From Candidatus Heimdallarchaeota archaeon (lineage in GTDB: Archaea > Asgardarchaeota > Heimdallarchaeia > Heimdallarchaeales > Heimdallarchaeaceae), in the NCBI GenBank assembly GCA_016839945.1, contig JAEOTE010000007.1:1-64000 (forward strand): a stretch of DNA of 64,000 nucleotides. Reading direction: 5' to 3'. Shown piece after piece: positions 1-64,000 of the stretch. Made by a program: the position numbers and the translations under genes. A model generated the notes under the pieces. It searched no databases, was not told the origin of the DNA, and was given only the letters and a program-made list of their open reading frames with translations. How positions within the stretch are numbered: the first letter of the stretch is position 1; the number at the start of each line of letters is the position of its first letter.

Positions 1-29
1 ATAACGGTATTCTCTGTTATCTGAACCAT
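1..29 (-). CDS. Possible 5' end of a gene running off the left edge (MVQITENTV...)
   Basis: ATG at 29 on minus strand, frame open to window edge, AT-rich upstream region; too short to assign. Confidence 0.3.
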
Positions 30-128
30 AATATCAAAAATACAATAATCTAATATTAATAAAAATACTTCGTAAAATTTCTGTTTAGTTTTAATAATCC
101 AAGATAAATATAATTTCAGTGAATTTGC

Positions 129-416
129 TTGGTTAAGATTATTTTACTCTATGAATCTGAATGCTATAATTGTGGTGTTAAAGCAAAATTTGCTTGTTCG
201 TTATGCGAAAAACCTCTATGTGGGAGATGTATAAGTAGAGAAAAGAAAGATCTTTTGAACAATATACTAATTCCCTCTGGTTTATGTAAGGATTGCATTA
301 GAGATAGAGTAGATGATTACAATCAAGGAAATTTTAATCCCCTTTCTGAAGCAGTTACTATTTATGTTACTGAACCATCACACATGAAAAGAATCAAAAT
401 CTCGAGAAAAGATTAA
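129..416 (+). CDS. Small Cys-rich zinc-finger protein
   Basis: Four CxxC pairs: CYNC, CSLC, CGRC, CKDC. Confidence 0.65.
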   Translation: MVKIILLYESECYNCGVKAKFACSLCEKPLCGRCISREKKDLLNNILIPSGLCKDCIRDRVDDYNQGNFNPLSEAVTIYVTEPSHMKRIKISRKD

Positions 417-451
417 GAATAATAGAATAATATCTCTTTTAGAATTTACAT

Positions 452-1804
452 ATGACTGAAAAAATTGAAAATAAAGTAATCCAGAAGAAAATCTTAAAAG
501 AACCTATTATGTGGAAGTTTCGGCTTTATGGCTTCTTTAAAAATCTAAGATTCTTTGAACCTTACTTAATTATCATGCTCTATGCTTATCTTGAAGGTTT
601 TAATTCTGAGTTTATTCTTTTCAAAATAGGTCTGATTTTTCTAGTACAAGAAGTGTTTACTTATGTTTTTGAAGTTCCCTCTGGGATTATAGCTGATAGA
701 TTTGGAAAGAAGAATGAATTACTCATCTGTTTTGTATTTTATATTATATCTTTTGTTCTTTTTTTCGTAGGGCTAGGTCAACCAATGAATTATTTCTTTG
801 TAGTGTTTCTAGCAGCTGCTTTCTATGGTTTGGGTGAATCTTTCCGTTCTGGAACACATAAAGCAATGATTCTAACATGGATGGATAGAAACGACTATCA
901 AAATCATAAAACCTTCGTCTATGGTAGAACACGTTCTTGGTCTTTAATTGGTTCAACAATCAATGGTGTAGCATCAATATTTCTGATAATATTTGTTCCT
1001 GCAACTCAATGGGTTTTTCTAATAACAATCATCCCATATTTATTGGATTTTACCCTCATTTCTACATATCCTTCCTACATGAATGAAAAGATATCTGATG
1101 GAAAAGGATTCTGGAAAGATATAGGAGGGGGGTTCAAAGATATGTATTTGGCATTTAAAAATAAGAGGTTACTCAAAGGTATTTTCTCTTCGTCTAGTTA
1201 TGATGCAGTTTACAAGAGTTTGAAGGATTATATTCAACCAATTATCAAAATTTACATAATTTTAGTTATAGCAAATCTTGGATTGAATCTTGAAAGTTGG
1301 AATCTTAGTGAGGACAATTTTATCGCCATAGTTCTAGGAATCATGTATTCTATTTTTTATCTGATTTCCTCATTCTCTTCTCGAAATGCATACAAGGTTA
1401 AAAATTGGACTAAGGGAGCAAAAACTGCAATGGATATACTCTTTTATCTTTTTGCAGGGATTCTTATTCTAAATTCCTTATTTATTTGGTTAGAATTGCC
1501 TATCGTTGTAGTTTTTCTTTACCTATTTATTTATGTATTCGAGAATATCAGAAGACCTCTTTGTGTGGATTATCTTGGTGATATTATGAAAAAAGAGCAA
1601 AGAGCAACAATACTAAGTGTAGAGGCTCAATTTAAATCAATATTAGTTTTCATTTTTGCTCCTCTTTTTGGATTGATAGCAGATTTTTCTATACCAGGAT
1701 TGTTTGTCGGAATCGCAGTTTTGATGGTTTTAGTCAACTTTTTCCTACTCTCAGGAGATAAAAAAGAAGAGAAAACGAAAATAGAAGAAGATTTAGAAGC
1801 TTAA
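452..1804 (+). CDS. MFS transporter
   Basis: ~12 hydrophobic segments; MFS motif A-like EVPSGIIADRFGKK; GESFRSGT. Confidence 0.9.
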   Translation: MTEKIENKVIQKKILKEPIMWKFRLYGFFKNLRFFEPYLIIMLYAYLEGFNSEFILFKIGLIFLVQEVFTYVFEVPSGIIADRFGKKNELLICFVFYIISFVLFFVGLGQPMNYFFVVFLAAAFYGLGESFRSGTHKAMILTWMDRNDYQNHKTFVYGRTRSWSLIGSTINGVASIFLIIFVPATQWVFLITIIPYLLDFTLISTYPSYMNEKISDGKGFWKDIGGGFKDMYLAFKNKRLLKGIFSSSSYDAVYKSLKDYIQPIIKIYIILVIANLGLNLESWNLSEDNFIAIVLGIMYSIFYLISSFSSRNAYKVKNWTKGAKTAMDILFYLFAGILILNSLFIWLELPIVVVFLYLFIYVFENIRRPLCVDYLGDIMKKEQRATILSVEAQFKSILVFIFAPLFGLIADFSIPGLFVGIAVLMVLVNFFLLSGDKKEEKTKIEEDLEA

Positions 1805-2253
1805 CTTTCAATTTCCTTTGTATCTACCCCAGCTTGTTTTAAGTGATGTACATCATGTCCCCACAAAGAATAAAAGTTTAGTAGCCTTTCATCATCTTGA
1901 AAATAGTTTTCAATAATTCTTTCATAGATACCAATTAGCTTATCTCTTGTATCTTGGAATTTTTTTACAGCTTCTGATGAGGAGAGTTTTTTGTTCTTAT
2001 CCAAAAAACTTTGATTAACTTCATCTAAATCTAAATCTTCAGGGAAGTATTCAGTCCATATAAACGGTTTTCCAGCGATGATATGTTCTGAAACTTTGAT
2101 CATTTCCTCGTCCCATCCTTCCAGATGAAGAGCTAATTCTCTTTTACCCCAACCATTAGGAAGATTTGTATCTTCTGGAAGTTCCATGAAGGTTTTAGTT
2201 GTAAGCTTAAGCTTATCTGTCGAAACCATAGCTTGTTCTTTTAATTTTTCCAT
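1801..2253 (-). CDS. DinB/ClbS-DfsB-like four-helix-bundle protein
   Basis: WGKRELALHLEGWDE and C-terminal HDVHH His motifs; start moved to MEKLK (2253) because the upstream extension is an A/T terminator-like tract. Confidence 0.6.
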   Translation of the reverse strand: MEKLKEQAMVSTDKLKLTTKTFMELPEDTNLPNGWGKRELALHLEGWDEEMIKVSEHIIAGKPFIWTEYFPEDLDLDEVNQSFLDKNKKLSSSEAVKKFQDTRDKLIGIYERIIENYFQDDERLLNFYSLWGHDVHHLKQAGVDTKEIES

Positions 2254-2326
2254 AACAAAATTTGATACTGGACACTTAAGAATTTTTTTTAATTTTTTTA
2301 AAAAAATAAAAGTTTTTAAGCTAATA

Positions 2327-2845
2327 TTATCCATTCATTGCAAATATCTTTCCTATTTCTGCAGCCCAGTTTTCTACATCTTCTAAATTTCTGTTATCTG
2401 AACGGAAACTAGGCAGCTTCCCTGATGCTTTTAATAGCCAAATATGAGGTATTTTAGATTTGGGAACTCGTCCCCCAAAAGCTTTCATAGAAATTGGTTT
2501 AATGTGAGGATATTTACCTACTATATCCTTTAAAAATGCCTTGTATGCCTGTTTATACAGCTTTTTTTCTCCTGCGAATCCTGCGCAAACAAATATAGCT
2601 ATTTTCTTCCCTTGAAAATCTTTTTTTAGGAAAGTTTCTGCATTGTTTCCCCACTTACCATGAAAAATGCAACTACCAATGACAATATTCTCATATTTTG
2701 AGGTATTTGGATGTTCTTTCTTCTCTTCAAATCTATGTAAATCAACTTCAAGATTGTATTCATTTTCAAGAACTTCAGATATCAGAGAAGCAGCTTCTTT
2801 AGTAGAACCATATAATGTTTGATAAGAAACAAGTGTTTTCCCCAT
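2327..2845 (-). CDS. Flavodoxin-domain protein (Flavodoxin_5 / HemG-like)
   Basis: YQTLYGSTKE FMN loop, IVIGSCI, AFGG, DNRNLEDVENWA; start at MGKT. Confidence 0.85.
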   Translation of the reverse strand: MGKTLVSYQTLYGSTKEAASLISEVLENEYNLEVDLHRFEEKKEHPNTSKYENIVIGSCIFHGKWGNNAETFLKKDFQGKKIAIFVCAGFAGEKKLYKQAYKAFLKDIVGKYPHIKPISMKAFGGRVPKSKIPHIWLLKASGKLPSFRSDNRNLEDVENWAAEIGKIFAMNG

Positions 2846-3021
2846 TAATGTCACTTCTATGAACAACGAGTCTGAAAATGCTTTTAATATTTAGCATTTT
2901 ACAAATTTTCTAATGCCTGAAAGGACTAATGACTATTTTTGATACACCTAATATTTAATAAGTAGATTATTCATCGTTAATCATTAAGATTATTACAAAC
3001 AGATAAAATTGGTGACTTTAA

Positions 3022-3537
3022 ATGAATGAAACATTAATTGTATATGGAACAAGATATGGTGCAACAACTGAAGCTTGTGCTGAAATACAAAAAATACTTG
3101 AGAATGAATTCAAGTTTCATGTTGAAATTTGGGATCTTAAAGATTATCGTGCATGTCCCGATTTAAGTGATTTTGAGAACATCATTATAGGTAGTGGCAT
3201 AGAGTATGGGAAATGGGTTGAAAATACAGAAAAGTATCTTAAAGAGAATAAATTTGAAGATAAGAAATTAGCTGTATTCATTTCTTCAAGTTATGCTGGA
3301 GAAGAAGATCTCTATGATTATGCAAAGAAAAATTTCATAGATAAAATACTAGAAAAATATCCACATATCAAACCTGTTGCTCAAGCTGCTTTTGGAGGAA
3401 GAATTCCAAAGAAAGAATTACCTAAAATTGCAGATGAAAGGCTTTTAGGCAGATTACCTAAATTTCAGATAGATAATAGAGATTGGGATAAAATCCGAGA
3501 TTGGGCTCGAGAATTAGGTAAAATCTTTACTCAATAG
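3022..3537 (+). CDS. Flavodoxin-domain protein (Flavodoxin_5 / HemG-like), paralog of 2327-2845
   Basis: YGTRYGAT, IIIGSGI, AFGG, DNRDWDKIRDWA; GGTGA SD upstream. Confidence 0.88.
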   Translation: MNETLIVYGTRYGATTEACAEIQKILENEFKFHVEIWDLKDYRACPDLSDFENIIIGSGIEYGKWVENTEKYLKENKFEDKKLAVFISSSYAGEEDLYDYAKKNFIDKILEKYPHIKPVAQAAFGGRIPKKELPKIADERLLGRLPKFQIDNRDWDKIRDWARELGKIFTQ

Positions 3538-3564
3538 AAATTTTAAACAAAATTTCTTTTTTTA

Positions 3565-4104
3565 TCATTCTTCTTCCTTTTTTCGAAGAATTTCAGCTGA
3601 AACAAATTTTTCTCCATCAAAAGCAAGTCTTACACCTTCACAGGTATCAAGAGGTTTACCCCAAAAATTATAGTCTATGTTTGGAAGACATCCTATTACA
3701 CATATCTCTATTAATCCTCCATGACTCACAATAAGTATTGATCCTTTTTCTGGTAATTCCAAAACTAGAGATTTAATAAATTCAGTCATTTCTTTTGAGT
3801 ATTCAGCTGTTTTACCACCATTTTGAATCACTTCAGCATACTGAGGAAAACTTATTCCCCACTCTAATTCTTCTTCTAAACCTTCAGGAGTCTGACTAAT
3901 TTCATCATATGTTTCATCTATTGCAAAACCCATTGCAACAGCTGTTTCAATAGCTCTTGGTGCTGTACTGGCTATAACTCGATTGAAGCCACCCATTTCC
4001 TTGCCTGTCTCCTTTGCTAAATTCACTCCTTCTTGGTTTAAATGGGGTGAAGGTTTTACCCGAATTGAATGTCTTCTAAATTCAACAATTTTCATTACTT
4101 TCAC
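3565..4104 (-). CDS. Histidine phosphatase (phosphoglycerate mutase) family protein
   Basis: N-terminal RRHS, STAPRAIETA, LIVSHGG. Confidence 0.8.
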   Translation of the reverse strand: MKVMKIVEFRRHSIRVKPSPHLNQEGVNLAKETGKEMGGFNRVIASTAPRAIETAVAMGFAIDETYDEISQTPEGLEEELEWGISFPQYAEVIQNGGKTAEYSKEMTEFIKSLVLELPEKGSILIVSHGGLIEICVIGCLPNIDYNFWGKPLDTCEGVRLAFDGEKFVSAEILRKKEEE

Positions 4105-4263
4105 TTTTTAGTTAGAAAAAATGTAATAAAATCTTTTTGGATTGCTTTATATATCCTAACAATTTCGTTTAATCAACTCTTATTTTGGTGGATTTTTTCT
4201 CTTTTTGTCTTTTAGAATGAGAAGAAGTGATTAAAACATCATTTTTGCGTAACATCTTTATAT

Positions 4264-4962
4264 TTGAAAGATAATTTAACTATTGAGAAAGTAAAAATGT
4301 CGGCTAAAGAAGAAAAAGCAACTGACTTGACAGACACAATCTTGCACTGCTCTACTTTAGTATGTGACACATTAGTAAGAATGGCAGATATGGTTACATT
4401 ATCTCTACTTTATCATCCTGGGATGGAGGAAAGAACTGTAAAGATGAAACAATTATACGAGAATGTGATAAATTTCATTGATGATATCACTTCTTCTATA
4501 TATCAACCTCAAGATAGTTTAGAGCTTTCAATTAACCAGTATGATCCTATTTTCTTTCATCTAAAGAATGTTTCAAAACTTATGATTGATCTAATAGCTC
4601 TTCTATCTCAAGAACACATAGAGATGCAATTACAAACTATGGAATATTTTTATAACATGAATAAATTCATCTTGAATTGTATCAATATCCTTAACAGCTT
4701 AGTACATGCTAGTTTGCAGGATATCCAATTCTATGATAAAACTGAAATAACCAATGTAGAATTAGGCGCAAACGAACTTTATAGATTATTACTCCGTGAT
4801 TTACCTGCAAGTGCTAAAGAATGGAAAAGTGCTTTTACTTTATATTTAGTAGGAGAGAAAATGAGTGCGATTGTTTTTCATTGTTGTGAAGCTGGAAAGA
4901 AAATTTATGCAGCTCGTTTTGCAGCAATTGGATTAAAAGAACCAAATAAACCTGAAGAATAA
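4264..4962 (+). CDS. PhoU/DUF47-like helical-bundle protein (divergent)
   Basis: All-helical; C-terminal repeat ELGANELYRLLLRDL...EKMSAIVFHC resembles PhoU/DUF47; start may be ATG 4297. Confidence 0.45.
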   Translation: MKDNLTIEKVKMSAKEEKATDLTDTILHCSTLVCDTLVRMADMVTLSLLYHPGMEERTVKMKQLYENVINFIDDITSSIYQPQDSLELSINQYDPIFFHLKNVSKLMIDLIALLSQEHIEMQLQTMEYFYNMNKFILNCINILNSLVHASLQDIQFYDKTEITNVELGANELYRLLLRDLPASAKEWKSAFTLYLVGEKMSAIVFHCCEAGKKIYAARFAAIGLKEPNKPEE

Positions 4963-5007
4963 AACTGCAAAATAGGACACTTTTAATATATTTTTGAAAA
5001 CAATTTC

Positions 5008-5787
5008 TTGAGCTATATGGAAGTTTCTCGATATCAAATCGAACCTCAAATAGAGATTATTGATGCTCAACCAATTCTCTATTTGGATGATCTAAAAGCT
5101 ATTGTCTTGGCAGATCTTCATTTAGGAATAGAGGCAATTATGTCTGAAGATGGTTCTTTTTCTCCATATAATCAAACAAAGGAGCTAACAAAAGTAGTCA
5201 TTGATTATCTCCGTTTAATTAAGCCGAAATTACTAATTCTAAATGGAGATATCAAGCATAGTTTTCATGAGCCTACAAAAATGGAAAATAGAGATGTTAA
5301 AAGCTTTTTAGAAGCTATTTCACTTTATGTAAGAGAAATTCATATTATTAAAGGAAATCATGATCTTTTTTTGAGTTGGGCAATTAAAGATATTGAGAAT
5401 ATAACCTTCCATGCAGAAAGTTTCTCAAGTGGACAATATTATTTTTCACATGGAGATAAACAGCTACCAGAGAGTTTACCTGAAGAGGTTAAATATGTAG
5501 TAATTGCTCATGAACACCCGATTTTTTCATCAAAAGTTAACAACCTGCAGAAAATAAAAGCTCCAACTTTTCTTTTAGGTCCTTTAAATAATACAAAAGC
5601 AAAATTAATCGTTTTACCTGCTTTTTCAAGTTATTCAGTAGGTACACCTATTTACCCTTATTACAAGGATAATTTACTTTCACCTATACTGAAAGAAAAT
5701 GCAATTCTTCCCGAATTCGAGCTTTTCGTGCTTGATGAAAAGAAAGAAGTTCTACATTTTCCATCATTTAAGCTTTGGTACAAATGA
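5008..5787 (+). CDS. Calcineurin-like metallophosphoesterase (COG1407 type)
   Basis: ADLHLG, NGDIKH, KGNHD, SHGD, HEHP, LPAFS motifs. Confidence 0.88.
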   Translation: MSYMEVSRYQIEPQIEIIDAQPILYLDDLKAIVLADLHLGIEAIMSEDGSFSPYNQTKELTKVVIDYLRLIKPKLLILNGDIKHSFHEPTKMENRDVKSFLEAISLYVREIHIIKGNHDLFLSWAIKDIENITFHAESFSSGQYYFSHGDKQLPESLPEEVKYVVIAHEHPIFSSKVNNLQKIKAPTFLLGPLNNTKAKLIVLPAFSSYSVGTPIYPYYKDNLLSPILKENAILPEFELFVLDEKKEVLHFPSFKLWYK

Positions 5788-5872
5788 AAGTTCCACTTTT
5801 TCACAGAATAATTTTATAAATCCGAACCGTATAACATACACATTAAAGGTAAATAGCTGTAAGATGATAAGA

Positions 5873-6157
5873 ATGCCAAAAAAAGAGAGTTTTCGACCAA
5901 CAATTTGTATTTTTCCGTGTCCTGTTTGCGTAATTGACAGTGATATAGATTTGTTTGAAGAAGTATCTCGTTCAACCTTTTACTGTAGAATTTGTAGCAG
6001 AGTTTACATCTGTAAATTACCTTTAGGTTCAATTAATGTAGGAGAAGAAGTTCGATATATATGCCCAATTGATCATACAGAACTAGAAGAATCACCTTTT
6101 AGATCAAAAGAAATAGAACTCCTTATAGAAAAAGCTAAAGAAGGGAAGAAGAAATAA
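5873..6157 (+). CDS. Small zinc-binding protein
   Basis: CPVC, CRIC, CPIDH; start placed at MPKK to avoid overlap with the upstream gene. Confidence 0.6.
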   Translation: MPKKESFRPTICIFPCPVCVIDSDIDLFEEVSRSTFYCRICSRVYICKLPLGSINVGEEVRYICPIDHTELEESPFRSKEIELLIEKAKEGKKK

Positions 6158-6170
6158 TTTTTTGAGATAG

Positions 6171-7133
6171 ATGGATTCAAAGAAAGACAAATATCCTAAA
6201 GTTATTCCAATTGATATCAATGGAAATATTTCTATCGCTAAATTAGTAGAAGAATTTAAATCATCTGGAGTCTTTGGCCCAGGTAGAATAGCAAAAGCTG
6301 TAGAGATATATTCTGATATGATTGAAGAAGAATCAACCATATTTTTAGGATTAGCAGGAGCTTTAGTTCCTGGAGGGATGAGAAATATTATCACAGATAT
6401 GATAAACAAAAACATGGTTCATGTGATAGTAACTACAGGAGCAAACGTTACTCATGATATAATCGAAGCTGTAGGAGGGAAGCATGTCCGTCAAGTAAAA
6501 TATTCTTCTGATCAAGAATTAAGAGAAAAAGCAATAGATAGAATTTATGATGCATTTGTTGCTGATGAATCGTTCATGAAATTAGAAGATCATATCCAAC
6601 CAATTTATAGTAAAATTTTCGAGGATAACAAAGACGAAAATAATGTTTTAGCTATTTCTACTTATAAATTAATGCGAGAAATAGGAAGTCATCTTGAGGA
6701 TCCCAATTCTTTTGTCAAAGCAGCTTTTAACAAGAATATTCCAATTTTTGTTCCAGCATTTGGGGATAGCATTCTAGGTCTGCAACTTTGGATGTTTTCT
6801 CAATTTAACAAGGTTTTATTAGACGATATGGATGATTTAGGGGCAATACAGAAAATAGCTAATGATTCATCAAAAGCAGGAGCATTCTTCCTTGGAGGAG
6901 GTGTCCCAAAAAATTATATTTTTCAATCTCTTCTTATATCATCAAAAACATTCTCTTCTGCTATTCAAATCACTATGGATCGAGTTGAAACAGGTGGTCT
7001 TAGTGGAGCATCCCTTTCAGAAGCTGTTTCTTGGGGAAAAGTTGATGCAGAAAGCAAGATGGTTACAGTGGTTTCAGATATCACTATAGCGCTTCCTTTA
7101 ATTTATGCAGGCACTTTAGCAAAACTTAGTTAA
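6171..7133 (+). CDS. dys: Deoxyhypusine synthase
   Basis: TTGANVTHD, DRIYD, LGGGVPKN, GGLSGASLSEAVSWGK with catalytic Lys. Confidence 0.93.
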   Translation: MDSKKDKYPKVIPIDINGNISIAKLVEEFKSSGVFGPGRIAKAVEIYSDMIEEESTIFLGLAGALVPGGMRNIITDMINKNMVHVIVTTGANVTHDIIEAVGGKHVRQVKYSSDQELREKAIDRIYDAFVADESFMKLEDHIQPIYSKIFEDNKDENNVLAISTYKLMREIGSHLEDPNSFVKAAFNKNIPIFVPAFGDSILGLQLWMFSQFNKVLLDDMDDLGAIQKIANDSSKAGAFFLGGGVPKNYIFQSLLISSKTFSSAIQITMDRVETGGLSGASLSEAVSWGKVDAESKMVTVVSDITIALPLIYAGTLAKLS

Positions 7134-7186
7134 TTGACTAGTACTAGGGTAAAGTTATTATTTGAACTTGTCTTTCATATCTATAG

Positions 7187-7990
7187 ATGAATGAGAAATA
7201 CACGACAACATTCATTTCTACTGAATGCTTAGCCAAGTACCTAGACAACACCAAATACAAAATAATTGACCTTCGAGAGATTGAGAAATATCAAGAAAGT
7301 CATATCAAAGGTTCAGTCCATATAGATAATAGTGTTTTCTTCTTTCATAATGACGAGGGTATCAATGAGCTTCCTGAAAAGAATCTTCTTGAGAAAACAC
7401 TTAGGGAGAAAGGAATAAACAATGATGACAATCTAATTCTTGTTGATGACGTATTTAATCTGAACTGTTCTCTTGCTGCTTGGACTCTAAATTATTATGG
7501 TTTCACAAATATCAAACTCTTAGATGGTGCGCTAGCAAGATGGGAAAAAGAAGAGCGTCCACTAACAGATGAAGTTATTGAATATCCTCTTGGAAAAATA
7601 AAGTTAATAGAAGAGAATGTAGAAACTCTTATCGAAAAAGATGAAATTTTAATGAGTATCAATTCAGAAGACATTCTGTTTGTTGATAATAGAACTGAAT
7701 ACGCCATATCCCATGATCAACAAGGAGGAAACATTCCAGGAGCAATTCATTACTGGTATCTAAATATATTCAAAGAATGCCCTGATTATTTTGTTCTAAA
7801 AAAATTGGAAGACATTGAAAGTGAATTAATGAAAAAGGGTATTTCAAAAGATAAGACAATTGTAGTTTATTGTGAATCAGCCCCACAATCAGCTCTTGTT
7901 TATCTAGTGTTAAAAGTATTAAATTACCCCAAAGTCAGATTATATCTTGCTGGTTTTAATGAATGGCGAATTATATGTTCATTCTTTTAA
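7187..7990 (+). CDS. Tandem-domain rhodanese / sulfurtransferase
   Basis: IIDLR, HIKGSV, LLDG, IPGAIH, active-site YCESAPQS, LYLAGFNEW. Confidence 0.9.
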   Translation: MNEKYTTTFISTECLAKYLDNTKYKIIDLREIEKYQESHIKGSVHIDNSVFFFHNDEGINELPEKNLLEKTLREKGINNDDNLILVDDVFNLNCSLAAWTLNYYGFTNIKLLDGALARWEKEERPLTDEVIEYPLGKIKLIEENVETLIEKDEILMSINSEDILFVDNRTEYAISHDQQGGNIPGAIHYWYLNIFKECPDYFVLKKLEDIESELMKKGISKDKTIVVYCESAPQSALVYLVLKVLNYPKVRLYLAGFNEWRIICSFF

Positions 7991-7998
7991 ATTATCTA

Positions 7999-9822
7999 TT
8001 AAGAGGTATTCTTAATATATTTCCTGAGAAAATTGAAATCTATATCATACATTTTTGAGATTGTTTTGTTTAAATCTAACATTTTAATTTCAATAATGTT
8101 CTTATTATTTTGTGTTTCAGAAACGAGTTGGATTATTTCTTTAACATAGGGTGTTAAAATTTTTCTTTTTCCTCTCTTGGGAATAGGAATCTTCTTCAAA
8201 GGATCACTAAAGAATTCCATTAGTTTTCCCTTCATTTTACCTGCTTCTCTGTACCAGAAGTTTATTATTTGAGAATTTAATATTCCTAAAAGAGGGTAAA
8301 TATCATTTTTATCTTTTGGAATAATACCATAAATATCTGTAGCACCAAAATAACCTTTATTGTCTAAACCAAATCTAGGAAGAGATCCCCTATATGGTGT
8401 CATTAACTTTATTTTCACCGTTTCAAAATGCTTAAGATTCCGATATACACTATAATCAAACCATCTGATCTTATCTGAATTTATCAATTTGATTCTATCT
8501 GGACCTGTTTCAAGTTCTTTCTTTTTATTTAAAAGATATTTCTGAGTTTTAGGATAATCTTCCAGATTTTCAATTCTTGAAGGTAGAATTGCATATTTTT
8601 CAGTTTGAGCTTGAATTATCCAGCTTTTGATATCTTTATTTGTTACAAAAGGAACAACTACTTCTTCTTCTATCTGATTCTTAACAATATCTTGCTGAGA
8701 AAGTACAAAAACAGATTTCAATCCTGGGGAAACTCCTTGAATGACTTTAGCAACATCTCCTAATTGAATCAATTTTTCATTCTTGTTTATTCTGTTTATT
8801 TCTTGCAAGTATGGTGATAATAACCATCTACTTTTCCCTAGTTGCTCTTGAGGAATATAGAAAGAGTATTTCTTCAGAGATTTTTCTTGGATTTTTTTAC
8901 TGAAAAAATTTCTTGGAACATTTTTTATAACTAATATTTTTTCTTTATTTTCTATCTTTTTGCTTGTTAGAATACATGTTGATACATTCAACCATTTTCC
9001 TTCATCTCTGAAAATATTCAGTTCTCCCAAATCTAGAATTTCTAAAATTTGATATTGTAATATAAATTCTCTTAACAGATCTGAATACTTGTTGTGTAAC
9101 CAATAATTGGGTAAGATGAAAGACAAATAGCCATTTTCCTTAATCAGATTTAATGATCGGATGACAAAGAAATAATATATATCTGAAGATGCTCTGAAGA
9201 AATTCTTCCAAACATTAGATGTTTTAAGATAAGTAAAAAGCAATTGAGCTTTCTCATTCTTTAGAATCATTTTTTTTAGGTTATAATATGGTGGATTCCC
9301 AAAAACAACATCGAATTTTATTTTTCCTTGGAAGTCTCTCTCCCATGAGAATGGAAGAAGTTTTCTAGCGTTGTTTTTTCCCAAAATTTGTTGAACATCG
9401 CAATCTACTATACTATTACCAATTCGTAGATTTGATAGATTTTCTATTGTTAAGATTGGATATTCATGAATTAGTCTGTTTATGCAAATATCAAGAGAAT
9501 TTTGATTTATGTCTACGCCATAAACATTTGAAGTAACAAAAGAAATGAAAAACAGTTCTTTTTCCTGTGGTTCAATCTCCTCAAAAAATCTTAACTCTCT
9601 CCAAAACCATCTAAATAACCCAAGAAGAAAATTTCCTGTTCCAACAGAAGGATCACAAAAAGAAAGATTTAGAACAGATTCTTTGAAATTCTTGAATGAA
9701 TCTTTACGAATTCTCCCATCCTTTTCTAGTTGCTTTGTAACTTTAGCTACAATATAATCTACTACAAATATTGGTGTGTAAAATTCTCCAGTTGATTTTT
9801 TTAAGAAATTTCTACTATACAT
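7999..9822 (-). CDS. Amino (N6A/N4C) DNA methyltransferase, TaqI/Eco57I gamma-class, with target recognition domain
   Basis: GEFYTP, CDPSVGTGNFL, GVDIN, FDVVFGNPPY, LLGILNS. Confidence 0.9.
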   Translation of the reverse strand: MYSRNFLKKSTGEFYTPIFVVDYIVAKVTKQLEKDGRIRKDSFKNFKESVLNLSFCDPSVGTGNFLLGLFRWFWRELRFFEEIEPQEKELFFISFVTSNVYGVDINQNSLDICINRLIHEYPILTIENLSNLRIGNSIVDCDVQQILGKNNARKLLPFSWERDFQGKIKFDVVFGNPPYYNLKKMILKNEKAQLLFTYLKTSNVWKNFFRASSDIYYFFVIRSLNLIKENGYLSFILPNYWLHNKYSDLLREFILQYQILEILDLGELNIFRDEGKWLNVSTCILTSKKIENKEKILVIKNVPRNFFSKKIQEKSLKKYSFYIPQEQLGKSRWLLSPYLQEINRINKNEKLIQLGDVAKVIQGVSPGLKSVFVLSQQDIVKNQIEEEVVVPFVTNKDIKSWIIQAQTEKYAILPSRIENLEDYPKTQKYLLNKKKELETGPDRIKLINSDKIRWFDYSVYRNLKHFETVKIKLMTPYRGSLPRFGLDNKGYFGATDIYGIIPKDKNDIYPLLGILNSQIINFWYREAGKMKGKLMEFFSDPLKKIPIPKRGKRKILTPYVKEIIQLVSETQNNKNIIEIKMLDLNKTISKMYDIDFNFLRKYIKNTS

Positions 9823-9840
9823 TTAGCAGTACTTCAATTC

Positions 9841-9856
9841 CGAGAGTATATAAAAC
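9841..9856. promoter_or_regulatory. Bidirectional TATA box (TATATAAAA) with BRE-like CGAGAG
   Basis: About 25-30 nt from the MTase ATG (minus) and from 9874 (plus). Confidence 0.55.
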
Positions 9857-9873
9857 AATTTTGTAGAAGTAAA

Positions 9874-9961
9874 ATGGACTCCCTCCCATTATCCGGTGTT
9901 ATGAAGCTATTTACCACGTGTGGAAAGCCTTGTCTAACGAGAAAACATCACGAGTGATTTT
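9874..9961 (+). ncRNA. Candidate structured small RNA (or 27-aa sORF)
   Basis: GC-enriched island after TATA, several hairpins, ends in T-tract. Confidence 0.3.
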
Positions 9962-10077
9962 AAAAGGTATGAAAAAAATTGCATAAAAATTGCAGTTTTG
10001 TCTTAAAATTTCTGTGGGGTTTTTATACTTCTGTAAAAATAAGTAAAATTTATCTAATTGCTAAATGTTTTCTACTT

Positions 10078-11517
10078 GTGTTTGATACTAAGATATTTCA
10101 GCGAATTCGAGAAAGATTGACTCAAAATAACTATGATTATCTTATACAGCTATCTATTTGTTTTTCACTTTTTATCTTATCCTTAATAATCAGAACTGTT
10201 ATACGTACTTGGTTCTTATCAAATTTTAATGTTATACCATATATTTCAACAGAAGGTTGGTACTGGGAAACCTATCGAGATGCAGATACATATTACCAAC
10301 ATTACATTTACTCATTCAAGTATGAATCATGGAATCCTTATAGACTAGATAGAGAATGGCCATTGTCTGGATATGTATATGGTCCGATTTTTGTATATTG
10401 TTTAGTTTTTCTTTCATATTTCACTGACATATTTTATCCTGGAATTCCAAGACTAGATAGAGCTTGGAAAGCAGTTGTTTTTGCTCCAACCCTCTTTGAT
10501 TCTCTTACTACTGTTCTTATTTATTTAATAGTTCTAAAATCATTAAAAGAGGGGAAAAGAAATAGGTTAAACGTTGTTTACTCACTTTTAGCAGCATTAT
10601 CGTATATATTCATGCCTTTGGTTTTGTTTTATAACAACATTATGTTCCTAAATACATACATGGTTACTTTTTTTTCTGTTCTATCTTTCTATTTTCTGCA
10701 TAAAGGAAAACACAAATTATCTGGTGGTATTCTAGCGTTAGCAATTCTAACAAAACTAATTGCATTTTTCCTTCTACCTATCTGGTTTTTGTATCTCTTA
10801 AGAAACGATATAAGAAAAGGTCTAGAATTTTTATTATCAACTGCTCTAACAATGATAATTTTTTCTTTACCTTGGTTAGTAATGGATCCTTATAATTACA
10901 TATATCAACAAGTTTGGCCAGGTCAAACATTAAACACTGTTTTTTCCATAGAATATAGATGGATTTATTGGGCAACTACTCCCACGCATGCGTTCTTGTA
11001 TTGGGGGTGGGAAAATGTAGCTACATTTTATTATCAACTTAATTCTCTATATATACCTCTGTTTTTCTTTATTCTTGTAAGTTGTATTATAGTGATACTT
11101 AAAGCCCCACATATGGATCTGAAACGAAACTCGTTTTTTTCTTTTAATGCAATGTTTACAATTGGTTTCCATATCTTTTTATCAAGAGGTAACTACAAAT
11201 ATTATGATACATTTTTCATACCTTTTGTTATAGTAGCAATAGCAGAATGGGTTCAGAATTTCAGAAGAAAGGAAATTGGTGCAACTCTGTTTATTATATT
11301 TATAGGATGGATGGTTTTTCTAAATATATGGATAATAATTAAAATAAAATGGTTGCATATCTTTTTTACATTCCTCATTTTTGTTACTATTATAATTACT
11401 TACAATTTAGAAATGCATCTTGCTCTATTCCAGAAGAACAACTATGCTAGTTTATGGTTGTACATAAAAGAACAAAGCAGAAAAATAAAGAAATTAAAAA
11501 TTAAAGAAAACAGCTAA
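10078..11517 (+). CDS. GT-C membrane glycosyltransferase (GT87/PIG-M-like mannosyltransferase)
   Basis: Luminal DAD, NPY...YVYGP motif, LAILTK, >10 TM segments; GTG start at 10078 inferred. Confidence 0.7.
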   Translation: MFDTKIFQRIRERLTQNNYDYLIQLSICFSLFILSLIIRTVIRTWFLSNFNVIPYISTEGWYWETYRDADTYYQHYIYSFKYESWNPYRLDREWPLSGYVYGPIFVYCLVFLSYFTDIFYPGIPRLDRAWKAVVFAPTLFDSLTTVLIYLIVLKSLKEGKRNRLNVVYSLLAALSYIFMPLVLFYNNIMFLNTYMVTFFSVLSFYFLHKGKHKLSGGILALAILTKLIAFFLLPIWFLYLLRNDIRKGLEFLLSTALTMIIFSLPWLVMDPYNYIYQQVWPGQTLNTVFSIEYRWIYWATTPTHAFLYWGWENVATFYYQLNSLYIPLFFFILVSCIIVILKAPHMDLKRNSFFSFNAMFTIGFHIFLSRGNYKYYDTFFIPFVIVAIAEWVQNFRRKEIGATLFIIFIGWMVFLNIWIIIKIKWLHIFFTFLIFVTIIITYNLEMHLALFQKNNYASLWLYIKEQSRKIKKLKIKENS

Positions 11518-12491
11518 AATTCTGTTTTCTTAAGGAGTCTTTCCCATCTTTCATCAACAGCTTCTTGTATTTCAACAAGTTTTTTCTTCCATTCTGGTTT
11601 GAATAGATGTCTGAATCTTCCTTGTACTTTCAGAAAATCTTCTACAGGTAATTTCTTTTCCGGATTTTTTGCCAAACGTAAAGAAACTCCAGATAAAATC
11701 CATTCATCTTTGTAAGTGGAATAAAGTGGGAAGAAGCATGTTTTAACTGCAAGTTTAGCTACTTCAATTGATTGATCTGGAGAATATCTTTGTCCTAAAT
11801 TACATGGAGAATCAACCAATAAAAATGCTGAACCATCATGTTTAAGTCCAGCCTGAACCTTAGCCATTAGATCCCTTGGATATGCAGGACTTGCAGTAAA
11901 TGTAGGTATATCATGAGCTGCTAAAATTGCTGCTAAAGGTTTTTGCCAACGAATCTTTCCTGGAATCACAGAACCAGGGGGGCTGGTTGTTGTAGCTGCA
12001 CCTTGAGGAGTACCTCCAGAACGTTGTATACCAGTATTCATGTAAGCTCCATTATCATAACATATATAGAGAAAATCATGTCCTCTTTCTACTGCTCCAG
12101 AGAGACTTTGAAGTCCTATATCAAAGGAAGATCCATCACCGCCAAAAACAATCATATGAACTTCTCGCTCTCTCATGAGACCTTTTCTCTGCATAGCTTT
12201 CATTGCTTCAATTGCTCCTGAAGCTGTTGCAGGTGCGTTCTCAAATGCATTGTGCAACCAAGGTGCATCCCAAGCAGTGTATGGATAGATTGTTGTTGCA
12301 ACTTCCAAACATCCAGTTGCATTTACTAGCATGAAAGGATCACCAAGTGCTTTTGCAGCAAGTGTCACTTGTCTTGCCATTATTCCCGCTCCGCATCCAG
12401 CACATAATCTATGTCCTGAAGTTAATACTTCACCTAGCTTTGACCATTCTTGAAGATCTTTTACAGATACTTTTGGTAATTGTATTGTCAT
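11514..12491 (-). CDS. porB: Pyruvate/2-ketoisovalerate:ferredoxin oxidoreductase beta subunit
   Basis: GHRLCAGCG, ATGCLEV, TPP motif GGDG...YDNGAYMNTG; start at ATG 12491 after GGTGA. Confidence 0.95.
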   Translation of the reverse strand: MTIQLPKVSVKDLQEWSKLGEVLTSGHRLCAGCGAGIMARQVTLAAKALGDPFMLVNATGCLEVATTIYPYTAWDAPWLHNAFENAPATASGAIEAMKAMQRKGLMREREVHMIVFGGDGSSFDIGLQSLSGAVERGHDFLYICYDNGAYMNTGIQRSGGTPQGAATTTSPPGSVIPGKIRWQKPLAAILAAHDIPTFTASPAYPRDLMAKVQAGLKHDGSAFLLVDSPCNLGQRYSPDQSIEVAKLAVKTCFFPLYSTYKDEWILSGVSLRLAKNPEKKLPVEDFLKVQGRFRHLFKPEWKKKLVEIQEAVDERWERLLKKTEF

Positions 12492-12501
12492 TTTCTTCAC
12501 C

Positions 12502-13683
12502 TTACGTCCTATATCCTATCCAATCAGTAGTCATCGTCATACCAACATCATGATAATCTTTTGTCTTTTCATAGATATCCTCAATTTCAGGTAGTGTTAA
12601 CACTCTTCCGCCCAAACCATTGATGTAACCATGTAGAGTAGGAACATTCTCTTTTCCATACAAAGCAGTTGCTATATCAGTTTGCATTATTGTACCTGGA
12701 GAACCGAATGTTGCTGATCTATCCAAAATGCTGGCAGCTTTAACCCCACTTAATGCTTCTTGCACATCTAATGAAGGGAAAGGTCTATACAATCTGATCT
12801 TTAATGCTCCAACTTTTTCACCTTTATTTCTTAGTCTATCAACAACAGCTTTTGCATTTCCAGCTGTAGCTCCATAAGAAACAAAAGCATAGTCAGCATC
12901 TTCAAGTTGGTACTCTTCAATAATCTCCATTTTTCGTCCTGACATCTCACTAAATTCAGCCATTACATCCTTAGTGACTGTGTATGCTCGCTGCATTGCT
13001 TCCTCCTGTTGTCTTTTAATTTCCATGTAGTAATCTTGAAGAACTAACGAACCAAATGTCATTTTTTCGTCTGGATTAAATCGATATTTTGTTGATCTGT
13101 ATTCAGGGAGAAAATCTTCTACTTGTTGTTTACTAAGTGTTTCAACTCTTTCAAGAGCGTGTGTTACAATAAAACCTTCAATACCAAACATAGCAGGTAA
13201 CATAACATCAGGATGTTCAGCTATTTTGAAAGATAAGATAGTTTCATCATAAGCTTCTTGAGCTGATTCACCAAATAGAGAAACCCATGAAGTGTCTCTA
13301 CATACTACTTGATCTGTGCACTCACCATGTATATTGATTGGAGCAGAAAATGCTCTGTTTGCTATAGCAAGAACTATTGGACATCTCATTCCTGAAGCAA
13401 CATATAGAATTTCATACATTAAAGCTAAACCTGCTGAAGCTGATGCTGTGAAAACTCTTGCTCCTGTTAGTGATGCTCCAACACAAGCTGACATAGCTGA
13501 ATGTTCTGATTCGACAGGGATAAAACTTGTGTCTACCTCACCATTGTTGACAAAATCACTATAACGTTCTACGATAATCGTTTGTGGCGTGATAGGATAG
13601 GCAGCCACAACATCTGGGTTCACTAGTTTTGCTGCCCAAGCAACAGCTTCATCTCCAGTCATTCCTTTTACTTCTCTACTCAT
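12502..13683 (-). CDS. porA: Pyruvate/2-ketoisovalerate:ferredoxin oxidoreductase alpha subunit
   Basis: AYPITPQT, ESEHSA, ANRA, RPFP, GLGGR. Confidence 0.95.
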   Translation of the reverse strand: MSREVKGMTGDEAVAWAAKLVNPDVVAAYPITPQTIIVERYSDFVNNGEVDTSFIPVESEHSAMSACVGASLTGARVFTASASAGLALMYEILYVASGMRCPIVLAIANRAFSAPINIHGECTDQVVCRDTSWVSLFGESAQEAYDETILSFKIAEHPDVMLPAMFGIEGFIVTHALERVETLSKQQVEDFLPEYRSTKYRFNPDEKMTFGSLVLQDYYMEIKRQQEEAMQRAYTVTKDVMAEFSEMSGRKMEIIEEYQLEDADYAFVSYGATAGNAKAVVDRLRNKGEKVGALKIRLYRPFPSLDVQEALSGVKAASILDRSATFGSPGTIMQTDIATALYGKENVPTLHGYINGLGGRVLTLPEIEDIYEKTKDYHDVGMTMTTDWIGYRT

Positions 13684-13687
13684 TTTC

Positions 13688-14008
13688 TCACCTCGTCACC
13701 CTCAACATTTCAATTGCATCGGCAGGGCAATTTTTTGCACAAATAGCACAGCCTTTGCAGAACTCCAAATCACATTCCGCTTTCAAATTATCATCCATAA
13801 TTATAGCAGAATCAGGGCAATAATAATAGCAGTTCATGCAACTTATGCACTTATCTTTGTCAATATATGCTTTAAAAGCCGACCAATCTCCTGTCTTGTA
13901 AGCATATGCTGTATGATATGGAACAGTACCTCCTAGTGGAAGTTTTGAAGATCCCCATTTTTCTGATACCCATCTTTTAAATTCATCAGGCGCTTCTTTT
14001 TTTTCCAT
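13688..14008 (-). CDS. porD: Pyruvate/2-ketoisovalerate:ferredoxin oxidoreductase delta subunit
   Basis: TGDW; two CxxCxxCxxxCP [4Fe-4S] motifs. Confidence 0.95.
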   Translation of the reverse strand: MEKKEAPDEFKRWVSEKWGSSKLPLGGTVPYHTAYAYKTGDWSAFKAYIDKDKCISCMNCYYYCPDSAIIMDDNLKAECDLEFCKGCAICAKNCPADAIEMLRVTR

Positions 14009-14563
14009 TTATTCTACCTCCTCAAAAGCTCTTTTTATTGCACTAACGTTTTTTTCTCCTAATGCTCCTCGAAATCTGTTTTTTGTCACACTTACTAAAC
14101 TTTCAAGTTTTACAATTTTTGTGATTTTAATTAGAGCACCTAACATCACTAGGTTTGGAACATTCCTTCCAATCTCCTCCATTGCAATTTTAGAACCTGC
14201 AACTTTGTAGATGTTTGCGTGTGTATCACCAAAATACTTCTGAAGAGATTCCTTTAAACCCTCATAATTAACTACAATGATTCCTCCCGGTTTTAATCCA
14301 TCTGCAACTGGAACATCATCTAGAAGAGTAGGATCAATTACTACAACGATGTGAGGTTCATAGACTTCAGTTTTTTCAGTGAAAGGTTCTGGACATATTC
14401 TAGCAAATGAAGTTACTGGCGCACCGGCTCTTTCCGGACCAAAATTAGGAAAAGCATGTACGTAGCTTCCTTCAAGTATAGCTGCTTCAGCAAGAAGTCT
14501 TGAAGCTGTAACTGCTCCTTGACCTCCTCTTCCATTTATTCTAACATCAGTGATTTCTACCAA
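14009..14563 (-). CDS. porG: Pyruvate/2-ketoisovalerate:ferredoxin oxidoreductase gamma subunit
   Basis: GRGGQGAVTA, FGPERAGAPV, NLVMLGA. Confidence 0.95.
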   Translation of the reverse strand: MVEITDVRINGRGGQGAVTASRLLAEAAILEGSYVHAFPNFGPERAGAPVTSFARICPEPFTEKTEVYEPHIVVVIDPTLLDDVPVADGLKPGGIIVVNYEGLKESLQKYFGDTHANIYKVAGSKIAMEEIGRNVPNLVMLGALIKITKIVKLESLVSVTKNRFRGALGEKNVSAIKRAFEEVE

Positions 14564-14686
14564 TTATATCACCTGAAATTATTCATTTCTATAGAGTTAA
14601 AGAAAACAAGGATTCAATTAAATGTTATGTTATGATATTTAATTTTTAAATAATAAACAGAGAAAAATGAGGGAATATTTTTCTAT

Positions 14687-15244
14687 TTATTCCATTGCTG
14701 CAGATTTTTCAATCATCATCTTAGTTAGTTCGAAATAGATATCATTGATGTATTGTCCGGATTTTGCTGAAACTTCAAAATGAGGAAGAGTTTCGAATTT
14801 ATATTCTTCTTGTTTTGTTTTTGCATAATCCAATACTTCTTTTTCTGTTACTACTCTTTCATCTGGAACATCTGCTTTGTTACCTATAAGAATTGCAGGG
14901 ATTATAGTTTCACAATTTGTATATACTTCTGTAAACCATTTATCAAGATTCTCAAAAGAAGTATGACTTGTTAAGTCATAAACTACAAGGACACCATAAC
15001 TTCCTTTATAATATAAAGGACGAACATATGAAAAACGGTCATGCGAACCAGTATCCCAAGCTTGTATCTTAACTCGTTTTCCATCAACTTCGATATCTTT
15101 TACAGAAAACTCAACACCAATAGTTGGTAAGTAGCGTTCCCTAAACATACCTGTTGCAAAACGTAAGGTAATGGATGTTTTGCCAACATTTGGATCACCG
15201 ACGACGATTGTCTTGAATAGGTAATCAAACAACAAATCCTTCAC
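14687..15244 (-). CDS. Rab-like small GTPase (eukaryotic signature protein)
   Basis: G1 GDPNVGKTS, PTIGVEF, YYKGS, VVYDLT, G4 NKAD, G5 SAK. Confidence 0.92.
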   Translation of the reverse strand: MKDLLFDYLFKTIVVGDPNVGKTSITLRFATGMFRERYLPTIGVEFSVKDIEVDGKRVKIQAWDTGSHDRFSYVRPLYYKGSYGVLVVYDLTSHTSFENLDKWFTEVYTNCETIIPAILIGNKADVPDERVVTEKEVLDYAKTKQEEYKFETLPHFEVSAKSGQYINDIYFELTKMMIEKSAAME

Positions 15245-15347
15245 TATTTTTATTCTGTTTAGTTCTTACTTAAATTTATCGAAGATTGTAATCTAGTTTC
15301 TATTTAGGCAAAGATATTTTTACTTCTGATTTTATATTTGTAATATA

Positions 15348-15908
15348 ATGAAATTCATCATTATATTTGGACCACCTGCTGTAGGTAAGATGTCAGTTGG
15401 GAGAGAATTAGCTAAAATAACGGATTATAGGCTCCTTCATGGTCATATGACAATTGAATTAGTTTTAGAATTTTTCGATTTTGGAACTCCCAAATTTCAT
15501 ATTCTAAATAGTGAATTTCGTCGAAGAATAATGGAAGAAGTAGCCACAAGTGATTTGCCTGGATTAATTTACACATATGTTTGGGGATTTAATATAGAAT
15601 CAGAGAAAGAATATGTTGAAAAAATAAGTGGAATATTCAGAAAAGAAAGAGGAGTAGTATATTTTGTGGAATTATTCTGTGAATTAGATGAAAGATTAAG
15701 AAGAAATAAAACTAATGAGAGATTATCTGAAAAGCCTTCAAAAAGACAAAAGGAAGAATCTGAAGCACGTTTACTTGAATTAGAAAAGAAATATGTGATG
15801 AATACTCAAGGAGATTTTTATTTCAAAGAAAATTATATTCGAATAGATAATACACATCTGAGTCAAAGAGAGTGTGCAGAAAAAATAAAAGAAGAGTTCA
15901 ATTTGTAG
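15348..15908 (+). CDS. P-loop kinase (shikimate/nucleotide kinase-like)
   Basis: IIFGPPAVGKMS, ERLRRN lid. Confidence 0.75.
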   Translation: MKFIIIFGPPAVGKMSVGRELAKITDYRLLHGHMTIELVLEFFDFGTPKFHILNSEFRRRIMEEVATSDLPGLIYTYVWGFNIESEKEYVEKISGIFRKERGVVYFVELFCELDERLRRNKTNERLSEKPSKRQKEESEARLLELEKKYVMNTQGDFYFKENYIRIDNTHLSQRECAEKIKEEFNL

Positions 15909-16685
15909 TTAGAACATCTCTTCCTCATAATAAGGTATAATTTTACCACTTATAAATTCAAAAAGAATAGGTTCTCCTGTTAGTTCAGGTTTTCCTTTTA
16001 CATTTATCACTCTTACTTCTGTTATTGGTCTTTCTGCTTTAGTGTGTGATTTTGTTACTCTTATTGTTACATCACAATTATGTTCTATTGCTTTTACCAA
16101 TATAGGTTCATGTGCGTCTTGATGAAGTGTGAAAGTTGTAACTGATCCTTCTCTTTTATTTGCAGCAAGTCTGTTTTGCAAGAATGAAAAGATTATTTTC
16201 TTACTTTCATCAGCTGCATAAACTATTGATGACAAGGAAACTACAATACCTCTTTTCAAGATTTGTTGATTTTGAACATGTAAAAATGACCTTCTAATTG
16301 TTTCATTAATTTCTCTTGGTTGACTAAGATTATGAACAGCATGTTCATGTGAAGTTTTTACATCAGTATAACCAAAAGGATTACTAAAAGCATCAATGAA
16401 CTTAAGTCTTCCAGTTGCTTCTAGCATATCAGGATTTACACCTATTCCAGTCATCATCTCATTATAATATTCATAAGGGTGTTCAGTGGAAAAAATATAT
16501 CCATATTCTCCTGTTCTTAATCCTTCAGCAAGAAATTGAAGAACAAAAGGATCAGCTTCTGCTCCAATTTCATCTTCTATTAAAACATTTGATCCCGCAG
16601 GAATACCTCCTCCTAGAATCTCATCTAAGCTTGGAATTCCGAAAGAGAATAATTTTTTCTCCACACCAGAAGTATTAGGCATCAT
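15909..16685 (-). CDS. KaiC/RAD55-like RecA-fold protein, degenerate Walker motifs
   Basis: GIPSLDEILGGGIP, FLAEGL, LKFIDAFS; P-loop reads EDEIGAEAD. Confidence 0.8.
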   Translation of the reverse strand: MMPNTSGVEKKLFSFGIPSLDEILGGGIPAGSNVLIEDEIGAEADPFVLQFLAEGLRTGEYGYIFSTEHPYEYYNEMMTGIGVNPDMLEATGRLKFIDAFSNPFGYTDVKTSHEHAVHNLSQPREINETIRRSFLHVQNQQILKRGIVVSLSSIVYAADESKKIIFSFLQNRLAANKREGSVTTFTLHQDAHEPILVKAIEHNCDVTIRVTKSHTKAERPITEVRVINVKGKPELTGEPILFEFISGKIIPYYEEEMF

Positions 16686-16768
16686 ATCATTCAGCTCTAT
16701 ATTGTGAAAAATTGTTTAAACAGATATTTAACCTTTCCGCGAGAGGTAAGTCTTTTTGTAATGGGATT

Positions 16769-17095
16769 TTACTTGAATTTTCTGGATAATTTCTTCTTAA
16801 ACTTATCATCAAGTTCATTTGTACTCATGTACTCAAATTGAGATAACTGAGCTGCTACTTGCTTATTTAGTGCCTTTTGTTGAACCTTAATAGGTCGTAG
16901 ACACATTCCTGTATCATTCAATTTTCTTTCTCTACATTCTGCATAGTTGCACATATAGCCTAGACACTCACCATCATCCATTTTACAGAGAAATGTTTTT
17001 TTCCCATTGTTCTTTCTAATCTGAAGCATTCTTCTACTACAAATAAAAGAGCGGCAAGTTAACTTGCATATTCGATCTTCGGATCTTGCTGTCAT
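16769..17095 (-). CDS. Cys-rich (8 Cys) metal-binding hypothetical protein
   Basis: CKLTC, FIC, LCKMDDGEC, MCNYAEC, GMC. Confidence 0.7.
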   Translation of the reverse strand: MTARSEDRICKLTCRSFICSRRMLQIRKNNGKKTFLCKMDDGECLGYMCNYAECRERKLNDTGMCLRPIKVQQKALNKQVAAQLSQFEYMSTNELDDKFKKKLSRKFK

Positions 17096-17176
17096 TGAAA
17101 ACTACTTGTTATATTGCTATAGAAATCAATATTGTCATTTATTTATAAATATCACGCTTTAATCACGCACGTATAG

Positions 17177-17752
17177 TTACCAGGGAACATCTTTTATTTT
17201 TAATAGATATGCTAACCTGTTTGCAGTTATATGGATTAAGGGGGCTAATACTAGTAGAGATAACCAAAATACCCATGGTAATGTTCTGAAAGCTATCCAG
17301 CTCCAAAGAAGACCAAATAGAATGTAACCCATCTGATCAAAAACAGGTAAACTACTTCCTGATTCTAGATTTAATCTTCTCTTAACAAATGACCCAAACA
17401 AATCTCCAAAATTGCAACCCCAGCCCATGAGAATTCCAATCCAAAATGGATAATGAAATCCAAGAGAACCATATTGACTTAACATAAAATCTCCTGAAAG
17501 AACCCAAATTATAACTCCTGAAAGAAAACCTGAAAAAATTCCACTTACTAATCCTAGAATAGTTTTATGATCTCCCAAAATCCTCTTTCCATCAAAGAAA
17601 TTTTTATATGCGTCTATTGGGTATCCTCCACCTAGAATTGCTGGTACTGCATTTGAAACCAGTATAGGTACAGCAAATACAAGAGATAATCCTAGGTCTA
17701 AAATAAAACTCAAACTTTCCACCTTAACGCAATGATGAAAGACGTAAAACAC
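17177..17752 (-). CDS. carS: CDP-archaeol synthase
   Basis: PID...DGKRILGDHKT, GDLFGSFVKRRL, PVFDQ, KDVPW; true start probably GTG near 17722. Confidence 0.9.
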   Translation of the reverse strand: MFYVFHHCVKVESLSFILDLGLSLVFAVPILVSNAVPAILGGGYPIDAYKNFFDGKRILGDHKTILGLVSGIFSGFLSGVIIWVLSGDFMLSQYGSLGFHYPFWIGILMGWGCNFGDLFGSFVKRRLNLESGSSLPVFDQMGYILFGLLWSWIAFRTLPWVFWLSLLVLAPLIHITANRLAYLLKIKDVPW

Positions 17753-17843
17753 CTATATTTAAGAGATATGGAATAGCTTCAAAATACTAATTAGGGTAGG
17801 ATTAACAAAAAGGTTATTTGAGCTTAATTGAATCTACCTATGG

Positions 17844-18896
17844 ATGAATGATTTAACTTTAGTTTATTCAGATGAATTCAAGAAGCATGTGATGGATAGA
17901 GCTCATCCTGAATCACCTGAAAGACTAGAGCACACCATTAAAGCGGCTAGAGAGCTAATGGGAGAGTGTGAAAAAACAATAGAAATCATCAAACCAGAAA
18001 TTATTGAAAAAGAAGATTTATTATCTGTACACGTTCCTGATCATATTGAGAAAATTAAATCAATCTCTATGGCAGGGGGAGGAATGATTACTTTGGATAC
18101 TACAATGAATGAACATACGTATGATATAGCAAAATTAGCTGCAGGAGCAACAAAACTTGCCGCAAAATTAGTAGATGAGAATCATTCAAAAACAAGCTTT
18201 GCAGTGGTAAGACCACCAGGTCATCATGCAGAAGCAAATTCCGCAGGAGGTTTCTGTTTTTTCAATAATATTGCAATTGCTGCAGAATGGTTAATCTCAA
18301 AAAAAGGCTATAGAAGAGTTGTCATTTTAGATATTGATCATCATTTTGGAAATGGAACATCACATATTTTTTATCATAGAAGTGATGTTCTTTATGTCTC
18401 AATTCATGCCCATCCAATGTATTCATATCCAGGAACAGGATATCCAACAGAAATTGGAATTGTTGAAGGGATGGGATATAATGTCAATATTCCTCTTTTA
18501 CCTGGAACAGAATCAATAGATTGGTTACATTCTCTCAATTTTGCTTCAAATATTATTGAACAATTTCAACCACAAATTATTCTTGTTTCAGTAGGATTTG
18601 ATGCTTTAATTGGGGACCCTGTAGGTATTTTGAATTTGAGTAATAATGCATTTTTTGGTACAGGATACATAATTAATCAGTTAGCTAATAAATTCTGTAA
18701 TGGAAAAATATGCTGTACCCTAGAAGGAGGTTATAAAATAGAACAATTAGAAGAAGTTAGTAAAAAATTCTTCAAAGGAATGCTTGGATATAAGCCAAAA
18801 ATTATTGAGAAACTTCAAGAAACAAGAATCTCCAATCACACAAATAGCATGTTTAGTCAAGTAAAACGAGCTCTAAGAGATTATTGGAAATTCTAA
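17844..18896 (+). CDS. Histone deacetylase family (Zn-dependent) protein
   Basis: HPESPERL, RPPGHHA, GFCFFNN, DIDHHFGNGT, GFD, LEGGY. Confidence 0.95.
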   Translation: MNDLTLVYSDEFKKHVMDRAHPESPERLEHTIKAARELMGECEKTIEIIKPEIIEKEDLLSVHVPDHIEKIKSISMAGGGMITLDTTMNEHTYDIAKLAAGATKLAAKLVDENHSKTSFAVVRPPGHHAEANSAGGFCFFNNIAIAAEWLISKKGYRRVVILDIDHHFGNGTSHIFYHRSDVLYVSIHAHPMYSYPGTGYPTEIGIVEGMGYNVNIPLLPGTESIDWLHSLNFASNIIEQFQPQIILVSVGFDALIGDPVGILNLSNNAFFGTGYIINQLANKFCNGKICCTLEGGYKIEQLEEVSKKFFKGMLGYKPKIIEKLQETRISNHTNSMFSQVKRALRDYWKF

Positions 18897-18958
18897 TGCA
18901 TTCTAATCTTATTTATTTTTAGGAATTATTTTTAAATGACTAATTTATTTCACTCCTT

Positions 18959-20353
18959 ATGTCTGAACTTTTAGAAGATGCTGTAGAAATAGAAACAAAG
19001 ACATCAAAGAAGAATGTTTTCTATTGGTCAATGTATGATTTAGCTAATACAATCTACTCGATGATAATAGTCAGTCTGATTATCAACAGATATGTTCTGG
19101 TAATCGCTCAAAAGGAACATGGTTTGTCTTATGGAGATGCAAGCTTTGTTTTTGGAACTGTAGTTGCAGTTATGCAGGTTGTTACAGCTATAGGAATGCC
19201 GATTATGGGAGCCTTAAGTGATACAGTAGGAAAAAGAAGACCTTTTGTTATCACTCTAACAGGTGTTATTTTAATTTTCTCGAGTCTCCTTGGTCTCTTC
19301 CATAATATATTTATTGTTTTGGTATTATACGTAATTGCTAATATTGCTTATCAATGGAGTCTTGCTTTCTATGATGCTATGTTACCATTTATAGCTGCTC
19401 CCAAAGATGTAGGAAAAGTTGGAGGATTTGGAGTCGCTTTTGGTTATTTGGGAACAATTATTTCATTATTAGTTATGTATCCTCTAATAATGATTTATGG
19501 TGATGTTGTTAGTAAAGCTGATTTTACTTATCAATTAAAATATGGTTACACCGGAGAATGGTGGGTTTTTGTAGTTCCAATGGCTCTTTTCCTAGTTTTT
19601 GGAATACCTATTCTATTCGTACGGGAAAGACAGAAAAAGAAAAGAACTGATGAACAACGGAAACTGTTTAAAACCACTTTCAGTGAATTAGGTAGAACCT
19701 TCCGAGATATACGAAAACACCGTGAAATGTTTATTTTTATCATAGGTTACTTCTTTGTTGTTGATGTAGCAAACGTTATAGTTGCTTATATGACACCATT
19801 AGTTACTGATGCACTTCAAATTGAAGGAGCTGGAATATCAAAAGATCTATTCGCAATTATATTCATTATTATAGCAACTGTAGCAGCTGTAGTATTCACA
19901 TATTTCATTGGAAAATTTGCAGAAAGATTTGGTGCGAAAAACGCTTTCTTCTTAGTAGGTGGCTTATGGGGAATTGCATTGCTACTAGGTATTCTAGGAA
20001 TATTTGTTTGGGCTCCGATAACAATAGGTTTTAACTTTCCATTTATTATGATGCTAGTAATGGGTTGCACTGCAGGTGTTGCATTAGGAGGAACTTGGAC
20101 AGCTCAAAGAGTAATGGTTGTAGAACTAGCTCCGAAAGAGAAATTCGGTGAGTACTTTGGTTTTTCCAAATTAAGTGGTAAAGTTTCATCAGCTTTAGGT
20201 CCTCTCATCTTTGGTGCAGTTTTAAAAGGTCTTGTTCCAACTATAGATTTCAAAGCATACGGAGTTGCAATGGCCGTTGTCGCAGGAATTATGGCTATAG
20301 GATTAGGAATAATTGCCTTTGTAAGACCTGAGAAATCAGCTAAAAACTATTAA
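18959..20353 (+). CDS. MFS transporter (UMF1/Atg22-like)
   Basis: WSMYDLAN, GALSD, FYDAMLP, GEYFGF. Confidence 0.88.
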   Translation: MSELLEDAVEIETKTSKKNVFYWSMYDLANTIYSMIIVSLIINRYVLVIAQKEHGLSYGDASFVFGTVVAVMQVVTAIGMPIMGALSDTVGKRRPFVITLTGVILIFSSLLGLFHNIFIVLVLYVIANIAYQWSLAFYDAMLPFIAAPKDVGKVGGFGVAFGYLGTIISLLVMYPLIMIYGDVVSKADFTYQLKYGYTGEWWVFVVPMALFLVFGIPILFVRERQKKKRTDEQRKLFKTTFSELGRTFRDIRKHREMFIFIIGYFFVVDVANVIVAYMTPLVTDALQIEGAGISKDLFAIIFIIIATVAAVVFTYFIGKFAERFGAKNAFFLVGGLWGIALLLGILGIFVWAPITIGFNFPFIMMLVMGCTAGVALGGTWTAQRVMVVELAPKEKFGEYFGFSKLSGKVSSALGPLIFGAVLKGLVPTIDFKAYGVAMAVVAGIMAIGLGIIAFVRPEKSAKNY

Positions 20354-20384
20354 TTTTTCTTTTTCCTTTTTTCCTTTTTTCTTT
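20354..20384 (+). terminator. Oligo-T/pyrimidine archaeal terminator
   Basis: Several T5-T7 runs directly after the MFS stop codon. Confidence 0.55.
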
Positions 20385-20429
20385 AAAATACCAACAATAA
20401 CAGTTTTAATTTCTCTTTCTTTACAGTTA

Positions 20430-21323
20430 TTGATGTTAGAAAAAGAAAAAGTTCCCAAAGATGTTCTAGATCATATCTTTAAACTAATTATTGGTAGAAG
20501 AACAGAGCTTAAATTAATGATTAGAGCGGTTGAAAAGGGATTACCTATCATTATAGAAGGACCTGTGGGAACAGGAAAAACAGAAATGGCGAAAGTATTA
20601 GCTAGTAGTTTAGATAGACTGTTTGTTCGAGTGGATGGAGATGATAGTCTTACCTCAATTAAACTAAAAGGATGGTATGATCCTCCGCTTGTACTGGAAA
20701 GAGGATTTTCTCGAGAAACTTTCATTTCTGGACCTTTAACACAAGCCATGGAAGAAGGAGGTATATTTTTTTATAACGAAGTAAACAGAGCTCCTTCAGA
20801 AACAATAAATGCAGTATTAACAGCTTTGGATGAAAAACTAATTACAATTCCTCAACTTGGTGAAATTCAAGCAAAACCTGGATTCTTATCCATTTTCACA
20901 TATAATCCTCAAGATACTGTTGCTACCAATCCCTTACCTATGGCTTTTTATGATAGATGTATTTGGGTTTACGTTTCTCATCAGAATTTAGAAGAGATGA
21001 TAGATATAGTAAAACTTAGAACAGATAGTGATGATGAACTTCTGATTAAGATTTCTTGCGAAATTGTTCAAGCAACATTAAATCATCCTGAGCTTGAAAT
21101 GGGTTCAACGGTTAGAGGAGCCATCCAATTAGTTGAATTACACAAATCTGAAGAAACAATAGAGGAAGAATCTTTACTAGATAAAGTTATTGCAGTTCAT
21201 TCAAGAAAAATACGATGTAAAACTACTAGTAAGAAAACAGAATCAGAAATACTAGAAGAAATTGTATCCAAAATTCTTTCTAACTACGAAGAGGATAAAA
21301 TAATACGAAAAAAAGAGCAGTAG
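20430..21323 (+). CDS. MoxR-family AAA+ ATPase
   Basis: Walker A EGPVGTGKT, Walker B region FYNEVNR, NAVLTALDE, YDRC, TVRGAI. Confidence 0.9.
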   Translation: MMLEKEKVPKDVLDHIFKLIIGRRTELKLMIRAVEKGLPIIIEGPVGTGKTEMAKVLASSLDRLFVRVDGDDSLTSIKLKGWYDPPLVLERGFSRETFISGPLTQAMEEGGIFFYNEVNRAPSETINAVLTALDEKLITIPQLGEIQAKPGFLSIFTYNPQDTVATNPLPMAFYDRCIWVYVSHQNLEEMIDIVKLRTDSDDELLIKISCEIVQATLNHPELEMGSTVRGAIQLVELHKSEETIEEESLLDKVIAVHSRKIRCKTTSKKTESEILEEIVSKILSNYEEDKIIRKKEQ

Positions 21324-21366
21324 GTGACCTTGCAACCACAATTGTAAGGGATGAACCGTTCCCTTC
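21288..21366 (+). promoter_or_regulatory. Putative -1 programmed frameshift signal (SD-like GAGGA, A AAA AAA, downstream hairpins)
   Basis: A7 at 21308-21314 in X XXY YYZ phase; -1 frame open from 21299 into the vWA ORF. Confidence 0.6.
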
Positions 21367-21439
21367 TATCCCAGCTCAACAGACAAGTAGGTTACTTATT
21401 AATGAGATTCATTTAGAATTAGGTAAGAAGCAAGAAGAT

Positions 21440-22348
21440 ATGTCCAGGATTTTAGAACTTGCTGAACAAGCAGCTGATGAGGATAATCTTGAAGGACTTC
21501 GTTTAATAGCTACCAATTATCCAATTATTGTTGCTCAAATGCTAAACAAGATGGAGTTAACAGATATAATTCTGGATCAGCTTCAAGGAGAGGAACTAAC
21601 TCTTCTATATTCTAGAACTAAGAAGCATTTAGATTTTCAGATTAGAAAAAAAATGTTAGATAAGTTAATTCCATTTATTACGAAAAAAGCAAAGACAATT
21701 TACAGAAGAGGTGTATCAGCTTCAGTTAAGAGATATGTAAATTATGAACCAGGGGATTCTTGGGAAATAGAGATGACAATAGAAAAGATGCTTAGTAATG
21801 GGAAAACTATTCCTGATTATGATAGTATAGTTGTTAAAGAACCTTCTAAAAGAAAAAGAAGTTTAGTTATTTGTATTGATAAGAGTTTGAGTGTTCTGCA
21901 ATTAATCCATCAAATCGTATTAATGGCATCAGTTCTATCTCTTTCAGTAAAGAAAGATAATTTTGCGATTATCGATTTTGATTCTACTGCTCAGATTCTA
22001 AAAGAGATGAATACAACAATTCATCCTGAATCAATAGTTGAACTTATTCTGAATATTGAGAGTAGTGGGAAAACTAATCTTGAGGAGGCTCTTTCTCTTG
22101 CGCACAAGCAACTCTCAAAGTGTGTTTCAAAAGAGAAAATAGTTTATTTGATAAGTGATTTAGAAAGGACAGTTGGTAAAAATCCAATTCCCGTAATAAG
22201 TCGAATTCCAGATTTAAGAGTTATCTACGCTCGAACTTATCGAAGAGTTGCATTTGTAGATGAAGTAATTTCACTAAATAATGTCTCAATGAGTGAGTTA
22301 AATCAGAATAGCGATCTTATTGATTTGACTTCAAGACTGATCAGTTAG
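21440..22348 (+). CDS. vWA-domain protein (MoxR partner, CoxE-like); frame open upstream to 21299
   Basis: MIDAS ICIDKSLS, GKTNL, LISD. Confidence 0.85.
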   Translation: MSRILELAEQAADEDNLEGLRLIATNYPIIVAQMLNKMELTDIILDQLQGEELTLLYSRTKKHLDFQIRKKMLDKLIPFITKKAKTIYRRGVSASVKRYVNYEPGDSWEIEMTIEKMLSNGKTIPDYDSIVVKEPSKRKRSLVICIDKSLSVLQLIHQIVLMASVLSLSVKKDNFAIIDFDSTAQILKEMNTTIHPESIVELILNIESSGKTNLEEALSLAHKQLSKCVSKEKIVYLISDLERTVGKNPIPVISRIPDLRVIYARTYRRVAFVDEVISLNNVSMSELNQNSDLIDLTSRLIS

Positions 22349-23702
22349 TTTTCTTTTGAATTTCCTTTATAATTTTATTATCACTTTTTGTAAAAAGAAG
22401 TTGATCCAAAAGTATTATCACAACACCTAAGCCTACTAGAATATATCCTTCAATTTGAGCTTGTTTTCTTTCAATCAAGTATTTTATTTCAATGGTAGCT
22501 TCATAGAAAAACGATTGAGTTGTATTCCATTCATCCACCAAGGTTATTAGATATAAATTGATTTCAGTTTGGGTTTCATTTATTTGAACTGTATATCCAT
22601 CAGAATTTTGATTCCCTATTAACCTCTTTGAATACAAACTTGATTGTTTCATTTTAGCAACTTGATTATCATATTCCGTAATTAATTGTGAAAATGTTAT
22701 GTTTCCATCATAGAAATTTAGAGTCAGATTATCAAATGAAGTAAAGAAATTGGAAAAGGTTACATTATTAGTAAGAACAATCGATGAATTATATGGAACA
22801 GTACCCGTTTCGCACTGGAAGAAAACCTCTGTTTGAGTATGTGGCTTATTTACGAAAGAGATTCCTAACGTTGGATCAAAATAAGTTAAAGTATTGATGT
22901 AATCTGAAGAAACCGAGTAAGTTATCAATCTCGTTCTTCCTATTGATGGGCCAAGTAAAATTCCTAGTACAATTATGAAATAAGCAAAAATACTGAAACT
23001 TCTCTTAGCTCTCCTCCATATATGTGAGATTGTTGTTTTTACTTTCTTCTCTTCTTTTTCCTCTCTTTTTTTCTTTCTTCTAAATGCAGGAGCTAGGATA
23101 ACAATTATCCAAACAAGAACAATCAAAATATGCACAGTTATTTGTTCAAGATAAAGATCAATGAATTCTCCATAGAGTGCTTCTCTTTCTTGTTGAGAAA
23201 GATTTGTTATAAATATACCATGACCTTCAGTTGGGGAATAAATCGTCCAGTCAGGTATTATTCCAACTAATGATAAGGGGAAGAATAACCAAGGTTGGTT
23301 ACTGAATCTTAGATAGACTGTCAAATCATATAAGTTTGGATCTAAAGGCCAGAAAAGAAGAACTGCACCCCAACTTAGGTCAAGAATAATATGTAGGATC
23401 CACATAATTGAAACTAATTTAAAGAAACGAGTAGTCTTTTGTCCTGTTGTTTCAATTGGTCCTTCATCTTTATTGAACCTTCCAATAATCATGAAACATA
23501 GTAGAGTGAACGTTGGAATTATTATGCTGTGAGTGTAAGAACGATGATAACCAAAGAAAATGTCTAAATCTGGGAGAGTTGCAAAGAGGTTAATTAGAAT
23601 AAATTCCCACCTATGTTTCTTATAATATGCTTTATCATTTTTTGAAAGTAATAACCACACAGTTAATCCTTGTAATGCTAGATGAGTAGTTGTGTAGGTC
23701 AT
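22341..23702 (-). CDS. Membrane-bound metal-dependent hydrolase (YdjM-like) with C-terminal ectodomain
   Basis: TH, LPDLD, HRSYTHS, HIILD motifs; additional soluble domain between TM segments. Confidence 0.75.
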   Translation of the reverse strand: MTYTTTHLALQGLTVWLLLSKNDKAYYKKHRWEFILINLFATLPDLDIFFGYHRSYTHSIIIPTFTLLCFMIIGRFNKDEGPIETTGQKTTRFFKLVSIMWILHIILDLSWGAVLLFWPLDPNLYDLTVYLRFSNQPWLFFPLSLVGIIPDWTIYSPTEGHGIFITNLSQQEREALYGEFIDLYLEQITVHILIVLVWIIVILAPAFRRKKKREEKEEKKVKTTISHIWRRAKRSFSIFAYFIIVLGILLGPSIGRTRLITYSVSSDYINTLTYFDPTLGISFVNKPHTQTEVFFQCETGTVPYNSSIVLTNNVTFSNFFTSFDNLTLNFYDGNITFSQLITEYDNQVAKMKQSSLYSKRLIGNQNSDGYTVQINETQTEINLYLITLVDEWNTTQSFFYEATIEIKYLIERKQAQIEGYILVGLGVVIILLDQLLFTKSDNKIIKEIQKKTN

Positions 23703-23862
23703 TTTCTTCTCTAACTTTTAATTCTTTACTTAAAAATACTTTTGCTTAATTTATTATGTACTTTTTATAGTAATTTTTCTATTTATCTATTGAAAACTTA
23801 ATGTAAGTAAGATTTATTAGCTATATCAAAATTGAGTAGCTATAGTAGTAAGGTAGAAGCTT

Positions 23863-26800
23863 ATGGCCATTGAAGATGTACCTCTCCATCCAAAGGATAG
23901 TTTTAAAGATTTCATCCTTGATTATCAAGATATAGATGGAAAACATATCTACTCTGATCAAATCAGTAAAATGACTATTGAAGGTTTAACTTCTTTTTTT
24001 ATTAACTATGAGGATGTTGTGGGTCACGATCCTAAATTAGCGGAAGACTTATTGAAAAATCCGGAAGATTTCTTAGAAGCTGCAAATTTTGCACTTGAAG
24101 AAGTACTGCTTGCCATAGAAGCAGATTTTGTTGAAGCTAAGAAAAAAGATGGAGAAGAATTTCGGATTCGTTTTTCAAATACTCCAGAGCAAGTAGATTT
24201 ACGACACTTAAGGTCCATTCATATGGGAAAATTTGTTTCAATAGAGGGAATTATCATTCGTCAAAGTGTTGTAAAACCTCTTCTTGTTAAAGGTGTTTTC
24301 CAGTGTGATAGCTGCAAAACAGAGATTTTTCCAATTACACAAGAAGGAGGAGTATACAAAGAACCTAGAAAATGCACTAATCCAAATTGTGGAAAAAAAG
24401 GTCCTTTTAAACTTGTACCTGAGAATTCTTCTTTTACAGATTTTCAAACTGTAACCCTACAGGAACGTCCTGAAACACTTCCTCCAGGACAAATTCCACG
24501 TTCAGTTCCAGCAAGATTAATTGGTGATACAGTTGATACAGTAAGAGCTGGTGACAGGGCAGTTGCGGCTGGAATTTTACGAATGAGAGCACCACCAAAA
24601 GGACGAAAAGCAGGAACTGCAATTTTCGATCCATGGTTGGATGTTAATTTTATATCTTCCCGAGAAAAAGAATTTGAAGAAATTGAAATAGATCCTGAGA
24701 CTGAACAACAGATACTTAATTTATCTCAAGATTTGAACATTCATAGGAGAATAATTCGTTCCATTGCTCCTTCAATTTATGGGATGGAAATAATTAAAGA
24801 AGCTTTAGCGACTGTGCTTTTTGGAGGAGTATCAAGACTTGCTCCTGATGGTATGAAACAAAGAGGAGATTCTAATCTTCTTCTAGTTGGAGATCCTGGC
24901 GTTGCTAAATCACAGTTGCTTCAATATGTTCATAGATTAGCTCCAAGGGGTTTGTTAACTTCAGGAAAAGCAAGTTCTGCAGCAGGTTTAACAGCTGCTG
25001 TAATAAGAGATCCCGATACTGGTGAGTTCGGTCTTGAAGCAGGAGCTCTTGTACTTGCTGATAGAGGAATCTGTGCAATTGATGAATTTGACAAAATGAA
25101 TCCAGTGGATAGATCATCAATACATGAAGCGATGGAACAACAATCTTATCACCCAAGTTTAGAGATTTCATTCTTAGATGGACACAAACATCAAATTGGT
25201 AATTTCGTTGATGGTCTATTCGATGAGTATAAAGAACACATAATCAATGGAAAAGATTGTGAGATATTACCTTTAAACGGTTTAGATTACCAAGTTCTTA
25301 CAACTAATTTTCAAAAAATCTACACCACTACAGTTAATAGAGTGAGTCGTCATTTAGCACCAGATCATTTTGTTAAGATCACTTATTCAAATGGCAGAGA
25401 AATCCTAGTTACACCAGAACATCCAGTATTTATTATGAAAAATGGAAAAATAGAGACTATAGAAGCAGAAAAAGTAACTGTAGATACTTTTGTTCCAGGA
25501 GTTCGATATTTAGACAACAAAAATAGCACATCATTAATTACTGATTTTGATGCTGGAAGGAAGAACATTACACTACCAGATACAATTACAGAGGATTTGG
25601 CGAAATTCTTAGGATATTACATAACAGAGGGATACTCCTACAAAGGATCTTCTTTAGAAGTTGGATTAAGCAATACTGACCCAGAGATAATAGAAGATAT
25701 GATTGATAGTATAAGAAATACATTCAATACTGAACCAATTGATTACGTCGAACAAAACAGAACCATTCGTATTATATCATCTGATGTTTATAACTATTTG
25801 AAAGAAAATTTTCCTAAGATGATGGTTAAAAGCTATGAAAAGAGAATTGACAAGAAAGTGTTCTGTATAGAGGAAAACAAAAGGACTGAATTCCTCCGAG
25901 CAGCTTTCAAGGGTGATGGATCAATAGAAAGTACCTCAATTTCATATTCTACTTCCTCAAAAGGTTTAGCTCATGATTATCAAGATCTATTGCTTACTTT
26001 AGGAGTAAACTCAAGATTATTCAGTGAAGAATATTCTTTTGGCAAGGAAAAAGAACAGAGGAGAGTAAGATATAAGGTCTACATAACAGGAGATAGTATA
26101 ACCAAATTCTCTTCTATGATTTTCGAAAAACCTGAGGTGATTCCTAAACTTATGAAATTGATAACAAAGAGTAAAAGATCAAATAGAAAACATGATGTTT
26201 TACCTCCAGATGTTGCACATCTTATAATTGATTCTCTTCATAGCTTAGGATTGAGTTACGATGGTTATTTCTATCAACATCTAAAGAACAAGTATGGAAT
26301 AACAACTGATGTTATTAACAAATACTATAACAAAATTACTAGCAGATATTACAGTCTTCAAGATAAAATCAGTAAAATAAAATCCCCAAAAGAACTCAGA
26401 GAACTTTCAAGGTACTCAGCTAGTAAAATGGCTAGATTAGTTGGAATTTCTAGATATACACTGTCAAAGTACGAAAAGAATGAGAAGAAAGAACTGCTAT
26501 CTTTATACCAAAACACATTAGAAAGACAATTAGATCAAGTAAGAAAAAACTTAGTTGAAATTGATCATCTGAGAGAATTTAGATGGTTGAGAATCAAAAA
26601 AACAGAATTAGTTGAAAATAAAGGAGAATTAAAAACAAAGTGGGTTTATGATGTTACAATAGAACCTACTGAGAATTTTATCAGTCATGGTATTGTTCTC
26701 CACAACACTGTAAGTATAGCAAAAGCTGGTATTGTAGCTCAATTGAATGCTAGAACAGCTGTTATAGCAGCAGCTAATCCTCGTTTCGGTAGATATGAGG

Positions 26801-27507
26801 TTACAAGACCTCCAATAGAGAACATAAACTTACCTGCAACTATTCTATCAAGATTTGATCTTATCTTTGTAATAAGAGATGAACCTGATGTTGAAATTGA
26901 TCGAAAAATGGCTCGTCATATTCTTGAACTTAGAAGAGGTCATATTATTGAGGAAGCTGAACCTACAATAGAAATGGAACTATTAAGAAAGTATATTAGT
27001 TACTCAAAACAGCATATTCAACCCTCTTTAACTGATGAAGCAATGGAAAAAATTGAAGAATATTATTTGGATTTGCGAAAAGTACATGATGAATCAGCAG
27101 CTATAGCTATTACTCCAAGATACTTAGAAGCTATTGTGCGTTTGTCTGAATCTCAAGCTAGGATGGCACTAAAGGAAGAAGTAACTATTGATCATGTTGA
27201 AGCAGCTATAGAATTACTTGATGCTTCATTAAAACAAGTTAGTACTGATCCACTTACAGGAAGAGTAGATATTGATTACTTGTTATCAGGAACACCTAAA
27301 AGTGTGCGTTCAAAATTCGATAAGGTTCTTGACATAATCAGAGATGAAATAAATAAATCTAGTTCTGGTAAAGTAGCTATCGATAAAGTGAAGGAGATTG
27401 CTAGAGATTTAGATATAGACGCGGAATTTGTGGATAGGGCTATTACTTCTCTTCGAAGTGATGGAATCATCTTTGAACCCACAAAAGGTTTTATCAAAAT
27501 GCCGTAA
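23863..27507 (+). CDS. mcm: Replicative MCM helicase, intein-containing (693-aa mature protein)
   Basis: Zn motif CDSC/CTNPNC, GDPGVAKSQ, IDEFDKM, HEAMEQQ|TVSIAKAG, SRFD, C-terminal wHTH. Confidence 0.97.
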   Translation: MAIEDVPLHPKDSFKDFILDYQDIDGKHIYSDQISKMTIEGLTSFFINYEDVVGHDPKLAEDLLKNPEDFLEAANFALEEVLLAIEADFVEAKKKDGEEFRIRFSNTPEQVDLRHLRSIHMGKFVSIEGIIIRQSVVKPLLVKGVFQCDSCKTEIFPITQEGGVYKEPRKCTNPNCGKKGPFKLVPENSSFTDFQTVTLQERPETLPPGQIPRSVPARLIGDTVDTVRAGDRAVAAGILRMRAPPKGRKAGTAIFDPWLDVNFISSREKEFEEIEIDPETEQQILNLSQDLNIHRRIIRSIAPSIYGMEIIKEALATVLFGGVSRLAPDGMKQRGDSNLLLVGDPGVAKSQLLQYVHRLAPRGLLTSGKASSAAGLTAAVIRDPDTGEFGLEAGALVLADRGICAIDEFDKMNPVDRSSIHEAMEQQSYHPSLEISFLDGHKHQIGNFVDGLFDEYKEHIINGKDCEILPLNGLDYQVLTTNFQKIYTTTVNRVSRHLAPDHFVKITYSNGREILVTPEHPVFIMKNGKIETIEAEKVTVDTFVPGVRYLDNKNSTSLITDFDAGRKNITLPDTITEDLAKFLGYYITEGYSYKGSSLEVGLSNTDPEIIEDMIDSIRNTFNTEPIDYVEQNRTIRIISSDVYNYLKENFPKMMVKSYEKRIDKKVFCIEENKRTEFLRAAFKGDGSIESTSISYSTSSKGLAHDYQDLLLTLGVNSRLFSEEYSFGKEKEQRRVRYKVYITGDSITKFSSMIFEKPEVIPKLMKLITKSKRSNRKHDVLPPDVAHLIIDSLHSLGLSYDGYFYQHLKNKYGITTDVINKYYNKITSRYYSLQDKISKIKSPKELRELSRYSASKMARLVGISRYTLSKYEKNEKKELLSLYQNTLERQLDQVRKNLVEIDHLREFRWLRIKKTELVENKGELKTKWVYDVTIEPTENFISHGIVLHNTVSIAKAGIVAQLNARTAVIAAANPRFGRYEVTRPPIENINLPATILSRFDLIFVIRDEPDVEIDRKMARHILELRRGHIIEEAEPTIEMELLRKYISYSKQHIQPSLTDEAMEKIEEYYLDLRKVHDESAAIAITPRYLEAIVRLSESQARMALKEEVTIDHVEAAIELLDASLKQVSTDPLTGRVDIDYLLSGTPKSVRSKFDKVLDIIRDEINKSSSGKVAIDKVKEIARDLDIDAEFVDRAITSLRSDGIIFEPTKGFIKMP
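25144..26706 (+). mobile_element. Intein (521 aa) with LAGLIDADG homing endonuclease in MCM
   Basis: Starts SYHP after EQQ; block B VTPEHP; LGYYITEG and LRAAFKGDG; WVYDVT; ends LHN before Thr+1. Confidence 0.93.
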
Positions 27508-27525
27508 TTATAACGTTGATGTCTA

Positions 27526-29778
27526 ATGAATATTAATGATCTTCCTATTCCTCAAGTTATTAAAGAAAAATTAAAAGAAGATGGAATAGAGTCATTATAT
27601 CCTCCTCAAGTAGATGCAATCAAGAAAGGACTTCTTGAAGGAAATAATCTTGTCGTAGCAGTTCCTACAGCTTCTGGAAAAACACTAATAGCACTTCTTG
27701 CCTGTATTAAAGCATTAGAAGAAACAGGATTAAAAACGCTTTATTTATCCCCTTTAAGAGCTCTAGCATATGAGAAATATATGGAATTTCGTTCATATCT
27801 TGACCTACTAGGTAAGCGAACCATTCTTTTAACTGGTGATTACGATACAGAAGACTCTAATGCAAAATATGCAGACGCCATAATTGCAACTAATGAAAAG
27901 ATAGATTCTGCTATAAGACATCAAGCAAAATGGGTAAACCAAATTGGCTTGGTAGTTTCAGACGAAATACATCTTATAAACGATGCAACTAGAGGACCTA
28001 CATTAGAAGTTGTTTTAGCTCAATTAAGAAAAGTTAGTAGAACACAAATTCTAGCATTAAGTGCAACAATAAAAAATGCAGATGAAATTGCTAGATGGTT
28101 GGAAGCTGGATTAGTTTCAAGTGATTGGAGACCTGTGAAGTTAAATGAAGGTGTTCTCTTAGATAACAAAATAAAGTACAAAGAGAACAGAGAAGTAAAA
28201 ATACCTTTACAATATAAGAATAGTTTTACTAATTTAATAAATCACATCATTAAACAAGGGAATCAAGCACTGGTATTTGGAACTACTAGAAATATGGCAG
28301 AATCAACAGCAAGAAATCTAACTGCTAGAGTAAACAAATCGTTAACTATAGAAGAAAAACAAAAATTAAAGGCAGCATCTAGTGAGATTTTAAGAACTGG
28401 AGAGCAGACTAAACAATCAAAAAATTTAGCAAAACTAGTGGAACAAGGAGTATCATATCACCATGCTGGTTTGAGTCCAAGCCAAAGAAGGATAATAGAG
28501 AAAAATTTCAAACAAGGAAATATCAAAATTCTTGGATCTACTCCAACTTTAGCTGCAGGAATTAATTTACCAGCTCGGTATGTAATAATCAAGAGTGTTT
28601 ACCGTTATGACGTAACTTTAGGGAGCTACCCTATACCCGTATTAGAATTTAAGCAACAATCCGGAAGGGCAGGTAGACCACAGTATGATAAAGAGGGAGA
28701 TGCTATTGTTATAGCGAAGAACGAATATGATGCGGAAGGTCTTTATCATAGGTATATTGAAGCTGAAACAGAGGATATAGAATCCAGAATTGCTGCAGAA
28801 CCAGCGTTAAGAAGAATAGTACTGGGTCAAATTGCAACAGATAATACTCAGACTATAGATGAACTAGTTGATTTCATTGGGCAAACATTCTATGGACATA
28901 AAGAAGATCCAACAAGCTTAAGTAGCATACTTAGAAAAGTTATAAAATTTCTTCAAGAAGAAGCTTTGATAACTAATGATCCTGAATATTTGATTCCTAC
29001 AAGTTTTGGAAGAAGAGTTAGTCAATTATATATTGACCCATTAAGTGGCATAATCATCAGAGATGGATTGATGAGAGCTAATACAAAGGCTAAAGAATTA
29101 CTAACTGATATGAGTTTCTTACATTTAGTGTGTGCAACCCCAGATGTAAGATATGTTACAATCAAGAAAAACGACGCTATAGCTATAATCAATTATATGA
29201 GTGACCATGAAGATGAAATTTTACCACCACTTCCTGTAGATTCTTTTGAACTAGAACTTTTTATGAGTCAACTAAAAACCGCACTGATTCTTCAAGATTG
29301 GATTTCAGAGACTCCTGAGGATTTAATTCTTGATAGACACAGTGTTGGCAGCGGAGATGTTTATTCTGTAGTTTCAAATGCAGAATGGTTACTTTATGCA
29401 ACTAGTGAAATAGCAAAATTACTTGGTTATTCAAACATATCAGTAAATGTTTCTAGCTTACACAATAGGGTTGTTAATGGTATCAAAAATGAGTTAGTTG
29501 ACTTAGTTCAAATTCCAGGTATTGGTCGTGTAAGATCCAGATTATTGTTTGATAAAGGATACAAAACAAGAGAGATACTTAAAGAAACAGATCCAAAAGA
29601 AATACTCAAGATTCCTGGTTTTGGAACAGAATTAGTTAGAGCAATTTTTCTTCACTTGCTAGGAGAAAAATTTTCAGAAAAAGATATAGGAAAAAATCTT
29701 GAATTGAAGGATACAGAAATTGAAGAAACTACTATCTCATTTCCACAAAAATCTTTGGATGACTTTTTCTCAAAATAG
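27526..29778 (+). CDS. hel308: Hel308/Hjm Ski2-like SF2 DNA helicase
   Basis: PTASGKT, DEIH, LSAT, HHAGL, TPTLAAGINLP, QQSGRAGRP, HhH repeats, C-terminal PIP box QKSLDDFF. Confidence 0.93.
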   Translation: MNINDLPIPQVIKEKLKEDGIESLYPPQVDAIKKGLLEGNNLVVAVPTASGKTLIALLACIKALEETGLKTLYLSPLRALAYEKYMEFRSYLDLLGKRTILLTGDYDTEDSNAKYADAIIATNEKIDSAIRHQAKWVNQIGLVVSDEIHLINDATRGPTLEVVLAQLRKVSRTQILALSATIKNADEIARWLEAGLVSSDWRPVKLNEGVLLDNKIKYKENREVKIPLQYKNSFTNLINHIIKQGNQALVFGTTRNMAESTARNLTARVNKSLTIEEKQKLKAASSEILRTGEQTKQSKNLAKLVEQGVSYHHAGLSPSQRRIIEKNFKQGNIKILGSTPTLAAGINLPARYVIIKSVYRYDVTLGSYPIPVLEFKQQSGRAGRPQYDKEGDAIVIAKNEYDAEGLYHRYIEAETEDIESRIAAEPALRRIVLGQIATDNTQTIDELVDFIGQTFYGHKEDPTSLSSILRKVIKFLQEEALITNDPEYLIPTSFGRRVSQLYIDPLSGIIIRDGLMRANTKAKELLTDMSFLHLVCATPDVRYVTIKKNDAIAIINYMSDHEDEILPPLPVDSFELELFMSQLKTALILQDWISETPEDLILDRHSVGSGDVYSVVSNAEWLLYATSEIAKLLGYSNISVNVSSLHNRVVNGIKNELVDLVQIPGIGRVRSRLLFDKGYKTREILKETDPKEILKIPGFGTELVRAIFLHLLGEKFSEKDIGKNLELKDTEIEETTISFPQKSLDDFFSK

Positions 29779-29812
29779 CGATACCTTAAATAACTTTCAT
29801 GAAACATATTGA

Positions 29813-30385
29813 TTGATAGAAGTGATCTCTGAAGATCTTATCTTAGAAGAAATAGAACGAATTCAGCATGATTTTGAGGACCTTGATGTTGAAGTAAAAT
29901 GTGAAGAATCTTTTGATGAATTTGATATTGGAGGAAAAAAAATCAGACTTGTAAAAAGATCAACAATAAAATTACCATATTGGTTAGCTGTTCTTCTTGA
30001 AGAAGAGAAATATGTTACGATTATTAATCCTCCAAAAATTGATAGAATAATACTAAACACAAAAAGGGTAGAAGAGGAGAAAAATCCGTATAAGCTTCAA
30101 GATATCGATAAATACTTCTATTTATCTGCAAAAAAAACTTACCAAGAATTAGTTGAAAAAGGTAAGATGGCATCTGCTAAAGATAAGGAAACAATGGAGA
30201 AAGAGTTATTTAGATTATTAAGAATGAGACTTCCAAAAATTGTTAAAATGGCTGAAACTGATGGAATGAATATCAGTAGTCAATCACGTAATTTAACACC
30301 TGAAGAACGTTGGTTGTGTAAACTTATCGCCCATGCAGTCAATAAGTGGAGTAAATCAGTTAATTTTGATATCGATGTAGATTAG
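29813..30385 (+). CDS. GINS subunit (Gins23/Psf2-like)
   Basis: LPYWLA B-domain, YFY, RLPKIV, NLTPEE; near mcm. Confidence 0.8.
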   Translation: MIEVISEDLILEEIERIQHDFEDLDVEVKCEESFDEFDIGGKKIRLVKRSTIKLPYWLAVLLEEEKYVTIINPPKIDRIILNTKRVEEEKNPYKLQDIDKYFYLSAKKTYQELVEKGKMASAKDKETMEKELFRLLRMRLPKIVKMAETDGMNISSQSRNLTPEERWLCKLIAHAVNKWSKSVNFDIDVD

Positions 30386-30425
30386 ATTACTACAAAGAGG
30401 TAATATTTATATCAAAGATTGTTAT

Positions 30426-32048
30426 ATGCATAATGTGCCAAAGTATATCTTTATTTGTGGAGCTTTAATTTCAGGTTTAGGGAAAGGAGTTGTAACTTCC
30501 TCTGTTGGAAGGAACCTTCAGATTAGAGGTAAGAAAATTAATGTCATTAAAATTGATCCTTATCTCAATATTGATGCAGGAACAATGAATCCTTATGAAC
30601 ATGGTGAAACTTTTGTTACAGCTGACGGATCAGAAATTGATGTTGATTTCGGTCATTATGAAAGAATGTTAAACCTAGAGATGAGAGGAGATCAAAATAT
30701 AACCACAGGACAAGTTTACTTATCTGTCATTGAGAATGAAAGAAAAGGAGAATTTTTAGGAAAAACTGTTCAAGTAATACCTCACATTACTGATGAAATA
30801 AAGAAAAGGATTAAGAGTATTGCTGACATAGATCCCGATTTAGATGCTTTAATAATAGAAGTAGGAGGGACTATAGGTGATATCGAAAGTCAGCATTTTC
30901 TTGAAGCTATTAGACAGCTAAGAAGAGAAACACCAAGTGAAGATTCTCTTGTTGTTCTAGTGACTTATATCATGGAACCTTCAAACCTGAAAGAACAAAA
31001 AACTAAACCTACTCAACATGCTGTAAGAGAATTACAATCGATGGGATTAAGTCCTGATATCGTTGTAACTCGAGGAACAAATGCATTAACAGAAAAAGCA
31101 AAACAGAAAATTGTTATGTTTTGTGATGTTCCAGCAAATGCTGTTTTTTCATTACCTGATTTAAATAATGTATTAGAAGCTCCTGCTTTTCTTGATAAAC
31201 AAGGATTTGGATCAACTCTGAATTTAAAATTAAGATTTGAAGATTTTTCAGCTGATTGGTCTGAAGATATGAGATTGATGGAGAAATTCACAACTGCTGA
31301 TGATACTATACACATCGCAATTACAGGAAAGTATACTGAATTAGCAGATTCATACATTAGCGTAAAAGAAGCAATAAAGCATGCAGCTGCACATAATAAT
31401 GTATTTGCTGCTATAGATTTTGTATCTACAGAAGAATATGAAGAATATCCAGATAGGATTCATGAGTTAAATAAATATGATGGTATTTTAGTTCCAGGTG
31501 GATTCGGTTCACGTGGAGCTGAAGGTAAGATTAATGTTATAAAATATGCAAGAGAAAACCAGATTCCTTTTCTTGGAATTTGTTTTGGTTTTCAATTAGC
31601 AGTCATAGAATATGCAAGAAATCTATGCTCTCTTGATGATGCAAATACTTCAGAAATAAACCAACAGACACCTCATCCAGTAATCGACCTCCTTCCTGAA
31701 CAAATTGATGTAGATAAGAAAGGAGGAACAATGAGATTAGGAAAACACAGAATCATTCTTGATGAAAATACTCGATTTCATAACATGTACAAGCAAAACT
31801 CAATAGAGGAAAGACATCGTCATAGATATGAAGTTAACCCATCTTACATCAAACAAATAAGCGAGAAAGGATTAATTTTTTCAGGTCGTTCAGAGGATGG
31901 TATAAGAATGGAAACACTAGAACTTCCGCAACATGAATGTTTCATAGCTGCACAATTTCATCCTGAATTTCAATCCCATCCAGAAAAGCCATCTCCACCT
32001 TACTATGAATTCATTCTAGCTGCTAAAACTCGCTCAAAGAAGCGATAA
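30426..32048 (+). CDS. pyrG: CTP synthase
   Basis: SGLGKG, DPYLNIDAGTM, KTKPTQH, GICFG, RHRHRYE, QFHPE. Confidence 0.97.
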   Translation: MHNVPKYIFICGALISGLGKGVVTSSVGRNLQIRGKKINVIKIDPYLNIDAGTMNPYEHGETFVTADGSEIDVDFGHYERMLNLEMRGDQNITTGQVYLSVIENERKGEFLGKTVQVIPHITDEIKKRIKSIADIDPDLDALIIEVGGTIGDIESQHFLEAIRQLRRETPSEDSLVVLVTYIMEPSNLKEQKTKPTQHAVRELQSMGLSPDIVVTRGTNALTEKAKQKIVMFCDVPANAVFSLPDLNNVLEAPAFLDKQGFGSTLNLKLRFEDFSADWSEDMRLMEKFTTADDTIHIAITGKYTELADSYISVKEAIKHAAAHNNVFAAIDFVSTEEYEEYPDRIHELNKYDGILVPGGFGSRGAEGKINVIKYARENQIPFLGICFGFQLAVIEYARNLCSLDDANTSEINQQTPHPVIDLLPEQIDVDKKGGTMRLGKHRIILDENTRFHNMYKQNSIEERHRHRYEVNPSYIKQISEKGLIFSGRSEDGIRMETLELPQHECFIAAQFHPEFQSHPEKPSPPYYEFILAAKTRSKKR

Positions 32049-32101
32049 ATATAGAGTTAAATTTTTCATTTAGTTAATATATTTAAAACTAAATATTATT
32101 A

Positions 32102-33268
32102 GTGGTCAGTAAAATGGGAGTAAATGAGAAAATAGATTTAGCAATTGATAAAATCTCTCAAAAAATTAAAACATATAATGAACATAGAAGATTGTTTCAA
32201 GATCTTTTTCGATCAGTAAAGCGCTCACTTAATCCTTCAGAATTTCCAAGTGCGTTTGGAATTCAAACTTCAGATATTAGCTTTACAACAGAGGTGTCTG
32301 AAACAAATGTTGAAGGATTAAAAATTGCAGGAGTAGATGGAGGAGTTATTCATCGTTCTTTAAACTTCTTTGATATTGCTCTTATTAGAGCAGTAGGTGT
32401 ATTGTTTTATTATCGAAAGGAAAATAATCCCATTGTCAACTATTTTCCTGAAGAACAACCATTTCCAGATATCCTAACCAGCATCGAACCATTATCTCAA
32501 AATGAAATTGATGCTCTAATTTCAATGTGGAGAATACAAAAAGAAATTCGATGTTGTATTTCATTAGTTGAAGAAGATGTACCAGATATCATTATTTTAG
32601 ATGGTTCAGTTCTACCTTATGTTGAGTACAAATATATAAGTCAGAAGGATTTCTTAATGAATCAGTACAGAAACATAAAAACACTTTATAGAAGATTATA
32701 TACCCTGTGTAAGAAAAATAGAACTTTACTCTGTGGAGTGGTAAAAGATTCTCGTTCAGCTATTCTTACAGGTAAACTTTCACCACTTTTACCTCATTTA
32801 GGAAAACTCCCAGAATTTGAGAGATTGTTGAAAATTGACTACAGACCAATTATAAAACAATTACGAGATACAGATTTACTTTATCAGATTCTTGATAAAA
32901 ATGAACGAACTTTTGAGTTTTTCCTTTCAAAATTCAATGATGAGAGTGATAAAGATCTTGATAACTTTGATATTCACTGTTTTTATCTAAAAACTGCTGA
33001 ATTTGATACACCCTTAAGAGTTGAGTTTCCAATCCTTTTCTCTAATCAGCAAGAGACTTCGAAAAAAATAGCTTCTTTGGTTACTGCAGTATCGAAATAT
33101 AATCCAGAATATGGAATGCCTAGTGTAATAATAGAAGCAGATGCAAGAGCCAGATTACAAGAGACAGATGCAGACATTTTAATTGATGAAATTTCATCTA
33201 AGATTGGATACTCAAGTCATTCTCTCCAAAAAAGAAGGAACAGAATCCCATTCAAAACAGGTGATTAA
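32102..33268 (+). CDS. nurA: NurA 5'-3' nuclease
   Basis: AGVDGG, IILDGS, GVVKDS, YGMPSVIIEAD; precedes herA. Confidence 0.88.
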   Translation: MVSKMGVNEKIDLAIDKISQKIKTYNEHRRLFQDLFRSVKRSLNPSEFPSAFGIQTSDISFTTEVSETNVEGLKIAGVDGGVIHRSLNFFDIALIRAVGVLFYYRKENNPIVNYFPEEQPFPDILTSIEPLSQNEIDALISMWRIQKEIRCCISLVEEDVPDIIILDGSVLPYVEYKYISQKDFLMNQYRNIKTLYRRLYTLCKKNRTLLCGVVKDSRSAILTGKLSPLLPHLGKLPEFERLLKIDYRPIIKQLRDTDLLYQILDKNERTFEFFLSKFNDESDKDLDNFDIHCFYLKTAEFDTPLRVEFPILFSNQQETSKKIASLVTAVSKYNPEYGMPSVIIEADARARLQETDADILIDEISSKIGYSSHSLQKRRNRIPFKTGD

Positions 33269-34762
33269 ATGAGTGAAAAAAGTATAGGTACAGTTATAGT
33301 AGGTGAAGATAATTCACCAAACCCTTCAGAATTTAGTTTTGTTTTAACTAGAGATGAAGAAGAATTTCGATTGCAAAAAGGAATGTATATTGTTGTTCCA
33401 TCAGAGGATGGCAAAATAATAGCAACAATTTCAGACGTTTATAAAACTAATAGATATTTCTCTTCACCTTCTGCAGTTAGAGCATACGAAACTAGTGGAA
33501 AAACCATGGCTTCAATATTTCCAGCAGATAGATGGGAGCACATAATTGCTAGAGCAAAGACTATGGGAATAATGACAAAAATAGGAATTCAAAGACTTCT
33601 CTATCCAGTTTCTCCAGGAGAAACAGTATTCACCCCTGACACTGAGACTTTATCTAGATTTCTTGGATTGGAAAAGACAGATGGTTTACTTCTTGGTAAA
33701 ATTGATCAACACGATCTTGACGTAAGATTGAACTTGACTCGATTATTACAAAAGCATGTTGCTGTTCTAGCAATTTCTGGCGCGGGTAAATCATATACAG
33801 TTTCTGTGATATTGGAAGAGCTCCTTACTAGGAAGAAAGAACAGGGAAGAATTGCAGTTGTACTTTTTGATGTTCATGGAGAGTATAAAGGATTAGGGGA
33901 TGAAAAATCACCATTTCATAAGAAAACAGAAATCTTTCCTGGAGCCGTTATACAATTCGCAACTCACTCTATAAGGCCTGGACAATTTGCAGTTTTTGAA
34001 CCTCAAATAACACCTGTACAAACTAGAGAGCTCTATAGGATAAATCAAAAACTATTTCACGACAAAGTAAAGCAAGGAGAAGGCTACATTATTTCAGATA
34101 TAATTGCAGAATTAGAGAGTGATGACCAAATAAATCCAAGAAGCAAAGAAGCGCTCATTGGTTGGTTATATACATTAGAACGTACAAAATTATTTGGACT
34201 TGGAGAAAATCCTGCATTAGAAGAAATATTAGAACCAGGAAAACTGGTAATTTTTGACCTAAGTGAGTTTACAAGTATGAAACTTAAACAGATGATAGTG
34301 AGTTATATTCTGTATAGAATATTTGATTCGAGGAAAAAAGACACTGTACCTCCAACAGCTATTGTCTTGGAAGAAGGTCATCAATTCGCCCCAGAAGCGC
34401 GACTTGAATTAGCTATCTCTCGTCCCATAGTAGAAACTATAGCAAGAGAAGGAAGAAAGTTTTTCACCTCCCTTATTTTAGTAAGTCAAAGGCCTGTTAA
34501 ATTATCAACAACGACTCTAAGTCAATGCAATACTCACATTATAATGAATGTTCTTAATCCATATGATCTCGATTTTATAGGAAGGTCATCTGAAGGTATT
34601 GATAAAGCAACATTAAGTGCAATTACAACACTTGGTGTAGGAGAAGCGATAATTGCTGGCAATGCAGTTAATCAACCGATTTTTGTCAAAATCCGTGAAA
34701 GGAAAACAAAAACAATGAAAACAAAAACACTTGAAGAATCCGCAAAAAAGTATGATGTATGA
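33269..34762 (+). CDS. herA: HerA helicase/translocase
   Basis: HAS barrel, HVAVLAISGAGKS, DVHGEY, EEGH, AREGRKF, SQRP. Confidence 0.92.
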   Translation: MSEKSIGTVIVGEDNSPNPSEFSFVLTRDEEEFRLQKGMYIVVPSEDGKIIATISDVYKTNRYFSSPSAVRAYETSGKTMASIFPADRWEHIIARAKTMGIMTKIGIQRLLYPVSPGETVFTPDTETLSRFLGLEKTDGLLLGKIDQHDLDVRLNLTRLLQKHVAVLAISGAGKSYTVSVILEELLTRKKEQGRIAVVLFDVHGEYKGLGDEKSPFHKKTEIFPGAVIQFATHSIRPGQFAVFEPQITPVQTRELYRINQKLFHDKVKQGEGYIISDIIAELESDDQINPRSKEALIGWLYTLERTKLFGLGENPALEEILEPGKLVIFDLSEFTSMKLKQMIVSYILYRIFDSRKKDTVPPTAIVLEEGHQFAPEARLELAISRPIVETIAREGRKFFTSLILVSQRPVKLSTTTLSQCNTHIIMNVLNPYDLDFIGRSSEGIDKATLSAITTLGVGEAIIAGNAVNQPIFVKIRERKTKTMKTKTLEESAKKYDV

Positions 34763-34856
34763 ATTCGAAGACCTTAACTAAAATCCGTTAAACAAAATCT
34801 TTTTAAATTATAGTCCTTCCCTCAAATCATACAAATAAACAAAACTGGTGTATAAA

Positions 34857-35090
34857 ATGAGCAGTATTCCAATTAATTCGTTAAGAAAGGTTATCGGGCA
34901 AAGTATAATTATTAGATTAAAAGACAATGTAAAATACAAAGGAATACTGGAAAGTTTTGATCAACATATGAATTGTCATTTAAGCAATGCAATAGAAATA
35001 ATTGATAACGAAGAAGTTTCAAATTATGGTAATATTTTTGTTAGAGGAAACAACATCCTCTTAGTTCAGCTTTATGTAGATGAATTATAA
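34857..35090 (+). CDS. Sm-like archaeal protein (LSm)
   Basis: Sm1 GILESFDQHMN, Sm2 FVRGNNI. Confidence 0.92.
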   Translation: MSSIPINSLRKVIGQSIIIRLKDNVKYKGILESFDQHMNCHLSNAIEIIDNEEVSNYGNIFVRGNNILLVQLYVDEL

Positions 35091-35091
35091 A

Positions 35092-37203
35092 TTATTCATC
35101 ATTTTCTTTAGTTCTTTTCTTTCTTTCACGACTTATTGTTTCATCATACTCTTGTATTTCTCTTTCTCTTACTTTACGATAATCTTCAACTAATGAATCA
35201 AGGAAGTTTTCTTTTTTCTCTATAATTACTTCTTCTAGCTCTTGCTCAGCTTTCTCTATTAAATTTAGAAATTGATCTTCCTTTATTACAGCTATTTCAT
35301 CAATTCTTTTTATCTCAACATCTGAAATATCCGCTAGAGGGATTTGTTTTTCGATCAAAATTTTCTTAGCATAATACGAAAGTTGGTTTATGTTTCCTAT
35401 TATTGCTTTGATATTATAGGATAGAAGTTGTTCAGCTGTTTGACCTCCTCCTCCCGTTGTATCCAAAATTAAAACAGTATCTCCAGGACCCAATCCATAT
35501 GTTTTTACTGTATTTTCTATCTCTTCATTTGTGAATTTTTTAATTACTTTTATTGGTAACCATCCTTCTTGATTTCTTAACCATGTAACTTTTTTCAATT
35601 CCTCAACTCTATTCACATATCTTTCTAATTCATCTTCTAATTGCTTCATTTTTTCTTCAAGGAAGGAAATTTTGTTATCCTTTACAATAAACATTTTTTC
35701 TTTCTGAATCCTCTCGACATATTCAAATTTTCCTTCATCTAATTTCATCTGAAGATACTCTATTTTTTCTTCCATATCTCTATTTTCTAAATGTAACTCA
35801 CTGTTTTTTCTTCTTTCCCAGTCCAATTGTTCTTGAAGTAAATTGATTTTATTCCCTAACTCACTAATATCTGGAGATGCAGGTTTTACCGCTTTTTGAA
35901 CCACAGCTAAATCTTCAGCAATAACTGAATCTTCCGCTATCATTTTTTGAATCTCTTCTGTAGCTTCAACTGGTGATTTACCCTTAACAACGGAATCCTT
36001 GATTTCATCCCTTAAAGATTTGTCAAAATCATTGAAGTACTTTCTATCAATTTTTTCAAATTCTGCTTTGTAATTAGTGTAACCACGATAAGCAGAAGCT
36101 AAAGAATCACGTTGATGAGCATTTTTTACCATTACCCCTTGTTGCATCGCTAATTTTCTTGCTATATCATTTTTTTCTGATACTGTCATTACACTTCTTG
36201 GAGTATACAACTTGGAATTAAGAGTTGCTGAGATCTTTTCAACATAAGAAGGATAAGGATAGACATCAACACAAATTAGAGTTGGTTTTCCATAACGAGT
36301 AATTTGCCTTATGATCTGTCCTCTCGTTGCTTCTCTGTAACTTTCCACTTTCAAAATTCTTCCACTTAAATCTAGAATAGACAACCCTACAGTTAAACCT
36401 GGATCAATTCCAACAATTAGTCTTTTTAATGATGATTTTGTTTGAATCTGCTGTGAAAGAGGGATAAATTCTACTCTCTCCTTGTTCACTGGAAAAATTT
36501 TTACTTGATATAATTCACCTTTTTGTTTTCTGATTGTTTTAGTTATTTCCGATATTGGTGCATAAATACTAAAGACAACTTTTTGAGCTCCAAATTTGCT
36601 TTTTGCAGTTCTTTTATCATAATCCAATCGGAATTCTATCAGTTTTTCTTCAATCTTCTTTGCTTCTTGATTAACCGTTGTATCCATTAACCTGCTATAT
36701 CTTTTCTGAGACCATCCTCCTGGTCCTTTTGATTTAGCTCTTGAGATAATGATTTTTGTTTCATCCTCAAAGGGCTCGATTAGATATCCTAGTTTTTTAG
36801 AAGCTAATATTGCACAAGCTTCTGCAGCTGAAAGAGGTGTTAATTTTCCTGCAGGTTTTAATCCATGTTGACTCATTAATTTATGAAGAGAAGTAAATCC
36901 ATGAATAGGAGAACCTGTAATCTGTACTAATTTTGTGTTGGGTAAAAGCTGTAAACAAAGATGAGGAATCTGTGATGGTTTCTTAACTAGTTCATAGATG
37001 TTATCACTTACCAGAAAAACAGCTTGAGAACTTCTTACAATTCCTAAGAGTTTTTGTAAATTTACTTTCTCATATTTCTTGATGATTTCTTCTTTTTTTG
37101 CGTCATAAACACAAACAGCATAGTGTGATGATCTTGTAGGAGATTCTTGAGGTAGTATATCAACACCAACAATTATAGCATCTGTTTCCGCTATACAAAT
37201 CAC
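35092..37203 (-). CDS. DUF460/COG2433 RNase H-fold protein with coiled coil
   Basis: IVGVDI, GPGGWSQKRY, IVGIDPG, HQRDSLA. Confidence 0.85.
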   Translation of the reverse strand: MICIAETDAIIVGVDILPQESPTRSSHYAVCVYDAKKEEIIKKYEKVNLQKLLGIVRSSQAVFLVSDNIYELVKKPSQIPHLCLQLLPNTKLVQITGSPIHGFTSLHKLMSQHGLKPAGKLTPLSAAEACAILASKKLGYLIEPFEDETKIIISRAKSKGPGGWSQKRYSRLMDTTVNQEAKKIEEKLIEFRLDYDKRTAKSKFGAQKVVFSIYAPISEITKTIRKQKGELYQVKIFPVNKERVEFIPLSQQIQTKSSLKRLIVGIDPGLTVGLSILDLSGRILKVESYREATRGQIIRQITRYGKPTLICVDVYPYPSYVEKISATLNSKLYTPRSVMTVSEKNDIARKLAMQQGVMVKNAHQRDSLASAYRGYTNYKAEFEKIDRKYFNDFDKSLRDEIKDSVVKGKSPVEATEEIQKMIAEDSVIAEDLAVVQKAVKPASPDISELGNKINLLQEQLDWERRKNSELHLENRDMEEKIEYLQMKLDEGKFEYVERIQKEKMFIVKDNKISFLEEKMKQLEDELERYVNRVEELKKVTWLRNQEGWLPIKVIKKFTNEEIENTVKTYGLGPGDTVLILDTTGGGGQTAEQLLSYNIKAIIGNINQLSYYAKKILIEKQIPLADISDVEIKRIDEIAVIKEDQFLNLIEKAEQELEEVIIEKKENFLDSLVEDYRKVREREIQEYDETISRERKKRTKENDE

Positions 37204-37204
37204 C

Positions 37205-38098
37205 TCATTTTATTATGTAATCAATTACTGTTTCTACTTCTTCTGTTGTTATAGACCATTTTTTACCGAAGAAATCAAGAAGATGGGTAAAATCTCTTCG
37301 AAGCAAATTAACTGCTTCAGGGTGATCTGATGGGACAGCTTGAGGAAAATCTATTATAATTAGTGAGTCTCTTCTTATGTCATACAGCATATTGAATTCT
37401 GTTAAATCAGCATGAACCAAGTTATACTTCTGATAAAGTGTTTTTGCAAATTCAATTATTTTTTCAAGTAATTTTATTGGTTTCTTAGGGTATTGGACTT
37501 TTACCAGTTCAACTCCAGGAATAATGTTCATAACTATCATATGTCGGTTGTTCCCTTTTAGAACAGGTATTGGTAAGTTTTTATTTTGGAGTTTTAGCAA
37601 ATTTTCATACTCTCTTTTTGCAGCTATTTCAGCAACAGAGAACATTGAATAATGAAATTTTCCTTTAAGAAAATCTCTTTTTCTCTTAACTTTTTGAAAA
37701 CTAGCTCTACCTGTCCTATTAATTTTCAGCATCACTTCGTTATCTTCAAAATCGACTGCATAATAAATATCGCTTTCCTTTCCAACACCACTAGATCTTC
37801 CAACACCGTAAACTTTTTTGTCTATATACAATTTGTTTAAAGCTAGTGCATCAAAACCCGAAAGCGTTAATGTATATCCTACAAATTGCCCTGTCCATCT
37901 TCTGGTCAGTTTTAATTTATTTAATCTAGATAGATAAAGATCAACATCCTTTTCTCTATAACCTGAATAGTCTGCTACTTTCTCTTTAGGAGCATATTCT
38001 CCTTTCTTTAGAAGAGTTTCCACCATATGTAAGGTTCTAAGTTCTTCATTGGATAAATCTTTCAGAACTTTAGCTCCTCTTAGAGAAATTGGCATCAT
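37205..38098 (-). CDS. rio2: RIO2-type atypical protein kinase
   Basis: N-terminal wHTH (GYTLTLSGFDALAL), GVGKESDIY, HADLTEFN, IDFPQ. Confidence 0.9.
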   Translation of the reverse strand: MMPISLRGAKVLKDLSNEELRTLHMVETLLKKGEYAPKEKVADYSGYREKDVDLYLSRLNKLKLTRRWTGQFVGYTLTLSGFDALALNKLYIDKKVYGVGRSSGVGKESDIYYAVDFEDNEVMLKINRTGRASFQKVKRKRDFLKGKFHYSMFSVAEIAAKREYENLLKLQNKNLPIPVLKGNNRHMIVMNIIPGVELVKVQYPKKPIKLLEKIIEFAKTLYQKYNLVHADLTEFNMLYDIRRDSLIIIDFPQAVPSDHPEAVNLLRRDFTHLLDFFGKKWSITTEEVETVIDYIIK

Positions 38099-38149
38099 AA
38101 TGTTTTAAGAGCATAACTTAAAATGCTTTTCTTTCTTAAGGTAAATTGA

Positions 38150-38695
38150 ATGAGTATAAAGAAATTCGAAGTAAGAAGACGGTATGATACAACTGCAAAA
38201 CATTATGATCCTAGGTATACTAACATTCAAAATCAAAAATACAGGGAGGTTTTTTCAAATGGTAACCTTTCTGATTATGAATTAATATTAGATGTTGGTG
38301 CAGGAACTGGTCTTCTTTTGGATTTCTGTAAAGAAAAAACCCAAGATGTCTTTTGTTGTGATTTTTCCATTAATATGTTAATAGAGGGAAAAAAGAAACA
38401 CAAAAATGGATTTTTCATTTGTAGTGACATAGAATCCTTGCCATTTAGAAAAAATAGTTTTGATTTATGTACAAGCTTTTCAGTTCTTCAAAATATACAA
38501 GATATTAACAAGACAATTGCAGAAAAATTTTGGGTTTTAAAAGATAATGGAGAACTTATTTTAACAGCACTAAAGAAGAAATTTGATAAAAATGATTTGA
38601 AACATATTATAGATAAAACTGGTTTTAAGCTTGTGAAAATATGGAATTTATCTGTAGAGGATATCTCGCTTATTGCCAGAAAAGGGGAAAGATGA
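38150..38695 (+). CDS. Class I SAM-dependent methyltransferase
   Basis: ILDVGAGTG, DFSINML, LPFRKNSFD. Confidence 0.88.
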   Translation: MSIKKFEVRRRYDTTAKHYDPRYTNIQNQKYREVFSNGNLSDYELILDVGAGTGLLLDFCKEKTQDVFCCDFSINMLIEGKKKHKNGFFICSDIESLPFRKNSFDLCTSFSVLQNIQDINKTIAEKFWVLKDNGELILTALKKKFDKNDLKHIIDKTGFKLVKIWNLSVEDISLIARKGER

Positions 38696-38705
38696 AATTA
38701 TCTAT

Positions 38706-38987
38706 CTAGATTATATCCAGTATGATCCTACTAATTTTTGTCTTGCAAACCTTGCGTACACCATGTGCACCTGGCTCGTAACGAGATTCCAGAACACCCG
38801 CAACTTCCAGTTTCTTGATTTGAGCTGATGTGTTTGCTTCTGTCTGCTTCATTTTCTTTGCAATACTTGAAATATCCATTTCTTTGTCAATTAGAAGTTT
38901 GACTATATCATATCTTGTTTGAGATGATAAAGCTTTTGCCAGTATAATTATTAATTTTTCATCATTTAATTCAAGAGTTTCTGTCAA
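38706..38987 (-). CDS. ArsR-family HTH transcription regulator
   Basis: KALSSQTRYDI, ISSIAKKM, ANTSAQIKKLE, GVRKVC. Confidence 0.85.
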   Translation of the reverse strand: MTETLELNDEKLIIILAKALSSQTRYDIVKLLIDKEMDISSIAKKMKQTEANTSAQIKKLEVAGVLESRYEPGAHGVRKVCKTKISRIILDII

Positions 38988-38989
38988 CT

Positions 38990-39008
38990 TTAACCACCCC
39001 TTGGTTAA
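38990..39008. promoter_or_regulatory. Inverted repeat TTAACCA-N5-TGGTTAA over the ArsR ribosome-binding site
   Basis: Perfect 7-bp inverted repeat 2 nt upstream of the TTG start. Confidence 0.5.
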
Positions 39009-39290
39009 TCAAGCTGGAGTCTTTAAAGGATTATTTAAATATAGCTCTTGTTTGAAAGAAAAAATAGATATTTTCTTATTCATTGTAGTAAAAAAATGGA
39101 ACATTGATAAAATTATTGAGTGTTTTAGACCTTTATTTATAAGTAATATCTCTTAAATAAACAATTTTCCTTAACTTCGTTTAGATATTTCAGTTAACTA
39201 TTTAAAAAATCCCTCATGAATCGTTAAGGCTAAATATTTTTTTATGATAAGTGAAGATGCAATATAAATAAATTCACTAGGTTTAGATTT

Positions 39291-40400
39291 ATGAGTAGTA
39301 CAATTGATGAAAGAATTCGTGATTTGGAGGAAGAAATACGAATAACTCCTAAGAATAAGTCTACTGAACATCATGTGGGTACATTAAAAGCTAAACTTGC
39401 AAAAGCAAAACGCAAAAAACTTGATGTTCAACTCTCAAAAACTGGAAGTAGTTACGGATTTGATGTCAAGAAAGCGGGAGATGGTTCTGTTGTTCTTATT
39501 GGATTCCCTTCTACAGGTAAATCTACTCTTATTTCAAAAATAACAAGTAAGCAATCAAAAGTTGGTGAGTATGCTTTTACAACAACATCTGCTATTCCGG
39601 GAATAATGTTTCATAAAGGTACTCAAATTCAAATTATAGATCTTCCAGGAATTATTGAAGATGCAAGTCGAGGAAGAGGAAGGGGAAAGGAGATTCTTGC
39701 AGTTGCTAGAACTGCAGATATGATTCTTTTACTTCTCGACCCAAAAAAAGCCGAATTATTTTACGAAAAAGCTTTAGATGAACTCGGTGGAGTTGCAATT
39801 AGACCAGGAAAAGAAAAACCAAACATTAGAATTCGCAAGAAAGAACGTGGAGGGATTGCTCTTTCAACTTTAACAAAGTTAACTCATATGAGTGAAAAAA
39901 CATTCAGTGGAATTTTAAGAGAATATAAGATAATGAACGCAAGTGTTACTGTTCGTAGTGATCCTACCATGGATGAATTAATTGATGTTTTAGAAGGCAA
40001 TAGAGTTTATCCTCGATTAATGATAGTAATTAATAAAATAGATACAATTACTGAAAAAACAAAGGGAAAGTTAAAACGAAAGCTTCCGGAATCGATATTA
40101 ATTAGTGCACTAACAGGGGAGAATCTTAAACTACTTAAAGAAGAGATAGTAAAGAGGTTAGAACTCATCCAAATTTTCTTGAAGAAGCAGAGAGAAAAAA
40201 CAGACTATGATGAGCCATTAATTGTGAAATATAATTCCACAATAAAAGATGTGTGTGATAAAATTCATCGCAAATTTAAATCGCAATTTAGGTATGCAGT
40301 TGTATCAGGACCTAGTGCCAAACATAGGAAACAAAGAGTTGGCTTGGATCATGTAGTTAAAGAAGGGGATGTAATAACTATCATTGTTAAGAAGTTCTAA
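39291..40400 (+). CDS. DRG/Rbg1 (Obg family) GTPase with TGS domain
   Basis: NKSTEHH, GFPSTGKST, YAFTT, DLPG, NKID, QRVGLDH. Confidence 0.93.
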   Translation: MSSTIDERIRDLEEEIRITPKNKSTEHHVGTLKAKLAKAKRKKLDVQLSKTGSSYGFDVKKAGDGSVVLIGFPSTGKSTLISKITSKQSKVGEYAFTTTSAIPGIMFHKGTQIQIIDLPGIIEDASRGRGRGKEILAVARTADMILLLLDPKKAELFYEKALDELGGVAIRPGKEKPNIRIRKKERGGIALSTLTKLTHMSEKTFSGILREYKIMNASVTVRSDPTMDELIDVLEGNRVYPRLMIVINKIDTITEKTKGKLKRKLPESILISALTGENLKLLKEEIVKRLELIQIFLKKQREKTDYDEPLIVKYNSTIKDVCDKIHRKFKSQFRYAVVSGPSAKHRKQRVGLDHVVKEGDVITIIVKKF

Positions 40401-40404
40401 AAGT

Positions 40405-41967
40405 TCATTCTCTTTGATATCTAATTTCTCCACCTATGATAGTATAATCCACAATAACTTCATGAAATTCTTCTTTTTGCATTACATCTAACTTATGACT
40501 CAGCATTACTAAGTCTGCAAGCTTTCCTTCGGTGACTGATCCCTTAATATTTTCCTCCTTTACCGATTTAGCAGGATGCAAAGTATAGCTTCTGATAGCT
40601 TCTTCTAAGCTTAACCTTAGTTCTTGGTTTGGATGAAAGAGAGCTCCTTTTATTCCATATAGAGGTCCTAAAGGCATTCCATCACTCCCAAATGCAAGTA
40701 TCAGGTTTTCTTCCAGAATCCATCGGAAAGGATTATTGATCATTGTTCTTTCTTTTCCTAATCTTTGTTCATACATACCATCAACATCAATTAAGCCCCA
40801 CCTCCAAACAAAATTAGGTTGCATAGAAAAAACCAATCCCAACTTAGCAGCTCTTAAAACATCTTCTTTTCTAAGAATTTCTGCATGTTCAATCCGATGA
40901 AGAGCTTCTTGGCTTTCTAATGGTTCAATGTTTTTTTCAATAGCAGTAATTAGATTAGCATTTGCTTTATCACCTATAGCATGAGCTGCAATTTGTAAAT
41001 TAGCTTGATGAACTTTGGAAACCATAGTTTCAAGTTTCTCTTCATCATATAATGCAAAACCATATTCGTTAGGTTTGTCATCGTATTCATCAAAAACATA
41101 AGCTGTGCGAGAGCTAATAGCTCCATCTGTCATTAGTTTCACAGCTCCAATTTTGAACCACTTATCACCGAAGTTTCTATCTAAACCAATTCTTATTGCT
41201 TCATCAATCATATCCTCGTAAATAATCCCATAGACTCTCACTTTTAGTAGGTTATTCTTAGTAAGGTGTAAATAAACAGGTAAAGTTTCAAAAGTGATAT
41301 TATCATGTACAGAAGTGATACCTAGTTCTATAGCTTCTTCAAATCCTAGCTCAAAACCTTGTATAAAGTCATCAAATGTTGGTCTGGTTTCTTTATTTTC
41401 TTTAAGGTCAACATCTCTTAGAGTCCCTATTACTTCACCTTTCTCGTCCAAATCTACTCCCAGTTGAGTTTTTAAAAGTCCTAATCTCTGAAAACCCAAA
41501 CTATTCACTGTTTCAAAATGACCTGAAACATGTCTTAGCTTAACAGGATTATTGGGACTAACTGGATCTAAATCAGCTGCCGTAAGATACCTTTGATCTA
41601 CCCATTTACTTTGATCCCAAGCTCTTCCAATTATCCAATCCCCAGGTTGTTTCTTATCTACTTCCTGCTTGACTAAATCAACTACTTCTTCTATACTCTT
41701 TGTTTCACTCAAATCTAGATATACTTTGTTTAATCCATTCCATGCTATGTGGGTATGTGCATCAATAAAACCAGGAATTACACTTCTTCCCTTAGCGTCA
41801 ATTACCACAGTATTTGGTCCAACTAAATCAGAGAAATCATTTCCATTACCAACTTTCATAATAGTATCCAAATAAATAGCTACATATTCAGCTCTTGGAG
41901 AGTTCTCATCTATTGTCCAGATATTAGCATTCTGAATAATTAAAGTAGCAAATATCTTCTCTGCCAT
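40405..41967 (-). CDS. YtcJ-like amidohydrolase (family 3)
   Basis: PGFIDAHTH, KLMTDG, HAIGD, RIEH, GSD, GKLADLV. Confidence 0.92.
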   Translation of the reverse strand: MAEKIFATLIIQNANIWTIDENSPRAEYVAIYLDTIMKVGNGNDFSDLVGPNTVVIDAKGRSVIPGFIDAHTHIAWNGLNKVYLDLSETKSIEEVVDLVKQEVDKKQPGDWIIGRAWDQSKWVDQRYLTAADLDPVSPNNPVKLRHVSGHFETVNSLGFQRLGLLKTQLGVDLDEKGEVIGTLRDVDLKENKETRPTFDDFIQGFELGFEEAIELGITSVHDNITFETLPVYLHLTKNNLLKVRVYGIIYEDMIDEAIRIGLDRNFGDKWFKIGAVKLMTDGAISSRTAYVFDEYDDKPNEYGFALYDEEKLETMVSKVHQANLQIAAHAIGDKANANLITAIEKNIEPLESQEALHRIEHAEILRKEDVLRAAKLGLVFSMQPNFVWRWGLIDVDGMYEQRLGKERTMINNPFRWILEENLILAFGSDGMPLGPLYGIKGALFHPNQELRLSLEEAIRSYTLHPAKSVKEENIKGSVTEGKLADLVMLSHKLDVMQKEEFHEVIVDYTIIGGEIRYQRE

Positions 41968-42071
41968 AATAGAATTTTTACTAGACTGATTTTAAAATAT
42001 ATTGTAAGACCATCTGAAATTTCCTAGAAAATACATTTATAGAAGTCCGAAAGAAATATTCACAGAATCAA

Positions 42072-42968
42072 ATGACAAAAATAGCACTAATTCTAACAGA
42101 AGATCGAGAAAAAGGAACAAAAGAAGTAGTAGAGCTATTAGGAATAAACCCAGTAAATCTGAAAAATGTAATCTTGAAACCTAATTTTAATACAGCTGAT
42201 ACTCCTCCAGGATCTACTGCTATAGAAAACCTTCAAGGCTTAATTCCTACATTAAAAGATATGGGGGCATTATCAATTACACTTGCTGAAAGGAGTGGTC
42301 CTGTTAATACTAGAGAATGTATGGAAGAAAAAGGAATTTTCAAATTAGCTGAAGAGCTAGATTTTTCCATTGTCAATCTTGCTGAGGTTCCAGTTGAAGA
42401 ATATGTTCACCTTAAACCAAAAAATTCTCACTGGGAAAATGGTTTTCTATTTGCGAAATTATATCACGAAGCTGAATGTATAGTAGAAACATGTTGCCTG
42501 AAAACACACAGATCAAAAGCTCATTTTACTCTCTCAATAAAGAATGCTGTAGGTATGGTACCAAGACGAGAATTAGACGGACATGGATATATGAGAGAAA
42601 TGCACAACTCTCCCCATATTGCAAAGATGATTGCGGAAATCAATTCTGTTTTTAATCCTGATTTAATTGTTCTTGATGGAGTGACTGCGTTTGTAGATGG
42701 AGGTCCTGCTACAGGAACCAGAATTGAAGCTAACATAATTTTGGCAGGAACCGATAGAGTAGCTATTGACGCTGTAGGAATTGCAATTCTAAGGATTTTG
42801 GGGACAAACCCACATGTTTCAAAAGGATCAATTATTGAACTTGAGCAAATTGCAAGAGCTGTTGAATTAGGTATAGGTATTTCATCACTTAAAGAGATTG
42901 AAATACTAACTAAAACTGATGAAGCAGAAGAACTTGCAACAAAAATCATACTGGAACTAAATAAATGA
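42072..42968 (+). CDS. DUF362 family protein
   Basis: LKPNFN, LKTH, TLSIKNAVG, DRVAIDAV. Confidence 0.85.
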   Translation: MTKIALILTEDREKGTKEVVELLGINPVNLKNVILKPNFNTADTPPGSTAIENLQGLIPTLKDMGALSITLAERSGPVNTRECMEEKGIFKLAEELDFSIVNLAEVPVEEYVHLKPKNSHWENGFLFAKLYHEAECIVETCCLKTHRSKAHFTLSIKNAVGMVPRRELDGHGYMREMHNSPHIAKMIAEINSVFNPDLIVLDGVTAFVDGGPATGTRIEANIILAGTDRVAIDAVGIAILRILGTNPHVSKGSIIELEQIARAVELGIGISSLKEIEILTKTDEAEELATKIILELNK

Positions 42969-43044
42969 TAAGATAATTTAATTGGAATAGTATCAAGCAA
43001 GTTGTTAGATTCAATAATCTTTTTAACATAGGTGTAACTTTCAT

Positions 43045-44367
43045 GTGTCAATGTCAGAACTGAATTTCTTACTTACTTTAAGGGCAAAAACAAGAGCTAG
43101 TTTCAAGGAAATTGTTGAAGCTCAAGAAACAAGAGAGCTTGTTGCATTCCTTACTTCGCAGTTCGTAGCATTTTTAGTTTTTATGTCATTAAGACAGATA
43201 TTTCCTCTTTATTTACAAAAATCTACAGGATTATCTCAAGATGAAGTGTATATCAAATGGGGAATCATTGTTGCAGCATATACATTCGGTGGTATAATAA
43301 CTCGTATTCCTTCTGGTTACTTGATTGAGAAGTTTGGTAGACGAATATTAATTGTATTTTCATTCATTATTATGACTCTCGCTGTGGGAGGTTTAGCTTT
43401 CACAGAAAACACAATTCTGTTAGCGATTCTCTGGATTGTTTTACGTTCTTCAAATAACATCTTTGGTTTATCTAGTAGATCTTTGATTTCTGATTTAGAA
43501 ACAAAGTATAAAGGATTTTACAATTCTATAATTTCAACATCTGGTAGGTTTGGAAGCCTTATAGGGACCATTAGTTTAGGAGTTCTACTTGATTTCTTTG
43601 ACCCTATTGTTATGTTAATTGTTGTCTTTGTACTATCAATTATAGGAGGCATTCTCTTTTTTGTTATTTTCACAAAAGGGAAGGGAGAAGAAAAACATGA
43701 AGAAAGAAGAGAGGATCAAGAGAAAGGAGAAAAAGCTAAGCTTAGAGTCCATCATTTTACTAATAAAACATTTATATTTTTCTTCATCGCTTTTGTGATT
43801 TTTGGACTCATGGAAGGATTCACAAATCCCCAATTTTCCTTGTATGGGTACAACATAATCGGATTATCTGAAAGTCTTGTTGGAACTATCATTGGTCTTT
43901 CAAATATAGGTTTTATTGTAATAGGTCCAATAATTGGTTTAGCTATATCCTTCCGTAAACAAATTATTGACATCATACTTTTAGTAGCTTGTGTATTAAT
44001 CTCAGTGAATTTTCTGTTGATTTTCTTAATGCCTTTCAATCAAGCAATGTTCATAGTTTTTCTCTTTATTAGGAGCGTAGGGCATGCTTTGTTCTTTCCA
44101 ATAGTAATGACGATTCTAACTTCAGAACTTGATAAGAAGCATTTTTCAATTTTATATTCAGTTATTACAACTGCTTTCTTTCTTGGAATATCTGGAACAA
44201 GTTATGCTTCTGGAGTTCTGCTAAATATAGATGTCACATACTTCTGGTTATCTTCATTTATAACCTCTGTTGTGTTGGTTTTTGTGATTTTAGCATACTT
44301 AGTTATTAACAAAAGAAGGGATAGAGACTTAAAAGAGCAATCAATAGATTTTGCGGGTCTTAAATAA
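43045..44367 (+). CDS. MFS transporter
   Basis: 12 TM segments; GYLIEKFGRR motif A. Confidence 0.85.
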   Translation: MSMSELNFLLTLRAKTRASFKEIVEAQETRELVAFLTSQFVAFLVFMSLRQIFPLYLQKSTGLSQDEVYIKWGIIVAAYTFGGIITRIPSGYLIEKFGRRILIVFSFIIMTLAVGGLAFTENTILLAILWIVLRSSNNIFGLSSRSLISDLETKYKGFYNSIISTSGRFGSLIGTISLGVLLDFFDPIVMLIVVFVLSIIGGILFFVIFTKGKGEEKHEERREDQEKGEKAKLRVHHFTNKTFIFFFIAFVIFGLMEGFTNPQFSLYGYNIIGLSESLVGTIIGLSNIGFIVIGPIIGLAISFRKQIIDIILLVACVLISVNFLLIFLMPFNQAMFIVFLFIRSVGHALFFPIVMTILTSELDKKHFSILYSVITTAFFLGISGTSYASGVLLNIDVTYFWLSSFITSVVLVFVILAYLVINKRRDRDLKEQSIDFAGLK

Positions 44368-44387
44368 TACTTTTCAGTTATATTAAT

Positions 44388-45434
44388 GTGTCAATAGAAA
44401 TCAGAAATTTATCTAAAACATTCCAAAAGAAAGGTAAAGAAACACTCGCTTTAGATAATATAAATGTTCAAATCAAAGAAGGAGAATTTGTAGCTTTGCT
44501 AGGTCCTAACGGAGCTGGAAAAACTACTTTAACTAAAATCCTCAATACACTTATTCTTCCATCATTAGGAGAAGCATTCATTGATGGTATAAGTATAAGA
44601 GAAGACAAGAAAATACGTCAAATGGTTGGTTCTGTTTTTGGGGAAACAGGAGGAAGAAGTTTGTACTATAGATTATCAGTTTTTGATAACCTCCTGTTCT
44701 ATAGCACTCTAAGTGGTATCAAAAAAGCTGAAGCAAAAAAAAGAATAAACTCATTATTACAATATTTTGATCTAGAAGACAAGAAAAATACTCTTGTCAT
44801 GAAACTTTCGACAGGTATGAAAGCTAAAGCCTTACTTATTCGAGCATTAGTACCATTTCCCAAAGTTTTACTGCTCGATGAACCCACTTTAGGTTTTGAT
44901 GCAGAAAGCTCTGAAAAAGCAAAAGAGCTTCTTCTTGAATTTAACAGAGAAATAGGTACAACAATCTTACTTACAAGTCATAATTTTACTGACATTGATG
45001 ATTTAACACAACGGTTGATATTAATAGATAGAGGTCAAATAATTCAAGACTGCTCTCCTTCAGACTTTAAAAGTGCAGCTGCTCAGGAATATGTAAAATT
45101 AGTATTTTGTCTCCCATCTTTTCATTACAAGAGTTTTGAAACTTTGATGAAACATTCAGCTGGAGCTGAAATCTTGTTTTTTAGAGATAAGGATATAGAT
45201 AATTTTATCTTTGAAGCTAAAATACGACCAACAAAGTATACACTGAATGAGACTATTTCTCGAATAACTGTCTTAATTCTAAGAGCAGGAGGAGAAATCT
45301 ATCAAATTGCTCCACATATGCCATCTCTAAAAGAATCTTTCCTAGCTTTCCTTGCTCTTAGTAAACAGAAAAGCGTTGAACATCCTAAATCTGTAGAAGA
45401 AATGTTTTCTATACCTTTTCAGGAGGAGGAATAG
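44388..45434 (+). CDS. ABC-2 exporter ATP-binding subunit
   Basis: GPNGAGKTT, LSTGMK, LLLDEPT, TSH. Confidence 0.93.
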   Translation: MSIEIRNLSKTFQKKGKETLALDNINVQIKEGEFVALLGPNGAGKTTLTKILNTLILPSLGEAFIDGISIREDKKIRQMVGSVFGETGGRSLYYRLSVFDNLLFYSTLSGIKKAEAKKRINSLLQYFDLEDKKNTLVMKLSTGMKAKALLIRALVPFPKVLLLDEPTLGFDAESSEKAKELLLEFNREIGTTILLTSHNFTDIDDLTQRLILIDRGQIIQDCSPSDFKSAAAQEYVKLVFCLPSFHYKSFETLMKHSAGAEILFFRDKDIDNFIFEAKIRPTKYTLNETISRITVLILRAGGEIYQIAPHMPSLKESFLAFLALSKQKSVEHPKSVEEMFSIPFQEEE

Positions 45435-45435
45435 A

Positions 45436-46299
45436 ATTTATCAACAAGCTGAGGAGGTAATATCCTCCTTTAAGCCATCAACTAAGAGAAGTACTTTCAT
45501 CTCAAGAATCTATAGTATATTTATTTCAAGAATAAAAATGGCATTAAACTACAAAAGTAGTTTTCTCATGATAATTGCACTGAATCTGATAATGATTGTT
45601 ATGTATTTTTTCTTCAGTCGTTTGAATCCAGATATAACAATTTTTGGGATTGATGCATCTTATTTTGAATTCTGCATAATTGGTCTCTGTCTTCAGATGG
45701 TAGTTGGAACAAGTTTAGGAACGGTATGTGCTAATATTTTCAATGAAATTTCTGCAGGAACATGGTCTTCTATTTTACCGTTTTTCAATTTTTTAGAATA
45801 CTCAATTGGAACCACTCTTGCAGGTGCATTCATATCGTCTTTTTCAATATTTATTGCACTAGGATTCACATATCTTATTGCAGGATTTTTTTTTGTTATT
45901 ACGTTTCAAGAAATTATGCTGATTTTTTTCCTTTTTATTTTGATTTTAATTTCTCATATGGCTATATCCATGCTTTTCGCTGCCTTTACTATTTACTATC
46001 AAAAAAATAGTAGTCTAGTTTCAACTTTATATCATCTAACAAAGACATTCACTGGAATTGTTTTTCCAGTTTCTTTGTTATCAGGTTTTCCTTTAGTGTT
46101 ATCAAAAAGCCTTCCTCTAACATACGGATTATCAACCCTACAGTCAATCCTGTTTTCTTCTTCTGTAGATTTTAGAGGGTATTTATTTAATTGTTTAATA
46201 CTTGTATCTCTTTCTATAATAATTGGTTTAATAGCCTGGTTTCTTTTTTCTTATAGCTTAAAAAACGCAAAAAAACATGGTAAGTGTGATTGGTATTGA
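45436..46299 (+). CDS. ABC-2 exporter permease 1 (true start probably upstream of ATG 45538)
   Basis: EISAGTW, TGIVFPVS, LPLTYG; upstream in-frame RIYSIFISRIKMALNYK matches the permease-2 N-terminus. Confidence 0.8.
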   Translation: MYQQAEEVISSFKPSTKRSTFISRIYSIFISRIKMALNYKSSFLMIIALNLIMIVMYFFFSRLNPDITIFGIDASYFEFCIIGLCLQMVVGTSLGTVCANIFNEISAGTWSSILPFFNFLEYSIGTTLAGAFISSFSIFIALGFTYLIAGFFFVITFQEIMLIFFLFILILISHMAISMLFAAFTIYYQKNSSLVSTLYHLTKTFTGIVFPVSLLSGFPLVLSKSLPLTYGLSTLQSILFSSSVDFRGYLFNCLILVSLSIIIGLIAWFLFSYSLKNAKKHGKCDWY

Positions 46300-47183
46300 C
46301 ATTTTACAAAATATATGATGAAATAACAAAAAGATTCTCTGTTATAGATCGAACTCCATCATTCTTTCAAGGATTAAAAGCTATTTTCATTAGAAATTTC
46401 AAAATTATTTGGCAGTATAAATTTTCAACAGTTTTAAATTTTGTAAATACACTCATTGTATCTTCTCTATTCTATTATATTGCACTGTTAATTCCAGACA
46501 TGCAAATTGAGCAAGACCTATACATTGTAGATAGTGTCTCTTTTATCTTTGCTGGGTTTGTTTTAGTTAATATAGCGACAAAGATTCTAAACAAATCTCT
46601 TAACAGTATTAGCAGTGAGATGAAGCAAGGAACATTTGAAACTCTCTCTACACTCCCTTTTGGACTAAGAAAATATTTCATTTCGGAGGTAGCTTTCGAG
46701 ATGATATACGGTTTTATAACTTCAATAATATTCTTTATTCCAATATTCTTGATATTTCCTATTTTTAGAAATGTATCTATTTCTTCTGCATCCTTTTTTT
46801 CACTTTTACTAGTTCTTCTTAGTATATGCTTATTCTTCTTTTCATTATCGCTTTTAGCAGCAAACTTCACAATATTAATTAAAAGAGGAAAGGAAATTTC
46901 TTTAGTTATATTAAGCATTTTGCACTTACTCAGTGGAAGTATGTTCCCACTTTCTGTTTTTCCAGGATGGTTAAAGATTATTGCCTATTTCTCACCGTTT
47001 ACGTTAGGAGTTCAAGCTTTTAGATTATGCCTTTTTGGAAATGGTATTTTAACAGATAGCATAGTATGGAGTGCGGTCTTATTCTTAATTCTATCATCTA
47101 TTGTTATTATTGTAGCTTTTCTCTTTACTTACAAAAGAATCTACAAAAGGATAAGAGAAACTGGTTCAATTCATGAATATTAA
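46290..47183 (+). CDS. ABC-2 exporter permease 2
   Basis: EMKQGTFE, SGSMFPLSVFPGW, SPFT. Confidence 0.88.
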   Translation: MVLTFYKIYDEITKRFSVIDRTPSFFQGLKAIFIRNFKIIWQYKFSTVLNFVNTLIVSSLFYYIALLIPDMQIEQDLYIVDSVSFIFAGFVLVNIATKILNKSLNSISSEMKQGTFETLSTLPFGLRKYFISEVAFEMIYGFITSIIFFIPIFLIFPIFRNVSISSASFFSLLLVLLSICLFFFSLSLLAANFTILIKRGKEISLVILSILHLLSGSMFPLSVFPGWLKIIAYFSPFTLGVQAFRLCLFGNGILTDSIVWSAVLFLILSSIVIIVAFLFTYKRIYKRIRETGSIHEY

Positions 47184-47848
47184 GTGTTAGTGTCTTTTCT
47201 AAGAATTCGTAGAAAGTCATTAATTGTAGCGCTTACATCATTTGATTGTGTTATTGCTCTACCTATTACAAGAATATCTACTCCTCTGTCTAGAGCTATT
47301 TCACTTGTTAGCAAATTCAAACCTCCAGCTGCAGCTACAAGAACATTAGGAAAAGAGGATTTTGTTTTCTTGATTAACTCCCATGGATGTTCTTGTTTAC
47401 CTTCTTGATCTATTCCTCTATGAAAAAGAACTATTGAAGGTTTTTTAGTGAGTTGGTTAATTAATACTTCAGGATTCTTTACATTCATCAAATCCAGAAT
47501 AATATCTATGTCTCTCTTTGTTCCTTCTTCAATAGAACTTTCTATTGTTTCAATTGAAGCTAATCCACTAATTGCTACTGCGCATGCTTTTTCTTCAACA
47601 GCTATCTGCACTTCCAGTCTACCAACATCTAAAGTTTTCATATCTGCAACTACGTAAGTATCTTCTGCGTGTGATAGTAATTCCTTGAGAATGTTTATTC
47701 CGAATTTCTTTATTAGTGGTGTCCCCGCTTCTAAAAGTATTTTATCAGATTTGGGTATTCCATTTAGTATTCGAACTAATTCATCTTTGCTAACTAAATC
47801 AAGAGCAATTTGCAAATATGGAGGATTAGCAAGTCGCATTTTATACAC
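47180..47848 (-). CDS. 3-hexulose-6-phosphate synthase-like protein (HPS/OMPDC TIM barrel; resembles the Hps half of Fae/Hps)
   Basis: PYLQIALD, EAGTPLIK, ADMKTLD, HRGID, AAGG, VIGRAIT. Confidence 0.82.
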   Translation of the reverse strand: MYKMRLANPPYLQIALDLVSKDELVRILNGIPKSDKILLEAGTPLIKKFGINILKELLSHAEDTYVVADMKTLDVGRLEVQIAVEEKACAVAISGLASIETIESSIEEGTKRDIDIILDLMNVKNPEVLINQLTKKPSIVLFHRGIDQEGKQEHPWELIKKTKSSFPNVLVAAAGGLNLLTSEIALDRGVDILVIGRAITQSNDVSATINDFLRILRKDTNT

Positions 47849-49199
47849 TCATTAAACTTGTTGGAACTTCCTCTTTTAATATCCTTGGTTGAGCTATATC
47901 TTTAACATAATCTAAAATATATTCTTGATTTCGCTGATCTCCATGTATAAGGATTATATCTTTAGCACCTGTTTCTTTCATAATTCTCTTTAATCCATCT
48001 ACTGAGCTATGACCAGAATAAGGGAATTTCATTATTTGATTCTTGAGATTGATTTTCCTCTTCTTACCAGTTTCGGTTTTAACAGTAAGTTCCTTTTTAC
48101 CATCATATATTTCTCTACCAGTTGTCCCAAATACTTGATATCCTGAAAAACCTAATACATCATCTTCATTAGATCCACATAGTTCAAGATATGTGTGAAT
48201 TGGACCACCTTCAAGCATACCAGAAGTTGTAACAATAATAGAACCTTTATCACTTGAAGATATCAGCTTTCTTGCATATTGTGTCCTTTCCGAAACTTCG
48301 TAAATAGGAATGAAATTACTTTTTTCAAATGGTGAATGCAATTTTGCTTCCTTTAGTTGATCTAAAAACCTTTTTGAAACCCATTTTTCGCTCAAGTAAT
48401 GTTCAGTTATCATATTCATTTTATTAATCATACCATCCATATAAATTGGAATTTCATCTAAATCATTATCTAATGCTAATGTAATCAAAATTTCTTGTGA
48501 TCTACCAACAGCAAAAGATGGTAGTATCATTTTGTTTCCTGTTTCAGCTGTTTGTTTAGCTAATAGTCTTAAACCTACATCAATCTTTTCTCTTTCTGGA
48601 ACATACCTGTCTCCATTAGTAGATTCTGTGATTAAAACATCAATTTTTTCGTCTGGAACTTCGTAACCATCAAACATTGGAGTTATTCTATCATTAATAT
48701 CTCCTGTATATAGTATCAGTGTCCCTTCCCAATCAATCAAGATTTGAGCAGCTCCTAAAACATGACCTGCATTAAGAAATTCCGCAGTAATCCCATCAGC
48801 AATTTTTATTTTCTGATGATAATGGGTTGTTTTTATTTTATTGTAAACAACATCTAAATCCCTTTCTGACCAATGTCTTCTTCCTTCGATTTTTAAGTGA
48901 TCTCTCCATAAAGTATAAGCTATGTCTTTTGTTGGATGAGTCATATAATAAAATCCTTTGTATCCTTCTTTTGCTAACCGGGGTACATACCCAGAATGGT
49001 CAATATGTGCATGACTCAGGAAGAAAGCGTTCAGTGATTTAGCTATTTCATCAACACCTTTTGGTGCTTTTGATAATCCTTTAGGAACAAGCTCTATACC
49101 ACAGTCTAGTAAAATAGAGTGATCTTTATCACTTAGAAGAAAGCTGCTCTTTCCTACATAATCAGTTGCCCCGAATGCTGTAATTTGTATATCATTCAT
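47841..49199 (-). CDS. Metallo-beta-lactamase/beta-CASP ribonuclease (CPSF-like, no KH domains)
   Basis: LDCG, SHAHIDHSG, AGHVLG, TGD, ESTNG, AVGRSQE, SGMLEGG, SGH, IHGD. Confidence 0.9.
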   Translation of the reverse strand: MNDIQITAFGATDYVGKSSFLLSDKDHSILLDCGIELVPKGLSKAPKGVDEIAKSLNAFFLSHAHIDHSGYVPRLAKEGYKGFYYMTHPTKDIAYTLWRDHLKIEGRRHWSERDLDVVYNKIKTTHYHQKIKIADGITAEFLNAGHVLGAAQILIDWEGTLILYTGDINDRITPMFDGYEVPDEKIDVLITESTNGDRYVPEREKIDVGLRLLAKQTAETGNKMILPSFAVGRSQEILITLALDNDLDEIPIYMDGMINKMNMITEHYLSEKWVSKRFLDQLKEAKLHSPFEKSNFIPIYEVSERTQYARKLISSSDKGSIIVTTSGMLEGGPIHTYLELCGSNEDDVLGFSGYQVFGTTGREIYDGKKELTVKTETGKKRKINLKNQIMKFPYSGHSSVDGLKRIMKETGAKDIILIHGDQRNQEYILDYVKDIAQPRILKEEVPTSLMSV

Positions 49200-49376
49200 T
49201 GTATTATCTCCTTAGATTTTCAAAGTATCGTCTTTTATTTAGAGCATTATAACTTTGTTTTTATATTTTTTTCAATATTAGTTACTCTTAAAGTTTATTT
49301 TATGCAAGATATTTTAGAATCATTCTTGATTTGAATAATCTTTTATATTATGTTATGTTGTTTTTATTTGAGAACT

Positions 49377-50105
49377 ATGGATAATGAAAAGGAAAAGAAG
49401 AAACAAGAGAAAGAAAAAACAGACTTTCGAAGTTCCTTATCAGATGCATATAAATCATTAGACCAAGAGTTGGTTAAAGAGCAAGAACTAGATAAACAGA
49501 AGAAGCAAGAGATTATAGAAGAGGGAATAGAAAAGGTTGAAAAAGAATCTGGAAAAGATTTAATCTCTTCAAAGCTGCTAACAGGTAAAATCTTGGAGTT
49601 GAGACAAAAAGCCGGTATGTCTCAAGCTATTGGGACTGCAGGTAAAGTAAAAACTCCAATTCTATTTAAGAAAGATGAGTTTAAACAAAAATTGACAAGA
49701 GAATTACTAATTATTGGAATAGAGGAATTAGCAGACATTGGGGGGGCAATTACAATACCTAACTTAGTAAATTATTTTAGAGAAACAAGACCTAACTGGA
49801 AAGTTAGAACAGGTGAGATTCTAGAAGTTCTGAAAGTTATGGAAAAGAAAGAGGTAATTCCCAAAAGAATAGATATTGGTGAAGATGATGTTTTGATTAG
49901 ATTCAAACCTATTGAGATGTCAGGAGATATACAAGACATTCTAAGATTAGCAACAGGATTACCCTATCTCACTGTAGACAAAGTTACTTCTCATCTAGGA
50001 TGGCCAATAGAAAGAGCCCAAAGTACTTTAACCGTAATGATGAAAATGGATTTAACAATACTAGAAGAATCTACAGGAAATTATTATTTCCCAGGTATTG
50101 ATTAA
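49377..50105 (+). CDS. ESCRT-II Vps22/Vps36-like (EAP30-domain) protein
   Basis: Tandem wHTH pattern GGAITI...PIEMSGD..DILRLA...LGWPIERAQSTL...YYFP matching the SNF8/Vps22 C-terminus. Confidence 0.75.
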   Translation: MDNEKEKKKQEKEKTDFRSSLSDAYKSLDQELVKEQELDKQKKQEIIEEGIEKVEKESGKDLISSKLLTGKILELRQKAGMSQAIGTAGKVKTPILFKKDEFKQKLTRELLIIGIEELADIGGAITIPNLVNYFRETRPNWKVRTGEILEVLKVMEKKEVIPKRIDIGEDDVLIRFKPIEMSGDIQDILRLATGLPYLTVDKVTSHLGWPIERAQSTLTVMMKMDLTILEESTGNYYFPGID

Positions 50106-50170
50106 GATATGTAAAACTGACAAAACTTGCATTTTACGAAGAGTTTATAAACTTACAGAAGAAAATTAAT

Positions 50171-50232
50171 ATGGAAAAATCTCACACTATATTTTGCGAG
50201 ATTTTTCCCTCCCTCCCTCATTTATTTTATTT
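50171..50232 (+). ncRNA. Candidate small RNA (11-bp hairpin, CCCUCC repeats, U-tract) or 25-aa sORF
   Basis: TATA TTTATAAA at 50144 in a convergent intergenic gap; inverted repeat 50173-50208. Confidence 0.35.
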
Positions 50233-50274
50233 TCAAAAAAGAAGATAAAATTATGATCCTTATTTTTGGTTTTA

Positions 50275-51108
50275 CTAAATGTTTCTGTACCAGTTTTTCT
50301 TGTTCTTTTCACGTTTATCTTTATCAATTTCTGATAGAACCTTAACAGCATAATTAGCTGCTTGGATTGCTTCTCTTTCTCCTTTCACACCAAATTCATT
50401 AGTGACTCGGTTTGCATAAACAGCACATATAGCACCAGCTCTTCCTTTGAATATACTAGCTAATGTGAATATATGGGAAGCTTCCATCTCAAAATTCAAA
50501 ACACCCATTTTTTGCATATCTGGAACTATCAATTCTGTTTTACTTATTTTGTAATTTCTATACCCAGGTCTTCCTTGCCCTAAATAGAAACTGGAAGAAG
50601 AAGCAGCTATCCCAATATGATAACGAAATCCAAGACTTTCGCAAGCTTCAATTAATGCTAGTACAACTTCATAGTTTGCTAAAGCGGGGTAACTTTCAGG
50701 AACATAATATTTACTTGAACCTTCCATTTTAACGGCTCCAGTATTTATAATTAAATCCCCAAGTTCTATTCCTGGTTGAATAACTCCTGTTGATCCAACT
50801 CGAATAAAGGTATCACAACCAATATTCATCAATTCAGTTAGAGCAATTTCGCAAGCAGGTGTTCCTATTCCTGTTGATGTAACACTGATGGGAACATCAT
50901 GAACTTTTCCTGTATATGAGTAATACTGACGATGCCCTGCAACATCATGAAAATCATCCCATGTTTCAGCTATTCTTTTTGCTCTTTCTGGGTCACCAGG
51001 TAATAACACAGGACCTGATAGATCACCTGGTTTGCATTCTATATGATATTGTTTTCCTTCTTCAAAAACAGGTTTGTCTGCTAATGGTTTTTTATCTTCA
51101 TTTCCCAT
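50275..51108 (-). CDS. udp: Uridine phosphorylase
   Basis: QYHI, LLPGDPERA, STGIG, IRVGSTG, FYLGQGR, NFEME. Confidence 0.9.
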   Translation of the reverse strand: MGNEDKKPLADKPVFEEGKQYHIECKPGDLSGPVLLPGDPERAKRIAETWDDFHDVAGHRQYYSYTGKVHDVPISVTSTGIGTPACEIALTELMNIGCDTFIRVGSTGVIQPGIELGDLIINTGAVKMEGSSKYYVPESYPALANYEVVLALIEACESLGFRYHIGIAASSSSFYLGQGRPGYRNYKISKTELIVPDMQKMGVLNFEMEASHIFTLASIFKGRAGAICAVYANRVTNEFGVKGEREAIQAANYAVKVLSEIDKDKREKNKKNWYRNI

Positions 51109-51163
51109 AATAATATAATTAAATCATGAGTAATAAAAACATTTCACACAGAAGAGGATCTTA

Positions 51164-52432
51164 TTACTCTTCCTCTCTTATTTTCTGAAGTAATTCATTA
51201 GCATAATCAAATGTCACTTTTTCTTCTTTAGTTAGTTGTTTAGCAACCTTGTCTATTTCTTCCCCTTGAGCTCCTGCATTAATTGCCATGTTTCTAGCAT
51301 GTAGAGACATATGTCCTTTTTGAATCCCTTCATCGACCAAAGCTCTTAAAGCTGCTAGATTTTGAGCTAATCCTACAGCTCCTACAATGTTAGTAAATTC
51401 TATAACATTAGAAACTTGAAGCAGTTTAAGAGAAAGCTTGTATATTGGATTCATATTAATAGCTCCACCAACAGTTCCAATTGATAAAGGCATTTCCAGA
51501 TACCCAACTAAATCCCCTTCCTCATTTTTCTCATATTTAGTTAATGCTTGATATTTACCTGTTATAGCAGCAAATGCATGTGCTCCAGCTTCAACGGCTC
51601 TAGTATCGTTTCCAGTAGCCAATAAAACAGCTGTAACTCCATTCATGATTCCTTTATTGTGAGTTGTTGCTCTATATGGATCATTTTCAGCTAAATCGTT
51701 TGCTAGAAGAATCTTATTTACAATCTCATCTCCACCTAATTCTTCTTTATCAAAAGTTGCTTGAACTTTTACCATTCTTTTTAATCCATAGTTTGAAATG
51801 ATTTTAAGAAGAGCTTTACCTCCAGTGTACTCTTCAATTTTTAGTTTGATTTCCTCAACCATTGTATTAACTGCATTTGCACCCATAGCATCTTTGGTGT
51901 CAACTATGAGATGAAGAAGCATATAGTCACCTAATTGACCTCTGACTTGTCTAATCTCGATATCTTTTGCACCACCTTCTAAATCAGTCAGAACCTTATT
52001 TGTAGAATTAGCTAAATCCAGCAGGTAGTATTGGTTTTCTTTAATTATTTTTTTTGCTTCTTCAAAATCCTTAATCCCTAAAATTTGCATTTGGCCAATA
52101 GTATAAGAACCAGTGTACTCTGAAGTGAAACCTCCTTTTTTTCTTGCTATTTTTGCTGCATGACTTGCTGCAGCAACGATAGAGGTTTCTTCAATAGCCA
52201 TAGGAATTAAATGCTCTTTCCCATTTACTATGAAGTTAGTAGCAATTCCCAAAGGTAAAGAAACTCTACCTACAACATTTTCTATCATATATCCTAGAAT
52301 TTCTTCTCCCACTTCTTCTCCTTTTAGAATTGAAACATCATCTTCAGATAAGCTAAAAATCTTCGACAAGATTTTTCTTCGTTTATCTATTGTTTTATCA
52401 TAAAACTTGGATAATCTGGAACTAAATCCCAT
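51164..52432 (-). CDS. mvaA: HMG-CoA reductase, class II (bacterial/MvaA type)
   Basis: IENVVG, EETSIVAA, DAMGAN, THNKGIMNG, GIQKGHMSLH. Confidence 0.92.
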   Translation of the reverse strand: MGFSSRLSKFYDKTIDKRRKILSKIFSLSEDDVSILKGEEVGEEILGYMIENVVGRVSLPLGIATNFIVNGKEHLIPMAIEETSIVAAASHAAKIARKKGGFTSEYTGSYTIGQMQILGIKDFEEAKKIIKENQYYLLDLANSTNKVLTDLEGGAKDIEIRQVRGQLGDYMLLHLIVDTKDAMGANAVNTMVEEIKLKIEEYTGGKALLKIISNYGLKRMVKVQATFDKEELGGDEIVNKILLANDLAENDPYRATTHNKGIMNGVTAVLLATGNDTRAVEAGAHAFAAITGKYQALTKYEKNEEGDLVGYLEMPLSIGTVGGAINMNPIYKLSLKLLQVSNVIEFTNIVGAVGLAQNLAALRALVDEGIQKGHMSLHARNMAINAGAQGEEIDKVAKQLTKEEKVTFDYANELLQKIREEE

Positions 52433-52476
52433 ATGTATAGAAAAGAATGGTAGTTAAAAAATGTTTATTTTTAGAA

Positions 52477-52695
52477 TTATAATTCTTCTAGAACTTGGAT
52501 TTTTTGATCCTTGAATTGACGCATAATTCTAGTAACATAACCTGCTATCAGATTACGCATTTTTTTTGACATAGGAGAACAGACTTCTTCAACTACATGT
52601 TTGTTGTTCTGAAAATCAGTATTTAACTGATCATGAAAATCACGGACAATTTGTTTTGAGATACGTTTTATTTGGCTAGTACGTATGTTACCCAT
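52477..52695 (-). CDS. rps17e: 30S ribosomal protein S17e
   Basis: MGNIRT, DFQNNK, SKKMRNLIAGYVT. Confidence 0.95.
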   Translation of the reverse strand: MGNIRTSQIKRISKQIVRDFHDQLNTDFQNNKHVVEEVCSPMSKKMRNLIAGYVTRIMRQFKDQKIQVLEEL

Positions 52696-52763
52696 CTAAT
52701 CACTATTTGAGCATTTACTTTTGATTTTAAAATCTTGCTATAAAAGGGAAATTAATGCTTAGT

Positions 52764-53483
52764 TTAGAAATAGAATTGTTCCGTTGCATAAACCTCTATA
52801 CCATTTGGTGTAATCGCAAACGGTCTTTCTACCATTTCATGTTTCAAACCACGCATCTTTCTAATATTCAGACTTCGTATAGCTAAAGAATTTTGGTATT
52901 CATAGTTCAATACTATTACACCTTGACTCATGAACTCTTCAACACCAAATCTACTAACTACCCCTCCTCTCATTTCGCTTGTTAGTATTGTTGTACATTC
53001 TAAAGAGGACATGACAGCACTTAATTTTAAGATTTGTTTTCTTATTTGTTGTTCAGTTTCCATTGAAAGTGCGAGAGCAGTAATACTGTCAATAACAACT
53101 CGTTCTGCAGAGGTTTTGTCTATAATTTCTACTAATTGTGTTATTAGCTCATCTACATCAACCGGAGTTTGGTACTTTTCTTCAGAACTTACACCAGCTC
53201 TTGGACTGAATCCATCAATTAGAACTAATAAATTATCTTTTTCTAAATCATTTAGATTCCAGCCTAAATTCAGACATTCTTCTCTCACATGAGCAGGATG
53301 TTCATCAAAAGAAACAAAAATTCCACTTTCTCCTCCAGAAACAATACCATGATAAAGAAATTGTACTCCGAAAGTTGACTTTCCTGCTCCAGCAGGTCCA
53401 GAGACTAGAATTGTTCTTCCTTTCGGGAATCCTCCTCCAAGTATTCTATCTAGACCTATAATACCAGTTTCAACAAGTTCCAT
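52764..53483 (-). CDS. KaiC/RAD55-like single-domain ATPase
   Basis: TGIIGLD, GPAGAGKS, VVIDS, TSE, IRKMRG. Confidence 0.92.
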   Translation of the reverse strand: MELVETGIIGLDRILGGGFPKGRTILVSGPAGAGKSTFGVQFLYHGIVSGGESGIFVSFDEHPAHVREECLNLGWNLNDLEKDNLLVLIDGFSPRAGVSSEEKYQTPVDVDELITQLVEIIDKTSAERVVIDSITALALSMETEQQIRKQILKLSAVMSSLECTTILTSEMRGGVVSRFGVEEFMSQGVIVLNYEYQNSLAIRSLNIRKMRGLKHEMVERPFAITPNGIEVYATEQFYF

Positions 53484-53534
53484 AAGTGCTAATGTTTTTT
53501 TTAGATAAAAAGAATTTCGGAAGTATTAATGACA

Positions 53535-55343
53535 TTACTCAACTGATTCCAATTTCTTCAAATCCCATCCGCTTGTTGTACGAAAAACAAAAGTTGGGTG
53601 AGATATCTTATCAATTTGTAGAAGCAGTTCAACATCAAATTGTTTCTTGAAGTGTGAAGATGCTTTTACAAACTTGTATTTTCCATCAAGAATATTGATC
53701 ACTGTACCGATTGGGGATTTCTCAGCTAGTTCAGCTGATTCATCTATTATCCCGATTCTTGCCATCATCCCCCAGTTCATTACTCTTATTAATGGATGAG
53801 TTTTATTTTTGCTTTTTACTTCCTCGATACCTAAGCAGTACATTGATGATTTTTGTTCCTCAGAAAGCTTCTCAAAAACAATGTAATCTGATGTAAGAAA
53901 TTTCTGCAATTCTTTGGGACTTGTTCGCAAATTAAGATTTAATTGATAACTGGATTTTATATCTGGAAAACGTTTGATCAGTTTGTTGTACAATGTTTGT
54001 ATAGTCGATTTAGCATGCGATAAACCAGCAAAATAAAGCCAACTAAGATATTCGAGACTTGCTATACACATTCCTTTATTCTTATTGTTTAATGATAAGT
54101 AGAAAGTTTGCTCAAACATTAATCCAGATTTATTCAAGTCATCCAATTGCATATATTTGAAACCAAGTTGATTGATAAATTCAATGTTATCATAATCATA
54201 ATCCTTGGCTCTCTCTTCTGCCTTGTTGCCACCTAGAATAACTGTTAGTAAAACTAGAGCTTGTACAACATTAGCAACATCAGTTCGTTGATATTGATTA
54301 CATTCATCTTCAAAAGCAGGAGTGAAGTAAGAGTTTAACCGTTGAATTTGTCCAGACAACAAAAGAAGTATCATTCTAAGGAAATGTACATTTATTCCAA
54401 GTTCTTCAACAGCTCTTGAACTTTGAAACAGAATCATAAGGAGTTTGTCCATGTACACTCTCGCTAAATCAAGTTTCTTATTTTCGATTAGACATATACA
54501 TGCTAAATATTGTAATCGAGCTAACATTAGTAGAGATTCATTGTAAATAGGATGGTCTTCTATTTTGTCAACTACTAACTTCCAGTCAACTAAACTGTCT
54601 GTTATCTCTAATACTCTAGATAAGAGTTCTTCTTCTAATTCTCCATATTTTCCTTGAATGAAATCGTCTTCAAGTCTATTAAGATCTCTCTGTATCTCAA
54701 CCAATAGTTCGCTTAGTTGTAAAGATTCTATTGAAAAAACCTCTCCTTCTTTTAAGTCACTTTGAGTTTGTTTAACCAATTTTTCTTCATATTCTGAACG
54801 AATTACGGATATTGCAGAGTCTAATATCTTTCTAATCCTTTTGACAGGATCATATCTATTTGTGCTCTCGACTGAATATTGTATTTCAGCGGTAAATAAT
54901 TTTGATTCAAGTTCTTTTAAAAAAGAATTAACTGATGGATTAGTATTTTCTTCAATTACATATCTTACAAAAGCACTATCTATGAGTGTTGGAATATTGA
55001 TTAGTTCAGCAGTTTCAAGCAATTTTAAATCACTACTTACAACAGTTGCATTTAATTTGTCTGCTAAGAAAATAACAGCTAAATCAGGTTTTTGAGGTAA
55101 ATTTGTAGTTTTATCATGTAATTTTCTTAGAAATTTTTGAAATTCTGATTCAATAATCCCCCCAACTTTAACGTGAGGTAAAATTGCTCTTTGAACATAA
55201 TATCTTAATTCATTTTTAATTTGAACAGGAATGAATACTTCTATTTTGAGTTTCTTTAAAACCTGAGCAAAAGTACCATATGAATCTGGTCGAGACTGAA
55301 ATCCACTTATGAAAAAATTAGTATCTACAACATATACTGCCAT
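53535..55343 (-). CDS. PIN-domain protein with helical/TPR-like region
   Basis: VVDTNFF, NEL, PDLAV, SSDLKL acidic tetrad; TPR-like helices downstream. Confidence 0.7.
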   Translation of the reverse strand: MAVYVVDTNFFISGFQSRPDSYGTFAQVLKKLKIEVFIPVQIKNELRYYVQRAILPHVKVGGIIESEFQKFLRKLHDKTTNLPQKPDLAVIFLADKLNATVVSSDLKLLETAELINIPTLIDSAFVRYVIEENTNPSVNSFLKELESKLFTAEIQYSVESTNRYDPVKRIRKILDSAISVIRSEYEEKLVKQTQSDLKEGEVFSIESLQLSELLVEIQRDLNRLEDDFIQGKYGELEEELLSRVLEITDSLVDWKLVVDKIEDHPIYNESLLMLARLQYLACICLIENKKLDLARVYMDKLLMILFQSSRAVEELGINVHFLRMILLLLSGQIQRLNSYFTPAFEDECNQYQRTDVANVVQALVLLTVILGGNKAEERAKDYDYDNIEFINQLGFKYMQLDDLNKSGLMFEQTFYLSLNNKNKGMCIASLEYLSWLYFAGLSHAKSTIQTLYNKLIKRFPDIKSSYQLNLNLRTSPKELQKFLTSDYIVFEKLSEEQKSSMYCLGIEEVKSKNKTHPLIRVMNWGMMARIGIIDESAELAEKSPIGTVINILDGKYKFVKASSHFKKQFDVELLLQIDKISHPTFVFRTTSGWDLKKLESVE

Positions 55344-55396
55344 TAAACTATGTAAAACAAGGGGTTATTTTTACTTTTTGTCCTATATATGAAAAA

Positions 55397-56326
55397 TTAC
55401 ATTATTTTGTTGTATAATTCAGTCAATCCTTCTTCAAGCTTAATGGATGGTGAAAATCCTAACAATTCCTTAGCTAACTCTATTGAAGCATAACTGTCTC
55501 TAATGTCACCTTTTCTAGGTTCTACAAACTTCGGAGAAATATCTTTCCCACTTATAGAGATGATTAATTCAGCTAGCTCAAGTATTGTTGTTTTAATCCC
55601 TGTTCCTACATTAAAGATTCTTCCTATTGCTTTTTCATTTTTAAGAATCAATTCAATTGCCTTAACAACATCCATTGCATGAACAAAGTCCCTAGTTTGT
55701 TTTCCATCATCTTCAATTATGGGTGATTCATTATTCTTAACTTTCTTAATAAACTTGTAAATGACACCAGAATAAGGATCATTTTCTTTCTGCAGTGAGC
55801 TGTAAATATTAAATGGGAGAACAACTGATGATCTTAAGTTATACAGTTGTGAGTATAACAAGACATATTTCTCTGCAACATACTTACTCATTCCATAGGG
55901 TGATACGGGATTCTTTGGATGGTCTTCTGTTATTGGAAGAAACTGAGGTTGTCCATAAGTTGCAGCAGAGCTTACATAAATAAATCTTTCAACATTTATT
56001 TTCCTAGCAAATTCTAGTAGTTGAATGGTTCCGAGAATGTTTACATTAGCGTCGAAAATCGGATTTTCCACTGATTTATTTATGTTTATTTGAGCAGCAC
56101 AGTGTAGTATAAAATCTACATCTGGGATGCTTTCGTATATTTTGTGGTCCTGGATTTTCCCTTTTATAAGAGTTACATCATCAGGAGGGGCAACTTTAGG
56201 TGATGATTGATCATCTAAAAGTATAACATTATATCTGGATTTCAGTTCTGAATATGCGTGATAGCCTATCTGACCTAGTCCTCCGGTAATAAGAATAGTC
56301 TCTAAATCTTTTTCCATATATATCAT
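55397..56326 (-). CDS. NAD-dependent nucleotide-sugar epimerase/dehydratase (GalE-like)
   Basis: TGGLGQIG, SSAATYG, YGMSK, QTRDFVH, GDIRDS. Confidence 0.92.
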   Translation of the reverse strand: MIYMEKDLETILITGGLGQIGYHAYSELKSRYNVILLDDQSSPKVAPPDDVTLIKGKIQDHKIYESIPDVDFILHCAAQININKSVENPIFDANVNILGTIQLLEFARKINVERFIYVSSAATYGQPQFLPITEDHPKNPVSPYGMSKYVAEKYVLLYSQLYNLRSSVVLPFNIYSSLQKENDPYSGVIYKFIKKVKNNESPIIEDDGKQTRDFVHAMDVVKAIELILKNEKAIGRIFNVGTGIKTTILELAELIISISGKDISPKFVEPRKGDIRDSYASIELAKELLGFSPSIKLEEGLTELYNKIM

Positions 56327-56409
56327 CGAGGGTAAAACTTTTTAAAAGCATAGCGTTCATTTGCTCATAAATTGCATATATATGTTTTTTATATTCTAAT
56401 GGTGAAAAA

Positions 56410-57495
56410 ATGACGAAAAAAGTACGCGTAGCAATAGCAGGATTAGGAAATTGCGCATCTGCTCTAATACAAGGTTTAGAATATTATAAAAATGCAGATC
56501 CTGAATCTGATTATATCCCAGGTATAATGCATGTAAAATTTGGTGATTATCACATTTCAGATGTAGAAATTGTTGCAGCTTTTGAAGTAAGTACACTTAA
56601 GATTGGAAAAGATATTTCAGAAGCAATTTGGGAAGAACCGAACTGCTGCAATAAGTTTTCAGATGTTCCATACAAGGAAGTAGAAGTATTACCAGGTCCT
56701 ATTGAAGATGGTGTAGCACCTCATATGAAGGAATCTTTTCATTGTTATGATGAATCCAAAGTGCAAGCTGTAGACGTTACTGATGTTTTAAGAAAAACAG
56801 AAACTGATGTTTTAATCAATTTCTTACCTGTAGGTAGTGAAACAGCAACAAGAAGATATGCTCAAGCTTGTTTAGATGCAGGAGTTGCCCTCGCAAATGG
56901 CATACCAGCATTTATTGCATCTGATCCTGAATGGGGTCAGAAATTTACTGATAAGAATATACCCATTGCTGGTGATGATATAAAATCTCAATTAGGAGCA
57001 ACAATTTTACATAGAGTGTTAGTAGGATTAGCACATGATCGAGGTATTAAACTTGATGAAACTTTTCAGCTCAATATAGGTGGAAATACTGACTTTGAGA
57101 ACATGAAAAAAGAGTATAGATTAACAACTAAAAGAATCTCAAAAACACAAGCAGTAACAAGTATGATACCTTATGAAGTGCCTACAAGAATTGGACCATC
57201 AGATTATGTTCCATTTTTGGAGGATGAGAAGATTTGTTACTTATGGCTAAAAGGTAAGAATTTCGGGGAACAACCACTAACTGTTCAACTGAAACTTTCT
57301 GTTCAGGATTCACCTAACAGTGCTGGTGTTATGATTGATGTTGTACGTTCTTTAAAAATTGCTAAGGATAGAGGTATAGGTGGTCCTTTAATTGGTGTTT
57401 CTAGCTATTTCTTCAAACACCCTCCCAAACAAATACAAGATTCTGAAGCATTCCAACTAGTCGAGAAATTCATTAAAGGAGAAATAACAAACTGA
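56410..57495 (+). CDS. ino1: myo-inositol-1-phosphate synthase
   Basis: GLGNCAS, LPVGS, GDDIKSQLGAT, QLNIGGNTDF, KRISKT, DSPNSAG, FKHPP. Confidence 0.93.
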   Translation: MTKKVRVAIAGLGNCASALIQGLEYYKNADPESDYIPGIMHVKFGDYHISDVEIVAAFEVSTLKIGKDISEAIWEEPNCCNKFSDVPYKEVEVLPGPIEDGVAPHMKESFHCYDESKVQAVDVTDVLRKTETDVLINFLPVGSETATRRYAQACLDAGVALANGIPAFIASDPEWGQKFTDKNIPIAGDDIKSQLGATILHRVLVGLAHDRGIKLDETFQLNIGGNTDFENMKKEYRLTTKRISKTQAVTSMIPYEVPTRIGPSDYVPFLEDEKICYLWLKGKNFGEQPLTVQLKLSVQDSPNSAGVMIDVVRSLKIAKDRGIGGPLIGVSSYFFKHPPKQIQDSEAFQLVEKFIKGEITN

Positions 57496-57505
57496 GGTGA
57501 AATGA

Positions 57506-58576
57506 ATGGAAAACGATACTATTAAGGTTGCAATTGCTGGAGTTGGTAATGTTGCTTCAGGTTTAATTCAAGGAATAATCTACATGAGAGAGTATGAGGA
57601 AGAAAAAGAGAATCTACTTCACCCAAAAATCGGAAGTTACGAAACTAAGAACATTCAAATTGTTGCTGCATTTGATGTTGATTCAAGTAAAGTAAACAAA
57701 GATTTGTCAGAAGCGATTTTCGTTCCAATAAACAGTACTCCACAATTTATTCAAGTTGAACATTTAGGTGTTGAAGTAGTTAAGGGACCAACTAAAGATG
57801 GGCTTTCTAAACATCTAAGACAAGTCATTCAAGTTGCTGAAACTGAAGAGGCAAACATTGTAGAAATTTTACAAAAAACAGGAACAGAGATTCTTATCTG
57901 TGCCATTCCTACTGGTGCTGAAGAAGCAGTTAAGACTTATGCTCAAGCAGCTATAGATGCTGAGGTTTCCTTTATTAACTGTACTCCAACAAGAATCGCT
58001 AGCAATCCTGCTTGGGCTAGAAAATTCAAACAAGCTAACGTTTGCGTAATCGGTGATGATTTACAGTCTCTAGCAGGAGGAACAGTTCTTCATAAAGGAT
58101 TTCTAGATGTTCTAAAAGAGCAAGGTGTTAAAATAAAAGACACATATCAATTAGATGTCTCTGGTGGTCTTGAAACTCTTAATACTCTTGATGATGACAG
58201 AAAACAATATAAAAGAAATATAAAGGAGCGTTCAATCCAAGAATCTGTAATAAACGAGATCAATATTGCTAGTGGAACCTCTGATTATCTAGAGTTTCTA
58301 GGAAATAGAAGAATAGGGCACTTTTGGATTTTTGGTGAAGGATTTATGGGTATGCCAGTTAAAATTGATATAAGATTAGAAACACTTGATGGTCCAAATG
58401 CAGCTGGGACACTTATAGATGTCATAAGAGCCACAAAAATTGCTATTAACAGAGCTGGAAATGGTCCAATAAGCTCTATCTGTGCTTATGGATTTAAAGC
58501 TCCTCCAGTTACAACAGACAGACATACCTCACATCAATGGCTTAATGAATATTTAGAAGGAAAAAGAACAGAATAA
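57506..58576 (+). CDS. myo-inositol-1-phosphate synthase paralog, divergent active site
   Basis: GVGNVAS, GDDLQS, DGPNAAG, FKAPP; colinear with upstream ino1. Confidence 0.85.
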   Translation: MENDTIKVAIAGVGNVASGLIQGIIYMREYEEEKENLLHPKIGSYETKNIQIVAAFDVDSSKVNKDLSEAIFVPINSTPQFIQVEHLGVEVVKGPTKDGLSKHLRQVIQVAETEEANIVEILQKTGTEILICAIPTGAEEAVKTYAQAAIDAEVSFINCTPTRIASNPAWARKFKQANVCVIGDDLQSLAGGTVLHKGFLDVLKEQGVKIKDTYQLDVSGGLETLNTLDDDRKQYKRNIKERSIQESVINEINIASGTSDYLEFLGNRRIGHFWIFGEGFMGMPVKIDIRLETLDGPNAAGTLIDVIRATKIAINRAGNGPISSICAYGFKAPPVTTDRHTSHQWLNEYLEGKRTE

Positions 58577-58600
58577 TTTTTTCTTCAAATCCTTTCTTTT

Positions 58601-59620
58601 TTAGAACTTAAGGGATTTTGTTATTTCTATAAGTTTAGCTCTTGGAATAGATTGAGGAAATTTCTTTAAAATTGATATTGCTTTCTCAACATACAGTGAG
58701 ACTTTTGTTTTTAATGAATCAATTGATCCTGATTTGATTAGTATGTCTTTTATTTTGGTTGGAGAGAAATCTTCTTTTTCAAGATAGTATTTTTCTAGTA
58801 TCTCTCTATCAGAATTTTCAGTTGTTTCAAAAGCTTTGAGAACTAGGAATGTCTGAATTCTGTTTGTAATATCAGTCCAAACTCCTGATTTCCCTAATTC
58901 TTCTTCAGAAGACAATAAAGAGAGTATGTCGTCTCTAAGTTGAAATGCTCTACCAAAGTATATTCCAAAGTTTTTCATGAGCTCCCTATCTTCTTTGGTA
59001 GAATCTCCAATTATTACTCCAATTACTGATGCTGCTTCAAATAAACAAGAAGTTTTTCTGTCGATTAATTTTATAGCTTCATCCTTTAACATTTTTCTCT
59101 CCCCTTTCCTGAATTTTTCTTCAAGAAATAGGGAAGTGGATAATGTATGCAAAGCTTTGAGTAGTTCATCAACAACTTCCAAAACCTGAGTTTTTGTTGC
59201 TAGACTAAGGGCTAAACTACTCATTGAGTAAGACAAAGAAATTGCTGCAAAAGTTGAAAACTCAAGATAGAAGGACTTTTCTTTTCTTCTAAAAATATCC
59301 TTATCAAAGACATCATCAACTAAAAGTGTAGCGTTATGAATCACTTCTAAAGCACAGGCTGCTGCATAACTTATATCATTTCTTTCTTGCTTTGATATCA
59401 TCTCAAATGAAAGAAGACAAATCAAAGGTCGTATTCTCTTACCGCCTTTCCTCAAAATATGATCAATAAGTTCAGTTATCTCTTCATCATAAGGACTTTG
59501 ATCTCTAAGATTAGACAAATAAGAGTTAATTTGATTCACTTCTTCAGAGAAATCTAAGCTAGATTTAGGCACTAGTATCAACTTATAGCAACAATAGATG
59601 TAAAAAAACTTTTTGAACAA
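58601..59620 (-). CDS. Polyprenyl diphosphate synthase (GGPP synthase family)
   Basis: GGKRIRP, DDVFDKDIFRR, RKT, AFQLRDD, LGK; true start probably GTG near 59572. Confidence 0.9.
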   Translation of the reverse strand: MFKKFFYIYCCYKLILVPKSSLDFSEEVNQINSYLSNLRDQSPYDEEITELIDHILRKGGKRIRPLICLLSFEMISKQERNDISYAAACALEVIHNATLLVDDVFDKDIFRRKEKSFYLEFSTFAAISLSYSMSSLALSLATKTQVLEVVDELLKALHTLSTSLFLEEKFRKGERKMLKDEAIKLIDRKTSCLFEAASVIGVIIGDSTKEDRELMKNFGIYFGRAFQLRDDILSLLSSEEELGKSGVWTDITNRIQTFLVLKAFETTENSDREILEKYYLEKEDFSPTKIKDILIKSGSIDSLKTKVSLYVEKAISILKKFPQSIPRAKLIEITKSLKF

Positions 59621-59625
59621 AGTAA

Positions 59626-61119
59626 CTAGAAAAGTGATTCTCCCATAGATGAACAGAATTCTAGAAAATTTACATTTAATACTAATAGAAGAATTATCAT
59701 AAACAAAACAAGAATCAAAGATATATGAACTCCTGGTTCAACTGTTTTTTGTACATATGGTTTCTCGAATGTTTCAAAGAACAAGGATTTGAGAACTCTT
59801 ATCAAATAGATACTTGAAAAAGCTAACACTAATACATAAACAACAGATATGAGAATAAGATAATCACTAATAATCTTAAAGAGAAGAATTTCTGTTAAGA
59901 AACCTATTATTACAGGAAAAACAAACAGAAGTATAAAACTTGTTGAAACTATTATAGAAAGAACAATACGCATTTTTCCTATCCCTTTCAAGTCCTCAAT
60001 GTTTTCTGAATCAAAACATTTTGACAAATAACTTACAGCAATTGAAGAAAATGAAAATAATAGAACATATCCTATAAGATTCAATGAAAGATATTGCATA
60101 ACTTGAAGTTGTTTTGGGTAGGACAGATATCCAGATAATGAGAAAGCTAGGATAAGAAAAATAGAACCAATATGAATCTGACTAATATAATGTAAGAGCT
60201 TCTTCAAATTTGGAACTGTAATTGAAGAAAACACACCCCATAAAGCTAATATGAAACCAATGATAATGAACAGCCAAATTAAGAGATTGATAATAGATGA
60301 ATCTCTATTATTTACCGCTATTTTTACCATAAATGAGATACTAATCCCTTTTTGAATAATGGTAAGAATGCTTGAGCTAGACATGTTATTATCATCCGTA
60401 AAACCTAATGACCAAAAGTGGAATGGTGGGAAACCTAATTGAATTAGAAGAGAAATTACTATCAGGATTATACTCAAGTATTCCCAAATATTAAGGAATG
60501 CAGCCTCTAAAATGACTTCGAAACCATTCACAGCAATGAAATGACACGAAATTCCAAAGAAAAGCAATGTTAGTGATAACCCATTTAAGATTGTATAAGG
60601 TGAGATTATTTTTGTAAGCTTGTCTTCAGTAGCGTTCTGTAGATACCTGAAATAAATATTGAGACCAGCATATAGAAGGATAAAACCAAAAAATATAACA
60701 AGCCAAGAATTTGAGGAGAAAATAAAGAATGAACTGGATTGCAAAACTAGAAGAGAAATAAATGCAAAATAACTTCTTTCCGAATTTTTACTAGTTTCTA
60801 CAATAGTTAGAAATTCAAGTAATATGATTCCAACACTAATTGCTAAGTAAATACCAGAGGAAAATGGATTAATTTCGAATACTTGTATTTCTGGAATACC
60901 ATTTTCGAACGGAGTAAGAATGTATGAAAACAGAACAACAGATATGATAGAACATAATATAGAACAATAACCAAAAATGAGTCTCATTCGTCCCTGAAAC
61001 ACAACAAATTTCTTAGCTATTTTATGTGATAATAATCCTGTAGTCAGAATAAGGATTATCCCTAAGAGTAGTAGCTCTAGATGCAAGTAGTTAAAGAAAA
61101 TTGAAGAAATATAACTCAT
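59626..61119 (-). CDS. NuoN/MrpD-like antiporter-type membrane subunit (divergent)
   Basis: ~14 TM; GFPPFHFW, NLKKLLHYISQIHIG, DLKGIG, YLIRVLK. Confidence 0.7.
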   Translation of the reverse strand: MSYISSIFFNYLHLELLLLGIILILTTGLLSHKIAKKFVVFQGRMRLIFGYCSILCSIISVVLFSYILTPFENGIPEIQVFEINPFSSGIYLAISVGIILLEFLTIVETSKNSERSYFAFISLLVLQSSSFFIFSSNSWLVIFFGFILLYAGLNIYFRYLQNATEDKLTKIISPYTILNGLSLTLLFFGISCHFIAVNGFEVILEAAFLNIWEYLSIILIVISLLIQLGFPPFHFWSLGFTDDNNMSSSSILTIIQKGISISFMVKIAVNNRDSSIINLLIWLFIIIGFILALWGVFSSITVPNLKKLLHYISQIHIGSIFLILAFSLSGYLSYPKQLQVMQYLSLNLIGYVLLFSFSSIAVSYLSKCFDSENIEDLKGIGKMRIVLSIIVSTSFILLFVFPVIIGFLTEILLFKIISDYLILISVVYVLVLAFSSIYLIRVLKSLFFETFEKPYVQKTVEPGVHISLILVLFMIILLLVLNVNFLEFCSSMGESLF

Positions 61120-61138
61120 CTTAATACACCTCTTCTAT

Positions 61139-63094
61139 TCATAAAATACTTCCTCCTACATAGTATAACACAAATGTCAACAATATTACGAAAATGAATA
61201 GAGCTGCTAATTGAAGTTGTTTTCTTAACGAAGCTTGCTCAAGCTTAAGGAAAAATTTAGAAGTATTTACAAAAATTTTCTTGATAAATGGTCTTATATA
61301 ATCAGTTAATGAAATTGAGATAGCAGAAATAATTTTAGAGATAAATTTGATAATATTTTTTGCAGCAATTTGATACAAAAATCCTGCAATGATGATATCA
61401 TATGTCCAAACTGAGAGAGGTTTTATTATATTTAACCAAAACCAACTAGATGCATAGAATATAAAATCAAAGTAATATATGGATCTAATTGTTTTTCTTG
61501 CAGGCGCAAAGAAATTAAGTATTTTCTTATTCAGATCTGCTAAGAATTTTGAACTTATAAAATACAAAAGCAAGATTACAAAGTAAGAAACTATAAGTGG
61601 GATTACTGAGATAAGATAATCGCTAGCTAGCAAAATTATAACTGGAGCTATTGAATTTTGCAAGAAGAAAGTTGGGAAAAATGCACTTGTTAAGATGAGT
61701 ATTAAAACAAGGGAGATAATTGTAAACTTATGATTAGAGCTTAATACCATTTCGTTCCTTTTCTTCCAAATCCTTCTTAAGAAAATCAAACAAATGAAGA
61801 AAACTATAACAAGTGTTAGAAGCCCTCCAGACAATAATCCTATTGGTGCTAAAAGATTTGTTGAATAGAAGGAATATGTAAGAGTGACTAAAACACTATT
61901 GAATGGAATTACGCCTAACAAAGGAAGCAGTGCTAGAACAATCGCTGAAAAAATAATCAATAAGCTGGAAATACCAGATTTAGCATTTTCTAATTTTTTA
62001 TTTTCATTGATTTTTACTTGGATTGAAATAAGTATTAAGAGGATTCCAAAAACAAAAGGAAGTAGTGTCAATTGGTGAAGCGCAGCTGAATATAGTCCAG
62101 ATCCTATAGAAAAGAAGATCAATCCTATAAATGAAGATTGTAGGAGATATATAATGTCATATCCTTCGTTCAGAAAAACAGCTACAATTACTGAAAAAAG
62201 AGCTATGGCTAAACCAAACCAAATAATGAAGTTTCTAATAATATACATAATGTGAATAAATGGAGTACCGAAGAGAGTGAATAGCGAAAAGAGCATATAG
62301 ATATTTAGTATTAGGAATAGCCATTCGTTATTCCCTTTACAAACTTCAGATTTCCAGTTATGAAATGGGAAAAGGGAGCATTTTATTATTATTCCTATAA
62401 GAAGCAAAATACAGAGGTTTCTAAAATAAGGATTTGAAAGTATAAATTTGAATATAATGTCGTTATTGATTACTGAGAAATCAAAGGAATGAGACCTTCG
62501 AATTAATAATGCAATAGAGATGAATATAAAGATGTTTCCAAGAATGAAAGAAAAAACTAATGACTTGATTTTGTTCTTCTTCTGTTTTTGATCAAAAGTA
62601 GTTGAGAAATTAACGAAATCAATTATTAAAACATCTAGAACAAGATAAATTGCTAGAAATTGTAGAAAATTAGGAGAAAAAATGAGAAGAATACCTATTG
62701 TAAAAATAAGAAATACTCTCTCCAAATGTTTTATCTCAAGTTTAGGATTGTTCAAAGCTAAGTAATTTAAAATAAAAGGGAGAGCTAAGAAAATTGTTGC
62801 ATAAAAAACAACTTGAATCAAATCGATTCTAAAGCCAAACTCAATATTATATTGCTGAGATTCATAAAACTGAAAGATTGACAAAGGTTCTATTGTTGTC
62901 GTAAAATATGTATAAAGAAAGTATGAGACAAAGCTGATAGTAATTATTAGACTACAAATCATATATGAATACAGGTAAAATTTCTTAAGCTTTTCACCAT
63001 CAAAAAAGAATTTCAATAAAGTTATTCTTAAGATTGGGAATAACAAGAATAGACAAATTTGGATTGTTAAAAGCAAGGCACTAATACTTATCAT
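61139..63094 (-). CDS. NuoL/MrpA-like antiporter-type membrane subunit (divergent)
   Basis: FGFRID, KCSLFPFHNW, AALHQL, YYFD, long C-terminal amphipathic helix. Confidence 0.7.
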   Translation of the reverse strand: MISISALLLTIQICLFLLFPILRITLLKFFFDGEKLKKFYLYSYMICSLIITISFVSYFLYTYFTTTIEPLSIFQFYESQQYNIEFGFRIDLIQVVFYATIFLALPFILNYLALNNPKLEIKHLERVFLIFTIGILLIFSPNFLQFLAIYLVLDVLIIDFVNFSTTFDQKQKKNKIKSLVFSFILGNIFIFISIALLIRRSHSFDFSVINNDIIFKFILSNPYFRNLCILLLIGIIIKCSLFPFHNWKSEVCKGNNEWLFLILNIYMLFSLFTLFGTPFIHIMYIIRNFIIWFGLAIALFSVIVAVFLNEGYDIIYLLQSSFIGLIFFSIGSGLYSAALHQLTLLPFVFGILLILISIQVKINENKKLENAKSGISSLLIIFSAIVLALLPLLGVIPFNSVLVTLTYSFYSTNLLAPIGLLSGGLLTLVIVFFICLIFLRRIWKKRNEMVLSSNHKFTIISLVLILILTSAFFPTFFLQNSIAPVIILLASDYLISVIPLIVSYFVILLLYFISSKFLADLNKKILNFFAPARKTIRSIYYFDFIFYASSWFWLNIIKPLSVWTYDIIIAGFLYQIAAKNIIKFISKIISAISISLTDYIRPFIKKIFVNTSKFFLKLEQASLRKQLQLAALFIFVILLTFVLYYVGGSIL

Positions 63095-63359
63095 CTGTCA
63101 TTCCTTCTTTTTTTAATGAGAATAATAGTTGATCTCTAAAAACAAAAATGAATATTATCGAAAAAGCAACTAAACCAAGAATCACTAGAATAAAACTTTC
63201 AGCAGTAAAATTGACGCTAGAAATAATGAGTATTCCTGAAAGAAATATCAATAAAAATCCGAATATTAACCTGAATTTTGTTTTAAAAAATAGCATTAGT
63301 AAAATGCCTAAAACAAAACAAATGAATGATATTGCAATTACATAATTCAGGAATACCAA
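63081..63359 (-). CDS. Small 3-TM protein, NuoK/MrpC-like by size and position
   Basis: Three hydrophobic helices, directly upstream of the NuoL-like gene. Confidence 0.45.
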   Translation of the reverse strand: MVFLNYVIAISFICFVLGILLMLFFKTKFRLIFGFLLIFLSGILIISSVNFTAESFILVILGLVAFSIIFIFVFRDQLLFSLKKEGMTDDKY

Positions 63360-64000
63360 GATTCTTCAGCTCTTTTTTGATTGTTTGACCTAAAATCTAA
63401 TGCAAGATAAATTGACATAATGATTAAGAAAACTAGTATAATAATTGAAAAAATAATTAGATTATTATTTTTGTCAAAAATATCAATTAACGAGTCTCCT
63501 TCAATCCAGACATTGAAAAATCCAGCAGATGAAGAAAATAAGATACTACATATGAGAATTACTGGAATAATCACTAATCCTAGTATTATCAAGTTAATGA
63601 AAAAATCAAGAGTGATTTTCGAGGTTTTCTTATCTTTGACTGGTTGTTCTTTAAATAGAGAATAAATTCCAACAGATAGAAAAAGTATGTAGGAAAAGAC
63701 TAAAGTTGCATAAAACATTATTTTTTGATTAAAAGACAGAAAAATAAAAGAGAAAGAAATGAAGGCGAATAACAACAATAAAGATCTATTCTTAGATTGT
63801 AACAATAATGCTCGTAAAGTAAAACTTATTCCGAAAATTGATCCAAAGTAAAAGAATAGATCTTCTCCATTTATTACGAATAAAATAATCATTACAACAA
63901 GAGAAATAATTAATGAACTCTTAATGATGAGCCAATATTTCTTTTTTAATTTTGTTAAGTTTGGAATCACTATAATTAGAATCAATAAAAATCCACATAT
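63347..64000 (-). CDS. Membrane protein, possibly NuoJ-like; 5' end beyond the window
   Basis: Frame open to 64000; multiple TM segments; position before the K-L-N-like genes. Confidence 0.45.
   Translation of the reverse strand: MCGFLLILIIVIPNLTKLKKKYWLIIKSSLIISLVVMIILFVINGEDLFFYFGSIFGISFTLRALLLQSKNRSLLLLFAFISFSFIFLSFNQKIMFYATLVFSYILFLSVGIYSLFKEQPVKDKKTSKITLDFFINLIILGLVIIPVILICSILFSSSAGFFNVWIEGDSLIDIFDKNNNLIIFSIIILVFLIIMSIYLALDFRSNNQKRAEESWYS

What the first reader, a model, noticed from the sequence alone, without database searches (positions are those of the whole stretch)
20430..22348. MoxR AAA+ and vWA genes appear joined by a programmed -1 frameshift, giving free AAA plus a ~639-aa AAA-vWA fusion
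Seen: the AAA ORF ends ...CGA AAA AAA GAG CAG TAG, placing A AAA AAA (21308-21314) in X XXY YYZ phase two codons before the stop. The vWA ORF is in the -1 frame, which opens right after TAA at 21296-21298 and runs 47 codons with no ATG/GTG/TTG to the annotated ATG at 21440. SD-like GAGGA (21291-21295) sits 12 nt upstream of the slippery site. Downstream are hairpins CCTTGCAA-ccacaa-TTGTAAGG (21328-21349) and AAGGGA...TCCCTT. Known: the E. coli dnaX -1 signal uses SD + slippery A-run + hairpin, and chelatase chlD genes (AAA-linker-vWA) make two subunits by frameshifting. Inference: this MoxR/CoxE-type chaperone makes AAA-only and AAA-vWA chains at a fixed ratio, e.g. one tethered vWA adaptor per hexamer. 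I know of no description of this for Asgard MoxR systems.
Basis: partly seen in the sequence, partly recalled or inferred. Interest (0 to 1): 0.85.

Follow-up and report, generated by a model that had tools for sequence, protein, structure and literature searches.

The report
Conserved -1 frameshift joining ATPase to vWA
In this Heimdall-group Asgard archaeon, an AAA+ ATPase gene and the start-less vWA gene behind it are best read as one recoded gene. Some ribosomes most likely slip back one base at a strictly conserved A_AAA_AAA site in front of a hairpin, so the cell makes both the ATPase alone and a 639-residue ATPase-vWA fusion.

Summary
The AAA ORF (20430-21323) ends CGA AAA AAA GAG CAG TAG. 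The A7 run (21308-21314) is in X_XXY_YYZ phase. The vWA frame is -1 and has no ATG/GTG/TTG before 21440.

Comparative evidence supports recoding:
- All 27 orthologous loci (4 genera of this Heimdallarchaeia family) keep the in-phase A7, a 0-frame stop 1-3 codons later and the -1 relation.
- The linker evolves as protein, while the annotated Met is not conserved.
- A downstream hairpin (21323-21357) shows compensatory changes.
- 19 loci of a second family in the same class have the same layout, mostly A_AAA_AAC/A/T, usually with a GC hairpin 6-8 nt on that is built from rare codons.
- A sister family instead has a free AAA gene plus an in-frame AAA-vWA fusion.

The proteins are NorQ/NorD-like (Pfam AAA_5 plus a MIDAS-type vWA domain), not chelatase: CobN/ChlH is absent.

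Ribosomal slippage is favoured over transcriptional slippage, but no RNA or protein data exist.

The closest precedent is the frameshifted chlD gene. This scan has noted the same recoding before in other genomes.

The parts
20430..21323 (+). 0-frame ORF: 297-aa AAA+ ATPase of the MoxR class (AAA_5, NorQ/CbbQ/GvpN-like). Walker A GPVGTGKT is at 20559-20582. The ORF begins TTG 20430, immediately followed by ATG 20433.
   Evidence: Pfam AAA_5 scores 74.3 bits against a cut-off of 22, and AAA_3 scores 45.6. The closest solved single module is NorQ at 54 bits.
21308..21314 (+). Slippery heptamer A_AAA_AAA in X_XXY_YYZ phase (CGA AAA AAA G).
   Evidence: It is invariant and in phase in 27 of 27 loci across 4 genera. 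[quoted passage not shown]
21321..21323 (+). 0-frame stop TAG, two codons after the heptamer. It ends the free ATPase.
   Evidence: A 0-frame stop lies 1-3 codons after the heptamer in all 27 loci.
21323..21357 (+). Conserved 3' stem-loop. The outer helix is GGU (21323-25) paired with ACC (21355-57). The inner helix is 21328-21333 paired with 21344-21349, and extends to 8 bp in this window (21328-35 / 21342-49). The spacer from the heptamer is 8 nt to the outer helix.
   Evidence: RNAalifold consensus. 94.7% of cells are paired against 25-60% when the partners are slid. All 6 inner pairs show compensatory changes, and 0 of 500 shuffles reach the observed score.
21314..22348 (+). -1 frame read after the slip. 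It encodes a disordered linker (RAVGDLATTIVRDEPFP...), a helical domain and a vWA domain. The MIDAS motif DxSxS is at 21878-21892. The stop is at 22346-22348.
   Evidence: Pfam VWA_2 scores 41.5 bits. Linker residues K4, K5, E19, P20, I37, E40 and L41 are invariant. Codon-position divergence is 0.32/0.20/0.44. The structural model gives top fold matches to NorD.
21296..21298 (+). TAA that opens the -1 frame 10 nt before the heptamer.
21440..21442 (+). First ATG of the -1 frame, the start a gene caller would pick. It is probably an internal Met, not a start.
   Evidence: This column is V, I, R or S in relatives. A confidently predicted helix (residues 26-41 of the frame) lies upstream of it. 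In the second family the first possible start lies up to 194 codons into the frame.

Best explanation
One recoded gene makes two proteins.

Ribosomes reading the AAA ORF mostly terminate at TAG 21321 and release a 297-aa NorQ/CbbQ-like AAA+ ATPase. A fraction slip back one base on A_AAA_AAA (21308-21314). The slip is helped by the stem-loop that starts 8 nt downstream, and perhaps by the nearby 0-frame stop. These ribosomes continue in the -1 frame to 22348 and make a 639-aa chain: ATPase, flexible linker, helical domain and MIDAS-type vWA domain.

By analogy with NorQ-NorD, CbbQ-CbbO and ChlI-ChlD, the two chains probably co-assemble into an AAA ring. That ring would carry one or a few covalently tethered vWA adaptors that grip an unknown client.

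Shown here:
- the layout, its conservation and the coding status of the linker;
- covariation in the hairpin;
- the existence of in-frame fused relatives.

Inferred:
- that the slip is ribosomal, and how efficient it is;
- co-assembly of the two chains;
- the client.
For: 1. Conserved layout. 27 of 27 orthologous loci in 4 genera (vWA identity down to 39%) keep N_NNA AAA AAA G in phase, a 0-frame stop 1-3 codons later and the -1 relation.

2. The linker is coding.
- The alignment reaches residue 1-4 of the -1 frame in all loci.
- Linker residues are invariant, while the annotated Met is not conserved.
- Divergence by codon position is 0.32/0.20/0.44, against 0.27/0.14/0.505 in the gene body.
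- A predicted helix lies before the annotated Met.

3. The hairpin has compensatory changes.

4. A second family shows the same layout. In 19 loci of another family in the class, all have the -1 relation.
- Heptamers are A_AAA_AAC in 6, A_AAA_AAA in 8, A_AAA_AAT in 1, and longer A runs in 4. The last base is never G.
- In 15 of 19 the 0-frame stop follows 0-1 codon after the A-run; in the other 4 it is 9-15 nt on.
- In 17 loci a GC hairpin GCGGGAC-N-TCCCGC lies 6-8 nt downstream.
- The hairpin arms use rare codons: CGG in 17 of 17 (7% usage) and CCC in 17 of 17 (15% usage).
- The first possible start can lie 194 codons into the frame.

5. Both products seem to be needed. The sister family (G025) encodes a free AAA gene (52% identical to this ATPase, Walker A intact). 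It also has an in-frame 638-aa AAA-vWA fusion whose AAA module has degenerate motifs. Further in-frame fusions of 613-644 aa exist.

6. An A6 run followed by C or T is a poor substrate for polymerase slippage but a classic ribosomal heptamer. The X_XXY_YYZ rule with Z not G, and a 5-9 nt spacer, are as described in PMC8211752.
Against: - No RNA, ribosome-profiling or protein data exist, so neither product ratio nor mechanism has been observed.
- The window's own stem-loop is weak. The single-sequence fold has z = -1.33. The covarying inner helix starts 13 nt after the heptamer, and only the invariant 3-bp outer helix gives an 8-nt spacer.
- A7 can also support transcriptional slippage.
- Four relatives carry A9-A13 runs, and two of them (A10, A11) have no hairpin.
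- The loci are related by descent, so counts of loci overstate independent support.
- No conserved client gene was found.
Confidence: 0.72

Rival explanations
1. The recoding is real but happens during transcription. RNA polymerase stutters on the A run and adds one A to some transcripts (A8). Those transcripts encode the fusion in frame.
For: - A runs are the classic substrate for polymerase slippage.
- Four relatives have A9-A13, and two of them (A10, A11) lack the hairpin.
- In the chlD precedent, slip efficiency in E. coli rose with A-run length: A7 10%, A9 40%, A11 63% (PMC3711429). Both mechanisms would predict that trend.
Against: - Seven relatives have only A6 followed by C or T, all in X_XXY_YYZ phase.
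- A 3' hairpin at the ribosomal spacing is conserved, by covariation and by rare-codon use. Polymerase slippage has no need for it.
- The run length is held at exactly 7 in 27 of 27 loci rather than drifting longer.
Confidence: 0.17
2. These are two ordinary genes. The vWA protein starts on its own, at ATG 21440 or at an unrecognised non-canonical start, and the A7 run is incidental.
For: - Gene callers predict it this way. Public records hold N-terminally short vWA proteins named as hypothetical.
- AT-rich genomes hold many A7 runs.
Against: - The ATG is not conserved.
- The 44 codons upstream of it evolve as protein and include a predicted helix.
- No conserved canonical or near-cognate start lies between the frame opening and the conserved residues.
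- In the second family, the first ATG/GTG/TTG can be 194 codons into a roughly 346-codon frame.
- The frame always opens within 13-91 nt of the ATPase stop and is always -1, in 46 of 46 loci.
Confidence: 0.05
3. The layout is an artefact or decay. Either an assembly homopolymer error (true A8, giving a plain fusion gene) or a recently broken pseudogene.
For: Homopolymers are error-prone in some sequencing chemistries. In-frame fusions exist in relatives.
Against: - The same A7 and frame layout appears in 27 assemblies, many of which carry isolate names from different projects.
- An independent contig from another sample matches without an indel.
- Both ORFs are under purifying selection across genera.
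Confidence: 0.02

Closest known systems
Frameshifted chlD ('magnesium/cobalt chelatase' medium subunit) genes (Antonov et al. 2013, PMC3711429; review PMC5009743; Kuznetsov et al. 2022, PMC9227772)
   Same: - One locus gives an AAA+ protein alone and an AAA+-linker-vWA fusion by a -1 shift at A_AAA_AAR or poly-A.
- The locus is annotated as two adjacent genes of about 1 kb each.
- In-frame fused relatives exist.
- Archaeal examples have been proposed (Methanocaldococcus).
   Different: - The AAA family differs: AAA_5, NorQ/GvpN-like. Pfam Mg_chelatase is not hit, and TIGR02031 scores 23 bits against a cut-off of 499.55.
- CobN/ChlH is absent from every genome carrying the recoded gene.
- The lineage differs (Heimdallarchaeia).
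- The shift site is followed by a conserved hairpin and an immediate stop.
NorQ-NorD and CbbQ-CbbO (MoxR-class AAA_5 ATPase with a vWA adaptor)
   Same: - The ATPase's closest solved single module is NorQ at 54 bits, then CbbQ at 39 bits.
- The modelled vWA domain's best fold matches are NorD vWA domains in NorQD complexes.
- The MIDAS residues D-x-S-x-S, T and D are invariant.
   Different: - In those systems the ATPase and adaptor are separate polypeptides from separate genes.
- Here the adaptor has no start of its own and would be covalently tethered to an ATPase copy.
- No nitric-oxide reductase or Rubisco client lies nearby.
E. coli dnaX (tau/gamma) -1 frameshift
   Same: An A-rich heptamer plus a 3' stem-loop yields two products with a shared N-terminus at a set ratio.
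   Different: - In dnaX the shift gives the shorter product; here it gives the longer one.
- The dnaX upstream SD stimulator has no conserved counterpart here.
- The last base of the heptamer is never G here.
Saccharolobus solfataricus fucA1. According to the 2021 review PMC8211752, this is the only reported case of programmed -1 frameshifting in Archaea.
   Same: An archaeal cellular gene split into 0 and -1 frames at an A-rich heptamer, with a putative stem-loop.
   Different: - fucA1 is split in only a few strains, and only the full-length product is known to matter.
- Here the split is conserved across genera and families.
- Both products appear to be used, since a sister family encodes them as two genes.

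Membership tests
Programmed -1 ribosomal frameshift cassette | Heptamer X_XXY_YYZ in phase with the upstream ORF | tested here: met
   A_AAA_AAA at 21308-21314. In phase in 27 of 27 loci of this family, and an in-phase A_AAA_AAN is present in 19 of 19 loci of the second family.
Programmed -1 ribosomal frameshift cassette | Downstream ORF in the -1 frame, open from the shift site, coding, and without its own conserved start | tested here: met
Programmed -1 ribosomal frameshift cassette | 3' RNA structure 5-9 nt after the heptamer | tested here: met
   The spacer is 8 nt to the outer helix, and the inner helix shows covariation. In the second family the spacer is 6-8 nt to a GC hairpin built from rare codons. 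Caveat: the window's own fold is not unusually stable.
Programmed -1 ribosomal frameshift cassette | Both products actually made, with the shift occurring on the ribosome | not testable with these tools
   No RNA run holds the stretch. No proteomics data are available.
ChlD / CobT-like chelatase medium subunit (fs-chlD) | ChlI-type AAA module (Pfam Mg_chelatase; NCBIfam BchD-ChlD) | tested here: not met
   Pfam Mg_chelatase is not hit at E<=0.01. TIGR02031 scores 23 bits against a cut-off of 499.55.
ChlD / CobT-like chelatase medium subunit (fs-chlD) | A large CobN/ChlH subunit in the genome | tested here: not met
   PF02514 is absent from the window's own genome (88% complete). It is found in only 1 of 83 genomes of the class, and that one lacks the recoded gene. 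Positive controls gave hits.
ChlD / CobT-like chelatase medium subunit (fs-chlD) | AAA-linker-vWA architecture with an A_AAA_AAR shift site between AAA and linker | tested here: met
   literature PMC5009743 and PMC3711429.
MoxR-class AAA_5 ATPase with vWA adaptor (NorQD/CbbQO type) | AAA_5 domain above the Pfam threshold, with Walker A and the catalytic Glu of Walker B (the Walker B Asp position is Asn) | tested here: met
   AAA_5 scores 74.3 bits against 22. GPVGTGKT and FF(Y/F)NE(V/T)NRAPSE are conserved.
MoxR-class AAA_5 ATPase with vWA adaptor (NorQD/CbbQO type) | Partner with a vWA fold and an intact MIDAS motif | tested here: met
   VWA_2 scores 41.5 bits. D194, S196, S198, T259 and D287 are invariant. 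Top fold matches are NorD.
MoxR-class AAA_5 ATPase with vWA adaptor (NorQD/CbbQO type) | An identifiable client encoded nearby | tested here: inconclusive
   Neighbours differ between the two families. One has a YdjM-like membrane protein and MCM. The other has an M48 peptidase, a P-type ATPase and HypF.
Midasin/Rea1 | Six tandem AAA_5 modules in one chain, with a C-terminal MIDAS domain and specific sequence affinity | tested here: not met
   There is one AAA module only. The 139-bit match to midasin is a sum over modules, and the best single module scores 39 bits, below NorQ at 54. MIDAS domains of MDN1/Rea1 rank below NorD in the fold search.
Transcriptional slippage site | Long homopolymer (usually 8-9 or more), with RNA carrying extra bases | tested here: inconclusive
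   The run is A7 here and A6 in 7 relatives. RNA could not be examined.

The most novel reading that the evidence does not exclude
The frameshift is a stoichiometry device. It builds an AAA_5 ring with a covalently tethered MIDAS adaptor, a single-module, self-assembling counterpart of eukaryotic midasin/Rea1 (an AAA_5 ring plus a tethered MIDAS domain). It is preserved in the archaeal class closest to eukaryotes, and could resemble the ancestral state from which midasin arose by tandem fusion.
Probability: 0.06. Interest if true: 0.9.

Novelty: new variant of a known kind. Interest (0 to 1): 0.72.

Why it matters
A 2021 review (PMC8211752) counts a single reported case of programmed -1 frameshifting in Archaea. 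The site described here is a deeply conserved cellular candidate in Asgard archaea, with a textbook signal: an in-phase heptamer, a 6-8 nt spacer and a hairpin. That makes archaeal frameshifting directly testable.

It also extends the 'one gene, ATPase plus ATPase-vWA' logic of chlD to the NorQ/CbbQ-like MoxR chaperones. This suggests that tethering one adaptor to the motor ring at a translationally set ratio is a general design.

Practically, these loci are mis-annotated in public records as a short ATPase plus an N-terminally truncated hypothetical protein.

Tried and rejected
- **Word-index search for longer relatives.** The search for fused relatives of the vWA frame with lengths 'longer' found none. 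This is weak evidence, and the exhaustive search did find fusions.
- **RNA evidence.** No RNA holder is listed for the stretch. Run X1 laid no contig and X2 does not reach the site; only X3 bridges it, at low depth.
- **Chelatase reading.** Rejected: no Mg_chelatase or BchD-ChlD membership and no CobN/ChlH. The 1214-aa neighbour is MCM with an intein, not CobN.
- **Special affinity to midasin.** Rejected as a sum-over-modules effect.
- **Upstream SD-like GAGGA as a stimulator.** Not conserved.
Not in the consensus structure.
- **Single-sequence fold of 21300-21380.** Not significantly stable, z = -1.33.
- **The genome's other AAA-vWA pair as an 'ordinary two-gene' control.** It turned out to have its own -1 layout.
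- **Direction of evolution (frameshift first or fusion first).** Only a quick tree finished. It leaves the frameshifted and fused forms in an unresolved polytomy.
- **Complex prediction.** Not used. A pass would mostly reflect likeness to the solved NorQD complexes.
Full report
**Observation**

- The ORF 20430-21323 (TTG, then ATG at 20433) encodes a 297-aa ATPase and ends CGA AAA AAA GAG CAG TAG.
- The seven A's are 21308-21314. The first A is the third base of CGA, so the run reads A_AAA_AAA in X_XXY_YYZ phase.
- The vWA frame is the -1 frame. It opens after TAA 21296-98 and has no ATG, GTG or TTG until ATG 21440, 47 codons on.
- A slip would give 295 + 344 = 639 residues.
- The window is 32% GC and holds 18 runs of A7 or longer on this strand. 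The run alone therefore means little.

**The proteins**

The upstream product is a MoxR-class AAA+ ATPase.
- Pfam AAA_5 scores 74 bits and AAA_3 46 bits. The best NCBIfam match is GvpN, below its cut-off.
- Its closest solved single module is NorQ at 54 bits, then CbbQ.
- The larger 139-bit score to midasin is a sum over that protein's six modules; the best single module scores 39 bits.

The -1 frame encodes a vWA domain (VWA_2, 41.5 bits).
- The MIDAS residues D194-x-S196-x-S198, T259 and D287 are invariant.
- An AlphaFold model built from 16 relatives (pLDDT 77) has a disordered first 25 residues, then a helical domain starting at residue 26, then the vWA fold.
- The helical domain starts well before the annotated Met48.
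- Its best fold matches are NorD vWA domains in NorQD complexes.

**Orthologues in the same family**

Whole-genome searches found the pair in 26 of 30 other genomes of the family (27 loci counting this window). Record titles call the relatives Candidatus Heimdallarchaeota MAGs, and their isolate names point to many different projects.
- In all 27 loci read (4 genera; vWA identity 93% down to 39%), the ATPase frame and the vWA frame differ by -1.
- The motif NNA AAA AAA G is invariant and in phase.
- A 0-frame stop follows within 1-3 codons.
- The -1 frame opens 9-18 nt before the run.
- Elsewhere in the same genes only 35% of Lys-Lys pairs are AAA AAA.

The protein alignment runs through the whole 'gap'.
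- K4, K5, E19, P20, I37, E40 and L41 are invariant.
- The annotated Met column is V, I, R or S in relatives.
- Divergence by codon position in the linker is 0.32/0.20/0.44, against 0.27/0.14/0.505 in the gene body. The linker therefore evolves as protein in the -1 frame.
- The first possible start in that frame lies 74-80 codons in for two genera.

**RNA structure**

RNAalifold on 25 loci predicts a stem-loop. The outer helix is GGU/ACC (window 21323-25 / 21355-57) and the inner helix is 21328-33 / 21344-49.
- With this structure, 94.7% of cells pair, against 25-60% when partners are slid.
- All six inner pairs have compensatory changes, and no shuffle in 500 reaches the score.
- The spacer from the heptamer is 8 nt to the outer helix.
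- The outer helix is invariant, so it is untested by covariation.
- The window's own fold is not unusually stable.

**A second family**

In the same class, 20 of 22 genomes of another family have an orthologue at about 30% identity. Nineteen loci were read.
- All 19 have the -1 relation.
- Heptamers are A_AAA_AAC in 6, A_AAA_AAA in 8, A_AAA_AAT in 1, and longer runs (A9-A13) in 4.
- In 15 of the 19 the 0-frame stop follows immediately or one codon later; in the other 4 it lies 9-15 nt after the run.
- In 17 loci a hairpin GCGGGAC-loop-TCCCGC lies 6-8 nt downstream.
- Its arms are written with rare codons. CGG is used in 17 of 17 against 7% usage, CCC in 17 of 17 against 15%, and GAC in 14 of 17 against 26%. 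This points to selection on the RNA.
- In some of these genomes the first ATG/GTG/TTG is 100-194 codons into a frame of about 346 codons. Independent initiation is therefore not credible there.
- The two genomes with A10 and A11 lack the hairpin. They may rely on the run alone.

**Fused relatives**

The only genome of a sister family (G025) has two genes in place of the recoded gene.
- One is a free AAA gene, 52% identical to this ATPase, with an intact GDVGTGKT.
- The other, directly behind it, is a 638-aa in-frame AAA-vWA fusion. Its AAA part is 36% identical and has a degenerate Walker A (GRSGSGKRF) and a lost Arg.
- Its junction reads PPKKRF, which matches IIRKK-R here.

This is what one expects if both chains are needed, and it parallels ChlI and ChlD.

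Further in-frame AAA_5-vWA fusions of 613-644 aa exist, one of them in a Hodarchaeales MAG.

A quick tree places the two frameshifted groups and two fusions in one supported clade, without resolving their order.

**Assembly error**

A contig from another sample's run spans 21110-21401 without any difference. All 27 assemblies show A7.

**Mechanism**

Several features fit ribosomal -1 frameshifting better than polymerase stuttering:
- the conserved phase;
- heptamers with only six A's followed by C or T;
- the absence of G as the last base;
- the conserved 3' hairpin at 6-8 nt;
- the adjacent stop.

Stuttering cannot be excluded for A7 and is plausible for the A9-A13 variants. No RNA run holds the stretch.

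**Comparison with known systems**

The nearest precedent is the frameshifted chlD gene, where A_AAA_AAR or poly-A joins an AAA+ module to a linker-vWA part. Reporters in E. coli gave 10% for A7, and archaeal cases are proposed (PMC3711429, PMC5009743, PMC9227772).

The present gene is not a chelatase.
- It misses the Mg_chelatase and BchD-ChlD models.
- CobN/ChlH is absent from all genomes that carry it.

I found no paper that describes such recoding for MoxR/NorQ-like systems or for Asgard archaea. The 2021 review counts one reported archaeal -1 frameshift (PMC8211752).

Earlier notes of this scan describe the same recoding in other genomes, including the A_AAA_AAC-plus-hairpin form. I reproduced that form independently.

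**Verdict**

The two products' co-assembly, their ratio and the client are inferred only.

Noticed in passing
G000 contig C36, about 11200-13100 (locus L110, minus strand); not in the window: The genome's second, paralogous AAA-vWA pair also has the vWA frame at -1. Its ATPase ends GAT TTT TTC TAG, which is U_UUU_UUC directly before the stop. The -1 relation holds in 19 of 19 loci read across the order and beyond, mostly with GAT TTT TTC/TTT + stop. One genome may therefore carry two frameshifted AAA-vWA genes with different slip motifs.
   Followed up: partly
window 23863-27507 (+): MCM helicase gene interrupted by an intein with a LAGLIDADG endonuclease domain, 1214 aa in total. Relatives have MCM ORFs of 1317-1636 aa at the same position.
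   Followed up: no
window 22341-23702 (-): A 453-aa YdjM-like membrane protein lies convergent with the vWA frame and overlaps its end by 8 nt. This neighbour is kept in three genera of the family. In the second family, the convergent neighbour is instead a 497-aa M48 membrane peptidase. Both are membrane metallo-hydrolase-like, which is a possible hint at the client.
   Followed up: partly
loci L098 (G061) and L102 (G060): Two relatives replaced the heptamer-plus-hairpin cassette with runs of A11 and A10 and no hairpin, with the 0-frame stop 15 nt later. This may be a switch of slippage mechanism within one orthologous group.
   Followed up: no
locus L021 (G025:C74) 1895-4653 (-): The sister family encodes a free AAA gene followed by an in-frame AAA-vWA fusion whose ATPase motifs are degenerate. 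The layout parallels ChlI/ChlD and suggests duplication and subfunctionalisation in place of recoding.
   Followed up: yes
loci L085-L103, just upstream of the slip site: In the second family a T6-T8 run (encoding Phe-Phe) sits 10-25 nt before the A run. It could pair with the A run or be a coincidence of the conserved FF residues.
   Followed up: no
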